A program made the position numbers and the translations under genes. Below, in pieces: positions 1 to 64,000 of a DNA stretch of 64,000 bases. This stretch comes from Octopus vulgaris. Lineage: Eukaryota. The stretch covers positions 158,534,001 through 158,598,000 of the forward strand of contig OX597817.1 in assembly GCA_951406725.2 (NCBI GenBank), read 5' to 3'. Numbering within the stretch: the first letter of the stretch is position 1; every line of letters begins with the position of its first letter. The notes below the pieces were generated by a model, which was given only the letters and a program-made list of their open reading frames with translations, did no database searches and was not told the origin of the DNA.

Positions 1-118
1 CACTTCACTTCATCTCTTTTCTTTCTTTCTTTCTTTCTTTTTTTCTACCTTTCTACCTTTCTCGTGTTTTTAGACCACACGCATAGAAATCATTGCATAT
101 TCAATTTGAGAACGCTCA

Positions 119-154
<36 letters not shown>

Positions 155-492
155 AGCTCACATACACACACACAAATCTACCCCTCAACCATGCAAAGGT
201 ATATACTGAAATTCACACATACATATGCAGGTACGCGCGCGCGCACACACACACACACATATACACACATACACACAGGCGTTGTCTACCTTATGATGAT
301 AATGATAATGATGATGATTGGTTGGTTGTGTTGGAGGCGGTGGTGGTCACTTTGATTAATCTTAAGTGTCGTGAGAGTTTCGGACAAAACGTCTTGCGGT
401 CTTTAGCTCCAGGACATTGCGTTGTGAGTTCAAATCCCGTGGATGTCTCTTTCGTCTTTCATACTTCCGTGGGGGTCGATTAATAAAATACC

Positions 493-907
493 TATTTCTT
501 TATTACCCACAAGGGGTTAAACACAGAGGGGACAAACAAGGACAGACATAGGTATTAAGTCGATTACATCGACCCCAGTTCGTAACTGGTACTTAATTTA
601 TCGACCCCCGAAAGGATGAAAGGCAAAGTCGACCTCGGCGGAATTTGAACTCACAACGTAACGCAGACGAAATACCCATTTCTTTACTACCCACAAGGGG
701 CTAAACACAGAGGGGACAAACAAGGACAGACATGGGTATTAAGTCGATTACATCGACCCCAGTGTGTAACTGGTACTTAATTTATCGACCCCGAAAGGAT
801 GAAAGGCAAAGTCGACCTCGGCGGAATTTGAACTCACAACGTAACGCAGACGAAATACCGCTAAGCATTTCGCCCGGCGTGCTTACGTTTCTGCCAGCTC
901 GCTGCCT
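493..907 (-). mobile_element. SINE family B (Meta-domain-like), duplicated body
   Basis: GGCGAGCTGGCAGAA head, GACTTTGCCTTTCATCCTTTCGGGGTCGAT core; TSD TTAATAAAATACC at 480 and 908. Confidence 0.88.
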
Positions 908-1344
908 TTAATAAAATACCAACAAGAACTGGTATCGCTGTAACCAACTAACCTCTCTCGCCTATATTAAAAACAATGTTTAACGAAATACTTACGGTAC
1001 TTTTTCAGCTTAACGTTCCGAGTTCAAATCCTGCCGAGGTCGACTTCGCCCATTTAACCCTTCCCCACCGGTTTTACGTCTCATGCCAATATCAGAAACA
1101 CTGAATGAGAACCGTTGATTGGTGGAATCGTTGGAGCGTTGTAAGGAATGCCTCATAGCATTCATACCGGTTCCTTACGTTTTGAGTTCAAATTCAACAG
1201 AGGTCAGCTTTGCTGTTCATCTTTTCGGCATCGATGAAGTTGACTAAAGCCTCTCATCAAAAGTGATGACAATGTGCCAACGTTTGAAGTGGCGAGCTGG
1301 CAGAATCGTTAGCACGCCGGGCAAAATACTTAGCGGCATTTCAT

Positions 1345-1688
1345 ATAATGGTATAATGAAATTAATTGTATACAGCGCTCAGGTGCACCATAACTTGTCA
1401 GAAAGTGCATATAAAGTACATGCAGTAATGTAGAAATGTCTGGAAAGCGAACAATGTATGAGTCAGATACATGCTTGTGTGTGTATGGAGGGGAGAAAAT
1501 CAGGTGTAGTGTTGGCGAATCTCAGGAAGCATGGAAGTTTTGAAGGATGCAGTGCTCCGACAACTAACAACTGATGCCGGCAGTTTGTTCCATGCTTCAG
1601 CAACTCTCAGCGTGAAAAAATGTTTCCTGAAGTCATGGGAGCTGTGCTGTTTTCTTACTTTGTAAATATGTCCACGGGTGTTAGATGG
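1345..1688 (-). mobile_element. CR1 LINE 3' fragment inserted into a SINE
   Basis: Minus translation SNTRGHIYKVRKQHSSHDFRKHFFTLRVAEAWNKLPASVVSCRSTASFK. It splits a family B SINE (1289-1343 / ~1690-1773). Confidence 0.8.
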
Positions 1689-1803
1689 GTCCGTTTTTAC
1701 GCTCTAAGTTCGAATTCCACCGAGGTCGACCTTTCCTTTCATCATTTCAGGCCTTGTGCCTATAGTAAAAAGGACTATTATTATCATTATTACTATTATT
1801 ATT

Positions 1804-1834
<31 letters not shown>

Positions 1835-2152
1835 CGGTGATCACGGTGATCACGGTGATATATTTAGTTCTTTGTAAGTGAATGTTTTTTTTTATTTTAA
1901 ACGGACATATTTTTAAAATAAATTTAAATGTATTTTACCATTAATTAATTTACCCTGGGTATTTAGGTTTTTTTCCCTTCTACTAAAGTTAATTTTTGAT
2001 TTAAGGTTTTCTTCGATTTTAAATAATATGATTTGAAATCGTAATTTTAATTTCATATAACCACTTATTGAAAAAACCGTTAGTTGAAAGGACCAATGAA
2101 ACAAAGCCAATTTCAAATGTCTATCTATCAATGTAATTGTATATTTATGCGT

Positions 2153-2498
2153 GGAGGCGCAATGGCAGCGGACTCGCGGGCGTAGGATCGCGGTTTCGAG
2201 TGTTTATTGAGCGAAAACACCTAAAGCTCCACGAGGCTCCGACAGGGATGGTGGTGATCCCTGCTGTACTCTTTCACCACAACTTTCTCTCACTCTTACT
2301 TCCTGTTTCTGTTGTAACTGTATTTCAAAGGGCCGGCCTTGTCACTCTCTGTGTCACGCTGAATATCCCCGAGAACTACGTTAAGGGTACACGTGTCTGT
2401 GGAGTGCTCAGCCACTTACATGTTAATTTCACGAGCAGGCTGTTCCTTGATCGGATCAACCGGAACCCTCGTCGTCGTAACCGACGGAGTGTTTCCCA
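2153..2498 (+). mobile_element. tRNA-derived SINE family A (internal deletions in head)
   Basis: GGAGGCGCAATGGC head; body shared with many other copies. Confidence 0.85.
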
Positions 2499-2916
2499 AT
2501 ATTTATGCATATAACCTTATTTTTGTTCCATTCTCAACCAAAGCTGTCCGACGAATGGGAACGTGAACTGTGAGTAACAGTTATTGTGATGTCCTTGCAA
2601 TTTTATTAATAAAGCATATTACTCTATCTCCGGTATTCGAGTACTATTTTTTCCGCCTTGTTTCAGATTTATTTACTTACTCTCGTATATATATATATTC
2701 TTTTACTTGTTTCAGTCATTTGACTGGAGCCATACTGGAACACCGCTTTTAGTCGAACAAATCGACCCCAGGATTTATTCTTTGTAAGCCTAGTTCTTAT
2801 TCTATCGGTTACTTTGGTCGAACCGCTAAGTTACGGAATCGTAAACACACCAATATCGGTCGTCAAGCGATGGTAGGGGGACAAATACAGACACACAAAT
2901 ATATACATACATACAT

Positions 2917-2971
<55 letters not shown>

Positions 2972-3433
2972 CATATACACACACACAGATCTACCCCTCA
3001 ACCATGCAGAGGTATATACTGAAATTCACACATACATATGAAGGTACGCGCGCGCACACACACACACACACACATATACACACATACACACAGGCGTTGT
3101 CTACCTTATGATGATAATGATAATGATGATGATGGGTTGGTTGTGTTGGAGGCGGTAGTGGTCACTTTGATTAATCTTAAGTGTCGTGAGAGTTTCGGAC
3201 AAAACGTCTTGCGGTCTTTAGCTCCAGGACATTGCGTTATGAGTTCAAATCCCGTGGATGTCTCTTTCGTCTTTCATACTTCCGTGGGGGTCGATTAATA
3301 AAATACCAACAAGAACTGGTATCACTGTAACCAACTAACCTCTCTCGCCTATATTAAAAACAATGTTTAACGAAATACTTACGGTACTTACACACACACA
3401 CACATATATATATAAATATATATATATATATAT

Positions 3434-4014
3434 GCCTGAGATGTATGAGACACATTCTGAATGTTGGCTGGACCTTTGAAACTCCAGACATACAGGTCTT
3501 GAGGAAAGTTGATATCTTGGGTATTGAGGCGATGGAGCACAAGCACCGGTTACGTTGAACTGGAGACGTTATTAGAATAAAGGATAGCAGGATTCCTAAG
3601 CAGACGCTATATGGGAAACTTCTTAGTGGAAAGAAACCCCGGCAGACACCAAGGCTGCGATTTAAGGACTGTGTCAAGTCCTCATTAAAGGCTTGTGATA
3701 TGCAGGAGACCGACTGGGAGAGCAATGCCTTTCATTGCCACAGATGGAGGAAGCAGGTTAAGGAGGGGATCGACACTTTTGAAAGAGCATGTATTCTTCA
3801 TGAAGAATTTAAGCATGCTGCTCGAAAGCGCACTGCTAGCGTAGTGAATGGGGAAAGATTGGTTTGCAATGTTCGTAGTCGTGTATGTTTGTCAAGAGTA
3901 GGGCTCATTAGCCACCAACAGAGCCGCAAATGCATAATATAAGTTAGAACTAGAGCGCACAATGTTCCTGAAGGTCAGCAATGGACTTCCTCGGTCACGA
4001 GTGGACGGCCATCC
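3434..4014 (+). mobile_element. RTE (BovB-like) LINE 3' fragment
   Basis: Translation CLRHILNVGW...HRLR*TGDVIRIKDSRIPKQTLYG...LRFKDCVKSSLK..WE..RWR..VCLSRVGLISH is typical of the RTE C-terminus; flanked by (TA)n. Confidence 0.85.
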
Positions 4015-4159
4015 TATATATATATATATATATAAATATATTCACACACACATAGATAGCTAGGTAGATAACGATAGATATTCCGTTTTATGGTGTTACT
4101 CTGGGTTTCTACTGCTCTATAACTTAGTGTGCTTTTTTATCGGACTTATGATTTATTGA

Positions 4160-4211
<52 letters not shown>

Positions 4212-4218
4212 ACAAACA

Positions 4219-4286
<68 letters not shown>

Positions 4287-4319
4287 ATTTTCCTTGAGCC
4301 GTAGGACTCATAAGGCTAC

Positions 4320-4632
4320 CGGGCGTTGTGAGTGTTTATTGAGCGAAAACACCTAAAGCTCCACAAAGCTCCGGCAGGGGATGGTGGTGATCCCTGCTGT
4401 ACTCTTTCACCACAACTTTCTCTCAATCTTACTTCCTGTTTCTGTTGTACCTGTATTTCAAAAGGCCGGCCTTGTCACTCTCTGTGTCACGCTGAATATC
4501 CCCGAGAACTACGTTAAGAGTACACGTGTCTGTGGAGTGCTCAGTCACTTACACGTTAATTTCACGAGCAGGCTGTTCCGTTGATTCGGATCAACCGGAA
4601 CCCTCATCGTCGTAACCGACCGAGTGCTTCCT
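4320..4632 (+). mobile_element. SINE family A, 5'-truncated
   Basis: Body and tail match family A. Confidence 0.85.
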
Positions 4633-4910
4633 CCTCCTAAGGCTAGCTATCCGGTTTACAATGTATATAAAATGTCCGAAATCACAACATTCTCCCCGAA
4701 CCCGTGAACAAGGTTCAAGGCTTGTGGCAGGTTTGAGGCGAGGGGACAAAACGATTACATCAGCTCCAGTATTTGAGTGATGCTTTATTTTATCGTCTCC
4801 GAAGAGATGAAAGCTAAAGTTGACATCGGCGAGATTTGAGCGTGAATAGCCGAATGAAATACCTCTAAATTTTTTGTCCGACATGCTAACGATTTTGTTA
4901 GCTTGCATTG

Positions 4911-4980
<70 letters not shown>

Positions 4981-4993
4981 CATCCAACATACA

Positions 4994-5026
<33 letters not shown>

Positions 5027-5284
5027 ATGGGTGTATTTGTGTGCTCTTGTGCTTCTTAAACTAAAAGAGGAACATGGAATGTTTCTTGGTGAGGCGGGGC
5101 CTGAGGTGGGGGAAGGAACTTACTGAATCGCCTTCCTCTCTATGTGGATGGAGGTCGATAACCCGAAAAGGTATGAGAGGGAGAGAGAGTGTCTGTGTTT
5201 GAAAGGGGCCATGACAGATTCAGGAAGAGGCGGGTGTATCGAATGGCCACCACTCCACCGTTGCAGCAGCAGTAGTATAGGTTG

Positions 5285-5578
5285 TGGTGATGGTGGTGGT
5301 TGTGGTGAGGGCGGCGGTGATCGTCGTGGTAGTGATGTAGTGGTGGTGGCGGTGGTGGCGGTGGTAGTGGTGGTGGTGGTAGTGGTAGTGGTGGTGGTAG
5401 TGGTGGTGGTAGTGGTGGTGGTAGTGGTAGTGGTGGTGGTAGTGGTGGTGGTGGTGGTGGTGGTGGTGTGGTGGCGGCGGTAGTGGTGGTGGTTGTAGTG
5501 GTGGTGGTGGTAGTGGTGGTGGTGGTGGTGGTGGTGGCGGTGGTAGTGGTGGTGGTGGTAGTGGTGGTGGTAGTGGTG

Positions 5579-5612
<34 letters not shown>
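5285..5612. repeat. (GGT/AGT)n trinucleotide array
   Basis: Direct reading. Confidence 0.95.
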
Positions 5613-5613
<1 letters not shown>

Positions 5614-6081
5614 TAACGCAACATTATTATGTTTCAATTGGCTATGGTCGGACCCTAGCACCCATAAAACAACGTGCAAATACAGCTGGGTTTCTCTTTA
5701 CACAACTCTGGCAACATCAGAGCGAATTGTTGATCTGGACTGGTCGACAGGCTGGTTGGCTGGCGTGTAGGCTGGCTGTCCGGCTGTCTAGCTGTCTGGC
5801 TGTCTGGCCGTCTTGCCGTCTGGCTGGTTAGTCGGTGAGTAGGCCGGTTACTTGGTTAGTTGGTTGGCTGGTTCGGCCGTAAGGAATGCAGAGGAAATAC
5901 GTAGACACGATCTGCGTAAAAAACAAAATGTTTAAAGTCAGTGTCACCATATATAACATTGAGGGACTGAAGCGAAGGCGTGTGGCTAAGTGGTTAGGGT
6001 ATTCGGATCACGATCGTAAGGTTTTGAGTTCGATTCCTGATGACGCGCTGTGTCACTGAGCGAGATATTTTATTTCACATT

Positions 6082-6499
6082 AAGGCGGCGAGCTGGCAGA
6101 AACGTTAGCATGCCGGGCGAAATGCTTAGCGGTATTTCGTCTGCCGCTACGTTGTGAGTTCAAATTCCGCCGAGGTCCACTTTGCCTTTCATCCTTTCGG
6201 GGTCGATTAAATAAGTACCAGTTACGTACTAGGGTCGATGTAATCAACTAAATCCGTTTGTCTGTCCTTGTTTGCCCCCTCTATGTTTAGCCCCTTGTGG
6301 GTAATAAAGAAATAGGTATTTCGTCTGCCGCTACGTTCTGAGTTCAAATTCCGCCGAGGACAACTTTACCTTTCATCTTTTTGGGGTCGATTAAATAAGT
6401 ACCAGTTACGCACTGGGGTCGATGTAATCGACTAAATCCATTTGTCCGTCCTTGTTTGCCCCCTCTGTGTTTAGCCCCTTGTGGTTAGTAAAGAAATAG
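6082..6499 (+). mobile_element. SINE family B, duplicated body, nested in an older CORE-like SINE (~5975-6710)
   Basis: TSD-like GATATTTTATTTCAC on both sides. Confidence 0.85.
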
Positions 6500-6875
6500 A
6501 TATTTTATTTCACGTTGCTCCAGTCCGCTCAGCTGGCAAAAATGAGCTGAACTTGAATTTCAAAGGGTCAGCCTTGTCACATTCTGTGTCATGCTGAATC
6601 TCTCTAAGAACTACATTAAGGGTACAGGTATCCGTGGAGTATTCTGCTACTTGCACGTTAATTTCACAAGCAGGTTGTTCCATTGACTAGATTTACTGGA
6701 ACCCTCGGTGGGACTGAAATTAGCCATTATTAGAATAGAATTCTTCACACGCCAGACAAAATGTTAAGCGGCCTTTATTTCGTCATTACGTTCTAAGTCC
6801 GAATTCCGCCAAGGTTGGCGTTACCTTACATATTTGGAGGATCGATAAAATAAGTACTAGTAATCGACTATCCGT

Positions 6876-7182
6876 GGAGGCGCAATGGCCTAGTGGTTAG
6901 GGCAGCGGACTCGCGGTCGGAGGATCGCGGTTTCGATTCCCAGACCGGACGTTGTGAGTGTTTATTGAGCAAAAATACCTAAAGCTCCACGAGGCTCCGG
7001 CAGGGGTGGTGTTGACTCCTGTCGTACTCTTTCGCTCCAACTTTCTCTCACTCTTTCTTCCTGTTTATTGAGTAACGCTGCGATGGACTGGCGTCCCGTC
7101 CACCTGGGGGCAAACACATACGCCATAGAAACCGGGCCCATGAGTCTGGCTAGGCTTGAAAAAGGGCACATAAATAAAATAA
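6876..7182 (+). mobile_element. SINE family A head with alternative 3' tail
   Basis: A/B-box head; TSD TAATCGACTATCC at 6861 and 7183. Confidence 0.85.
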
Positions 7183-8131
7183 TAATCGACTATCCACACC
7201 CAACAAAATTTCGGGCCTTGTGCCTACAGCAGAATGAATAATCAGCGCATAAAGCAAAATGTCTTGCGATATTCTTTATTCGGCTCTCTGAACTCTAAGT
7301 TCAAATTTCGCCGTGATTATCGTTGCCTTTCATCCTTTCGGGGTTTCCATAAAATAAAGTACAAGTCAAGGGCGGTGGACAGGCGAAATTGTTAGAGAAT
7401 CAGACATGATGCTTAACGGCATTTGTTTCCGGCCCCCACACTCCAAGTTCATATCTCGCTAAGGCCATCGTTGCCGTTACTAATTTGAGGAGGATTAAGG
7501 CGGCAAGCTGGCAGAACCGTTAGTGCGCCGGACAAAATGCTTAGCAGCGTATCGTCCGTCTTTACGTTCTGAGTTCAAATTCCGTTAAGGTTGATATTAC
7601 CTTTCGTCCATTCTGGGTAGATAAAATTCACTCCCTACCCCGAACTTGCTGGCTTTGTGCAAAAATTTGAAACCAATGCTTTGAGGTGGGTAGTGAACTA
7701 GTAGAATCGGTGGAGGATCGGACAAAGTGATTTGTGGCATTTGTTTTGGATCTTTACGTTCTGAAATCTTGTGTGGTGAACTTAATCCGATGCCTGGTTT
7801 ATCACAACCGCCTGACATCTTGGGTCTCTTTAGCGAGATCCATTCTGTTATGAGCATTAGGGTGAGGACTCCATTTATTGATAGCAATCCACAGCATACA
7901 TAGATCAGAATCAGGCCCCCAGACCCATAAGACCCCTGGGTAACTGCCATTTGTACTCATGCCTTAAGATGACTCTGCACATTGGAGGACCGAAACAAAT
8001 ATAAGGTCATGAACGCTACTTCATATCCTGACGAAGCAGTGAATAATAAGACTATTTGTGGTGAGGAGAAAGATCCACCAGTTTAAAGATAAATTCTTAT
8101 CTAGATAGGGGAAACGACTCTTTCTATCCCC

Positions 8132-8172
<41 letters not shown>

Positions 8173-8314
8173 TATAGTCCTGTTGTGCCTTAATGACATC
8201 ACGTATGTAACATGACACACAACGTTGTGGACTCATACAACGGGCTGACACGCACTTCTCTGCACAAGTTTACATTCTTCTTTACATACGAAAACATGCA
8301 TACATCACATAATC

Positions 8315-8898
<584 letters not shown>

Positions 8899-9971
8899 CA
8901 TACATTATCTTTATTGCATGACAACACACACTTGCATAATACGCTCTTATCTTTGTGTGAAAAACTCTATTTTAGCTGTAAAGCGTCATCAAACTTCATC
9001 TATTTCTGTTTTGCATTTCATCATGTGCCTTTCACTTTAAATACTTATGTTATTAAACTCCCTTCTCCTTTTTTCTTCATCTTTTCTTGTTCTTGATGAA
9101 GGACCAATGTATAAAACGTTAGATTCGTATGTTATATTCGTTAGATTTGGGTTGTAAAGCATTATTCAACACAATATACTTCCGCTTTTCATTTAATCTT
9201 GAGGCTTTCATTGTAAATCATGTTGATGGGCCACTGTACGAAACGTTGAAAACGTTGTGTTTTTTTCAACCAGTGTAAAATTAATTCCTTTATACTTTTG
9301 ATAACTACTTTCCTACTTATATTTTTATTCTATTCCTAAATGTTTTGTGGGTATTTCATTACAACACGCTGACGCAGACCGACGAATTACTGAAGAATTC
9401 TATATATATTTCAATGTTTTGCTGGCATTAACCTCCTCCACTTCTCTCTCCTTCTCTCTGAGAGATACATTCTTTCTCCTTTCTCTCCCGTTCTCTGATT
9501 TTAAACTCTATCTCTCACTTTGGTTCAAGCTCTCGTTCACTCATATCTTTGTGTATGTGTGTGTGAGAGTGAGTATGTGTGTGTGCGTGCGTTTGCTTGT
9601 TTCAATTCATGGCATGTTAAACAATATGGAAGCTGTGTCTATCTCACCACATCTACCCAACCAACACACACGCTACAGCCGTTTCGCCGTCACCCTCACT
9701 GACACCTAACAAAAACATTACATCTGATATCACTGACGCTACCGTCTCAAACTCCATAAATCGACAACTACAACAACAAACAACTCCATCACAATCATTA
9801 TTTCAACATCAGCATAAACAACTGCATTTAGAAAATGTTGTCAGTTGTATGAATATATGTACAAATTACAGTGCGATTACCACAATAATATGCGCATGTA
9901 TATGCGCTCGCGCGTATGCATAAATTGTTTTTTTGTAAAAATATGTCTATATGTCTAAGTGTGCTCAAAGA

Positions 9972-10097
9972 TATATATATTTATACATACATACATACAC
10001 ACACACACACGCGCGCGCGCACACACACACACATATATATATACACACACACATATCTATACATAAATACATACATACATAAACGTATGTCTATGTA

Positions 10098-10140
<43 letters not shown>

Positions 10141-10141
10141 G

Positions 10142-10190
<49 letters not shown>

Positions 10191-10303
10191 TAAGTACAAT
10201 GATATGTATATACATATACATATATATATGTATGTATTTACAGAAAGAGATATATGGATAGCTATGAGCACACACACTTATATACTACGCATAAATATAT
10301 ATG

Positions 10304-10350
<47 letters not shown>

Positions 10351-10536
10351 GTATGTATATATCCGTGTGTCCGTGCATATATATATATATGTGTGTGTGT
10401 GTGTAGATATATATAGATACACACACACGCACGCACACACAAATGTATGATGCGTATCTATATATCCATAAAAATGATATATTGCACAATATTTATGAAT
10501 GTATACGTGTATCTATCTAGCTAATGTATCCATATA

Positions 10537-10625
<89 letters not shown>

Positions 10626-10653
10626 GTGTATAATATATATATATGTATGTATA

Positions 10654-10685
<32 letters not shown>

Positions 10686-10710
10686 GTATGTGAATATAAT
10701 ATATATATTA
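9972..10710. repeat. Compound (TA)n/(CA)n/(TATC)n microsatellite field
   Basis: Direct reading. Confidence 0.9.
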
Positions 10711-10799
10711 AGGATGTATGTGGATGTACTTCTATGCAAACTACAAGAACAATACATATAACAAGAGTTGTATATTTTTTATTCATTCATGTTTAAAAT

Positions 10800-10866
<67 letters not shown>

Positions 10867-11167
10867 TCAGTAACGGTGATGAGGTGGAGGTGGAAATGTC
10901 ATTCTAATTTCCATTTTTCCAGTTCTGTTCTTTCTTCACGGTTCAGTGGTTTGTTATCCCAGAGCCCAACACACATTGAACGCATAAAATAAAATTAAAA
11001 AAAAAACAGTCTATTTTTTCCATTGCGCAGACATGTATCGACTCAACCAAACAATCAATTCTGTCTTTACCATATTCTTGTGCCTGTTTTCCGTCCTGTC
11101 TAATTTTTTTCCCAATTTTTTTACACTTACACGCACGCGCACCCATGCACGTATGCATACATTTACA

Positions 11168-11214
<47 letters not shown>

Positions 11215-11425
11215 TTGTGTGTGTGTGTATTGTTTAGTCTATGATCTTTAGTAGTCTCTTTCCGTTTTATCATTCTATGGGTGACGGTACGTATGTTCAT
11301 AACTGTGTGTACGTACGCGCGCACGCGTGAATACGTAGATACATGCATATATATATATACATACATAATACATATATATATAATAATGAAATGTTTGTAT
11401 ACAGTGCTTATATATATATAAATAT

Positions 11426-11557
<132 letters not shown>

Positions 11558-11615
11558 AATTATTGTATACAGTGCTCATATATATATATATATATATATA
11601 TACGCGCGCACACAT

Positions 11616-11690
<75 letters not shown>

Positions 11691-11964
11691 ACAATAACAA
11701 CATCGACAGCAATTGCAGTATCCCTAACGTAAATAGCAGCAGCGCCGTCGCCGACGATATCTATATCTAAGAAAGCTCCCCCACCAACGACGATGACCAT
11801 AACAACAACAACAGCACCATTACCAACATCAGTAGTGACTGCATTAACACCAACGCCATCCCCAATGACGCCAACACCAACAGACACAGCGCCACCAACA
11901 CACGATGACGGAGATACATCAGCTGCTCGGGTAACATATTCAAAGAACGTGCTCCAGCTATAGT

Positions 11965-12345
11965 AGGAGCACTCCGTCGGTTGCGACGATGAGGGTCCCA
12001 GCTGATACGATCAACGGAACAGCCTGCTCATGATATTAACGTGCAAGTGGCTGAGCACTCCACAGACACGTGTACCCTTAACGTAGTTCTCGGGGATATT
12101 TAGCGTGACACAGAGAGTGACAAGGCCGGCCCTTTGAAATACAGGTACAAGAGAAACAGGAAGAAAGAGCGAGAGAAAGTTGTGGTGAAAGAGTACAGCA
12201 GGGTTCACCACCATCCCCTGCCGGAGCCTCGTGGAGCTTTAGGTGTTTTCGCTCAATAAACACTCACAACGCCCGGTCTGGGAATCGAAACCGCGATCAT
12301 CCGACCGCGAGTCCGCTGCCCTAACCACTGGGCCATTGCGCCTCC
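11965..12345 (-). mobile_element. SINE family A
   Basis: Full-length reverse copy. Confidence 0.88.
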
Positions 12346-12347
12346 AG

Positions 12348-12916
12348 CTACCGATCCGCCTTCAGGATACCGGAAAGGAGATACGCTATGTCACTAACCA
12401 GCCACGTATGGCAGCTGAAAGACAACGAGATTCCATACACAATAGCATGGAGAATCCTAGAAAATCCAGGCCCCTACATAAACGGGACTAAGCGTTGTAA
12501 ACTCTGCATAGCGGAACGGGCAAGGATTCTAAAGGACTCTCTCGACCCGGGGAACATCTTTAACTCCAGAATGGAGGTCTTCGGACCGTGATTGCATTTC
12601 AGGAAATTCCTGCTGGCCAATTGGAACCCACAAGATAATAGGGTCACTTGCGATCGAAAGCCAGAGGGAGACAATCCCCAATTCTTGACATGGAATAGCG
12701 AGGTCCTTTTCTCCTCCATATTCTAGAGAGACCACTCACTGCAGAGGCCTTAAGCCAACAGGTTTTGGGATCTGATGATACACCGTAAAGCTAAGCGCTT
12801 TATGGACGTGAAACCCAGGCTAATCCCATAAAATGGTATTATCTAACTTTATTTATATTATATACTGCTCTATAACTCAGAGTGTATTTCTTTTTCGGAT
12901 TTATGTTTTACCGACG
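12348..12916 (+). mobile_element. Penelope-like element: GIY-YIG C-terminus plus pseudo-LTR
   Basis: SLTSHVWQLKDNEIPYTIAWRILE..PY..GTKRCKLCIAE..IL...NSRME...HFRKFLL matches PLE endonuclease C-termini; a hammerhead motif lies downstream. Confidence 0.75.
12766..12828 (+). ncRNA. Type I hammerhead ribozyme motif (stem III imperfect)
   Basis: TGGGAT-CTGATGA-[stem II ccgtaaagc/gctttatgg]-GAAA-cccaggc-TA|ATCCCA. Confidence 0.6.
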
Positions 12917-13058
12917 ATATATGTGTGTGTGTGTGCGCGTGTGTGTGTGTATGTATATGTATGTATATACATATATACACAAACACACACACTCACACAT
13001 ATATATGTGTACAAGTGCACGTGCATATGTACTGTGTTTATAAACATGAATGTATTTG

Positions 13059-13100
<42 letters not shown>

Positions 13101-13286
13101 GGTACAATCGTTAGAGCGTCGGACAAAATGCTGCATCATTCCTTCCGGCTTTTTACGTCTTGAGTTCAAATACCACTGAAACCAACTTTGACTTTCGTCC
13201 TTTCAGTGTCAATAAACAAAAGCAGCATTTACATTATTTACATTATTTACAATTGACGGATATTTGTCCTCGTCGTGTTTGTTGTT

Positions 13287-13332
13287 AACACAACGTTTCA
13301 GCTGATATACCCTCCAGCCTTCATCAGGTGTC
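13287..13332 (-). ncRNA. Minimal type I hammerhead ribozyme (palindromic stem III)
   Basis: Minus: GACAC-CTGATGA-A-GGCTGG-agggtata-TCAGCT-GAAACGTT|GTGTT. Confidence 0.75.
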
Positions 13333-13627
13333 TTGGGGAAATTTCGAACCTGGGTTCTCATTCCTAAGGTATTTTTCGATGTTGTTGTTGTTGTTATTGT
13401 TATTGTTGTTGTTGTTGTTGTTATTATTATTATTATTATTTATTTTTTTCTTTCAAATTTGCTTCCATTTCTTGCCGAGTGTCTTCCCGACTCCTAGGGC
13501 AAAGAAACTCATAGTATACATTGGTAGGCCATTAAACTAAACTCAATAGTTCGTTCATTTTTTTTTTAAGTTAAATTAAAATACATGGGTAGTAATAGTT
13601 CTTAAAATACATGGGTAGTAATAGTTC

Positions 13628-13892
<265 letters not shown>

Positions 13893-13951
13893 ATTTTAAA
13901 AAAAAAAAAATAAAAATAAAATAAAATGAAAATAAGAATAAAGAAAAAAGT

Positions 13952-14850
13952 TTGTTTTAAACCTTGGGATTACATAGAGAGTATTTTGCGTAGGATATGA
14001 GCAGTTCCCATGAGCACTATCTTTTGAATTTCTGCCAATTTGGGGTTTCCTGGTATCTGAGTTAGGTAGCAATCAGTCCCTTTCGCTATCATTCCCAGGG
14101 CACCTATGACAACAGGTATTGTTTTAGTCTTCAGGTTCCACATTTTGCTGATTTCTATTTCAAGATCTTTATATTTGCTCAGTTTTTGGTAGGTCTTGAC
14201 AGATACGTTTATATCGATTGGGACAATCATATCAATGAGGAGGCATGTTCTTTGTCTGAAGTCTTTCAATATGATGTCTGGCCTATTTGCATCTATCTTC
14301 CTGTCAGTTTGAATGGTGAAGTTCCAGAGGAGTGAGATGTGGTCATTTTCAAGCACTGGCGGTGGATTGTGTTCCCACCAGTTTTTTTCATGAGGCAAAT
14401 CCAGGTTTTTGCAAATTACCCAGTGAATATATTGTGCAGCTCTATCATGCCTATTGAGGTACTCTGTAGGCGCTAGAAGACTGCATTTGGAGACAACATG
14501 ATCAATGGTTTCATTTTGTTGTCGGCATACACGACATGTTGGGCTACTGCCGTTCTTTAATATGTTGGCCTGGTAGTTTCTTGTTGGTAGGCATTGATCT
14601 TGAGCTGCTATGATAAACCCTTCTGTTTCAGATTTTAAGCCAGAGGCTATTAGCCATTGATGGGTCAGGGCTTTGTCGATATCTGCGTTATTCGCTCTCT
14701 TTGGGTATTTGCCATAGAGAGGTTTTCTTGCCATTTATTATTCAGAATATCTAAGGCCGCAGTTTTGGCACGGGTTTTCATGCGCCTAGCTTTTTCTGTG
14801 CTTGTTTCTTGTATGTCTATCTCTAATTCCGAAATTGGTTGTATTGGGAA

Positions 14851-14852
<2 letters not shown>
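13952..14852 (-). mobile_element. R4/Dong-type non-LTR retrotransposon 3' fragment (CCHC finger + restriction-like endonuclease)
   Basis: ORF 13970-14734 has CRVC..ETIDHVVSKC, RHD, RPDI, LIDMIVP, KYKDL and QKIVLMGTAHILRK. It is embedded in (TAA)n arrays. Confidence 0.9.
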
Positions 14853-14898
<46 letters not shown>

Positions 14899-15244
14899 GA
14901 TTATACAGGACTGAGGTAACTCCTCCAGTAGTGACGGCACTAACACCAACGTCACCTCCAATGACGCCAACACCAACAGACACAGCGCCACCAACACTTG
15001 TCCACGTATAGTCTTAACAAAAAAAATGAAGTAGATTGGCATGTAAATTTTGAACCTGTGGAAGGCACTCTAGATGCCGAAATATCGTTCAACTAATTTC
15101 ATATGATAACTATGGCACTCTTCTATTTTTTAAATTTTTCTATGATCCAGCATCGTTTGCTTTCTTTCTCAATTAATACCATGTCTGGTTTCCTATTCTC
15201 TATCTCATAGTCGCACTGAATCATAAATTCCCATAGGATCTTTG

Positions 15245-15319
<75 letters not shown>

Positions 15320-15321
15320 CA

Positions 15322-15411
<90 letters not shown>

Positions 15412-15423
15412 TTATTATTATTA

Positions 15424-16056
15424 TATGTTTGACTTTTGCTTTATATTTGTACAAGTTGGCTCCAAGTCTCACCCAGAGACCTCAAGAGACAACAGGTTGG
15501 AAGTTCATGTTGTTATGCCTAGTGTGCCATATATTTGGGTTTTTTTGGTGTTGTACTAGTGAATGTCTAAAAAAAAAACCAAGAAAACCGAAAATTATGT
15601 TTGTTTTAAACCTTGAGATTACATAGAGAGTATTTTGCGTAGGATATGAGCAGTTCCCATGAGCACTATCTTTTGAATTTCTGCCATTTTTGGATTTCCT
15701 GGTATCTGAGTTAGGTAGCAATCAGCCCCTTTTGCTATCATTCCCAGGGTACCTATGACAGCAGGTATTGTTTTAGTCTTCAGGTTCCACATTTTGCTGA
15801 TTTCTATTTCAAGATCTTTATATTTGCTCAGTTTTTGGTAGGTCTTGACAGATACGTTTATATCGATTGGGACAATCATATCAATGAGGAGGCATGTTCT
15901 TTGTCTGAAGTCTTTCAATATGATGTCTGGCCTATTTGCATCTATCTTTCTGTCAGTTTGAATGGTGAAGTTCCAGAGGAGTGAGATGTGGTCATTTTCA
16001 AGCACTGGCGGTGGTTTGTGTTCCCACCAGTTTTTTTTCATGGGGCAAATCCTGGT
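15424..16056 (-). mobile_element. Second, more 5'-truncated R4/Dong copy of the same family
   Basis: ORF 15619-16041 is nearly identical to the C-terminus of 13970-14734. The 3' UTR runs directly into (AAT)n on minus. Confidence 0.9.
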
Positions 16057-16082
16057 TTATTATTATTAATATTATTATTATT

Positions 16083-16121
<39 letters not shown>

Positions 16122-16529
16122 ATTATTATTATTATTATTATTATAGAAATAACATAGTTTGTTGACGTGTTGTCATGCATAACTGCTACTTAATCTTAGG
16201 AAGAAAGAAAGCACACAAACACGCATCTATACATGTATGCATGGGCGTGTATGTTTCCAGTCAAAAGCATTACATTGTGTTCTGGTTGGTTCGAACAACT
16301 ACCAAGTGAGCCCTCAAAAAAATTAATTAAGGTTTTCATAAAATTTATTTCGGTTTATACATCACCAAAATGCTTGAATTCAATTCAAAATTCTTCATAA
16401 ACACGCACTAAAATTGTTTTGTTTTTTTTCAATTATCTCCTGCTCTTCGACTGTCGCACAGTTCTGCCGCTGGGAAAATCAACTTTTGAAAGCTACAATT
16501 TTATTTACGCACATATAACATGCTCACTT

Positions 16530-16580
<51 letters not shown>

Positions 16581-16854
16581 TATATGTACGTTTAATCTCT
16601 CAAAGCCATAAATAACTTATCACAAAGCTAATTATCAACTGAAGCAAAACACGGATTAAAAAGAATAATCTGAAAACACAAGGTACTATATCTAATGTTT
16701 ACTAAAAATGCTTATTGTAAGATCATGTCGACAAACACGCACAGTACACACTAGTGTAGTGTGCTAGACCAATAAGTATGGATGTGTCAAACTAAATTTT
16801 TACGATCCATCTTCACGCTAGAAATACTTCCAAAGTAATTTTTTGACATACCAT

Positions 16855-17016
16855 AGGCGCAGGAGTGGCTGTGTGGTAAGTAGCTTGCTAACCAACCACA
16901 TGGTTCCGGGTTCAGTCCACTGCGTGGCATCTTGGGCAAGTGTCTTCTGCTATAGCCCCGGGCCGACCAATGCCTTGTGAGTGGATTTGGTAGACGGAAA
17001 CTGAAAGAAGCCTGTC

Positions 17017-17094
<78 letters not shown>

Positions 17095-17303
17095 TTGTGT
17101 GTCTGTGTTTGTCCCCCTAGCATTGCTTGACAACCGATGCTGGTGTGTTTACGTCCCCGTCACTTAGCGGTTCGGCAAAAGAGACCGATAGAATAAGTAC
17201 TGGGCTTACAAAGAATAAGTCCCAGGGTCGATTTGCTCGACTAAAGGCGGTGCTCCAGCATGGCCGCAGTCAAATGACTGAAACAAGTAAAAGAGTAAAA
17301 GAG
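16855..17303 (+). mobile_element. tRNA-derived SINE family C (internal TA/TG microsatellite, AGTAAAAG tail)
   Basis: GGCGCAGGAGTGGCTGTGTGGTAAG head, CTTGGGCAAG CORE-like motif, tandem tail. Confidence 0.88.
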
Positions 17304-17766
17304 TATACCTCTCTATCTGTAAGGGTGGATGGAGCTCTTTAGCTGCGATGGAAGCAATCAGTCTAGAAGAAAACTCCAAAATTAAAACCGTCTTCCAACT
17401 CGTCCTAAGCCAGCACAGAAGAATATGGCTGATGAAAATAACATGAGATATATGTGCAATAGCATGGATTCATAGTGTAAAGGTAAATATCTCATGCTGG
17501 TGAGCATTCTGCCACAGACGGAGTAGCAGGAAATGAGAATGATTTATCTGTCCGACCGTCCGTTCGTCTGTCCATCTGTTCTTTTGTCTGTCCGTTCTTC
17601 TGTCCGTCCGTCTGTCCATCTATTTATCTACCATTCAAAATCATTCAACGATTGTTAACCTCATTTAAACATTTATTATTTGGTTTCAAAATTTTTGTTG
17701 CACCAACAGAGATCTGTTTACTGACACGGTTCCACTGCATCTGGTTTGTGGCGATGTTGTTGGCCC

Positions 17767-17988
17767 TCGGCAGAATAGTTAGCACGCCGGGCGAAATGCG
17801 TAGCCGTATTTCATCTGCCGTTACGTTCTGGGTTCAAATTCCGCTGAGGTTGACTTTGCCTTTCGTCCTTTCGGGGTCGATAAATTAAGTACCAGTTACG
17901 CACTGGGGTCGATGTAATCGACTTAATCCGTTTGTCTGTCCTTGTTTGTCCTCACTGTGTTTAGCCCCTTGTGAGTAGTAAAGAAATA
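17767..17988 (+). mobile_element. SINE family B
   Basis: Matches other copies in the window. Confidence 0.85.
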
Positions 17989-18354
17989 TATATTGGTCAG
18001 TCGTTCTGGCTGGGTCTTCATTGCTCGTCAGTTAACTTGGTATTTTCAGGTACCTTCAATTCTTTTTTCTTTCTTTCTTCTTTTGGCATCGTACACAGCA
18101 AGTCAGAAAATGAATGACCTCGGGGAAGGTACCAAAGCTTGTCAATGTTCGTCAACAAACCCTAGGGGCAGACGTTAGCTGAACTGCAGTTTGAAGAGCC
18201 TCGCTTTCGCATGGCCAGCCAACTATATGTTCTCACATTGGAAGACGACAACAATATCTGTCAATGTTCAATGTGGTAAAAACTAAAAGCGCTTTTTTTT
18301 TAATCACGAAACCGTTCGCTGAGAATTGTCTGTCTATATTTTGCCAGAAGCAAT

Positions 18355-18738
18355 GGGAAGCACTCCGTCGGTTACGACGATGAGGGTTCCGGTCGATCCG
18401 AATCAACGGAACAGCCTGCTCGTGAAATTAACGTGTAAGTGGCTGAGCACTCCACAGACACGTGTACCCTTAACGTAGTTCTCGGGGATATTCAGCGTGA
18501 CACAGAGAGTGACAAGGCCGGCCCTTTGAAATACAGGTACAAGAGAAACAGGAAGTAAGAGTGAGAGAAAGTTGTGGTGAAAGAGTACAGCAGGGATCAC
18601 CACCATCCCTGCCGGAGCCTCGTGAAGCTTTAGGTGTTTTCGCTCAATAAACACTCACAACGCCCGGTCTGGAAATCGAAACCGCGATCCTACGACCGCG
18701 AGTCCGCTGCCCTAACCACTGGGCCATTGCGCCTCCGC
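18355..18738 (-). mobile_element. SINE family A
   Basis: TSD GCCAGAAGCAAT at 18343 and 18739. Confidence 0.9.
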
Positions 18739-18947
18739 GCCAGAAGCAATAATACTATTTTGAATCACATGTCTCAGTTACGAAGAATATAGATATCGTT
18801 GTTTAAATAATACATTCAGGCAGAATTACAATGAATTATGAATTCCTTTTCAAGCAAGTGGCATTCAAATGATTCATCTGCTTTCTGGGTGGCACCGAAT
18901 TGTAGGTAACCTTCAAGGATGAATATATCTACATCTATATTTACACC

Positions 18948-19304
18948 TATGTATGTATGTATGTATGTATGTATGTATGTATGTATGTATGTATGTATGT
19001 ATGTATGTATGTATGTATGTATGTATGTGTTTATGCATGCATGCATGCATGTATGTATGTATGTATGTATGTATGTATGTATGTATGTATGTATGTATGT
19101 ATGTATGTATGTATGTATGTATGTATGTATGTATGTATGTATGTATTTATGTATGTATGTATGTATGTTTGTATGTTTGTTTGTATGTATTTATGTATGT
19201 ATGTATGTATGTATGTATGTATGTATGTATGTATGTATGTATCGAATGAGAGAGAGAGAGAGAGAGAGAAAGAAATAGGTAGATAGATAGACTGACAGAC
19301 AGAG

Positions 19305-19372
<68 letters not shown>

Positions 19373-19484
19373 TGATGGATGGATGGATGGATGGATGGAT
19401 GGATGGATGGATGGATGGATGGATGGATGGATGGATGGATGGATGGATGGATGGATAGATAGATCAATCGATAGTTAGACAGGC

Positions 19485-19545
<61 letters not shown>
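18948..19545. repeat. Serial (TATG)n-(GA)n-(GATA)n-(GGAT)n-(GA)n arrays
   Basis: Direct reading. Confidence 0.95.
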
Positions 19546-19548
<3 letters not shown>

Positions 19549-19831
19549 TGCGTTTCAGAAGTTTTGATACATTTTCAGGAGAAACATTTATTAATTTCAA
19601 ATTACAAAACTTTAATCATCTTCAAAGTAATATCCTCTATCTTCAATGCACTTACTGTAGCGATCCGGTCACTCTATGACGGACGGCCCCATAGAAGTTC
19701 TCCAAAGGTGAAAGTGTCAAGGAACCTTGTCACTGCCTCCTTCTTCTTGTCAATGTCTTCAAAACGACCATCCCCTCAGATTCTTCTTCAGTTTGGGGAC
19801 TGTAGGGAGGATGAGGATCAGTTTTGATATG

Positions 19832-20139
19832 TTGTTGTTGTTTGTTCCTTCTCAAGCCATGTCTGGCACACAAGGGCCGGTTTCCCGGTTTCCTGGCGTA
19901 TTGATTACCTCCTCATGACGGAACTCTGGTCCGTCGCAGGTGAGCTGCAAGATGCAGGAGAAAAGAGTGAGAGAAAGTTGTGGCGAAAGAGTCAGCAGAA
20001 ATTCGCCATTACCTTCTGCCGGAGCCGCGTGGAAATTAGGTGTTTCACTCACAAACACACACATCGCCCGGTCTGAGATTCGAACCCGCGATCCTTTGAC
20101 CGCGATTCCGCTGCTCTAACCAGTAGACCATGTGCCTCC
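19832..20139 (-). mobile_element. SINE family A-related subfamily (GGAGGCACATGG head, (AAC)n tail)
   Basis: Homologous to 51397-51692. Confidence 0.8.
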
Positions 20140-20174
20140 ACTCAGTTTTGATATCCATCTCTGTAAATAGTTGT

Positions 20175-20507
20175 GGAGGCGCAATGGCCCAGGGATTAGA
20201 GCAGTGGAATCGCGGTCAGAGGATCGCGGTTTCGATTCCCAGACCAGGCGTTGTGCGTGTTTATTGAGCGAAAACACCTAAAAAGCTCCACGAAGCTCCT
20301 GCAAGAGGTGGTGGCGACCCCTGTTGTACTCTTTCGCCACAACTTTCTCTTACTCTTTCTCCCTGTTTCTTGAGTAATGCTGCGATGGACTGGCGTCCCG
20401 TCCAGCTGGTGGTGGTAGTGGTGGGGGGAACACATATGCCACAAAAACCGGGAAACCGGGCCCATGAGCCTGGCTAGGCTTGAAAAGGGCGCATAAATAA
20501 ATAAAAA
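20175..20507 (+). mobile_element. SINE family A head with alternative 3' tail
   Basis: Same type as 6876-7182; TSD TAAATAGTTG. Confidence 0.85.
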
Positions 20508-21207
20508 TAAATAGTTGGTTACTAGGATGGAACTGTGGACGAGTGCATTGTCCGGGTCCATGTGCTCCGGCTTTTTGCGACGAAATCTCTTCCTGGGCGG
20601 CCGCAAAACCTCCACAAAGTACTCTGACCAGATAGACAGGTGCTGATGAAGGAGCAAAAACTCCCGAAATATACGCACATTACCCATTTTTTCATCTTTG
20701 ATCTCATTGTTTGCTTACTTCTGTCGCCTCGGATACGAAACGTAACAGAATGGCTATAATTTGTTTCTATAACATTGTTTGTTTACTTCTGGCGTCTCGG
20801 ATACGAAACGTAAAAGAACCACTGCTGGCTATAATTTCTACGGAAAATCTGTCGAGCCGACCTTAATATATCTAGCCAGAGGAAACCCAGTAGGTGCAGA
20901 CTATGCCTTTACTACAGAAAAAGGGGATCCTCGTGAGCTTCTCAGTGGATTTGCTTTACTTGGCCGCTTGTGTCAGCGAAAAACATGCATGGCTGATACA
21001 AGTTAATCCATAAGCAACCTGGAGTATTCCATAAGTTTCTGCAGCTTTTTTGCGTAGTTTAACACGAGACTGTATTGCACAGCAAGCTGCTAAATTGTCT
21101 TCACGTCCTGACTGCGTTTTGCAAACTGGTCAGCTATGTCAAGAAGTGTTTGGTAGGGCATGATCAAAGTGCCGTTACAGCCGTTTCTTTCAATCTGGAA
21201 TAATAAA

Positions 21208-21245
<38 letters not shown>

Positions 21246-21356
21246 TTGGTCAGTTTATTAAATGTACCATAATGGTATACTGAAATTACAATCTAGGACA
21301 GTTATAACTGCTTTTCCTAAAAAAAAAAAAAGTCTGAAAACTTCTGGAATGCGCGA

Positions 21357-21466
21357 CATACACACACACATCCATCCATCCATCCATCCATACATACATA
21401 CATACATACATGCATGCATACATACATACACACACACACACACATCCACCCATCCATCCATCCATC

Positions 21467-21498
<32 letters not shown>

Positions 21499-21539
21499 TC
21501 CATCCATCCATCCATCCATCCATCCATACATACATACAT

Positions 21540-21574
<35 letters not shown>

Positions 21575-21607
21575 TCCATCCATCCATCCATCCATCCATA
21601 CATACAT

Positions 21608-21642
<35 letters not shown>

Positions 21643-21699
21643 TCCATCACTCCTTCCATCCATACATCCATCCATCCATACATACATACATACATACAT

Positions 21700-21736
<37 letters not shown>

Positions 21737-21769
21737 TCCATCCATCCATCCATCCATCCATACATACAT

Positions 21770-21804
<35 letters not shown>

Positions 21805-21865
21805 TCCATCCATCCATCCATCCATACATCCATCCATCCATACATACATACATACATACATACAT

Positions 21866-21896
<31 letters not shown>

Positions 21897-21917
21897 TCCA
21901 TCCATCCATCCATCCAT

Positions 21918-21952
<35 letters not shown>

Positions 21953-22070
21953 TACATTCATACATACATACATACATACATACATACATACATACATACA
22001 TACATACATACATACATACACACAATCCATCCATCCATCAATCCATCCATACATCCATCCATACATACAT
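21357..22070. repeat. Higher-order satellite of (CA)n-(CATC)n-(CATA)n blocks
   Basis: The three-block cycle repeats about ten times. Confidence 0.9.
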
Positions 22071-22304
22071 AGTGTCAAGCCTCTGCTTGACACTAGTTTA
22101 AGGTCACGTTCCCATATCTTATAATTTTTTTTGTTTTTGTTTTTTTTTTTGGGGGGGGGGGGGGCGGAGACGTGAGGAGGGAGGATAGCGGAAGAAGCAA
22201 TATAATAACTAGACAACTTAAAATAAGTAAAGTGATTGTTTTCACCGACTAAAAAAATCACTTCAAGCCGGACCATATGTTGAAATGTGCATGGATACAT
22301 ATAT

Positions 22305-22470
22305 AGGCGCAGGAGTGGCTGTGTGGTAAGTAGCTTGCTTACGAACCACATGGTTCCGGGTTCAGTCCCACTGCGTGGCACCTTGGGCAAGTGTCTTCTA
22401 CTATAGCCTCGGGCCGACCAAAGCCTTGTGAGTGGATTTGGTAGACGGAAACTGAAAGAAGCCCGTCGTA

Positions 22471-22520
<50 letters not shown>

Positions 22521-22752
22521 TGTGTTTGTGTGTGTGTTTCTGTGTCTGTGTTTGTCTCCCCTAGCATTGCTTGACAACCGATGCTGGTATGTTTATGTCC
22601 CCGTAACTTAGCGGTTCGGCAAAAGAGACCGATAGAATAAGTACTGGGCTTACAAAAGAATAAGTCCCGGGGTCGAGTTGCTCGATTAAAGGCGGTGCTC
22701 CAGCATGGCTGCAGTCAAATGACTGAAACAAGTAAAAGAGTAAAGAGTAAGA
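22305..22752 (+). mobile_element. SINE family C
   Basis: Full-length copy. Confidence 0.88.
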
Positions 22753-22778
22753 GTATATAAATGCGTGTGTGCAGGCTA

Positions 22779-22813
<35 letters not shown>

Positions 22814-23012
22814 GACACAGAGTTTTATTACAATTCAAGGGAAGTAACTATAAAACTACTCAGTTTCTCTAACCTCCCTTTCACCACATAATTTTGTTAT
22901 GACTCCGTTGCAGCAGCTATTCTTTACTACTACGACAGCGAGAGCTTCTTACATGGTCGCCAAGTTTTCTGGAATTCTCTTTATATAGGCAATATATGTA
23001 TTTCATTGTATG

Positions 23013-23223
23013 TGGAGGCGCAATGGCCCAGTGATTAGGGCAGCGGACTCGCGGTCGTAGGATCGCGGTTTCGATTCCCAGACCGGGCGTTGTGAGTGTT
23101 TATTGAGCGAAAACACCCAAAAGCTCCACGAGGCTCCGGCAGGGGATGGTGGTGATCCCTGCTTTACTCTTTCACCACAACTTTTTCTCACTCTTACTTC
23201 CTGTTTCTGTTGTACCTGTATTT
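23013..23223 (+). mobile_element. SINE family A, 3'-truncated
   Basis: Head and part of body. Confidence 0.85.
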
Positions 23224-23292
23224 CTTTTTAGTAATATTCAGGTTGAAGAGTACCAAAAGTTTCTTTAATGTCTCTCAATCCCCCCCTCTCTC

Positions 23293-23324
<32 letters not shown>

Positions 23325-23538
23325 AGTTCAGCAAAATTTAGATTCAGATGAATATGGTACTTAAGTCAAAGGCACCAGAATTTGGTATGGTGTTATCCAT
23401 ATAAATCCACGGGGTGATTACTTGTTGCTTATTTTGATTATATATATATATATAAATAAATAAATAAATAAATATATATATATAAATGTCGGTGCCCCAG
23501 CATGGCCACAGCTCATAAACTGAAACTAGAATCAATCA

Positions 23539-23579
<41 letters not shown>

Positions 23580-23891
23580 TATATATAAATAAATATATAT
23601 ATATATATATTGTTTTTGTGTCTCTCTGTTTGTCTCAAAGCTGTAGGGCGCCTGTGTCATCCATGTTTTTAACCGTTACTGTCCCCAAAAAGGATTTTTC
23701 GTTTCATGTTCGTCTCTGTTGCGTTTCATTCTTTCCTTCTGTGGCTGGCTGATTCAGAGCGGATCTCAGAATTAAACAGCCGAAATCTGCGATGCGGGAT
23801 CAGTTTCTGACTGAAGAATGAAGGCTTTGAATGACCCGTTTGTCTTTTTGTTCGTCCCTTCGTGTATTTCACGTTATTTATTTATATAAAG

Positions 23892-24196
<305 letters not shown>

Positions 24197-24576
24197 GGAG
24201 GCGCAATGGCCCAGTCGTTAGGGCAGCGGACTCGCGGTCGTTGGATCGCGGTTTCGATTCCCAGACCGGGCGTTGTGAATGTTTATTGAGCGAAAACACC
24301 CAAAGCCCCACGAGACTCCGGCAGGGATGGTGGTGATCCCTGATGTACTCTTTCACCACAACTTTCTCTCACTCTTACTTCCTGTTTCTGTTGTACCTGT
24401 ATTTCAAAGGGCCGGCCTTGTCACTCTCTGTGTCACGCTGAATCTCCCCGAGAACTACGTTAAGGGTACACCTGTCTGTGGAGTGCTCAGCCACTTAACG
24501 TTAATTTCACGAGCAGGCTGTTCCGTTGATCGGATCAACCGGAAGCCTCGTCGTCGTAACCGACAGAGTGCTTCCA
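24197..24576 (+). mobile_element. SINE family A
   Basis: Full-length copy next to (TA)n. Confidence 0.88.
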
Positions 24577-24698
24577 AAATTTCATTGTATACGGTTTTTT
24601 TTTATGAAAGATCTAATCTCAGATGTCGAAATCAAAACAAAATGTCATATTAAGAATTTAAACACACACACATATCATGTCTCACCTATGTATACACA

Positions 24699-24764
<66 letters not shown>

Positions 24765-25099
24765 ATTTAATTAATCTATACTATGACTTTTAAAATCTGT
24801 ATTTGTATTATTATCTTATCTATTGATTTATATAATACTTTTGTATGCTTTTGATGTTCTCATTTGTAAAATGAATAAATAATCCAACATTATAATATCC
24901 GCAAGTTGATGCACAAACCAAATTTGTTTATTAAATTAGAGATAAAACCACTATTAGGCAAACCAAACAGTGAAAAACATAAACCAAAACATAGAAATAA
25001 AAATAATTAATATAATATACAAAATATATAAAATATAAAATTCAAAATTTAAATTATTTAAATTTAAAGTTAAAAATTTAAAATTATTAATTTATATTT

Positions 25100-25182
<83 letters not shown>

Positions 25183-25267
25183 CTTAGAATAACTTAGAAA
25201 GGTTTTTGGCCAGTATTGGCCCAGGCCATGTCTAACTTAATAGCACCACCTGGCGAAGTCTTTCAGT

Positions 25268-28200
25268 TCAGGATTTGGGCACCAAGGCCCATTCGAGCAG
25301 AGAGTTATTGTTTGCGGAGACATATCCGGGTGTGGATGGTTTGTCCGGTACTGTTTGAAGGAATTTGTCCAAAGACTTCTTGAATTTTGTGTGGTCAGTT
25401 TCTTTTTTGACGTGTCCTGGTGTAATGTTGAAGAGAGCGGGTCCAATTGAGGTGAAATAGTTGTGCCGTATTGTCGTTATGTGATGCGATTTAGATTTTT
25501 GTTGTGGACGGATGGCACGTGGTCCAAGCCTTGGATGCATTTTGAAGGTGATGCCAACATCATTCGGACAGTGCTGATGGAATATTTTCCACATCATACA
25601 GATAATGTAGCGTTCACGGCGTCGTTGGAGTGAATACAATTTCAGCTTCTCTAGTCTACCCCAGTAGTCAAGGTCTGACATGCCATCTATCTTTTTTGTG
25701 ATTGACCTTTGGGGAGCTTCAATTCTCATAATATTTTGTTTTGTGTAGGGAGACCACAGTGGACAGCAGTATTCAAGGTGGGGTCGGGCAAAAGTGGAGA
25801 AGAGAAGGATAATAGCGTGGGAATCTCTCGACTGGAAGGTTCTGAGAATCCAGGAACACATTCTGCGGGCCATGTCAACTTTGCTGCTTATATGTGTAGC
25901 CCAGCTTATGTTGTTGTCCACTGTTACTCCCAGGTCTCTGATGTTGTTGGATGCCATGAGAATTTCTCCAGAAGGAAGAGAGTATGGGAGTTTCAGAGCG
26001 TCCTCCCTTCCAAAGTGGATCAGTTCGAATTTGTCTTCATTTAGCAACATGTTATTCTTTTCCGCCCATTGGACAACAGCTAGTAGGTCTGACTGAAGGT
26101 TTATTCGGTCATCCACGTCATTGATGACCTTCTGGAGCTTGGAATCATCAGCGAAGGTTCTGATGTTGCTGTGTTTGATGGTGTCAGTAATATCATTTAT
26201 GTAGATGATGAAGAGAAGTGGGCCCAACACAGTGCCTTGTGGGACACCACTGCTGACTTTGGCTGGGCTGGATTTGACTCCTTCGACTACAACATGTTGG
26301 GTTCTGTTAGAGAGGAAGCACTTGATCCATTGCAGCAGCTTTCCAGTGACACCAATATTGGACAGCTTTCTCAGAAGGATCTTATGATCAACCCTGTCAA
26401 AGGCCTTGCTGAAATCAAGGTAGATGACATCAGTGTTGGAACCCTCTCCCAAGGCTCTCAAAATGTCATCAAAATGATGCAGTAGCTGCGTCAGGCAATC
26501 TCTCCCATTACGGAATCCATGCTGGTTGGGGTTCAGCATATTATGACTCTCAAGGAAGTGAGTCATACGCGATCTCAGCACCCTCTCAAATACCTTGATG
26601 ATATGAGAGGTGAGTGAGATTGGACGGTAATTCACGGCAAGCGATTTGTTTCCTTTTTTGAAAACTGGGACAACAGACTGGGATAGAAGGTCTTCTGGTA
26701 TATATCCAGCATCCAATGAGTTCCGCCACAGATTGGCTAGAGGGGGTGCAAGTTGGTTTTGACACATCTTCAAGACACAAGCAGGGAACCTATCGGGACC
26801 TACTGCTGAATTATGCTTCATTTCCTTTATTGCTGCTAAGACATCAGGAGCGCCAAATGTTATGTCCGATAAAGTGTATTGGGGAGTAACATCACTGATA
26901 CAGCCCAGATCAGTCATATCAGGATTGCTGAAAACAGAGCAATATTGTTTCTGCAATATTTCTCCCATGGTTTTGGCATTGTCTTGAAGAATACCATTTT
27001 CATCAATCAGAGGGCCAACAGTAGAACCAGTGACTCTGTGTTTTTTTGCAAATGAAAAGAACACTTTGGGATTGAGTTTGATCTTCTCAATGGCCCAGGC
27101 CTCTTCAGCTCTTCGCTGACTATTGATGATAGACATCATGTTGTTTTGGAGTTTATGTTTTTTAATCTCTAGCGACGAGATGGCAGTCAGGTTGGTGTGT
27201 TGCTGTTGACAGTATTTCAGCATGTTGATCTTTTTGTTGATTCTTTTAATTTTCCTTATGAGAGATTTTCTATTTCTAGGGATTCGACACTTAGATTTGT
27301 TTGCAGATCTTAATGGGGTGTGTCTTGCACATATGTTCGTGATGGTGTCTACAAGTGACTGCCAGGACTTTTTGATGTTAGTGGGTGTGTATGTGTGCGT
27401 GAAGGACCAATCGACTTGTGCAAGATCATTATTGATCGCTTCCCAGTTTGCATTGTGGAAATCCATAGTGTCAAATGGATGAACAGGAGGGATGACATTT
27501 GTTTTGCATTTTGGCCAGTGAAATCTCAGATCACAGAGAACCATGTCATGGTCGGAGAGTAGGGTTTTCTCCACTGCAATATTGTGGATAGTATCAGTGT
27601 GATTGCTGAAAATTAAGTCTAAGACGTTTTTGTGACATCTCGTTGGTTCGAGTACCAGTTGGGACAAGAAGAAGTCATCCATGAAATCAAGAAGCGATTC
27701 CACTGCCTCCCTGTCAGGGGTTGAGAGAGAAGAACCTGGCGGCAGACTGTTTGTAGACCAGTCAACCCCGGGAAGGTTGAAATCTCCCATCATTAAAATG
27801 TTGTCAGGTTGACACTGCTGAATGAAACACTTTATGCTGTTGAGGCATTCCTTGAAGCATGGTAGGGGCGTTTGGGGTGGTCTGTAGAGCCCAACTACTG
27901 TTAAGTTGTTGGTTTGACTGAATACAGCGACTGCTTCGCAGTATCCATTCGAAAATATGTTCATGGCTTCTGTTGAGAATGAATCATGGACATAAATGGC
28001 AGTCCCACCCTTTCTTCTGCCAACACGATCAGCACGAATGGTTTTGAAATTTTTTTGAAATTTTTAACTTTCACCTCGGCTTCCAAGTGGAGGTCACTAA
28101 GATGGGTTTCAGTGAGGACGAAGAAAGGGATGTGGTTTGGATGGGCCTCGACCCAGTCCTCCAGGAATCTTATCTTCCATTTTTGTGTATTGGTGGAAGG

Positions 28201-28296
28201 GCTGATGCCTTGGGCATTAAGCAGAAATGTTGAGGCGAGAGTGGATGGTTTTAATTGTTTTGGTGATTTGTTTATTTGATTGCTTTTTAATGGCAT
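25268..28296 (-). CDS. LINE ORF2: APE endonuclease + reverse transcriptase (frameshifted by an 11-bp duplication at 28044-28065)
   Basis: APE motifs LTETHL, GLYRPP, MGDFN, LDLIF, SDH. RT motifs YRPISL, QHGFR, YLDFSKAFD, GVPQGTVLGP, FADD. ORFs 27961-28296 and 25268-27964 join in frame when one 11-mer is removed. Confidence 0.93.
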
Positions 28297-29536
28297 GTGT
28301 AGTGGGGTAATAGTGGTGGATGGCGGTGGGTGATAGCTCGGATGTTTTTTTCCAGTTCTTTTGCTAGATTCATTATAGCTAAAAAAGAGGAAGAAGAGGT
28401 GGTTTCCTGTCTAGGGAACCGCAGGTGACTGTGGCCGCGGCTATTTTTATGTGAGTGGTTATCTTTAAATGTCCGACGAGTCCCCGGAGATGGGTAAAGG
28501 GGCAATCCCTGTGCAAACACAATCTGTCTCGCTGGGAATAGCGGCAGATTTGGGGATTCCTTGTTTGAGATATTGGTGGTTGTGGTGATGTTGTATTATG
28601 GTGGTTGCTGTTGTAGTTTGTGGGGATAGAGCGTTTTGTTCCAGGTAAATGGGTGAATTTGCAGTCTCTATCAGTGCACAGTCTATGGCGAAGAGAATAT
28701 CGGCAAATGATGGGGTTTCGAGTGGGTGTGTAGGTGCGTGTATGTGTGTGAGCTGTGAAAGGTGTAGATGATAGTTTGAAGTTTTGGCGACCTTTGTGAC
28801 CTGTAGGAGGTAAATTCCTTGAGATAGCATTAGTAGTAGTAGCTGTAGTAGTAGTAGTAGTAGTAGGTAGAAGAGATGTTGACGGTGGTAATGATTGAGG
28901 AGGTCGATTCCAAGACAAAGATGTTTGTCGATATATAGTGGGAGTAGTACTAGTAGTAGTAAGCAGAGGAGATGGTGTTGACAATGATGATGATTGAGCT
29001 GCTGGGGCAGTGAAAGGAAGGGGTGGTGCTTCCTGCTGTGTGACCCTGATGACTGGGGGGTCAATCGTTTCATTTAGCAAATCGGCCATTGTAGATGAAT
29101 CAAGGAGTGGTTCATCCTGTTGTTGTTGTTGAGGTTGTTGTTGTTGCCTCTGAGGTTGTTGCTGCTGAAGTTGTTGTTGTTGCTGTAACTGTTGTTGTTG
29201 TTGTTGTTGCCGCTGAGTTTGTTGTTGTTGAGGTTGTTGTTGTTGTTGTTGAGGTTGTTGTTGTTGTTGTTGCGCCGGTGATGCGTTCGAAGAGAAAACA
29301 CATCTCAGTTTATCGAAGTGTTTATTTATTAATTTAAAAGCAACTTCGATTTGTTTTAATTTATTTTGGATCTGCTGTTCAGATCGAGTTTGCAAATGGT
29401 GAACTGTTCGTTTAGCAATTTCGTTCAGACACGAAGCACCTATGCTCTCTGTTTCGGTAAGGCCATGCCATGTGTTGATAAGAACGTCGACTTCATTATC
29501 AGACCAGTTTTTGTTGGATTTTTGGTGGCTAGCCAT
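28287..29536 (-). CDS. LINE ORF1: Myb/SANT(trihelix)-like domain, polyQ, Thr/Pro linker, two CCCH zinc fingers (1-bp frameshift near 28486)
   Basis: WSDNEVDVLINTW...RSEQQIQNKLKQI at the N-terminus and two C-x8-C-x4-C-x3-H motifs. The C-terminus continues in ORF 28287-28520 (PGTRR..., parallel to PGTKR after the first finger). Confidence 0.8.
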
Positions 29537-30226
29537 TCTGGTTGATATGTTTTATTAAATTTTATTTTGTTCGTTCGTTTTGTTGATTACTTTTAATTAT
29601 TATTATTATTTTTTTTTTTTTTTTTTTAAGGAGAAGTATGTAGAATTGATTGTACAGAATGTTTGTTGTAATACTGAGAAGTTTGTATTTGAATTATGAG
29701 CTTGTAGTTATTTTATCTTTCTTTTTTTTTTTTTTTCCCCTCTTTTTCTAATTTTTAATGTGTGGGTGATCCTTTAGTTATCAGAAGGTGTTTGAAAATA
29801 TTTGGTCGTTTGAAAATTATGAAAATAGTTTGTGGTTAAGGAAAAGTCTACTCACGAGTTGGGAAAAAGCGTGGTTTCAAATATACAGGAATATATGTGA
29901 TGGTCAATTACGACGAATGTAGCTGTGAAGCTTGCTGCTGACCGGCGCAGAGAGGAGTAAAAACACGTCTTATCGTCTCAGCTTACAATATATATTATAT
30001 ATATATATATATACATATATATATAATATTTTAATTTTAATTTCAATTTTTCATTTATTTATTTATTTATTTATTTATTTACAGAAAGACAGACAAAGAG
30101 AGAGGGGGGGGGAGATACAAATAAACACGATTGAACTTGATATATAAAATAGACATACATATACACATGTAGATATATGTATATAGTGATATATAATAGA
30201 GAAAAACAAAAAGAAAACTGAAAGTA

Positions 30227-30793
30227 TTGGGTTGTCCGGAAAGTTCATGCCGATTTTTAAAGGAAAGAAAAAGGTCGATAAATACTTAACATTACATTTT
30301 TAATCAACCAAATATGAACCATTTTGTTGCACAATGTGTCTCCATCTTTCCTTTAACTTGAAAATACCCTCTTCCCAGAATTGAGGTGGTTTCATAGCAA
30401 ACATTTCATCAAAGTATCTTTTTACATCATCCAAGGAATTGAAATTTTTACCATTAAAACTATTCTGCAGAGACCTGAATAAGTGGAAATCTAAAGGAGC
30501 AATATCTGGTGAATATGGAGGGTGGGGTAACACATCCCAGCTGAGCTGCAGCAATTTTTGTCTGGTTCCCAAAGTATCAAGTGCTGAAAATGAACTTTCT
30601 TATCTTCCATTTTAAAGGGTTACAAAATTAACACAGGTTATAGGAACATAAACCTTCTTCCACGAAAAGACAGCTTAAACTGTGCTCTAAATGGGGGGTG
30701 TAGTCAAATACTATTTTATGGACTCAACCATGTTCTAAAATAAGTCGAAAGGTAAGCTACTATAAATCGGCATGAACTTTCCAGACAACCCAA
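30227..30793 (-). mobile_element. Internally deleted mariner with intact TIRs
   Basis: TIR TTGGGTTGTCCGGAAAGTTCATGCCGATTT and its reverse complement; TA on both sides; transposase C-terminus PHPPYSPDIAPLDFHLF (30300-30572). Confidence 0.92.
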
Positions 30794-31424
30794 TAATATT
30801 TTAATTATGAAAATATAATGGAATTTTTAAAAGCTTCAAGTGGCTATGGGGGTGCATCCGAGTAAAACAGAACCACTGATCAAAATGAAATTTCTCCTAG
30901 AAAGTTGAAGGCGGTATTAAACAATGCTTCCTATTACTTATTTGCAATGAGTGGATGACAACAAAATCATAGCGGTGGTGTGCCACCCTAGTTGCCGATC
31001 GTGGTTACACAAACCATCACAGCCAAAAAATACGAGTCTCTCATACTGTATAGCAATTCTCTTGACCAAAGTATAAGTAACAAGTTGAGACATAGAACAT
31101 AAACATATTTTATTTATTAATTTATGGATTCATGTGTTATTCTAATATATTGTCACCGCATTGTATTTATAAGCGCAGAATCACACATTTTCCCCTACAA
31201 AATCACTACAAAATATCTTTCAATAAATATAAGGAAACGTATTAAATTAGCGGAACGTCTTATGCGCGATTATACGCTGGCTACAACATTCTGAATTCGA
31301 ATCCTGCTGAGGTCAATTTTGCCTTTCATTCCTTCGGGGTCATTAAATAGTACAAGTGAAGTACGGCTCTGCCTAACTGTCTGTCTCTTACTCTCTCTCT
31401 CTTACTCTCTCTCTCTCTCTCTCT

Positions 31425-31502
<78 letters not shown>

Positions 31503-31560
31503 GGATACGTTGTTCTGTTAGAAGTTTCGTAGAAGGCTGCTGACCCTTTCTCTTTATTTG

Positions 31561-31650
<90 letters not shown>

Positions 31651-31710
31651 ATAGTACTGGCAAAAACATTAGAACTTTAGAGAAAATGTCTTGCAATATT
31701 TATTCTCGAT

Positions 31711-34040
31711 AAGGCGGCGAGCTGACAGAAACGTTAGCACGCCGGGTGAAATGCTTTGCGGTATTTCGTCTGCCGCTACGTTCTGAGTTCAAATTCCGCC
31801 GAGGTCGACTTTGTCTTTCATCCTTTCGGGGTCGATTAAATAAGTACCAGTTACGTACTGGGGTCGATATAATCGACTTAATCCGTTTGTCTGTCCTTGT
31901 TTGTCCTCTCTGTGTTTAACCCCTTGTGGGTAGTAAAGAAATAGGTATTTTGCCTGTGCTTACATTCTGAGTTCAAATTACACCCAGGTCGACTTTGCCG
32001 TTTATCCTTTCGGGGTCGATAAATTAAGTACCAGTTGCGTACTGAAGTCGATCTAATCGACTGGCTCCCTCCTCCAAAATTTCGGGCCTTGTGCCTAGAG
32101 TAGAAAAGATTTCGTCTGTCCTTACATTCTGTGTTCAAATTCCGCCCAGGTCGACTTTGCCTTTTATCCTTTCGGGAGTCGATAAATTAAGTAGCAGTTG
32201 CGTACTGGGTTGATCTAATCGACTGTCTCTCTCCCCCAAAATTTCGCGCCTTGTGCCTAGAGTAGAAAAGAATATTTGTTCTGGATAAGGCGGCGAGCTG
32301 GCAGAATCGTTAGCACGCCGGACAAAACGCTTAGTTGTATTTCATTCGTATTTACGTTTTGAGTTCAAATTCAGCCGAAGTCGACTTTGCCTTTCATCCT
32401 TTCAGGGTCGATAAAATAAGTACGAGTTGAGCAATGGGGTTGATGTAATCGACTTAACCTTTCCTCCAAAACTGCTGACCTGTGCTAAAAAATTTGAAGC
32501 CAATATTTCTTCTGGTTCTTTACGATCTGAGTTCAAATCCCGTCGAGGTCAACTTTGCGTGTTCATCCTCCCGGATTCAATAAAGTAAAGTACCAGGCAA
32601 ATAGTAGGGAAAAAGTAGGGAGATATAATGCCTCTGGATTTCTGGCCATGTGTTTCATTTAGAAACAATAAGCTTTAGTAATAGTCAGGAGGGTAGCTGG
32701 TGGAGGGTGAGGGGAAGGGTCGGTCTCGGCGGCGGTTTTATGGGGTCTGCTATATAAGTCTGTATAGTTTTGGGAACCTGGCGGAAGCAAACTCAAGTGC
32801 TACCCGGGGTGACACACTCTAGCTACTCCGCTGGTAGTAGTACTTTCTTCTGCATCACCAAGACTGGTCCTTCGGATTTCCTACGTAATAAAATCATGAA
32901 ATAATATTGGTTTTAAATTTTGGCACAATGCCAGCAAGTAAACGTTTAAACGTTTCGAATTTCAGCGCAAATCCTGCAATTTGGGGCAAGAGATTACATC
33001 GACCCCCAGTATTCAACTGGTATTTTTTTTTTATCGACCTCGATAGGATGAAAGGCAAAGTCGACCTCGGCAGAATTTGAACTCAGAACGTAGCGACGGG
33101 CGAAATGCTGCTAAACATTTTCCCGGCTTGTTAACGATTCTGCCAGCCCACCACCTAAAATCCTTAAATAGTCCTTTCTACGATAGGCAGAAGGCCTGAA
33201 ATTTTGGGTGAGGGAACTAGTCGATTACACCGACCCCAATGTTTCACTGATACTTATTTTATCGACCCCGAAAGGATGAAAGGCAAAGTGGACCTCGGCA
33301 GAATTTGAACTCAGAACGTAGCGACGGGCGAAATGCCGCTAAGCATTTCACCCGGCCTTGTGCCTAGAGTAGAAAAGATTTCGTCTGTCCTCACACTCTG
33401 AGTTCAAATTCCACCCAGGTCGACTTTGCCGTTTATCCTGTCGGGGTCGATAAATTAAGTACCAGTTGCGTACTGAAGTCCATCTAATCGACTGGCTCCC
33501 TCCTCCAAAATTTCGGGCCTTGTGCCTAGAGTAGAAAAGATTTCGTCTGTCCTTACATTCTGAGTTCAAATTCCGCCCAGGTCGACTTTGCCTTTTATCC
33601 TTTCGGGAGTCGATAAATTAAGTAGCAGTTGCGTACTGGGTTGATCTAATCGACTGTCTCTCTCCCCCAAAATTTCGGGCCTTGTGCCTAGAGTAGAAAA
33701 GAATATTTGTTCTGGATAAGGCGGCGAGCTGGCAGAATCGTTAGCACGCCGGACAAAACGCTTAGTTGTATTTCATTCGTATTTACGTTTTGAGTTCAAA
33801 TTCAGCCGAAGTCGACTTTGCCTTTCATCCTTTCAGGGTCGATAAAATAAGTACGAGTTGAGCAATGGGGTTGATGTAATCGACTTAACCTTTCCTCCAA
33901 AACTGCTGACCTGTGCTAAAAAAATTTGAAACCAATATTTCTTCTGGTTCTTTACGATCTGAGTTCAAATCCCGTCGAGGTCAACTTTGCCTGTTCATCC
34001 TTTCATCCTTTCGGCCCTTGTGTCTAGAGTAGAAAAGACT
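31711..34040. mobile_element. Cluster of family B SINE units in both orientations, containing a ~620-bp local duplication
   Basis: Plus units at 31711-32570 and 33378-34040; minus units at ~32905-33350. Confidence 0.8.
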
Positions 34041-34514
34041 CTGCCAACCCACCGCCTAAAATCCTTAAATAATATTGATTAATTACCCTCCAAGTATTCC
34101 TTTAATTCAATTGAATCCCTTCTTTAGTAAGAACACGATTTTCCTAGAAGATGCTGTTAACTTATTATGATGACATGCAAAGTTATACCGCATCATACAA
34201 TAATATATAATTTAATTGTATATATCTTGCTTAATGCTACTAATCCGCGAGCAGTATGAATACACCCATGCGGAAGGTATTGACTCAGCTCAAACGATGC
34301 AGTCTGTTTCTTAAGCCTATTTATTCAAGTAGAGCTATGCTACTTATTCAGTCAGCATAGCTATACTAGTTATTTTGTCGATCTGTTACTTGTTTCAGTC
34401 ATTGCTCTGAAACCATGCAGGGACACCGCCCTAAAGAGTTTAGTCGCACAAATCGACCTTAGTGGTTATCATTGATGAGTCACATATTTATTCTATTGGT
34501 ATCTGTTATGCCAA

Positions 34515-34896
34515 GGAGGCGCAATGGCCCAGTGGTTAGGGCAGCGGACTCGCGGTCGTAGGATCGCGGTTTCGATTCCCAGACCGGGCGTTGTGAGTGT
34601 TTATTGAGCGAAAACACCTAAAGCTTCACGAGGCTCCGGCAGGGATGGTGGTGATCCCTGCTGTACTCTTTCACCACAACTTTCTCTCACTCTTACTTCC
34701 TGTTTCTGTTGTACCTGTATTTCAAAGGGCCGGCCTTGTCACTCTCTGTGTCACGCTGAATATCCCCGAGAACTACGTTAAGGGTACACGTGTCTGTGGA
34801 GTGCTCAGCCACTTACACGTTAATTTCACGAGCAGGCTGTTCCGTTGATCGGATCAACCGGAACCCTCGTCGTCGTAACCGACGGAGTGCTTCCAT
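34515..34896 (+). mobile_element. SINE family A nested in an old family C SINE
   Basis: Full-length; flanked by TTATGCC repeats within diverged family C sequence. Confidence 0.88.
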
Positions 34897-35028
34897 CCAT
34901 ATTATGCCGAACTACTAAGTTACGGAGATGTAAGCAAACTGACACTGGTCGTCAAAAGATGGGTGGTGGGGCAAAGAAAGCACAAAGTCACACACATACG
35001 CACGCACACACATATGTACATATGCATA

Positions 35029-35539
35029 CCATAAATCCTCGAGTATAGTCCGCCCTTGAGTATAATACCCAGGGGATTTTTAGGGGGCTGTACCTCTGAA
35101 AAACCTAAACCTTGTGTATAATACGCACTCCTTCTCTAACTTGAGTCAGGAGGTCTATATAACGTCCTTGGTTTGTATAAATGTATACGGTAACGTCCTT
35201 TATTATTATTGTATATATAACATAATGCAAATGTGTAGCATTTTTGTGCATTTTGTTTGCAGAAAATAAAGAAATAACAGTAATAACGTTTAATAAATGT
35301 TGCTTACTGCAAGTTATGGATGATTCTTTTATGACTTCATTGCTTTCAGGCTTAGCTTAAGGTATTTTCGCCCCCGACCTCACAAAATGCGTCTGAATAA
35401 ACATTGCCGGACAGCAAATCGAGACTCGGACATTGCTTAGAATATATTTTTCATTTTTAACCTCGTATATAGTACGCACTAGGGATTTTGACCTTTAAAT
35501 TTTAGGGAAAAAATGCGGATTATACTCGAGGATTTACAG
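35029..35539. mobile_element. pogo/Tc2-like MITE, copy 1
   Basis: TIRs ...TAAATCCTCGAGTATAGTCCGC / GCGGATTATACTCGAGGATTTACAG with TA flanks; near-identical to 43860-44372. Confidence 0.85.
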
Positions 35540-35599
35540 TATACATATATATGTATATGCATTTGGTTGTAATGGATATATTTAATCAAGATAATAATT

Positions 35600-37628
35600 T
35601 CACTCATTTTCAATTATATAATCCTATCTGGCTGATAAGTTGTTGATCCTTCGGGCATTAAAATATTCGGGTTTCGGTACAAAGAAAAATATTCAATTTC
35701 TGTGTTTACCTCTTCTCGATTTGTGAACTGTTTTCCATTTAAATAATGTTACAATGATAAGAAAAGATGATAATCCGATTAGTTAAGATCGGGTGAATAA
35801 GGAGAATGTGGCAAAACTTCCATATTAAGCGTGAGAATTTTGTTCAGCGTAATTCGAACAATATGCGGTCTTGCATTGTCGTGTGTGAGCAACACACCTT
35901 TACGATTAATCAATGTTGGTCGGTTTTTCTGCAACTTTTGGTACAATGATTCTAGTTGGTGACAGTAACTTACCAGCATTAATTGTCTCGCAGGAGTTCG
36001 CAGGTGTTCAACACTTTACTATTTCAAGATTTTGCCATAAAAGCATTACACAGAGAGAGAAGCTTGCGGGCTGGACAAGGACATTACTGAGATGAGTGAT
36101 GAAAAAGATGGTATTAATGGGACGAGCTGGCAGAATCGTTAGCACGCCGAGCGAAATGCGTAGCCGTATTTCGTCTGCCGTTACGTTCTGAGTTCAAATT
36201 CCACCGAGGTCGACTTTGCCGTTCATCCTTTCGGGATCGATTAAATAAGTACCAGTTACGCACTGGGGTCGATGTAAGCGACTTAATCCGTTTGTCTGTC
36301 ATTGTTTGTCCCCTCTGTGTTTAGCCCCTTGTGGGCAGTAAAGAAATAGGTATTAATGGGAGAAGACAAAAGACGCCCGCCGATCTTTCCTTCTCTAAAA
36401 CATTGTTCTTTTTTCTTTTATTTTGAAAAACAAAAAACACAAATGAGGTAATGAACCTCTTACAGTAACATTAGATTTCATAATAATAACAAAAACATTA
36501 GATTGAGGCGCTAAGCCCCTTATCGATCATCCCCGATTAAATCTCTTGCTGCCTTCAGGCAATCCCGCAGCGGTATGTCGGGGACCCAGAAGAGATAATT
36601 GTACTCTTTCTTAGAAAGGAATCGATTACCTCATAAAATTTACTTTCTTCCATGACCTCCGCAGCTACCTGCGGAGGTCAGTATGGACTATCCATGCTGG
36701 TCGGGACCACCAGTTCCCGACCTTCAAAACTATCCACAAAGTTCTCTACGGCCTCTCCCTTGAGATAGAAGACCACATATTCTTCATTATTTTCACTGGG
36801 AGGGGCCACAGCCTCCTCCGCCTGTGGCACAATTTCCACCGACGAAGTTCAACACTTCATGATAGACGACACCCCTCATGTCTCACCAAAGAAAAAGCGT
36901 AACATTTTCTGGGTGTAGTTCTGTTTTGGGTGTTGCTTGCCCCTTTTCATTGGGTGATAACCATTGTGGTTTCCTTTAGATATTATTGTAAAGCACCTAG
37001 TTTCACCACTGGTTATTATTCTATCCCCCAAAAAGGGTCACTAGCAAGTCAACTCTTTAATGAAGCGCAAATGGCAACCCTCTGATCGAGTTGTGTAGCA
37101 GTCAGATTATGTGGCACCCATTAGCCAAGTTTAGACACTTTTCCCAGTTTGTGCAGTTGCTTTACAATAGTTCTGTGACATGTATTGAACACATCTGCCA
37201 ACTCTCGTGCAGTTTGCTTGGCATTTTCTTCCACCATATTGCGTAAAACCTCGAGATCGTGGGAATTTGATCGAGGGGAATCACTGAGGCAAAAGTTTCC
37301 TGATCGAAATTGTTTAAATAATCGATGGCATGTTCGAACAGTTGGAGCTTCATTTTTATAGGCAGAACCAATATCTCTTGCAGCGTTTTTTGCTGAGGAA
37401 CCCTTTTTGTATTCATACAGCATATAATGTCTTATATGTGTCTGATCAGCACTCATTCTAGAGGGCTCAGATTGCAGAAATATTAAACATTTTAGCATCA
37501 AATTAATCTGAAAGAAACAAGAAAAGCATTAGGACAAAAAATGAAAAGTTTATATTGCATACAGCATTGACAAAGTGCATTCAAAGTTAATATGTCTAAA
37601 ATGCGACAGGATTTTGTATCCAACCTAA
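35600..37628 (-). mobile_element. Decayed mariner split by insertions
   Basis: HTH region at 37121-37501 (HIRHYMLYEYKKGSSA...), catalytic HDNARPH and PHSPYSPDL at 35779-35979, TIR-like TTAGGTTGGATACAAAA at the right end. Left boundary is approximate. Confidence 0.8.
36122..36350 (+). mobile_element. SINE family B inside a mariner
   Basis: TSD-like GGTATTAATGGGA. Confidence 0.85.
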
Positions 37629-38068
37629 TACTTAATAGTGGTAGGGCTTGCTGTGTTCTGTCCAACATTTACTTCTACACTATATTGTTGATTCCATGGA
37701 TAACAAGAAAAGATTTCTGCGGTCGGTCAAACTATCAGAAATATTAACCAAGTCACCCTCAAATTACACTTCACCATCTTAAAAATTCTAGTGGGGCTGT
37801 TGGGGGAATAATTTTACTTGGTGGATTAACGATTAAGTGCTAGCGTTGTTGAGTAGTGGTGATTCGTTTAACACGGATTGTTGAAGTTATGGGTGACATT
37901 TAACAATCAGAAGAGACTTATGTATGGCTACAATCAATGAAAATCAAAACAGCAATCATGAAAAACTTAAGGTCATACAGTCAAAAGGCTAAACGCTTTG
38001 TCATCTCATCACAAAGTCTTTATCTCCCTTCTGTCTACTCTCACCGACCTTCGCATAGTGCAGTAGAT

Positions 38069-38449
38069 GGAAGCACTCCGTCGGTTACGACGATGAGGGT
38101 TCCGGTTGATCCGACCAACGGAACAGCCTGCTCGTGAAATTAACGTGTAAGTGGCTGAGCACTCCACAGACACGTGCACCCTTAACGTAGTTCTCGGGAA
38201 TATTCAGCGTGACACAGAGAGTGACAAGGCCGGCCCTTTGAAATACAGGTACAGCAGAAACAGGAAGAAAGAGTGAGAGAAAGTTGTGGTGAAAGAGTAC
38301 AGCAGGGATCACCACCACCTTCTGCCGGAGTCTCGTGGAGCTTTAGGTGTTTTCGCTCAATAAACACTCACAACGCCCGGTCTGGGAATCGAAACCGCGA
38401 TCCTACGACCGCGAGTCCGCTGCCCTAACCACTGGGCCATTGCGCCTCC
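38069..38449 (-). mobile_element. SINE family A
   Basis: TSD CATAGTGCAGTA. Confidence 0.9.
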
Positions 38450-38950
38450 ACTACATAGTGCAGTATAGCCATGTAGTTCCTCTATAGCAAAACAAACTGT
38501 ACTTGTCTCTCATTCATATTTTAGCCTCCAGTACCAGGCATAAGGCCACCGCCCTTTTTTCCTAATACAATCCCACTCGAGAGAGCTTTCCTTTTCCTTT
38601 TCTTCATTTTGTCATACCTTGCGACCTCACCAGTGCTAGTGTCATGAAAAAAAAAAGCACCTTGTATAAACTGTAAAGTGGTTGGTTTTACGTAGGGCAT
38701 CCAGGTGTAGAAACCATGCAAAAGCTGACATTGGGGCCTGACGTTTGCGGCACGTTGGATCCTGTCGAACCGTCCAACCCATGCAGCATGAAAAACAGAC
38801 GTTAAATGGCGACGACGACGATGACGATGATGATGATGGTGATAATAAATTCATGCACAGTAAATCAAAACTAAAACTATACCTCAAAGACTGACCTTTT
38901 CTACCGAAAGTTTCCTTAACGGTTTCGCAAGATCTTAGTAAAAGAAACGT

Positions 38951-39334
38951 GGAGGCGCAATGGCCCAGTGGTTAGGGCAGCGGACTCGCGGTCGTAGGAT
39001 CGCGGTTTCGATTCCCAGACCGGGCGTTGTGAGTGTTTATTGAGCGAAAACGCCTAAAAGTTCCACGAGGCTCCGGCAGGGGATGGTGGTGATCCCTGCT
39101 GTACTCTTTCACCACAACTTTCTCTCACTCTTACTTCCTGTTTCTGTTGTACCTGTATTTCAAAGGGCCGGCCATGTCACTCTCTGTGTCACGCTGAATA
39201 TCCCCGAGAACTGCGTTAAGGGTACACGTGTCTGTGGAGTGCTCAGCCACTTACACGTTAATTTCACGAGCAGGCTGTTCCGTTGATTCGGATCGACTGG
39301 AACCCTCGTCGTCGTAACCGACGGAGTGCTTCCC
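38951..39334 (+). mobile_element. SINE family A
   Basis: TSD AGTAAA(A/G)GAAACG. Confidence 0.9.
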
Positions 39335-39573
39335 CCAGTAAAGGAAACGGTGGGAAATTTCAGCTGATCAATCTTCAAATAAGAAGAAAGGAAAGCGAGA
39401 AGGAGAGAAAGAGAGAGGGAGAGAGAGAAAGAAAGAGAAAGAGAAAGAGATGTAGGAAAAGAGGTAGAGAGAGAGGAGACAAAGAAAGAGAAGAAAAAGT
39501 CGAAGAGGTAAAACAAAGGATGATGGAAAAGATAGAACGAGAAAGGCAAAAGAAATGTGTAAGAGGCTTTATA

Positions 39574-39805
39574 TGTTTCTTTATTATCCACAAGGGGCAA
39601 AACATAGAGGGGACAAACAAGGACAATCAAACGGATTAAGTTGATTACATCGACCCCAGTGCGTAACTGGTACTTAATTTATCGACCCTGAAAGGATGAA
39701 AGGCAAAGTCGACCTCGGCGGAATTTGAACTCAGAACGTAACGGCAGACGAAATACCGCTAAACATTTCGCCCGGCGTGCTAACGGTTCTGCCAGCTCGC
39801 TGCCC
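39574..39805 (-). mobile_element. SINE family B
   Basis: TSD TAAGAGGCTTTATAT. Confidence 0.88.
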
Positions 39806-40904
39806 TAAGAGGCTTTATATTACTCAGAACGTACGAAGCAAGGACCAGCTAAAAGTCTGAAAACAAGCACAGATATTTAGGACAAGTTTTTAAAATGCTC
39901 TGGACAGGCAAAGGGTTAAAAATTAATTGAATAATTTCATCACTTCTGTAATATATTAAAGCTGTCACATTATCTAATTTCCTTAATTAAAGACTTTAAT
40001 TTTAGTTAATGAAAGCTAAGCTCCAGACAACACTAAATTGCTATATATCTTTACGTACAGATATGTATACGAAACTAGATAATTTGTGTCTCGTGTTTGT
40101 CTCATTTAGGGTGGACCAGTTCACTGCACATTTGACCGTGGTTTTGTTCATAACCTTCATCTGTGCTGCACGTGGTGGTCATATACATGATTGCTACTTT
40201 GGCCGCAAAAAGTCTGTAACAACAAAAGCCGACGCAGAAGATTACATAAGCTCAAAGTTATTAGATCTAATCCTCTGCGACTATAATCGTGACGATCACA
40301 CACACGCACGCACGCACACACACACACACATACACACACACACACACACACAGAGCTTAATCTTCAGGTGTGATATTTAAGTAAGACAGAAACGACTAAA
40401 TCAGGTTATTAATTAGACTTTATCTAAAGTTTTTTTTTTTGCCTGCTGACTGGCTTTACAATTTGGTGGAGTTCAAGTTTTGTATCGAAATGTGTTTAGC
40501 TTGTGCTGAAGCATAACGTCATAGCAATGTCAAGTGTTAACCTAGAGTTGCACTGTCTACCATTTTATGCTACCTCCCAGTTCAATATTTTCCCATCGAT
40601 TTCACGTCTGGTCACCACCTCATATAAATAAATACACGAGTCTTACATTGGCGTGTGTGTCTTACTTTTATGCAATTATACAACCTTGGCTTATCTGCCA
40701 ACCTCATCTATTTCGGATATGCTTTCCACATACGAGAATCCATTTATTTGATCTTATACTTGAAAAAAATAATGATCTCCAGCTATCCCTCTCTCCCTAC
40801 CCCTCCCACTCCCACAATCTTCCTCACTCCTTTCTCTCTTCCTTATCTCTCCCTTGTCTTCCTCTCTCTCTATCTCCTTTCTCTCTATCGCCTCACTCTC
40901 TCTC

Positions 40905-41362
40905 TCTCTCTCAGCCTCCCCTACATCTTTCTCTCTCAGCCTCCCCTACCTCTTTCTCTTTCAGCCTCCCCTACCTCTTTCTCTTTCAGCCTCCCCTACC
41001 TCTTTCTCTTTCAGCCTCCCTACCTCTTTCTCTTTCAGCCTCCCCTGCCCCTCTCTCTCTCAGCCTCCCCTACCTCTTTCTCTCTCAGCCTCCCCTACCT
41101 CTTTCTCTTTCAGCCTCCCCTACCTCTTTCTCTCTCAGCCTCCCCTACCTCTTTCTCTCTCAGCCTCCCCTGCCTCTTTCTCTCTCAGCCTCCCTACCTA
41201 TCTCTCTCTCTCAGCCTCCCCTACCTCTTTCTCTCTCAACCTCCCTACCTCTCTCTCTCTCTCTCTCTCTCAGCCTCCCCTACTGCTTCCTCTCTCAGCC
41301 TCCCCTACTGCTTCCTCTCTCAGCTTCCCCTACCTCTTTCTCTCTCAGCCTCCTCTACCTCT
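40905..41362. repeat. 25-bp pyrimidine-rich minisatellite (TCAGCCTCCCCTACCTCTTTCTCTY)
   Basis: Units start at 40911, 40936, 40961, 40986, 41011 and continue with variants. Confidence 0.92.
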
Positions 41363-41724
41363 CCCTTTCAACATTCCCAAACTCCCCCTCTCTCCCATGT
41401 CCTGTTTACCTTATTCCCAAACTTCAACAGTCACCCCTTTACCTCATTCGTTGATGCAATCCCTCGGTGAAACCTTACTTGGACACTTCAATATCCACAA
41501 TCTCTTCAGGCCATTTCCATTTATAAAGGCCAGCTTGTTCAGAATCGTTTTCAACGATGCTCACGAGTAAATCTCGTTCATGTCCCTCAACCGTTATTCT
41601 AACACAGTCAGTGAATATACTCTATGCATACACACAACCCGTGCACACACCCAGCACATACATACACACACACATACACCGAACACATACACACATACAC
41701 ACACACACAAATATAAGACAGATT

Positions 41725-42140
41725 ACTCTTTTACTCATTTACTTGCTTTAGTCATTTGACTGTGGCTATGCTGGAGCATCACCTTTTAGTCGAGCAAATC
41801 GACCTCAGGACTTATTCTTTGTAAGCCTAGTACTTATTCTATCGGTCTCTTTTGCCGAACCGCTAAGTTACGGGGACGTAAACGCACCAGCATCGGTCGT
41901 CAAGCGATCTGGGGAGGTGGAGGACAAACACAGACATACAAACATATACACACACACATGCTTATATATATATACATATATACGATAGGCTTCTTTCAGT
42001 TTCCGTCTACCAAATCCACTCACAAGGCTTTGGTCTGCCCGAGTCTATAGTAGAAGACACTTGCCCAAGGTGCCACGCAGTGGGACTGAACCCGGAACCA
42101 TGTGGTTGGTAAGCAAGCTACTTACCACGTAGCCACTCCT
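41725..42140 (-). mobile_element. SINE family C
   Basis: Full-length reverse copy. Confidence 0.85.
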
Positions 42141-42390
42141 TCGTCTACACATGATCTGTGCTCACATCCAACATATACGCACTCAGAACATGTCCAGAGT
42201 ACGCTCAGCATACACGACTTGTGCATTGACATAGCACACATGACTGGTACCTATATGTCTTTTGCCGGACTGCTAGGTCACGAGGACGTAAACGAACCAA
42301 TACTCGCTGTCAAGCGGTGGTGAGAGACAAACACAAAGACATGGATATACATACACACTCATATAACTATGAGGGGCTTCCACATAGTTT

Positions 42391-42626
42391 CCTATTTCTT
42401 TATTGCCAATAAGGGGTTAAATATGGAGGGGACAAACAAGGACAGACAAACGGATTAAGTCGATTACATCGACCCCAGTGCGTAACTGGTACTTAATTTA
42501 TCGACCCCGAAAGGATGAAAGGCAAAGTCGACCTCGGCGGAATTTGAACTCAGAATGTAACGGCAGACGAAATACCGCTAAACATTTCGCCCGGCGTGCT
42601 AACGTTTCTGCCAGCTCGCCGCCTTA
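42391..42626 (-). mobile_element. SINE family B nested in an old family C SINE
   Basis: ACATAGTT repeated on both sides. Confidence 0.85.
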
Positions 42627-43340
42627 CATAGTTCCCATATAGTTTCCGGCTACCAAATTCGCTCAAAAGGCATTGGTCAGTTCGTGGGCTATAGTAGAAG
42701 ACGCTTGCCCGAGGTACTGATAGTGGAACTGAACTCGAAATCTCATGGTTGCAAAGCGAGACTCTTAACAACACAACAATACACTATATGTAATCTTTTA
42801 TCTGAGACAGTCTAGTAACACATTAAACATTGCTCTTTATAGTTTTATATTACTAGTGCCGTTGTCTAACAACATCCCTGGGGTTATTTAGCATGATAAA
42901 ACATGAAGGTTCTGATATGGATAAAATTTCAGAAATTAATAGAAATGAAAGAAGTGGGATGTGAACTGTGGTTATCTACTGAATAAAATACTTTTATTGA
43001 AGTGACAAAATATTGGCGATTGATGAAAGTTCCAAGTCTTTAAGGGCCACGTTTCTCACTTCACAGTTATGTTACAATTGTGGTACAGAGTAGCTTAGAA
43101 TTCGTTCTACTATTGGCACAAGGCCTAAACGTTTTGGTGAGAGAGGAGGCTTAGTCGATTACAGCGACCCCAGTGCACAACTGGTACTTTCTTTGTCGTC
43201 CGAGAAAGGATGAGATGCAAAGTCGATCTCGGCAGAATTTGAACTCAGAACGAGAAGCCGGAAGAAATGACGCTAATTAGTTTGTCCGGCGTGCTAAAAA
43301 TTCTGCCAGATCGCTGCCTTTATTTTGGACAAGACATGAT

Positions 43341-43702
43341 GGAAGCACTCCGTCGGTTACGACGATGAGGGTTCCTGTTGATCCGAATCAACGGAACAGC
43401 CTGCTCGTGAAATTAACGTGTAAGTGGCTGAGCACTCCACAGACAGGTGTACCCTTAACGTAGTTCTCGGGGATATTCAGCGTGACACAGAGAGTGACAA
43501 GGCCGGCCCTTTGAAATACAGGTACAACAGAAACAGGAAGTAAGGGTGAGAGAAAGTTGTGGTGAAAAAGTACAGCAGGGATCACCACCATCCCCTGCCG
43601 GAGCATCGTGGAGCTTTTAGGTGTTTTCGCTCGGTCTGGGAATCGAAACCGCGATCCTACGACCGCGAGTCTGCTGCCCTAACCACTGGGCCATTGCGCC
43701 AC
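43341..43702 (-). mobile_element. SINE family A
   Basis: TSD TTGGACAAGACA. Confidence 0.9.
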
Positions 43703-43859
43703 CACTTGGACAAGACAATGGTACCAATGTAGCACAGGTAAATTTTCCATACTATTCTTATTTATAACTACGGTAGGGTATGTATGAAATATACATACAA
43801 ATGCGCATACATTTATACATATAAAAGTATATGCGTATATACATACACATACGTATATA

Positions 43860-44372
43860 CTGTAAATCCTCGAGTATAGTCCGCCTTGAGTGTAATACGC
43901 AGGGGATTTTTAGGGGGCTGTACCTCTGAAAAACCTAAACCTTGTGTATAATACGCACCCCTTCTCTAACTTGAGTCAAGGAGGTCTATATAACGTCCTT
44001 GGTTTGTAGGACTGTATATGGTAACGTCCTTTATTATTATTGTATATATAACATAATGCAAACGTGTAGCTTTTTTGTGTGCTTTTTGTTTGCAGAAAAT
44101 AAAGAAATAACAGTAATAACGTTTAATAAATGTTGCTTACTGCAAGTTATGGATGATTCTTTTATGACTTCATTGCTTTCAGGTTTAGCTTAAGGTATTT
44201 TCGCGCCCAACATCACAAAATGCGTCTGAATAAACATTGCCGGGCAGCAAACAGAGACTCGGACATTGCTTAGAAAATAATTTTCATTTTTAACCTCGTG
44301 TATAATACGTACTAAGGATTTTGACCTTTAAATTTTAGGGAAAAACTGCGGATTATACTCGAGGATTTACGG
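43860..44372. mobile_element. pogo/Tc2-like MITE, copy 2
   Basis: Same TIRs, TA flanks and internal sequence as 35029-35539. Confidence 0.85.
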
Positions 44373-44469
44373 TACATACACACGCACACACACATATATA
44401 TGTACATACATGCATATATACATGCTTACATACATATACACATACATATATGCATATATCTATAAACAC

Positions 44470-44690
44470 ATACATACATGCATACATAAATTCATGTATA
44501 TATACCTTCATTCGTACATACATGCATACATACATACATACATACATGCATGCATGCATACATACATACATACATACATACATACATACATACATGCATG
44601 CATGCATGCATGCATGCATACATACATACATACATACATACATACATACATACATACATACATACATACATACATACATACATACATACG
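44470..44690. repeat. (CATA/CATG)n array
   Basis: Direct reading. Confidence 0.9.
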
Positions 44691-45406
44691 TATATGCCAT
44701 CGAAATCAGTCATGCCTACTGAGGGGACTATTCAACTTTTTCTGTAATGTAAATTATCCTCAAACTTCTTTGGATAAATCCAAAGAACTATCTCTTTAAA
44801 GGAAACCGTTGCAATAATCAAATGGTGAAATTAAAGAAGTCAATTATACATCGATATACACTGTAACACGACGAGAAACCCATGTCAGTTATCGCAGGTC
44901 GCAGAATTATCAAAAGAAATTTAGGTGGGCTTTTGAGTTGAATCAGAACAGCTACCAATCCTACACAAAGGAAAGATCCATTTGATTTATTACATGAAGA
45001 GGACGAAGAGCTGTTGCGATGGAAAATATTCCAACTACTCACGTTTCAGGACAAAGCACTTACACTAGCAAGCTACGTACGTTGAGAAGAAATATGCCAT
45101 TCAACCTATATTTATTAATTACTGGTGTCGATTAATATTCTCCTCGTCTGATCTTCTGGTTTCGAATTTCTTGAAGTGTTTGGTAATCCAAATGTCGGTG
45201 CTGGTATTTGTACTGCCAATGTGATACAGGTTATAGTCTTATTCGACGCAGACAGCTTTGATTTCCATACTTCTAAAGTTAATGTTGTTACTATCTCTAG
45301 TAAAACAGCCATAAAAATGCACAATAAATGAGTGTCAACAGACCAGTAGATATTGCGTTCCACAAAATTGATAAAATAATGAGTTGCCATCAAAACAAGC
45401 ACAAAA

Positions 45407-45747
45407 ACTTATTGTATTTCGTTTTTGGATTTGGTTTGCAAGGTTCTTTATATGAGTTCGTGTGTTGAAACATATTCTGTTGTGTCTGGGGAGAGTCATT
45501 TTCTTTTTGGGCCTTATAATTTAACACACTCACCGGTAAAAATTTCCACTTATTTCTTATTTTTATTTTCCTAAAATTTTCGTTGCGTTTTGCAACCTTC
45601 TCAATAGTCTTGACTCTTGAAAAGGTTGCAAGACGCAACGAAAATTTTAGGAAAATAAAAATAAGAAATAAGTGGAAATTTTACCAGTGAGTGTGTTACA
45701 TTATAAGGCCCAAAAAGAAAATGACTCTCCCCAGACACAACAGAAAA
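45407..45747. mobile_element. Fold-back insertion (270-bp palindrome), probably an inverted Penelope pLTR pair
   Basis: Arms 45475-45609 and 45612-45745 are near-perfect reverse complements; CACAAAA direct repeats flank it at 45400 and 45748. Confidence 0.7.
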
Positions 45748-46258
45748 CACAAAAGCAATAACACAGAAATAGAACTGCCACCATTGCAAGGGCATGCGGT
45801 GGCCGTTTGCGAACAAATAGAGGGAAGAATACCACAAAATAAAGCTTACAACAAGATTTGAGGAAACCTCATTAAATTAACAAGCCACAAAATGAACAAA
45901 CCTTTGTAAATGTTTGTGGCGTTAAAAAAGAAACCCTTTTGACTTGATGTCATCTTTGATTGACCAACTTACTTAAATATATACCATAAATTGAAACCCC
46001 CAGTTTTTTTAATATCCTATTGTAGTATGCTGTACTTGGCATTGCCAACAGATAGGAATAACAGAAATTGGTTGAAGTGATAGCACACAACCAAAATTAA
46101 TTGCTTCTTTCCAAAAAATATCGATAGATGAGAGTGAGCAACGAGATAGTATCATTAGATGCAATAGGAATATTGAAATCACTAATGACCAACTGTGATT
46201 CTATGACCGACTATTCAAAATCTATTGGACCTAATAACAGAATTGCGAATGGATTGAT

Positions 46259-46640
46259 GGAAGCACTCCGTCGGTTACGACGACGAGGGTTCCGGTTGAT
46301 CCGAATCAACGGAACAGCCTGCTCGTGAAATTAACGTGTAAGTGGCTGAGCACTCCACAGACACGTGTACCCTTAACGTAGTTCTCGGGGATATTCAGCG
46401 TGACACAGAGAGTGACAAGGCCGATCCCTTGAAATACAGGTACAACAGAAACAGGAAGTATGAGAGAGAGAAAGTTGTGGTGAAAGAGTACAGCAGGGAT
46501 CACCACCATCCCCTGCTGGAGCCTCGTGGAGCTTTAAGTGTTTTCGCTCAATAAACACTCACAACGCCCGGTCTGGGAATCGAAACCGCGATCCTATGAC
46601 CGCGAGTCCGCTGCCCTAACCACTGGGCCATTGCGCCTCC
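46259..46640 (-). mobile_element. SINE family A
   Basis: TSD CAGAATTGCGAAT. Confidence 0.9.
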
Positions 46641-46943
46641 AGAATTGCGAATAAACCAGCTGCCATTAAAGACGATCTACGAAATGAAAGTCAAAGTTTT
46701 CGTTGTGGAAGAAAACTAAAAACATTGGAGGACTATCAACTATTGGTTTCCATTTCACTCTCAAAATGTATATCGTAACATCAAAGTTAAAAATCTTCCT
46801 CCAGAGAATATTTCGTAGAAAGAAGGGATACTGATGCGGGGTGAGGACTGGAATGTAAATACGCTGCACAACTGGAATCTAATGTGGTTAAATGAGGTAC
46901 GGAATGAGAAATTATGTAAACATTACCCTTAAAATATATAACA

Positions 46944-47339
46944 CTAGCAGTATCGCCCGGCGTTGCTCGGGTTTGTAAGGGAAATAACTATATAAACATT
47001 TTTAGAGAGTTATAGCCAAAAAATAGCAAAAAAATGCATTAAAAATGGAAAAAAAATTATGGTAAATTTTTTTTTAAATCGTTGACTCATCGTAGACATT
47101 TTTAGAGAGTTACTTCCCTTATATAATAGCGAAAAAATGCATTAAAATGGAAAAAATGATGGTAATTTTTTTTTAAATCGTAGACTCATCGTAGACGCGC
47201 GCTAATACCCAGAAGCGCTCGATATGAATTACGACTATAAGATACCCGGTTTTGGTTAAACTGCACCGCAAAATGTGGGAGTAGTTAGGAATCTAAATCG
47301 TAGGAGACAGACACACAACTTCACTTTTATATATAAAGA
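46944..47339 (-). mobile_element. Non-autonomous Helitron
   Basis: On minus: starts TC, ends with hairpin CCCGAGCAACGCCGGG then CTAG, inserted between A and T, no TSD. Confidence 0.8.
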
Positions 47340-47708
47340 TTACCAGTGAGACTCTACTAACGTTTTTTTTTACAAAACTACCAATTGGAAAAATCGCCTG
47401 AGAGGGACCTAATAGTTGGCTAATGGCACAGGAAACTCAGGTTTCACAGGAAAACTTTCTATCTTATTATTTAAAAAAACTAATGGATGCTGAATTTCTT
47501 ATTTCTTTATTGCCCACAAGGGGCTAAACATGGAGGGGACAAACAAGGACAGACAAAGTTGATTACATCGACCCCTGATACTTAATTTATCGACCCCGAA
47601 AGGATGAAAGGCAAAGTCGACCTCGGAATTCTAAAAGCTAAAACTATGCCTAAAAACTAGGAGACGCATGTGGCAAAAAGCCGCAAAAAGTTACGCGATG
47701 GTGGGGGA

Positions 47709-47787
<79 letters not shown>

Positions 47788-47819
47788 GATGGGCTTCTTT
47801 CAGTTTTCGTCTACCATAT

Positions 47820-48246
47820 ACTCTTTTACTCTTTTACTCTTTTACTTGTTTCAGTCATTTGACTGCGGCCATGCTGTAGCACCGCCTTTTTTTAGTCGAG
47901 CAACTCGATCCCGGGACTTATTCTTTTTGTAAGCCCAGTACTTATTCTATCGGTCTCTTTTGCCGAACCGCTAAGTGACGGGGACATAAACACACCAGCA
48001 TCGGTTGTCAAGCAATGCTAGGGGGACAAACACAGACACACAAAAACACACACACATACATATATATATATATACATATATACGACAGGCTTCTTTCAGT
48101 TTCCGTCTACCAAATCCACTCACAAGGCATTGGTCGGCCCGGGGCTATAGCAGAAGACACTTGCCCAAGATGCCACGCAGTGGGACTGAACCCGGATCTA
48201 TGTGGTTGGTTAGCAAGCTACTTACCACACAGCCACTCCTGCGCCT
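47820..48246 (-). mobile_element. SINE family C (adjacent partial copy ~47690-47815)
   Basis: Full-length reverse copy. Confidence 0.88.
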
Positions 48247-48718
48247 ATGTGTACTCAATAGTGAAAATATTAACATCTTGGGAGAAAGTGAAGAGCCCTT
48301 TATGTAGAACTGTTCTATCTGAATCAAAGTTATCTGAACTAACCTACATGATCAGATACATTGGGAAGAAGTACACGTTATATCAGTAGGAAGTTGTGCA
48401 AGGGGTACGTATCCAGCATCCTGGAAGATACTGACAATATTTATAAGGAGAGTAAACTTTCTTAGATCTGTGATAATTACATCACATCCTGTCAACGACT
48501 TCGCTATGCAGAAACAGCAGAGATTTACTAAATACTTGATCAAAAACTAGCAAGCCTCAAAAATTTCATGTTAGAATAGATAATGCCGACCGTGCTAGGC
48601 CAGTGTAAAAGATATCACCCACATGATCCTCAGCTGTCCCAGAAATGCCTGCATTTGTACATACATGCACTGAAAATATCCAAAACTTTCCTAAATTTCA
48701 ATATGTAACTCTTCACTA

Positions 48719-49250
48719 AAGCGGCGAGCTGGCAGAAACGTTAGCACGCCGGGCGAAATGCTTAGCAGTATTTCGTCTGCCGCTACGTTCTGAGTTCAAA
48801 TTCCGCCGAGGTTGACTTTGCCTTTCATCCTTTCGGGGTCGATAAATTAAGTACCAGTTTTGCACTGGGGTCGATGTAGTCGACTTAATCCGTTTGTCTG
48901 TCCTTGTTTGTCCCCTCTGTGCTTAGCCCCTTAATCCGTTTGTCTGTCCTTGTTTGTCCCCTCTGTGCTTAGCCCCTTAATCCGTTTGTCTGTCCTTGTT
49001 TGTCCCCTCTGTGCTTAGCCGCTTAATCCGTTTGTCTGTCCTTGTTTGTCCCCTCTGTGCTTAGCCCCTTGTGGGTAGTAAATAAATAGACATTTCATCA
49101 GTTTTCACGTTCTGAGTTCAAATTTCGCCGAGGTTGATTTTGTCTTTCATCCTTTCGGCGTCGATAAAATAAATACCTTTTGAGCAATGCGATTAATGTA
49201 ATCGACTTACTCCCTTGCATGAAATTGCTGGCCTTGTGCCAAAATTTGAA
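48719..49250 (+). mobile_element. SINE family B with an internal 4 x 46-bp tandem expansion
   Basis: Unit TTAATCCGTTTGTCTGTCCTTGTTTGTCCCCTCTGTGCTTAGCCCC at 48885, 48931, 48977 and 49023. Confidence 0.85.
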
Positions 49251-49399
49251 ATCTGTATGTAATTCCTCATCGTTGTTTCTTTGTTAAAAAAAAACCCAGC
49301 TCCTTCCTTTATAGGAAGAGCTAAAATAATCTAAAAGGAAAGAAACACATTCATACATAATGTACAGGCGTATATTACATACATAACATGCGTTGCATA

Positions 49400-50581
49400 C
49401 GAGGAGGTACTGAAAATTCCTGGATTTGGGTAAAAGAAAAAACAGGAGGATCAGTTAACTATGATTTTATTCAACATATTCCCCTCTCGGATTTCAGTTT
49501 TTCTAAACCCTGTAAAAAGAACTCAGAAGGTTGGGGCTCCAACCAAGCCTCTGAAGCAGAGGTCACTTCCGAATCGGAATGAAATTTCGTTCTGTTGTTT
49601 CTTCAGTTTTAGAAAGAGGTGATAGTTGAAGGGGGCTAAGTCAGGGAAGTAAGATGGGTGACGTATTTTCCATGGAGTTTCATGGGCTGTGCGTGCCGGT
49701 GCATTGTCTTGCAAAAACAGGACTCCATGGTTCAATTTTCCACGGTATTTCTGCTTCAGTGCTTCACGCAGTTCGTCCAACAGAGACGTAGTATTCTGCG
49801 TTGATGGTGCGACCCTATGGTAGGTATTTTATGAGGAGAACTTTTTTGTCCTAGAATACTGAAGCCAGAATATTTCCAGCTGACTTCTGGGTTCTAAATG
49901 TCATGGGACGCGGTGAACCGCTGTGGCGCCACTCCATTGATTGCTGCTTGGTCTGGGGATCATAATGATGAAGCCAAGTTTCATCCACGGTGACTAAACG
50001 ATCCCTAAAACCAGCCTCTCACGCTGCAAACCGATCCAAAATAGCCTTTGATGTCGTCCATCTGATGTGTTTCTGATCTGCGTTCTGGCATTTCGGCACC
50101 CGTTTTGCGGAAAGCTTACTCATATCCGGAATGCTGTGGGTGATGTAGCCAACTCTTTTGCAGAAAATCCCCAGAATCTCAACTATGAATTTAGCTGGAA
50201 TCCAGCGCTCCTTGAGGAACATGACGGCTTTGTCCTCTGTGGTCGTGGAAGCTGGTGATCAGTCTGATGGTCAAGTTTTCACTGTGGAGTAAGATGGGCA
50301 GTCACCCTTTAAGACTTCCTTCATCTTGCCATGGATTTCCGCCTTTCCTTTGCATTGCAAAAAGAGGAACTTCATGATCGCCCGTGCTTCAAATTTACCA
50401 AAATTCGCTGTAGGAGCTGCTATCAAGTGTTAAATCTGCAAAAAGGAAAAAGATATATTGCATACCACCATTATTTTTTTGCATATCTTCTCTTAAATAT
50501 TTATCCTACTTCCCCTGTAAATGTAACAGCTCTACTCTTTCGCGATACTCTTAAAGCCAGAAACTTTTCAGCAACGCCTCA
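49400..50581 (-). mobile_element. Decayed near full-length mariner
   Basis: Imperfect TIRs (CGAGGAGGTACTGAAAATTCCTGG / CCAGAAACTTTTCAGCAACGCCTCA) with TA flanks; VTVDETWLHHYDP, LQDNAPA, YFPDLAPFNYHLF. Confidence 0.88.
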
Positions 50582-50658
50582 TACACAGACATTTTGCTAT
50601 TATTTTAAATCTTCCTCCCAGATGAACTCTTATGACAGACTCACTTACACCGCTCTTT

Positions 50659-50754
<96 letters not shown>

Positions 50755-51396
50755 TCATCTACGTATTTCTCTTATTTTGTATCTATCTTTCTCTCTGTGT
50801 TTCTTTATGTGTGTGTGTGTGTGTGTGTGTGTCTGTGTGTATTTCTTTTTAATGGCTTATTTCTCTTTCCTTCTCTTCCTAGACAAACGTTCACGTGGAT
50901 ATCTCACACGTGGTAAAAGATATTAGAAGTAATTGAGAGATTAAGAGGTGAACTGTTGCCAAATATAAGCTGGTTAAGTAGCATTCAACTTGGATGCAAA
51001 ACATTGATTTGAGAATTTAGAAAGCAAACGTGTGGCTGCTGTGTTTGAGATAAATTGCTACATATCTGCATGGCAGCCACTTACTTGTCAAGCACGAAAG
51101 GTGGAGTAGCAGTGGAATATCGACTCTTAAATAGTATTGAACCGACATGTATTCGTCCCACAATGGTTTAGTAGATTATCACTAACACTTCGACTTAATC
51201 GAATACATAAAATATAGGTTTCAAATTTTGGCACGAGGCCGGGAAATTCGGGGAAGGGGGAAAATCGATTACATCGGCTCCAGTGCTCAACTGGTACTTC
51301 TGCATGTACTGACTCTAGGGCCACTACTATAGAAATTGGAGGGTTCGAGGAGTACCCCGCCAGAACTAGGATGCAGAAGATCTGTGATTGCGTATG

Positions 51397-51692
51397 TTTC
51401 CTTCTCGAGCCATCCCTGGTTCATAGGGCCACTTTCCCGGTTTCCTTGGCGTATAGGTTCCCCACCTGGATGGGACGCCGGTCCGTCGCAGGTGAGCTGC
51501 AAGATGCAGGAGGAAAGAGTGAGAGAAAGTTGTGGCAAAAGAGTCAGCAGAAATTTGCCATTACCTTCTATCGGAGCCGCGTGGAGCTTAGGTGTTTCAC
51601 TCATAAACACACACATCGCCCGGTCTGAGATTCGAGCTCGCGATCCCTCGACCGCGAGTCCGCTGCTCTAACCACTTGGCCATGTGCCTCCA
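51397..51692 (-). mobile_element. SINE family A-related subfamily inserted in the L1/Tx1 RT
   Basis: TSD CTGTGATTGC(G/A)TATG at 51382 and 51693. Confidence 0.85.
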
Positions 51693-52047
51693 CTGTGATT
51701 GCATATGCGGATGACATCACCGTGATTGTACCGAACGCCGAACAAATCAAGACGATCAACTTAACTCGATGAGAATAGGACGCGGTGACTAGAGTAAAAA
51801 TTAACCAGAAGTCGTGGACCTACAGCTCGACACCTGGAGAGGCAGGTTTAACGTTAGACGTTGGACGGACAGGCCGGTTAAATTGCTCAAGTTTGGTTTG
51901 GTCCAGACCTCCAAGTGAACAAGAACTGGAAAGAGGTGATATGATGATTAAGCTGGCTAGTCTTACCCAGAAATGAGCTGAGAGGAAGCTATTCCTAAAG
52001 GATCTGGTGGAGGTGGCGAATGCTTAGATTGCATTTGTCATCTACTA

Positions 52048-52282
52048 CCTATTTCTTTACTACCCACAAGGGGCTAAACACAGAGGGGACAAACAAGGAC
52101 AGACAAACGGATTAAGTCGATTACATCGACCCCAGTGCGTAACTGGTACTTAATTTATCGACCCCGAAAGGATGAAAGGCAAAGTCGACCTCGGCGGAAT
52201 TTGAACTCAGAACGTAACGGCAGACGAAATACGGCTACGCATTTCGCCTGGCGTGTTCACGTGTCTGCCAGCTCGCCGCCTT
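52048..52282 (-). mobile_element. SINE family B inside L1/Tx1
   Basis: TSD TTTGTCATCTACTAC. Confidence 0.88.
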
Positions 52283-53152
52283 CCTTTGTCATCTACTACC
52301 GCTTGACCTTCGTACCTTGCCCCGTTTCAATGGCCAATCTAAATGAAGCGCTTACTCTTCCGCTTTTCGTGGAGGGGAAGCATCTCGCTGGGCAGAGAGT
52401 TTATTTGCTGTCAGAATCCGCTGCGGTGCTGGACTGGGCATACCATAGCTGATAATGTAGAGACATGCACTGAGATTACGGAAACTCCAGGTTTTCCATG
52501 ATGGTGAGCAGGTATGGTCACCGTTTGTTAGACGCGCTTTTCCGCAGCTTGTCTCTTCAACAGAGTTGCACTCTTGGATGAAGCGTTGACCAAGGATGGG
52601 TACCTATTAATATAATGGGTGCCTATTGATATTGATCGGGAAATGAAAGCAATTTTCTTCTGTCTGGTGGCTATGGCCAAAAAAAAAAAAAAAAGGCTGT
52701 GTAGTGGACGAGGTTGAAAAGACTGAAAACAGATACTTTCCTCTTCGGCCAAGCCCTCATCGACTTTTTAAATTCCATTAGAAAAGAGAGATGAGAGCTG
52801 AGATGGAATATGTTTCTTCCCAATAAATTTGTTGAAAGATGAGCAAATGTGACAAGAATGGTTCGAGAGAGAGGGTCGACTCTAAGTTGGTACCCGTAGG
52901 CTAAGAACTAAGGTGGAGAAAGAATCTCTTGCCATGATACACCTGGTGAGTTGGGGGGTGGATCGGGATCTGTGGAGTTCTTTGATTGCTCTTCAATGGC
53001 GTTTTCCTGCATTTGGTGAATTCATTAAAAAATTGTTTTGTTAATTGCTATTGTCTTTAATTGTTTGCACAATTTTTTAATGTGAATCATGACTGTCCTT
53101 TCTCTTTGTATTGTCTTAAATGTCTTTCGCATCCCTTGTGAACCACTACAAA

Positions 53153-53208
<56 letters not shown>

Positions 53209-53209
<1 letters not shown>

Positions 53210-53400
53210 GAGTGTCAGACAGTGCGTGCCATCAAAGTTCCAACACTGGTGTACAAATATACGAAACCCAGTATACCCATCATGACTACCCGTCTGATAA
53301 GGGTACACCAGGTACATGCATCACAACCATATGTGCCCGACATAGTGATCTCATATCAAGATATATAGTACATGACCTTGCAGGTGGAGCCCAGTTAGAA
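53209..53400 (-). mobile_element. Same (TAA)n-associated family, short truncated copy
   Basis: Same terminus abutting (ATT)n at 53153-53208. Confidence 0.65.
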
Positions 53401-53689
53401 TACCATAGCTGATAATGTAGAGACATGCACTGAGATTACAATACACCTGGGCTTTTCCATTTCTTTGACTTATCGAGCGCCGCTTGCACTTCTTCGGTTA
53501 TTATATCCTGCCATTCTTGATATTTGAGGTGGGCATTGGCCTCTTCTATGTCCCTGATTCTATGTGCATTCTGATTAAACTCATTTGGATTACTCCAAAT
53601 GTTTTTCCAAAAATCTTCAGTTTGCTGCTGGGAAAGAGGTGTTTATACAATAATGGTATTTCCCCCCAGTTCCCTGTAGAATTATTTTG

Positions 53690-53948
53690 TGTTTTGCCTT
53701 GGACAGACGGACCCGTTAAACTGCTCGGGGTCTGGTTCGGTCCGGATATCCAGGTGGATAAAAACTGGGAAGAAGTGACGAGCAGGGTGACACGTCTCAC
53801 CCAGAAATGGGCCGAGAGGAAGCTGTCCCTGAAAGGTCGAGCGGAGGTGGCGAATGCATACATCGCATTCGTCATCTATTGCCGCTTGACCGTCGTCCCT
53901 TGTCCCAACCGCTGGTTGGCCAAGCTGGTACGCCTGCTCTTCGACTTT
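53690..53948 (+). mobile_element. L1/Tx1-clade LINE fragment
   Basis: WTDGPVKLLGVWFGPD...W..RKLSLKGRAEVANAYI...YCRLTVVPCP...LFDF. Confidence 0.75.
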
Positions 53949-54373
53949 TACGGGGGCGTAAACACACCAGCTGAGCGTTTTTTATATCTTGCCAGTCGTC
54001 TGGTTATTAATTGTAGTTTTTGTTTGAGGATTTCAATCTGTATATCCTTTTGTTTTCTTGTAAAGGTCATGCTTAGCAATTATTCTTATTAGTTTGTTGG
54101 GTTTATTAGTTTTCCCTTTGCTTGCTTCAAGTAGAAAAGATATATCTGCTCTTAGATTATTTGCCGATCACTTTGAGGGCATTTCCTCAACAATTCTCAA
54201 GGAGTTGTCGTGTAAGGCTTTCCAAGTGCTTAATCAACTTCTTTGATTACTTTTCCGTTCTTATTAATATCTATAATTCTAGGAAGTGGGGTTCTTTCGT
54301 GGAAAGGTCGATGTAGTTGTATTAGATATTGTTCTAGTATTCCATCGAACAGTTCATTGCTGACCTGATCATT

Positions 54374-54750
54374 TACTCTTTTACTCTTTTACTTGTTTCA
54401 GTCATTTGACTGCGGGACTTATTCTTTGTAAGCTTAGTACTTATTCTATCGGTCTCTTTTGCCGAACCGCTAAGTTACGGGGACGTAAACACACCAGCAT
54501 CGATTGTCAAGCAATGGTGGTGGTGGGGGGGGGACAAACACAGACACAAACATATACACACACATACAGATATACATACATATATACGACGGGCTTCTTT
54601 CAGTTTCCGTCTACCAAATCCACTCACAAGGCCTTGATTGGCCCAGGGCTATAGTAGAAGACACTTGCCCAAGGTGCCACGCAGTGGGACTGAACACGGA
54701 ACCATGTTGATCGTTAGCAAGCTACTTACCACACAGCCACTCTTACGCCT
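54374..54750 (-). mobile_element. SINE family C (internal deletion)
   Basis: Reverse copy. Confidence 0.85.
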
Positions 54751-54987
54751 ATGATTTTTAGTGTTTTTAGTATGAACTGATGGTCCACTTTCATAAGGTT
54801 CTGTGTACCTAGTTTGCTGGTTTCAGTTAGTGATTTCAGAGCTTTTTGCCTGTGGGTATAAGTGTGTTTTATACTGAACTGACTTTTGACTGATCTGACT
54901 CTTTTGTCAATTTCGCTGTTAGTCAGTCTTTTATTTTTTAGAATATCGCGTCTCACAGCTCCTAGTTTATTAGTTTCGTGTACAGCC

Positions 54988-55403
54988 TACTCTTTTACTC
55001 TTTTACTCTTTTACTTGTTTCAGTCATTTGACTGCGGCCATGCTGGAGCACCGCCTTTAGTCGAACAAATCGACCCCGGGACTTATTCTTTGTAAGCCCA
55101 GTACTTATTTTATCGGTCTCTTTTGCCGAACCGCTAAGTGACGGGGAGGTAAACACACCAGCATCGGTTGTCAAGCAATGCTAGGGGGAAAAACACAGAC
55201 ACACAAACATATACACACACACTTATATATATATATACATATATACGACAGGCTTCTTTCAGTTTCCGTCTACCAAATCCACTCACAAGGCATTGGTCGG
55301 CCCGGGGCTATAGCAGAAGACACTTGCCCAAGATGCCACGCAGTGGGACTGAACCCGGAACCATGTGGTTGGTTAGCAAGCTACTTACCACACAGCCACT
55401 CCT
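54988..55403 (-). mobile_element. SINE family C
   Basis: Reverse copy. Confidence 0.88.
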
Positions 55404-55847
55404 ACTATGTTAAAAAGTTCACAATTGCTGGAGCTATATTGTAAATTTCCAGGGTTTTAATGATCCATGCATGGGGGTCACTGTCAAAAGCCTTCTTGCA
55501 ATCTATCCAAGCAGTGCTAAGGTTTCTATGTAAGTTTTTAACCTCCAGATATTGTAAGACTCTTTTTGCGTGGTTGATGTTCCTGGGTTTAGTGTTGAAT
55601 AATAATAATAAGATGGAAAACTTCGATATATTCCTCCTTAGTCAATTTCTGTCTTGTATTTCTATTTCTTTGAGATAGGTTTGGTAGTTGATCCTGAGCG
55701 TCAGTTTCGGGAATATATCTGGTTTGATTTCTTGAGGAGGTTGGTCCTGATTTAAAAACTTTTCGAGCTCAGTGTCAGAACCTAAGGTCACTGATGAATG
55801 CGTTCTTCGAACGACACAGGTTCTAGGGGGTATTTCCATGGTTGGTA

Positions 55848-56178
55848 TCAGTGGCTCAGTGGTTAGAGCGTCGAGCTTACGATTCTGAGGTTGTGAGCTC
55901 GAATCCCGGGCCGGGCTACGTGTTGTGTTCTTGAGCAAGACACTTTATTTCACGTTGCTCCAGTTCACTCAGCTGTAGAAATGAGTTGCGACGTCACAGG
56001 TGCCAAGCTGTATCGGCCTTTGCCTTTCCCTTGGATAGCATCAATGGTATGGAGAGGGGAGGCCGGTATTCATGGGCGACTGCTGGTCTTCCATAAACAA
56101 CCTTGCCCGGACTTGTGCCTGGAAGGGTAACTTTCTAGGTGCAATCCCATGATCTGTCATGACCGAAGGGGGTCTCAG
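55848..56178 (+). mobile_element. tRNA-derived CORE-like SINE (family D)
   Basis: A box GGCTCAGTGG, B-box-like CTCGAATCC, CORE-like TTCTTGAGCAAGACACTT. Confidence 0.75.
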
Positions 56179-56411
56179 ATCCAGGGCCGTGCTATAAGTG
56201 TACTGGGTTAACCAGCTGTCTGGTCCCTTGGATAAGGTTTAGAGGTTCCAGGCATTGTCATTTTCCGGAGGGGGTGAGAATTTATTTTGATAAGTTAGTT
56301 CATGCCATGATCTGCCGCCTGGAAGGTTTCAAATGGTAGGCCGACAGAATTCATGTTGCATCGTAGAAAGAGGCAGATATTGAATTGACAGCCAGAGAGT
56401 CATCATCATCA

Positions 56412-56494
<83 letters not shown>

Positions 56495-57042
56495 GAGTGA
56501 GGAAAGGAGCAATGCATGCCATCAAAGTGACACTGGGGTAAAATATAGGAAACCCGGTATACCCAACATGACTACCTGTCTGATAAGGGTACACCAGGCA
56601 CATGCATTACAACCATATGTGCGCGACATGGTGATCTCATATCCAGATAAACAGCACATGACCTTGCAGGTGGGGCCCAGTTAGAATTTTCTTCAGGTTG
56701 AGTAGCCCATCCCGCTCAAACGGTCCCTGAATAAGGGTTGTTTAAGGATGCTGAACAAAACATCCATGTTTCCAAAGATGAATTATTCAAACCCCCAATA
56801 ATTCCTCTCAACACATAGCTCTCCAACTACTTCTCGTGATCAGAGATGCAAATATCGTCAGTTACCAAGGGACATGCTCAGCTGTTTAAGGTCAAGAAAC
56901 TGGTAAGCAAATCTGTGGTATTGAGCAGAATATTTACTGTAGCCCATCTTTTATACCAAGACAAAACAATGTACATGATAACACTTTCAATTAGTTAAGA
57001 TCAGAAACCACGAGAGCCACTGCCTGGTATTGCATCAGGGCA
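56495..57042 (-). mobile_element. Non-autonomous ~560-bp (TAA)n-associated retroelement, full copy
   Basis: Homologous to 57687-58240, 58620-59048 and 53209-53400; flanked by (ATT)n; no ORF. Confidence 0.7.
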
Positions 57043-57062
57043 TGATGCCGTGAGAGCCATTG

Positions 57063-57063
<1 letters not shown>

Positions 57064-57134
<71 letters not shown>

Positions 57135-57204
57135 CATCATCATCATCGTCGTCATCGTTGTTGCTGTTGTTGTTGTTATTATTATTATCATCATCATCAT
57201 CATT

Positions 57205-57251
<47 letters not shown>

Positions 57252-57274
57252 TATTATTATTATTATTATTATTA

Positions 57275-57368
<94 letters not shown>
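57064..57368. repeat. (ATT)/(ATC)n array
   Basis: Direct reading. Confidence 0.95.
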
Positions 57369-57369
<1 letters not shown>

Positions 57370-57550
57370 TTATTGTCTTTGCACAGCTTCTAACGCTGGA
57401 GATGTACTGCAGTGTCAGCTGTTTACTACCAGTGAACTAAGGTAACACCTCTTATTTTTCGAGCACCATCCGAGCGGTTCCAAGCAGTGCTATTTTCTGC
57501 AAGTGCTCCACCTTTATTGCAGCTTCCATTTGTTCCATGTACTTCTCAAG
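57370..57550 (-). mobile_element. R4/Dong-type 3' end fragment of a different family
   Basis: Minus translation LEKYMEQMEAAIKVEHLQKIALLGTARMVLEK*, followed by (AAT)n. Confidence 0.65.
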
Positions 57551-57686
57551 CCCGGGAACAATAAGCAACAGACAAGCAAATCTATGGTATTGAGCAGAAT
57601 ATTTGCTGTAACCTATCTTTTATACTAAGACAAAACAGTGTACATGATAACACTTCCATCAGTTAAAATCAAAAGTTATTATTATT

Positions 57687-58239
57687 GAGTGAGAGAGCTG
57701 TGCATGCCATCAAAGTGACACTGGGGTAAAATATACGAAGCCCAGTATACCCATCATGACTACCCGTCTGATAAGGGTACACCAGGCACATGCATCACAA
57801 CCATATGTGCGCGACATGGTGATCTCATATCAAGATAAACAGTGCATGACCTTGCAGGTGGAGCCCAGTTAGAATTTTCTTCTGGTCGAGTAACCCATCC
57901 CGCTCAAAAGGTCCCTGAATAAGGGTTGTTTAAGGATGTTGAACGAACCACACATGTTCCCAGAGGTGAATTATCCAAACCCCAAAGAATCCCTCTCAAC
58001 ACATGGCTATGATGCTCCCCTACTACTTCTGTTCGTGATCAGAGATGCACATATCGTCAGCCACTAAGGGACATGCTCAACTGGTTATGGTTAAACAACT
58101 GACAAGCAAATCTGTGGTATTGAGCAGAATATTTGCTGTAGCCCATCTTTTATACCACACAAAACAATGTACACGATAGTACTTCCAATCAGTTAAGGTT
58201 AGAAGCCACGAGAGCCACTACCTGGTACTGCATCAGGGC

Positions 58240-58240
<1 letters not shown>
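57687..58240 (-). mobile_element. Non-autonomous ~560-bp (TAA)n-associated retroelement, full copy
   Basis: GAGTGAGAGAGC...CATCAGGGCA between ATT repeats. Confidence 0.7.
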
Positions 58241-58314
<74 letters not shown>

Positions 58315-58318
58315 TATT

Positions 58319-58534
58319 AAGGCGTCGATCTGACAGAATCGTTAGCGCGCTGGACGAAATGCTTAGTGGTATTTCGCCCGTCGCTACGTTCTGAGTTCAA
58401 ATTCCGCCACGGTTGACTTTACTTTTCATTATTTCGGGGGTCGATAAATTAAGTACTAGTGAAACACTGGGGGGCTATGTAATCGGCTCATCGCCTCCCC
58501 CAAATTTCTTGTCCTTGAGGCAAAATTTGAAACC

Positions 58535-58535
<1 letters not shown>
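58319..58535 (+). mobile_element. SINE family B, diverged
   Basis: Head and core recognisable between ATT arrays. Confidence 0.75.
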
Positions 58536-58594
<59 letters not shown>

Positions 58595-58619
58595 CATTAT
58601 TATTATCATTATTATTATT

Positions 58620-59048
58620 GAGTGAGAGAGCAGTGCATGCCATCAAAGTGACACTGGGGTAAAATATACGAAGCCCAGTATACCCATCATGACTACCCGT
58701 CTGATAAAGGTACACCAGGCACATGCATCACAACCATATGTGCGCGACATGGTGATCTCATATCAAGATAAACAGCACATGACCTTGCAGGTGGGGCCCA
58801 GTTAGAATTTTCTTCAGGTTGAGTAGCCCATCCTGCTCAAACGGTCCCTGAATAAGGGTTGCTTTAGGATGTTGAACGAAACACCTATGTTTCCAGAGGT
58901 GAACCATTCAAACTCCAAAGAATCCCTCTCAACACATGGCCATGATGCTCCCCCACTACTTCTGCTCGTGATCAGAGATGCACATATCGTCAGCCACTAA
59001 GGGACATGCTCAACTGGTTAAGGTCAAACAACTGACGAGCAAATCTGT
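58620..59048 (-). mobile_element. Same (TAA)n-associated family, truncated
   Basis: Shares the GAGTGAGAGAGCAGTGCATGCC end, lacks the other end; flanked by ATT arrays. Confidence 0.7.
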
Positions 59049-59049
59049 G

Positions 59050-60017
<968 letters not shown>

Positions 60018-60418
60018 GCGCTACAGTAGACTATTTCAATGTGAAACATATAGGCGGGGCTTTACAGTCTTTTATATTTATTGCAGATTATATTATTTTA
60101 ACCTCTGTTTTGTTTGTTTATTATGTTTTTAATCTGCTTAGATGAGATTACTAACAGAAATGCAAGTTGAATTATTTTTGTTGTTGTTTGATTGGTTGGC
60201 CAATCAAAGTATGTCTACGGCTTTGTTTTGTATGTTAAGCTTAGAGAAACGAATATCTACTATTGCATGTTCAGTTGGTCGTCCTAGCGAGATCATTGAG
60301 AACCTGTGGTCGACACATCAACACGGCAATCATCTGCTTAGCAAGTTTTTGCAAACATCAACATAAGCAGACTAGCAAGTTGACTGAAGTAAAACGAAAC
60401 GAACTTTCATTTCACCAG

Positions 60419-62655
60419 CATGCCGCCAACAACAAGTCCTCCGGCGCCAGCTGTTCAACAGAACCCCATTAAGCCGCCACCACCGGGAAGTCTTCCGATG
60501 GGTCCACCGCCTGGAGTTCCTTACAACATGCCGATGACACCGCCGACTACCCCGGGCCAACCGCCTCATCAAGTGCCTTATCAAGTTCCGTATGGTCCCC
60601 CTCGTCCCCAAGGCCCTCCTGGTCAACCGCCTATGAATTATCCTGCTCAAGGACCACCTCCACGATACCCTGGCCCTCCAGGTCCTCCAATGCAAAGACC
60701 TCCAGGCCCTCCAGGCCCTCCAATGCAAAGACCTCCAGGCCCTCCAATGCAAGGACCTCCAGGCCCTCCAATGCAAGGACCTCCAGGCCCTCCAATGCAA
60801 GGACCTCCAGGCCCTCCAATGCAAGGACCTCCAATGCAAAGACCTCCAGGCCCTCCAGGCCCTCCAATGCAAAGACCTCCAGGACCACCTGGACCGCCAG
60901 GACAACCTGGTCAACCGCCGATGCAATATCCTCCGAGATATCCAGGTCCGCCGGGACCGCCAGGCCAACCAGGCCAGCCTCCGATGCAAAGGCCACCCTA
61001 TCAACATCCTCCTTATCCACCACCTGGACAACAACCGATGCAACAGAGGCCTCCGGGACCACCTGGTCAAGCTCCAATGTATGCTCCTAGACCAGGTGGA
61101 CCCCCACCACAAGGACAACCAGGATACCCTCCTCAAGATCCACGAATGCAAATGTATCCCTACGGAGCCCCACCGCCTCAACGTCCTCAAGGGCCACCAC
61201 CACCACCTTCGGGTCCCCCAGTAATTACTATAACAGAAGCACCTAAAGTTGAAGAGAAGAAAGATGATGCGAAAAAGACCGAAGAGAAAAAAGCTGAGTC
61301 CAAAAAAACCGAAGAGAAAAAAGACGATGCCAAAAAGACCGAAGAAAAAAAAGACGATGCCAAAAAGACCGAAGAAAAAAAAGACGATGCCAAAAGGACC
61401 GAAGAAAAAAAAGCTGATGCGAAAAAGCCTGGTGAGAAAAAAACCGAAAGTGGAAAAGTTAGCGACAAAAAAGCTGACGAGAAAAGTGTTGGCAAAACTG
61501 TTGAGAAGAAAAGTGATGATAGGAAACCAACCGCAAAAAAATCCGAGCCTGGAAAATCTGAACCAGGTAAACCAGTCAGTGTTCACAAAGCTCCATATAA
61601 ACCGAAATCTCCTATGAACCCTGTCGCGAAGCCAGAAAAGTCACAATCAGGAAAATACGGTTATAATCCAGTTGGTGGTCCACCGGCTTCACCAAAGAAA
61701 AGCAAGGTGTCAGCAAGCCAAACACAACCCAAAAAAGAAGAGCCCAAAACGACTGGCAAATATGGCTATAAACCTGTTGGAGGTCCACCTCCCTCACCAA
61801 AAAGGTCAAGACCACAACCAGTTGTTCAGCCAGCGAAAAAGCAAGAAACTTCTACTGCTGGAAAATATGGTTACAATCCAGTCGGTGGAACTCCGGCATC
61901 ACCTAAAATCGTAAAATCACCTTTAACTGAGAGAAAGCATAACTATGTCCCTCCAACTAGTCCAATCTCCTTTATACCGACAGCGAAACCTCCTGTTACG
62001 AGTGCTTCTGAAAAGCCGCGACAATTTGGTTACAACCCCATCGGCGGGCCTCCACTTTCTCCAAAAGCCACGCACAGTTCTTACACACCGGCTAAAGCTG
62101 ATATTGTTAAAGCAACTGATCCTAGAAAGTCAAGATCCCAAGAACCAACTAGACCGCCCCCGAAAAAAGTGGTTCCACCACCAACGAGGCCTCCACCGAT
62201 CACAGACCCAAAGAGAGCCCCACCTCCAAGACCAAGCGGGCCAGCGCCAAAACAAAGTGCGCCAGCATCAAAACAAGGTGTACCAGCTTCAAAACCAACT
62301 GCGCCAGCTTCAAGACAAAGTATGCCGCCACCAAAGATTGAAGTTATTGAGAAAAAACCTGAACCAAAGAAAAGTGAGCTGGAAGTTTCGAAAAAACCTG
62401 AACCAAAGAAAAGTGAACTGGAAGTTTCGAAAAAACCTGAACCAAAGAAAAGTGAACTGGAAGTTTCGAAAAAACCGGAACCGGCAGCAACAACCAAACC
62501 AACAGACAAACCAACCAAAGAAAAAAAAGAAGAGAAGCCGGTGCCAAAACCTGCCGAAAAACCGGCGGAAAGGAGAATGTCAAAATCAGATGAAGAGAAG
62601 AAAACTGAAGATGTAAAGGCTGATAAAAAAGAGGAAACTACTGGCAGGAAAGACA
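60419..62655 (+). CDS. Large coding exon of a host gene: Pro/Gly/Gln-rich then Lys/Glu-rich intrinsically disordered repeat protein (family not recognised)
   Basis: 766-codon ORF in non-TE sequence. Acceptor-like ttcatttcaccAG at 60417-60418 lies just before ATG 60420; donor-like ca|GTAAG at 62656. The ORF tail after 62655 runs into an antisense SINE 3' end. Repeats: GPPMQ(R/G)PP, KKTEEKKDDA, YGYNPVGGPPxSPK, KKPEPKKSELEVS. Confidence 0.8.
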
Positions 62656-62669
62656 GTAAGACAATCTAT

Positions 62670-63085
62670 ATTCTTTTATTCTTTTATTCTTTTATTCTTT
62701 TACTTGTTTCAATCATTTGACAGCGACCATGCTGGAGCACTGCCTTGAAGGTTTTTAGTCAAAGAAATCGACTCCGGGACTTATTCTTTGTAAGCCCAGT
62801 ACTTATTCTATCGGTTTCTTTTGCCGAACTGCTAAGTAACGGGGGCGTAAACACACCAGCATCGGTTGTCAAGCGATGTTTGGGGGGACAAACACAGACA
62901 CAGACACGCATAGATATATACATATATACGACGGGCTTCTTTCAGTTTCCGTCTACTAAATCCACTCACAAAGCTTTGGTCGGCCCGAGGCTATAGTGGA
63001 AGACACTTGCCCAAGGTGCCACGCGGTGGGACTGAACCCGGAACCATGTGGTTGGGAAGCAAGCTTCTTACCACACAGCCTGCGT
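62670..63085 (-). mobile_element. SINE family C just downstream of the putative splice donor
   Basis: Reverse copy; supplies the hydrophobic end of the 766-aa ORF. Confidence 0.85.
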
Positions 63086-63528
63086 GCCTAAAACCTTTAA
63101 TAACTCTGTTGTTCTGTTGTAATGTTATTTCATGATCGTAATCCTTTAGCGTCAATCTTAAATGCGTTCTGGTATTAAACTATGTTCTTTAACATTCTAA
63201 ATTCGAATTTCACCGAATTCCTCTTAGCTTTTCGTGCTTCCAGAGTAGATGAAACACTTACCAGTCATACCAAAAAAAAAAATTTAATAGACTATATACG
63301 GATCTTTTCTTTTTGAAGGCCAGATTTTCCTAGTTAACTAAAAAATTTGAAACTTCGTATACTGGTAGAAGGTGTCAAAAGAAAACATTATTGTAAACAA
63401 AATTGAAAACAAAATTGTAATTTGTAACTTAAACGTAGTTTAATTTTTACGAATTTTAACCAATGAAATCCCAACATTGCTGCGTTATCGATATTGATAA
63501 ATAAATATAGCAGACGCACGACACACAC

Positions 63529-63588
<60 letters not shown>

Positions 63589-64000
63589 TTTGCACAAGCA
63601 CATAGTAATTAATATATAAGCGTACACACACATACAAACGGACATATACATACACACACATACGCACACAAGCAAAAATACACGTTCGTGTTTTGCCACT
63701 TGCCGCAACAAATTTGCACAGAAGGGGGGTGGGGTCAATGTTTCATCGTTTCGGGGTCGATAAATTAAGTACCAATTACGCACTGGTGTCGAGGATTTTT
63801 TTCCCAATTTATATCACAGCTTCCGACAAGCTGGGGCATCCTTTTATGAAAAAATATTTCGCAAATTTTTATAATACTACTAACACTCCACGCGCAAACT
63901 CGAGACCGATTTAGGCATATTATTGTTTTGCTTTTGTTGTTTCTGGCCCTTCAAAACCATGGGAGAAGCCTTTTCGGTAAAAAAAAAAGAAAGAAAATAT

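What the first reader, a model, noticed from the sequence alone, without database searches (positions are those of the whole stretch)
28287..29536. LINE ORF1 with an atypical architecture: Myb/SANT(trihelix)-like head, polyQ and tandem CCCH zinc fingers
Seen: the N-terminus reads WSDNEVDVLINTW...IA...RSEQQIQNKLKQI...FK, followed by a ~50-residue Q-rich tract, a T/P linker and two C-x8-C-x4-C-x3-H fingers (CRYSLRHRLCTDRDCKFTH; CRYSQRDRLCLHRDCPFTH). Known: CR1/L2/Jockey ORF1s usually carry RRM, CCHC, PHD or esterase modules, whereas Myb/SANT-like trihelix domains typify PIF/Harbinger accessory proteins and host MADF/trihelix factors. Inference: this may be a distinct ORF1 class that pairs a DNA-binding module (possibly guiding insertion into (TA)n) with CCCH RNA binding and a condensate-prone polyQ.
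Basis: partly seen in the sequence, partly recalled or inferred. Interest (0 to 1): 0.72.

Follow-up and report, generated by a model that had tools for sequence, protein, structure and literature searches.

The report
Myb-headed CCCH LINE with slippery junction
A young, abundant jumping gene in this animal genome has an unusual first protein (a Myb-like head plus CCCH-pattern fingers that likely bind zinc and RNA), sits mostly in TA repeats unlike a related family with a different head, and likely makes its copying enzyme when ribosomes slip back one base, which would carry that head onto the DNA-cutting enzyme.

Summary
The window holds a twice-broken copy of a young APE/RT LINE. Its ORF1 has a Myb/SANT-like head (Pfam PF13837, just over cut-off; three-helix model), a 41/50 Gln tract and two CCCH fingers. 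The fingers belong to a widespread CCCH ORF1 cassette (2,246 clusters) absent from the two ORF1 surveys I read; none of the top 150 relatives had a Myb head. In this genome four Myb-headed families mostly abut (TA)n (62 of 80 copies), while a PHD-headed family, sister to one of them, does not (4 of 39). That is one independent contrast. PolyQ is not conserved. ORF2 lies in the -1 frame behind an in-frame U_UUU_UUA (10 of 11 families; UUG in one; 1 of 41 other Phe-Leu sites), often with no Met, so -1 frameshifting is likely. A fusion would join head and fingers to the endonuclease. The scan noted -1 sites in vertebrate CR1 and Penelope elements before. Against: no conserved 3' stimulator; Met present in three families; Repbase/Dfam, RT clade and DNA binding untested.

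The parts
25181..29989 (-). Near full-length APE/RT LINE copy, family A (twice broken)
   Evidence: 20 fetched copies are 97.3-99.1% identical to it and share its 3' end
28287..29536 (-). ORF1, family extent (about 408 aa in intact copies); this copy's open frame ends at 28379
29318..29512 (-). Myb/SANT-like three-helix head (aa 9-73)
   Evidence: PF13837 27.7 bits; AF2 pLDDT 84, three helices; HTH-class matches Z<=7.0
29123..29272 (-). Gln-rich tract, 41 of 50; length varies between copies; not conserved across families
28706..29122 (-). T/P/S-rich linker, poorly conserved
28649..28705 (-). CCCH finger 1 (C-x8-C-x4-C-x3-H)
   Evidence: dN/dS A vs B 0.08
28490..28546 (-). CCCH finger 2
   Evidence: dN/dS 0.03
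28482..28486 (-). One base missing in this copy relative to other copies: ORF1 frameshift
   Evidence: 4 of 4 runs carry the base
28380..28386 (-). Slippery heptamer T TTT TTA (Ser-Phe-Leu in the family's ORF1 frame), candidate -1 frameshift site
28287..28379 (-). ORF1 C-terminal segment (predicted helix) overlapped by the open -1 frame; ATG at 28296-28294 in the ORF2 frame, ORF1 stop at 28289-28287
25268..28410 (-). ORF2, -1 frame: APE endonuclease plus reverse transcriptase; broken here by 11 extra bases at about 28042-28052
25181..25267 (-). Short 3' UTR ending in a short tandem tail
25093..25181 (.). (TA)n array at the 3' junction
29988..30029 (.). (TA)n array at the 5' junction

Best explanation
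This is a broken copy of a young APE/RT LINE whose ORF1 joins a Myb/SANT-like head to CCCH-pattern fingers and a C-terminal segment predicted to be helical, and whose ORF2 is likely made by a -1 ribosomal frameshift at a conserved U_UUU_UUA, which would put head and fingers on the same chain as the endonuclease. Shown: architecture, purifying selection on fingers and tail segment, -1 frame, heptamer conservation, (TA)n flanks of Myb families but not of the PHD family. Inferred: most ribosomes make ORF1p, whose fingers bind the RNA and whose tail helix oligomerises; a minority slip and make head-fingers-APE-RT without that helix; the endonuclease nicks at TA steps in Myb and PHD families alike; the Myb head biases the complex to long (TA)n arrays (weakest step, about 0.4). 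The polyQ is a drifting spacer.
For: Architecture. Selection A vs B: fingers dN/dS 0.08 and 0.03; head pN 0.25 with pS 0.76; overlap 0.24 in the ORF1 frame. Junction (one representative per family): 10 of 11 T TTT TTA and 1 T TTT TTG across families whose ORF2s are as little as 32-44% identical; 1 of 41 other Phe-Leu pairs in their ORF2s has such codons; chance per family from codon use 0.002-0.03; four-fold sites A/B vs D only 36-44% alike. The -1 frame opens 1-13 codons before the site in 11 of 11 and runs into APE in 10 of 11; no Met before the APE motif in 7 of those 10. Contigs of 4 public runs show no indel in the T run of A or B. Targeting: 3' flank TA-rich in A 19/20, B 16/16, D 12/24, E 15/20, F 1/13 plus 3/26, background 6.4%; 5' flanks of A+B 28/37. 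E (Myb) is sister to F (PHD) at 100/100, and AU rejects one Myb clade, p 3e-7.
Against: No conserved RNA structure 3' of the heptamer: only B folds well (z about -3 to -4), A and D do not. Families A, D and E have an in-frame Met before APE; in A it lies 8 nt from the ORF1 stop, so reinitiation is open for the window's own family. E has a G at the seventh position. The -1 frame of the overlap shows no amino-acid constraint (dN/dS 1.5 over 28 codons). L092 carries the heptamer but is fused in frame 0. Five of the six metagenome families are close kin (61-78%), so the 11 families are about five deep lineages. Myb versus (TA)n rests on one contrast; E and F endonucleases also differ (42% identity); F junctions still begin with TA in 17 of 26 (partly the tail's own T). 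The head lacks the Trp usually found in helix 3 (recalled motif; alignment), and fold matches do not separate Myb from homeodomain. The tree has long branches and used LG+G4.
Confidence: 0.6

Rival explanations
1. ORF2 is made separately, by termination-reinitiation or AUG-independent initiation as proposed for L1; Phe-Leu is kept for the protein (helix start) and the T run is incidental.
For: Met before APE in A, D, E; ORF1 stop lies close to the start of APE in most families. S-F-L-E resembles a helix capping box (recalled), and the tail is constrained in frame 0. No stimulator. PMC5009743 (passages) says an AUG-independent initiation is favoured for mammalian LINE ORF2.
Against: Protein constraint does not fix synonymous codons: 11 of 11 heptamers against 1 of 41. 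It also does not explain a -1 frame kept open for 42-88 codons starting just before the site.
Confidence: 0.2
2. Frameshifting may be real, but (TA)n choice comes wholly from the APE endonuclease and 3' tail annealing; the Myb head does something else (protein or RNA contact, nuclear retention, autoregulation).
For: Endonuclease-determined targeting is the usual rule for APE LINEs (recalled). F junctions start with TA in 17 of 26. One contrast only. D is TA-flanked in only 12 of 24.
Against: E is closer to F than to A/B/D in ORF2 yet shares both head and long-(TA)n flanks with A/B/D. Basic residues of helix 3 (R47, K50, K55, K57) are invariant or nearly so in 19 heads.
Confidence: 0.45
3. The (TA)n flanks arise after or during insertion (tail synthesis, microsatellite growth, survival bias), not by targeting.
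For: The genome is rich in microsatellites; empty sites were not seen; no target-site duplication can be read inside the repeats.
Against: 5' flanks, including those of 5'-truncated copies, are TA-rich too (28 of 37). Equally young F copies in the same genome are not.
Confidence: 0.1
4. The ORF1 type is already catalogued in Repbase/Dfam or in papers outside the library, and is an ordinary member of a described subgroup.
For: The cassette is very common (2,246 clusters); Metcalfe & Casane list a PHD-only 'type V' CR1 subgroup with most of ORF1 unidentified, which could be the PHD form.
Against: No myb, sant, ccch or frameshift in the main text of PMC4120745 or PMC13343379; searches gave no such description; none of the 17 members listed for 10 clusters carries a name.
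Confidence: 0.25

Closest known systems
CR1/L2-lineage LINEs, ORF1 types I-V (Metcalfe & Casane 2014, PMC4120745; parts 1-3 of 6 read plus term search)
   Same: Two ORFs, APE plus RT, short 3' tandem tail; modular ORF1 with exchangeable N-terminal reader domain (PHD there and in family F here).
   Different: No RRM, CCHC, esterase or transposase-22 match in this ORF1 (Pfam); CCCH fingers and a Myb head are not in that catalogue; RT clade not placed here.
R2-type retrotransposon proteins (PDB 8gh6, 8ibw)
   Same: A Myb domain on the same chain as RT and nuclease helps find the target (recalled); the predicted fusion would have that layout.
   Different: R2 is one ORF with a restriction-like nuclease and C2H2 fingers (recalled); here APE, CCCH fingers and two frames.
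HIV-1 gag-pol -1 frameshift (U_UUU_UUA; recalled) and LTR-element gag-pol fusions
   Same: Same heptamer in the same phase; structural protein in frame 0, enzyme in -1.
   Different: No conserved downstream stem-loop found; non-LTR element; not shown by experiment.
Myb/SANT-like PF13837 proteins (trihelix GT-1, host and Harbinger-type proteins)
   Same: Profile match and three-helix fold; GT-1 is among the weak Foldseek hits; two free-standing Myb ORFs of this genome score about 20 bits on the head profile.
   Different: Marginal score in this family; sits in a LINE ORF1; donor not identified.
CPSF30/Nab2/MBNL-type tandem CCCH RNA-binding fingers
   Same: CCCH spacing; the top Foldseek rows for the family-D cassette model are CCCH proteins (best E 0.034); Atlas neighbours are zf-CCCH clusters at 0.83-0.87.
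   Different: No hit at E<=0.001, no PDB sequence match; the window's fingers are two copies of the cassette's last finger.
Paramecium non-LTR groups 1-3 (PMC5405496, passages)
   Same: Recoding suggested at an ORF1/ORF2 junction of APE LINEs.
   Different: +1 shift, reinitiation or read-through there; different clade.

Membership tests
APE-type non-LTR retrotransposon (LINE) | ORF2 with APE endonuclease and RT | tested here: met
   RVT_1 E 1e-30, Exo_endo_phos_2 E 5e-14
APE-type non-LTR retrotransposon (LINE) | Dispersed copies, fixed 3' end with tandem tail, variable 5' truncation, no LTR | tested here: met
CR1 group (CR1/L2/Zenon etc.) | RT phylogeny with reference clades | not testable with these tools
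   No reference LINE set on hand; the CR1-like look of the ORF2 C-terminus is recalled only
CR1-Zenon | No ORF1 and a poly-A tail (PMC13343379, section 15) | tested here: not met
   ORF1 present, tandem non-A tail
ORF1 types I-IV | RRM+CCHC, transposase-22, PHD(+RRM) or esterase | tested here: not met
   None in Pfam scans of ORF1 of A, B, D, E; an HMM-HMM search as used in the paper was not run
Myb/SANT-like PF13837 | Score over curated cut-off | tested here: met
   27.7 and 28.0 against 27 for the isolated head; related D-type heads 31-43 bits; whole ORF1 22.6 and family-E head 21.1 fall below
Myb/SANT-like PF13837 | Three-helix HTH fold of Myb/SANT rather than another HTH class | tested here: inconclusive
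   AF2 pLDDT 84; best Z 7.0, rmsd 2.2 over 63, homeodomain and Myb rows tied; Foldseek none at E<=0.001
Myb/SANT-like PF13837 | Sequence-specific DNA binding | not testable with these tools
   needs SELEX/EMSA
CCCH zinc fingers | Conserved C-C-C-H ligands under selection | tested here: met
CCCH zinc fingers | Pfam cut-off or significant structural match | tested here: inconclusive
   Window fingers below cut-off; 2 of 111 relatives reach a CCCH cut-off; Foldseek best E 0.034
-1 programmed ribosomal frameshift | In-phase X_XXY_YYZ heptamer with overlapping open -1 frame | tested here: met
-1 programmed ribosomal frameshift | Conserved 3' stimulatory structure | tested here: not met
   A and D z between -0.7 and +1.3; B -1.4 to -4.0 (MFE only, pseudoknots not modelled)
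-1 programmed ribosomal frameshift | Trans-frame product shown | not testable with these tools
   needs reporter, profiling or mass spectrometry

The most novel reading that the evidence does not exclude
A large, unrecognised class of LINEs uses an HIV-type -1 frameshift to build a Gag-Pol-like ORF1-ORF2 fusion, so that whichever reader domain heads ORF1 (PHD, Tudor/PWWP, or Myb) is carried on the endonuclease and sets the target; in this genome capture of a Myb domain retargeted the element to long (TA)n arrays and was passed between RT lineages.
Probability: 0.3. Interest if true: 0.87.

Novelty: new variant of a known kind. Interest (0 to 1): 0.7.

Why it matters
It adds an ORF1 type (CCCH cassette with exchangeable heads, 2,246 clusters at 50% identity) that the surveys I read do not list. 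It makes two open questions testable with young, often intact families from one genome: how ORF2 is translated in non-L1 LINEs, and whether ORF1 can steer insertion. Families E (Myb, TA-flanked) and F (PHD, not) are a ready-made swap pair.

Tried and rejected
Word-indexed homologue searches with whole ORF1 and with the head alignment found nothing at E<=0.001 (weak evidence). PDB sequence searches with head and cassette gave nothing useful. Foldseek gave no match at E<=0.001 for either model; the wide VIA search of the cassette model was not run. A conserved 3' stimulator was sought and not found. PolyQ as a defining module: rejected. Family E was fetched as a Myb-less control but had a Myb head; family F served instead. 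The lack of E/Q/K/M/W before Phe-Leu in relatives (4 of 118) fits a T in the third codon position but also helix capping, so it is not counted. Expression: no RNA holder listed on record, contigs only, no conclusion. The mixture-model careful tree did not finish; its quick version agreed on E+F. PMC9115989 (passages) describes an RTE element, not this one; PMC6101501, PMC7175516, PMC4640811 (passages) held nothing on this ORF1; PMC10294476 (passages, section 9) gives mollusc LINE clades without ORF1 detail. No supplements were read; those of PMC4120745, PMC13343379 and PMC10294476 could hold this lineage. No complex prediction was run.

Full report
OBSERVATION. The window is G000:C4:158534001-158598000 of a 2.8 Gb genome; 'octopus-like' comes from earlier scan notes and my recall, not from a test. 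On the minus strand an ORF from 29536 carries the quoted head, 41 Gln in 50 residues, a T/P/S linker and two C-x8-C-x4-C-x3-H motifs. Downstream lies an APE plus RT ORF2, a short 3' UTR and (TA)n at both ends. This copy is broken twice: one base is missing at about 28485 and 11 extra bases lie at about 28042; contigs of 4 of 4 public runs show the other state at both places.

FAMILY. The head found 771 candidates in the genome, 150 scored, 23 of them identical over 88 residues. Of 20 family-A copies fetched (best hits, three picked for odd ORF lengths), 17 have the whole ORF1 and 12 a separate uninterrupted ORF2 of 1042-1044 codons; they are 97.3-99.1% identical to the window copy. Family B (ORF1 53% identical) and decayed family C have the same layout. 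A PF13837 search (43 matches of 150 scored) led to family D: of 20 fetched matches most carry APE/RT pieces downstream, with a Myb head, four CCCH fingers and ORF2 about 61-65% identical to A. Family E has a Myb head, a K/E-rich linker and one finger. Family F has a PHD-like head (read from the Cys/His pattern and its match to L099, not Pfam-scanned) and three fingers.

HEAD. PF13837 27.7 bits against a cut-off of 27 for residues 1-88, 22.6 in the whole ORF; 19 of 19 aligned heads match. AF2 gives three helices, pLDDT 84. Structural hits are homeodomain, Myb/GARP, SANT and trihelix proteins, tied at Z 5.4-7.0, none decisive. Atlas neighbours are Myb/SANT-like clusters at about 0.9. Between A and B synonymous sites are saturated (pS 0.76) while pN is 0.25. 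So it is a selected Myb/SANT-like HTH; DNA binding is inferred.

FINGERS. A five-row profile of the three-finger cassette matched 2,246 of 1.84 billion representatives at E<=0.001. Of the best 150, 111 were scanned with Pfam: 0 Myb, 9 PHD, 5 Tudor/MBT/PWWP at E<=0.001, most unannotated; the head profile over all 153 stored proteins hit only family D's own ORF1. The profile held three non-Myb rows, and some hits are fragments, so this does not show the Myb head is confined to this genome. Both window fingers match the cassette's last finger. The cassette model is confident over residues 31-110 and its best Foldseek rows are CPSF30 and other CCCH proteins, none significant. 119 of 148 tails carry Phe-Leu after the fingers, 35 expected.

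JUNCTION. ORF2 is in the -1 frame. With one representative per family (five from this genome, six from 12 metagenome loci), the Phe-Leu is encoded T TTT TTA in 10 of 11 and T TTT TTG in E; 1 of 41 other Phe-Leu pairs in the ORF2s is so encoded. In the metagenome set 11 of 12 loci include the site and all 11 have it. The -1 frame opens 1-13 codons upstream and reaches APE in 10 of 11 families; 7 of these 10 have no Met before APE, but A, D and E do. L092 is fused in frame 0. Among genome copies the T run has six T in A 19/20, B 11/17, D 18/38 (10 without the site), E 20/20, F 13/14; B copies with odd ORF lengths were picked on purpose, and public contigs show no indel there. No conserved stimulator was found, and the -1 frame of the overlap is unconstrained at the amino-acid level. 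I noted the site before opening earlier notes, which report U_UUA_AAC in vertebrate CR1 and U_UUU_UUA-type sites in Penelope elements; those are unchecked leads, not support.

TARGET. With at least half of the steps in the next 30 bases being TA/AT: A 19/20, B 16/16 (17 examined), D 12/24 (38 examined; tail parsing failed for some), E 15/20, F 1/13 (14 examined) plus 3/26 (30 fetched, 4 duplicates dropped); window background 6.4%. 5' flanks of A+B 28/37 at a stricter cut. Three metagenome elements with non-Myb heads and visible 3' ends are not TA-flanked (different host). The ORF2 tree puts E with F (100/100) and rejects one Myb clade (AU p 3e-7; nine rows, LG+G4), so the head changed at least twice or moved between lineages. 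E versus F (15/20 vs 4/39) is a single contrast whatever its p value. F junctions still often begin with TA (17/26).

MECHANISM. Likely: ORF1p (head, spacer, fingers, tail helix) packages the RNA; a minority of ribosomes slip at U_UUU_UUA and make head-fingers-APE-RT lacking the tail helix; APE nicks at TA steps; the Myb head biases the complex to long (TA)n. Confidence: architecture 0.95, frameshift about 0.7, Myb-guided targeting about 0.4. PolyQ varies by family (36, 25, 15, 10 Gln per best 50 in A, B, D, E) and is not needed for the pattern.

LITERATURE. PMC4120745 (parts 1-3 of 6 read, whole main text term-searched) lists RRM, CCHC, PHD, esterase and transposase-22 ORF1s and has no myb, sant, ccch or frameshift. 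PMC13343379 (abstract, section 15, passages) likewise. PMC5009743 (passages of the first 300,000 characters) mentions HeT-A, TART and L1 but no -1 site in such LINEs. PMC5405496 suggests +1 shift or reinitiation in ciliate LINEs. Ten searches (listings) gave no description of a Myb- or CCCH-bearing LINE ORF1. Repbase, Dfam, subscription papers and supplements were not seen; older suggestions of frameshifting for overlapped LINE ORFs exist by my recall.

VERDICT. Real, family-wide, a new variant of LINE ORF1 with a likely -1 junction and a testable link to (TA)n targeting. Interest 0.70.

Noticed in passing
L115 (G000:C9:9511400-9518900), about 2950-4540: A parvovirus/densovirus NS1-like helicase stretch (label recalled, not searched) interrupts a family-D copy just behind its junction. 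Observed only.
   Followed up: no
L031, L036, L041, L052, L055, L085, L122: Copies of families A, B, D and E lie next to one another, mostly head-to-tail around shared TA arrays.
   Followed up: partly
L056:2585-2635; L028:2618-2668: In family B a hairpin encloses the slippery site itself (-16 kcal/mol, z -5.8); family A has a weaker version (z -1.8) with one pair changed on both sides; absent in D.
   Followed up: partly
L041, L042, L051-L054, L036, L107: Copies with shortened or altered T runs that fuse ORF1 to ORF2 or stop ORF1 at the site; not seen in contigs of four public runs, so assembly error or rare copying slips.
   Followed up: partly
window 25210-25260; L056, L088 3' ends: Families A, B and D share a 3' UTR block of about 35 nt although their tandem tails differ.
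   Followed up: no
L063, L064: Short free-standing Myb/SANT ORFs scoring about 20 bits on the LINE head profile; candidates for the donor family.
   Followed up: partly
L092:567-4850: Metagenome element with ORF1 and ORF2 in one 1427-codon frame although the heptamer is present.
   Followed up: no
window 13970-14734 and 15619-16056 (-): Two fragments of a LINE with a restriction-like nuclease C-terminus beside (TAA)n runs; R4/Dong-like by recall.
   Followed up: no
window 60393-62720 (+): A 775-codon Pro/Gly/Gln- then Lys/Glu-rich open frame with internal repeats, probably a host exon.
   Followed up: no
window 37121-37528 (-): Mariner-like transposase fragment, label recalled.
   Followed up: no
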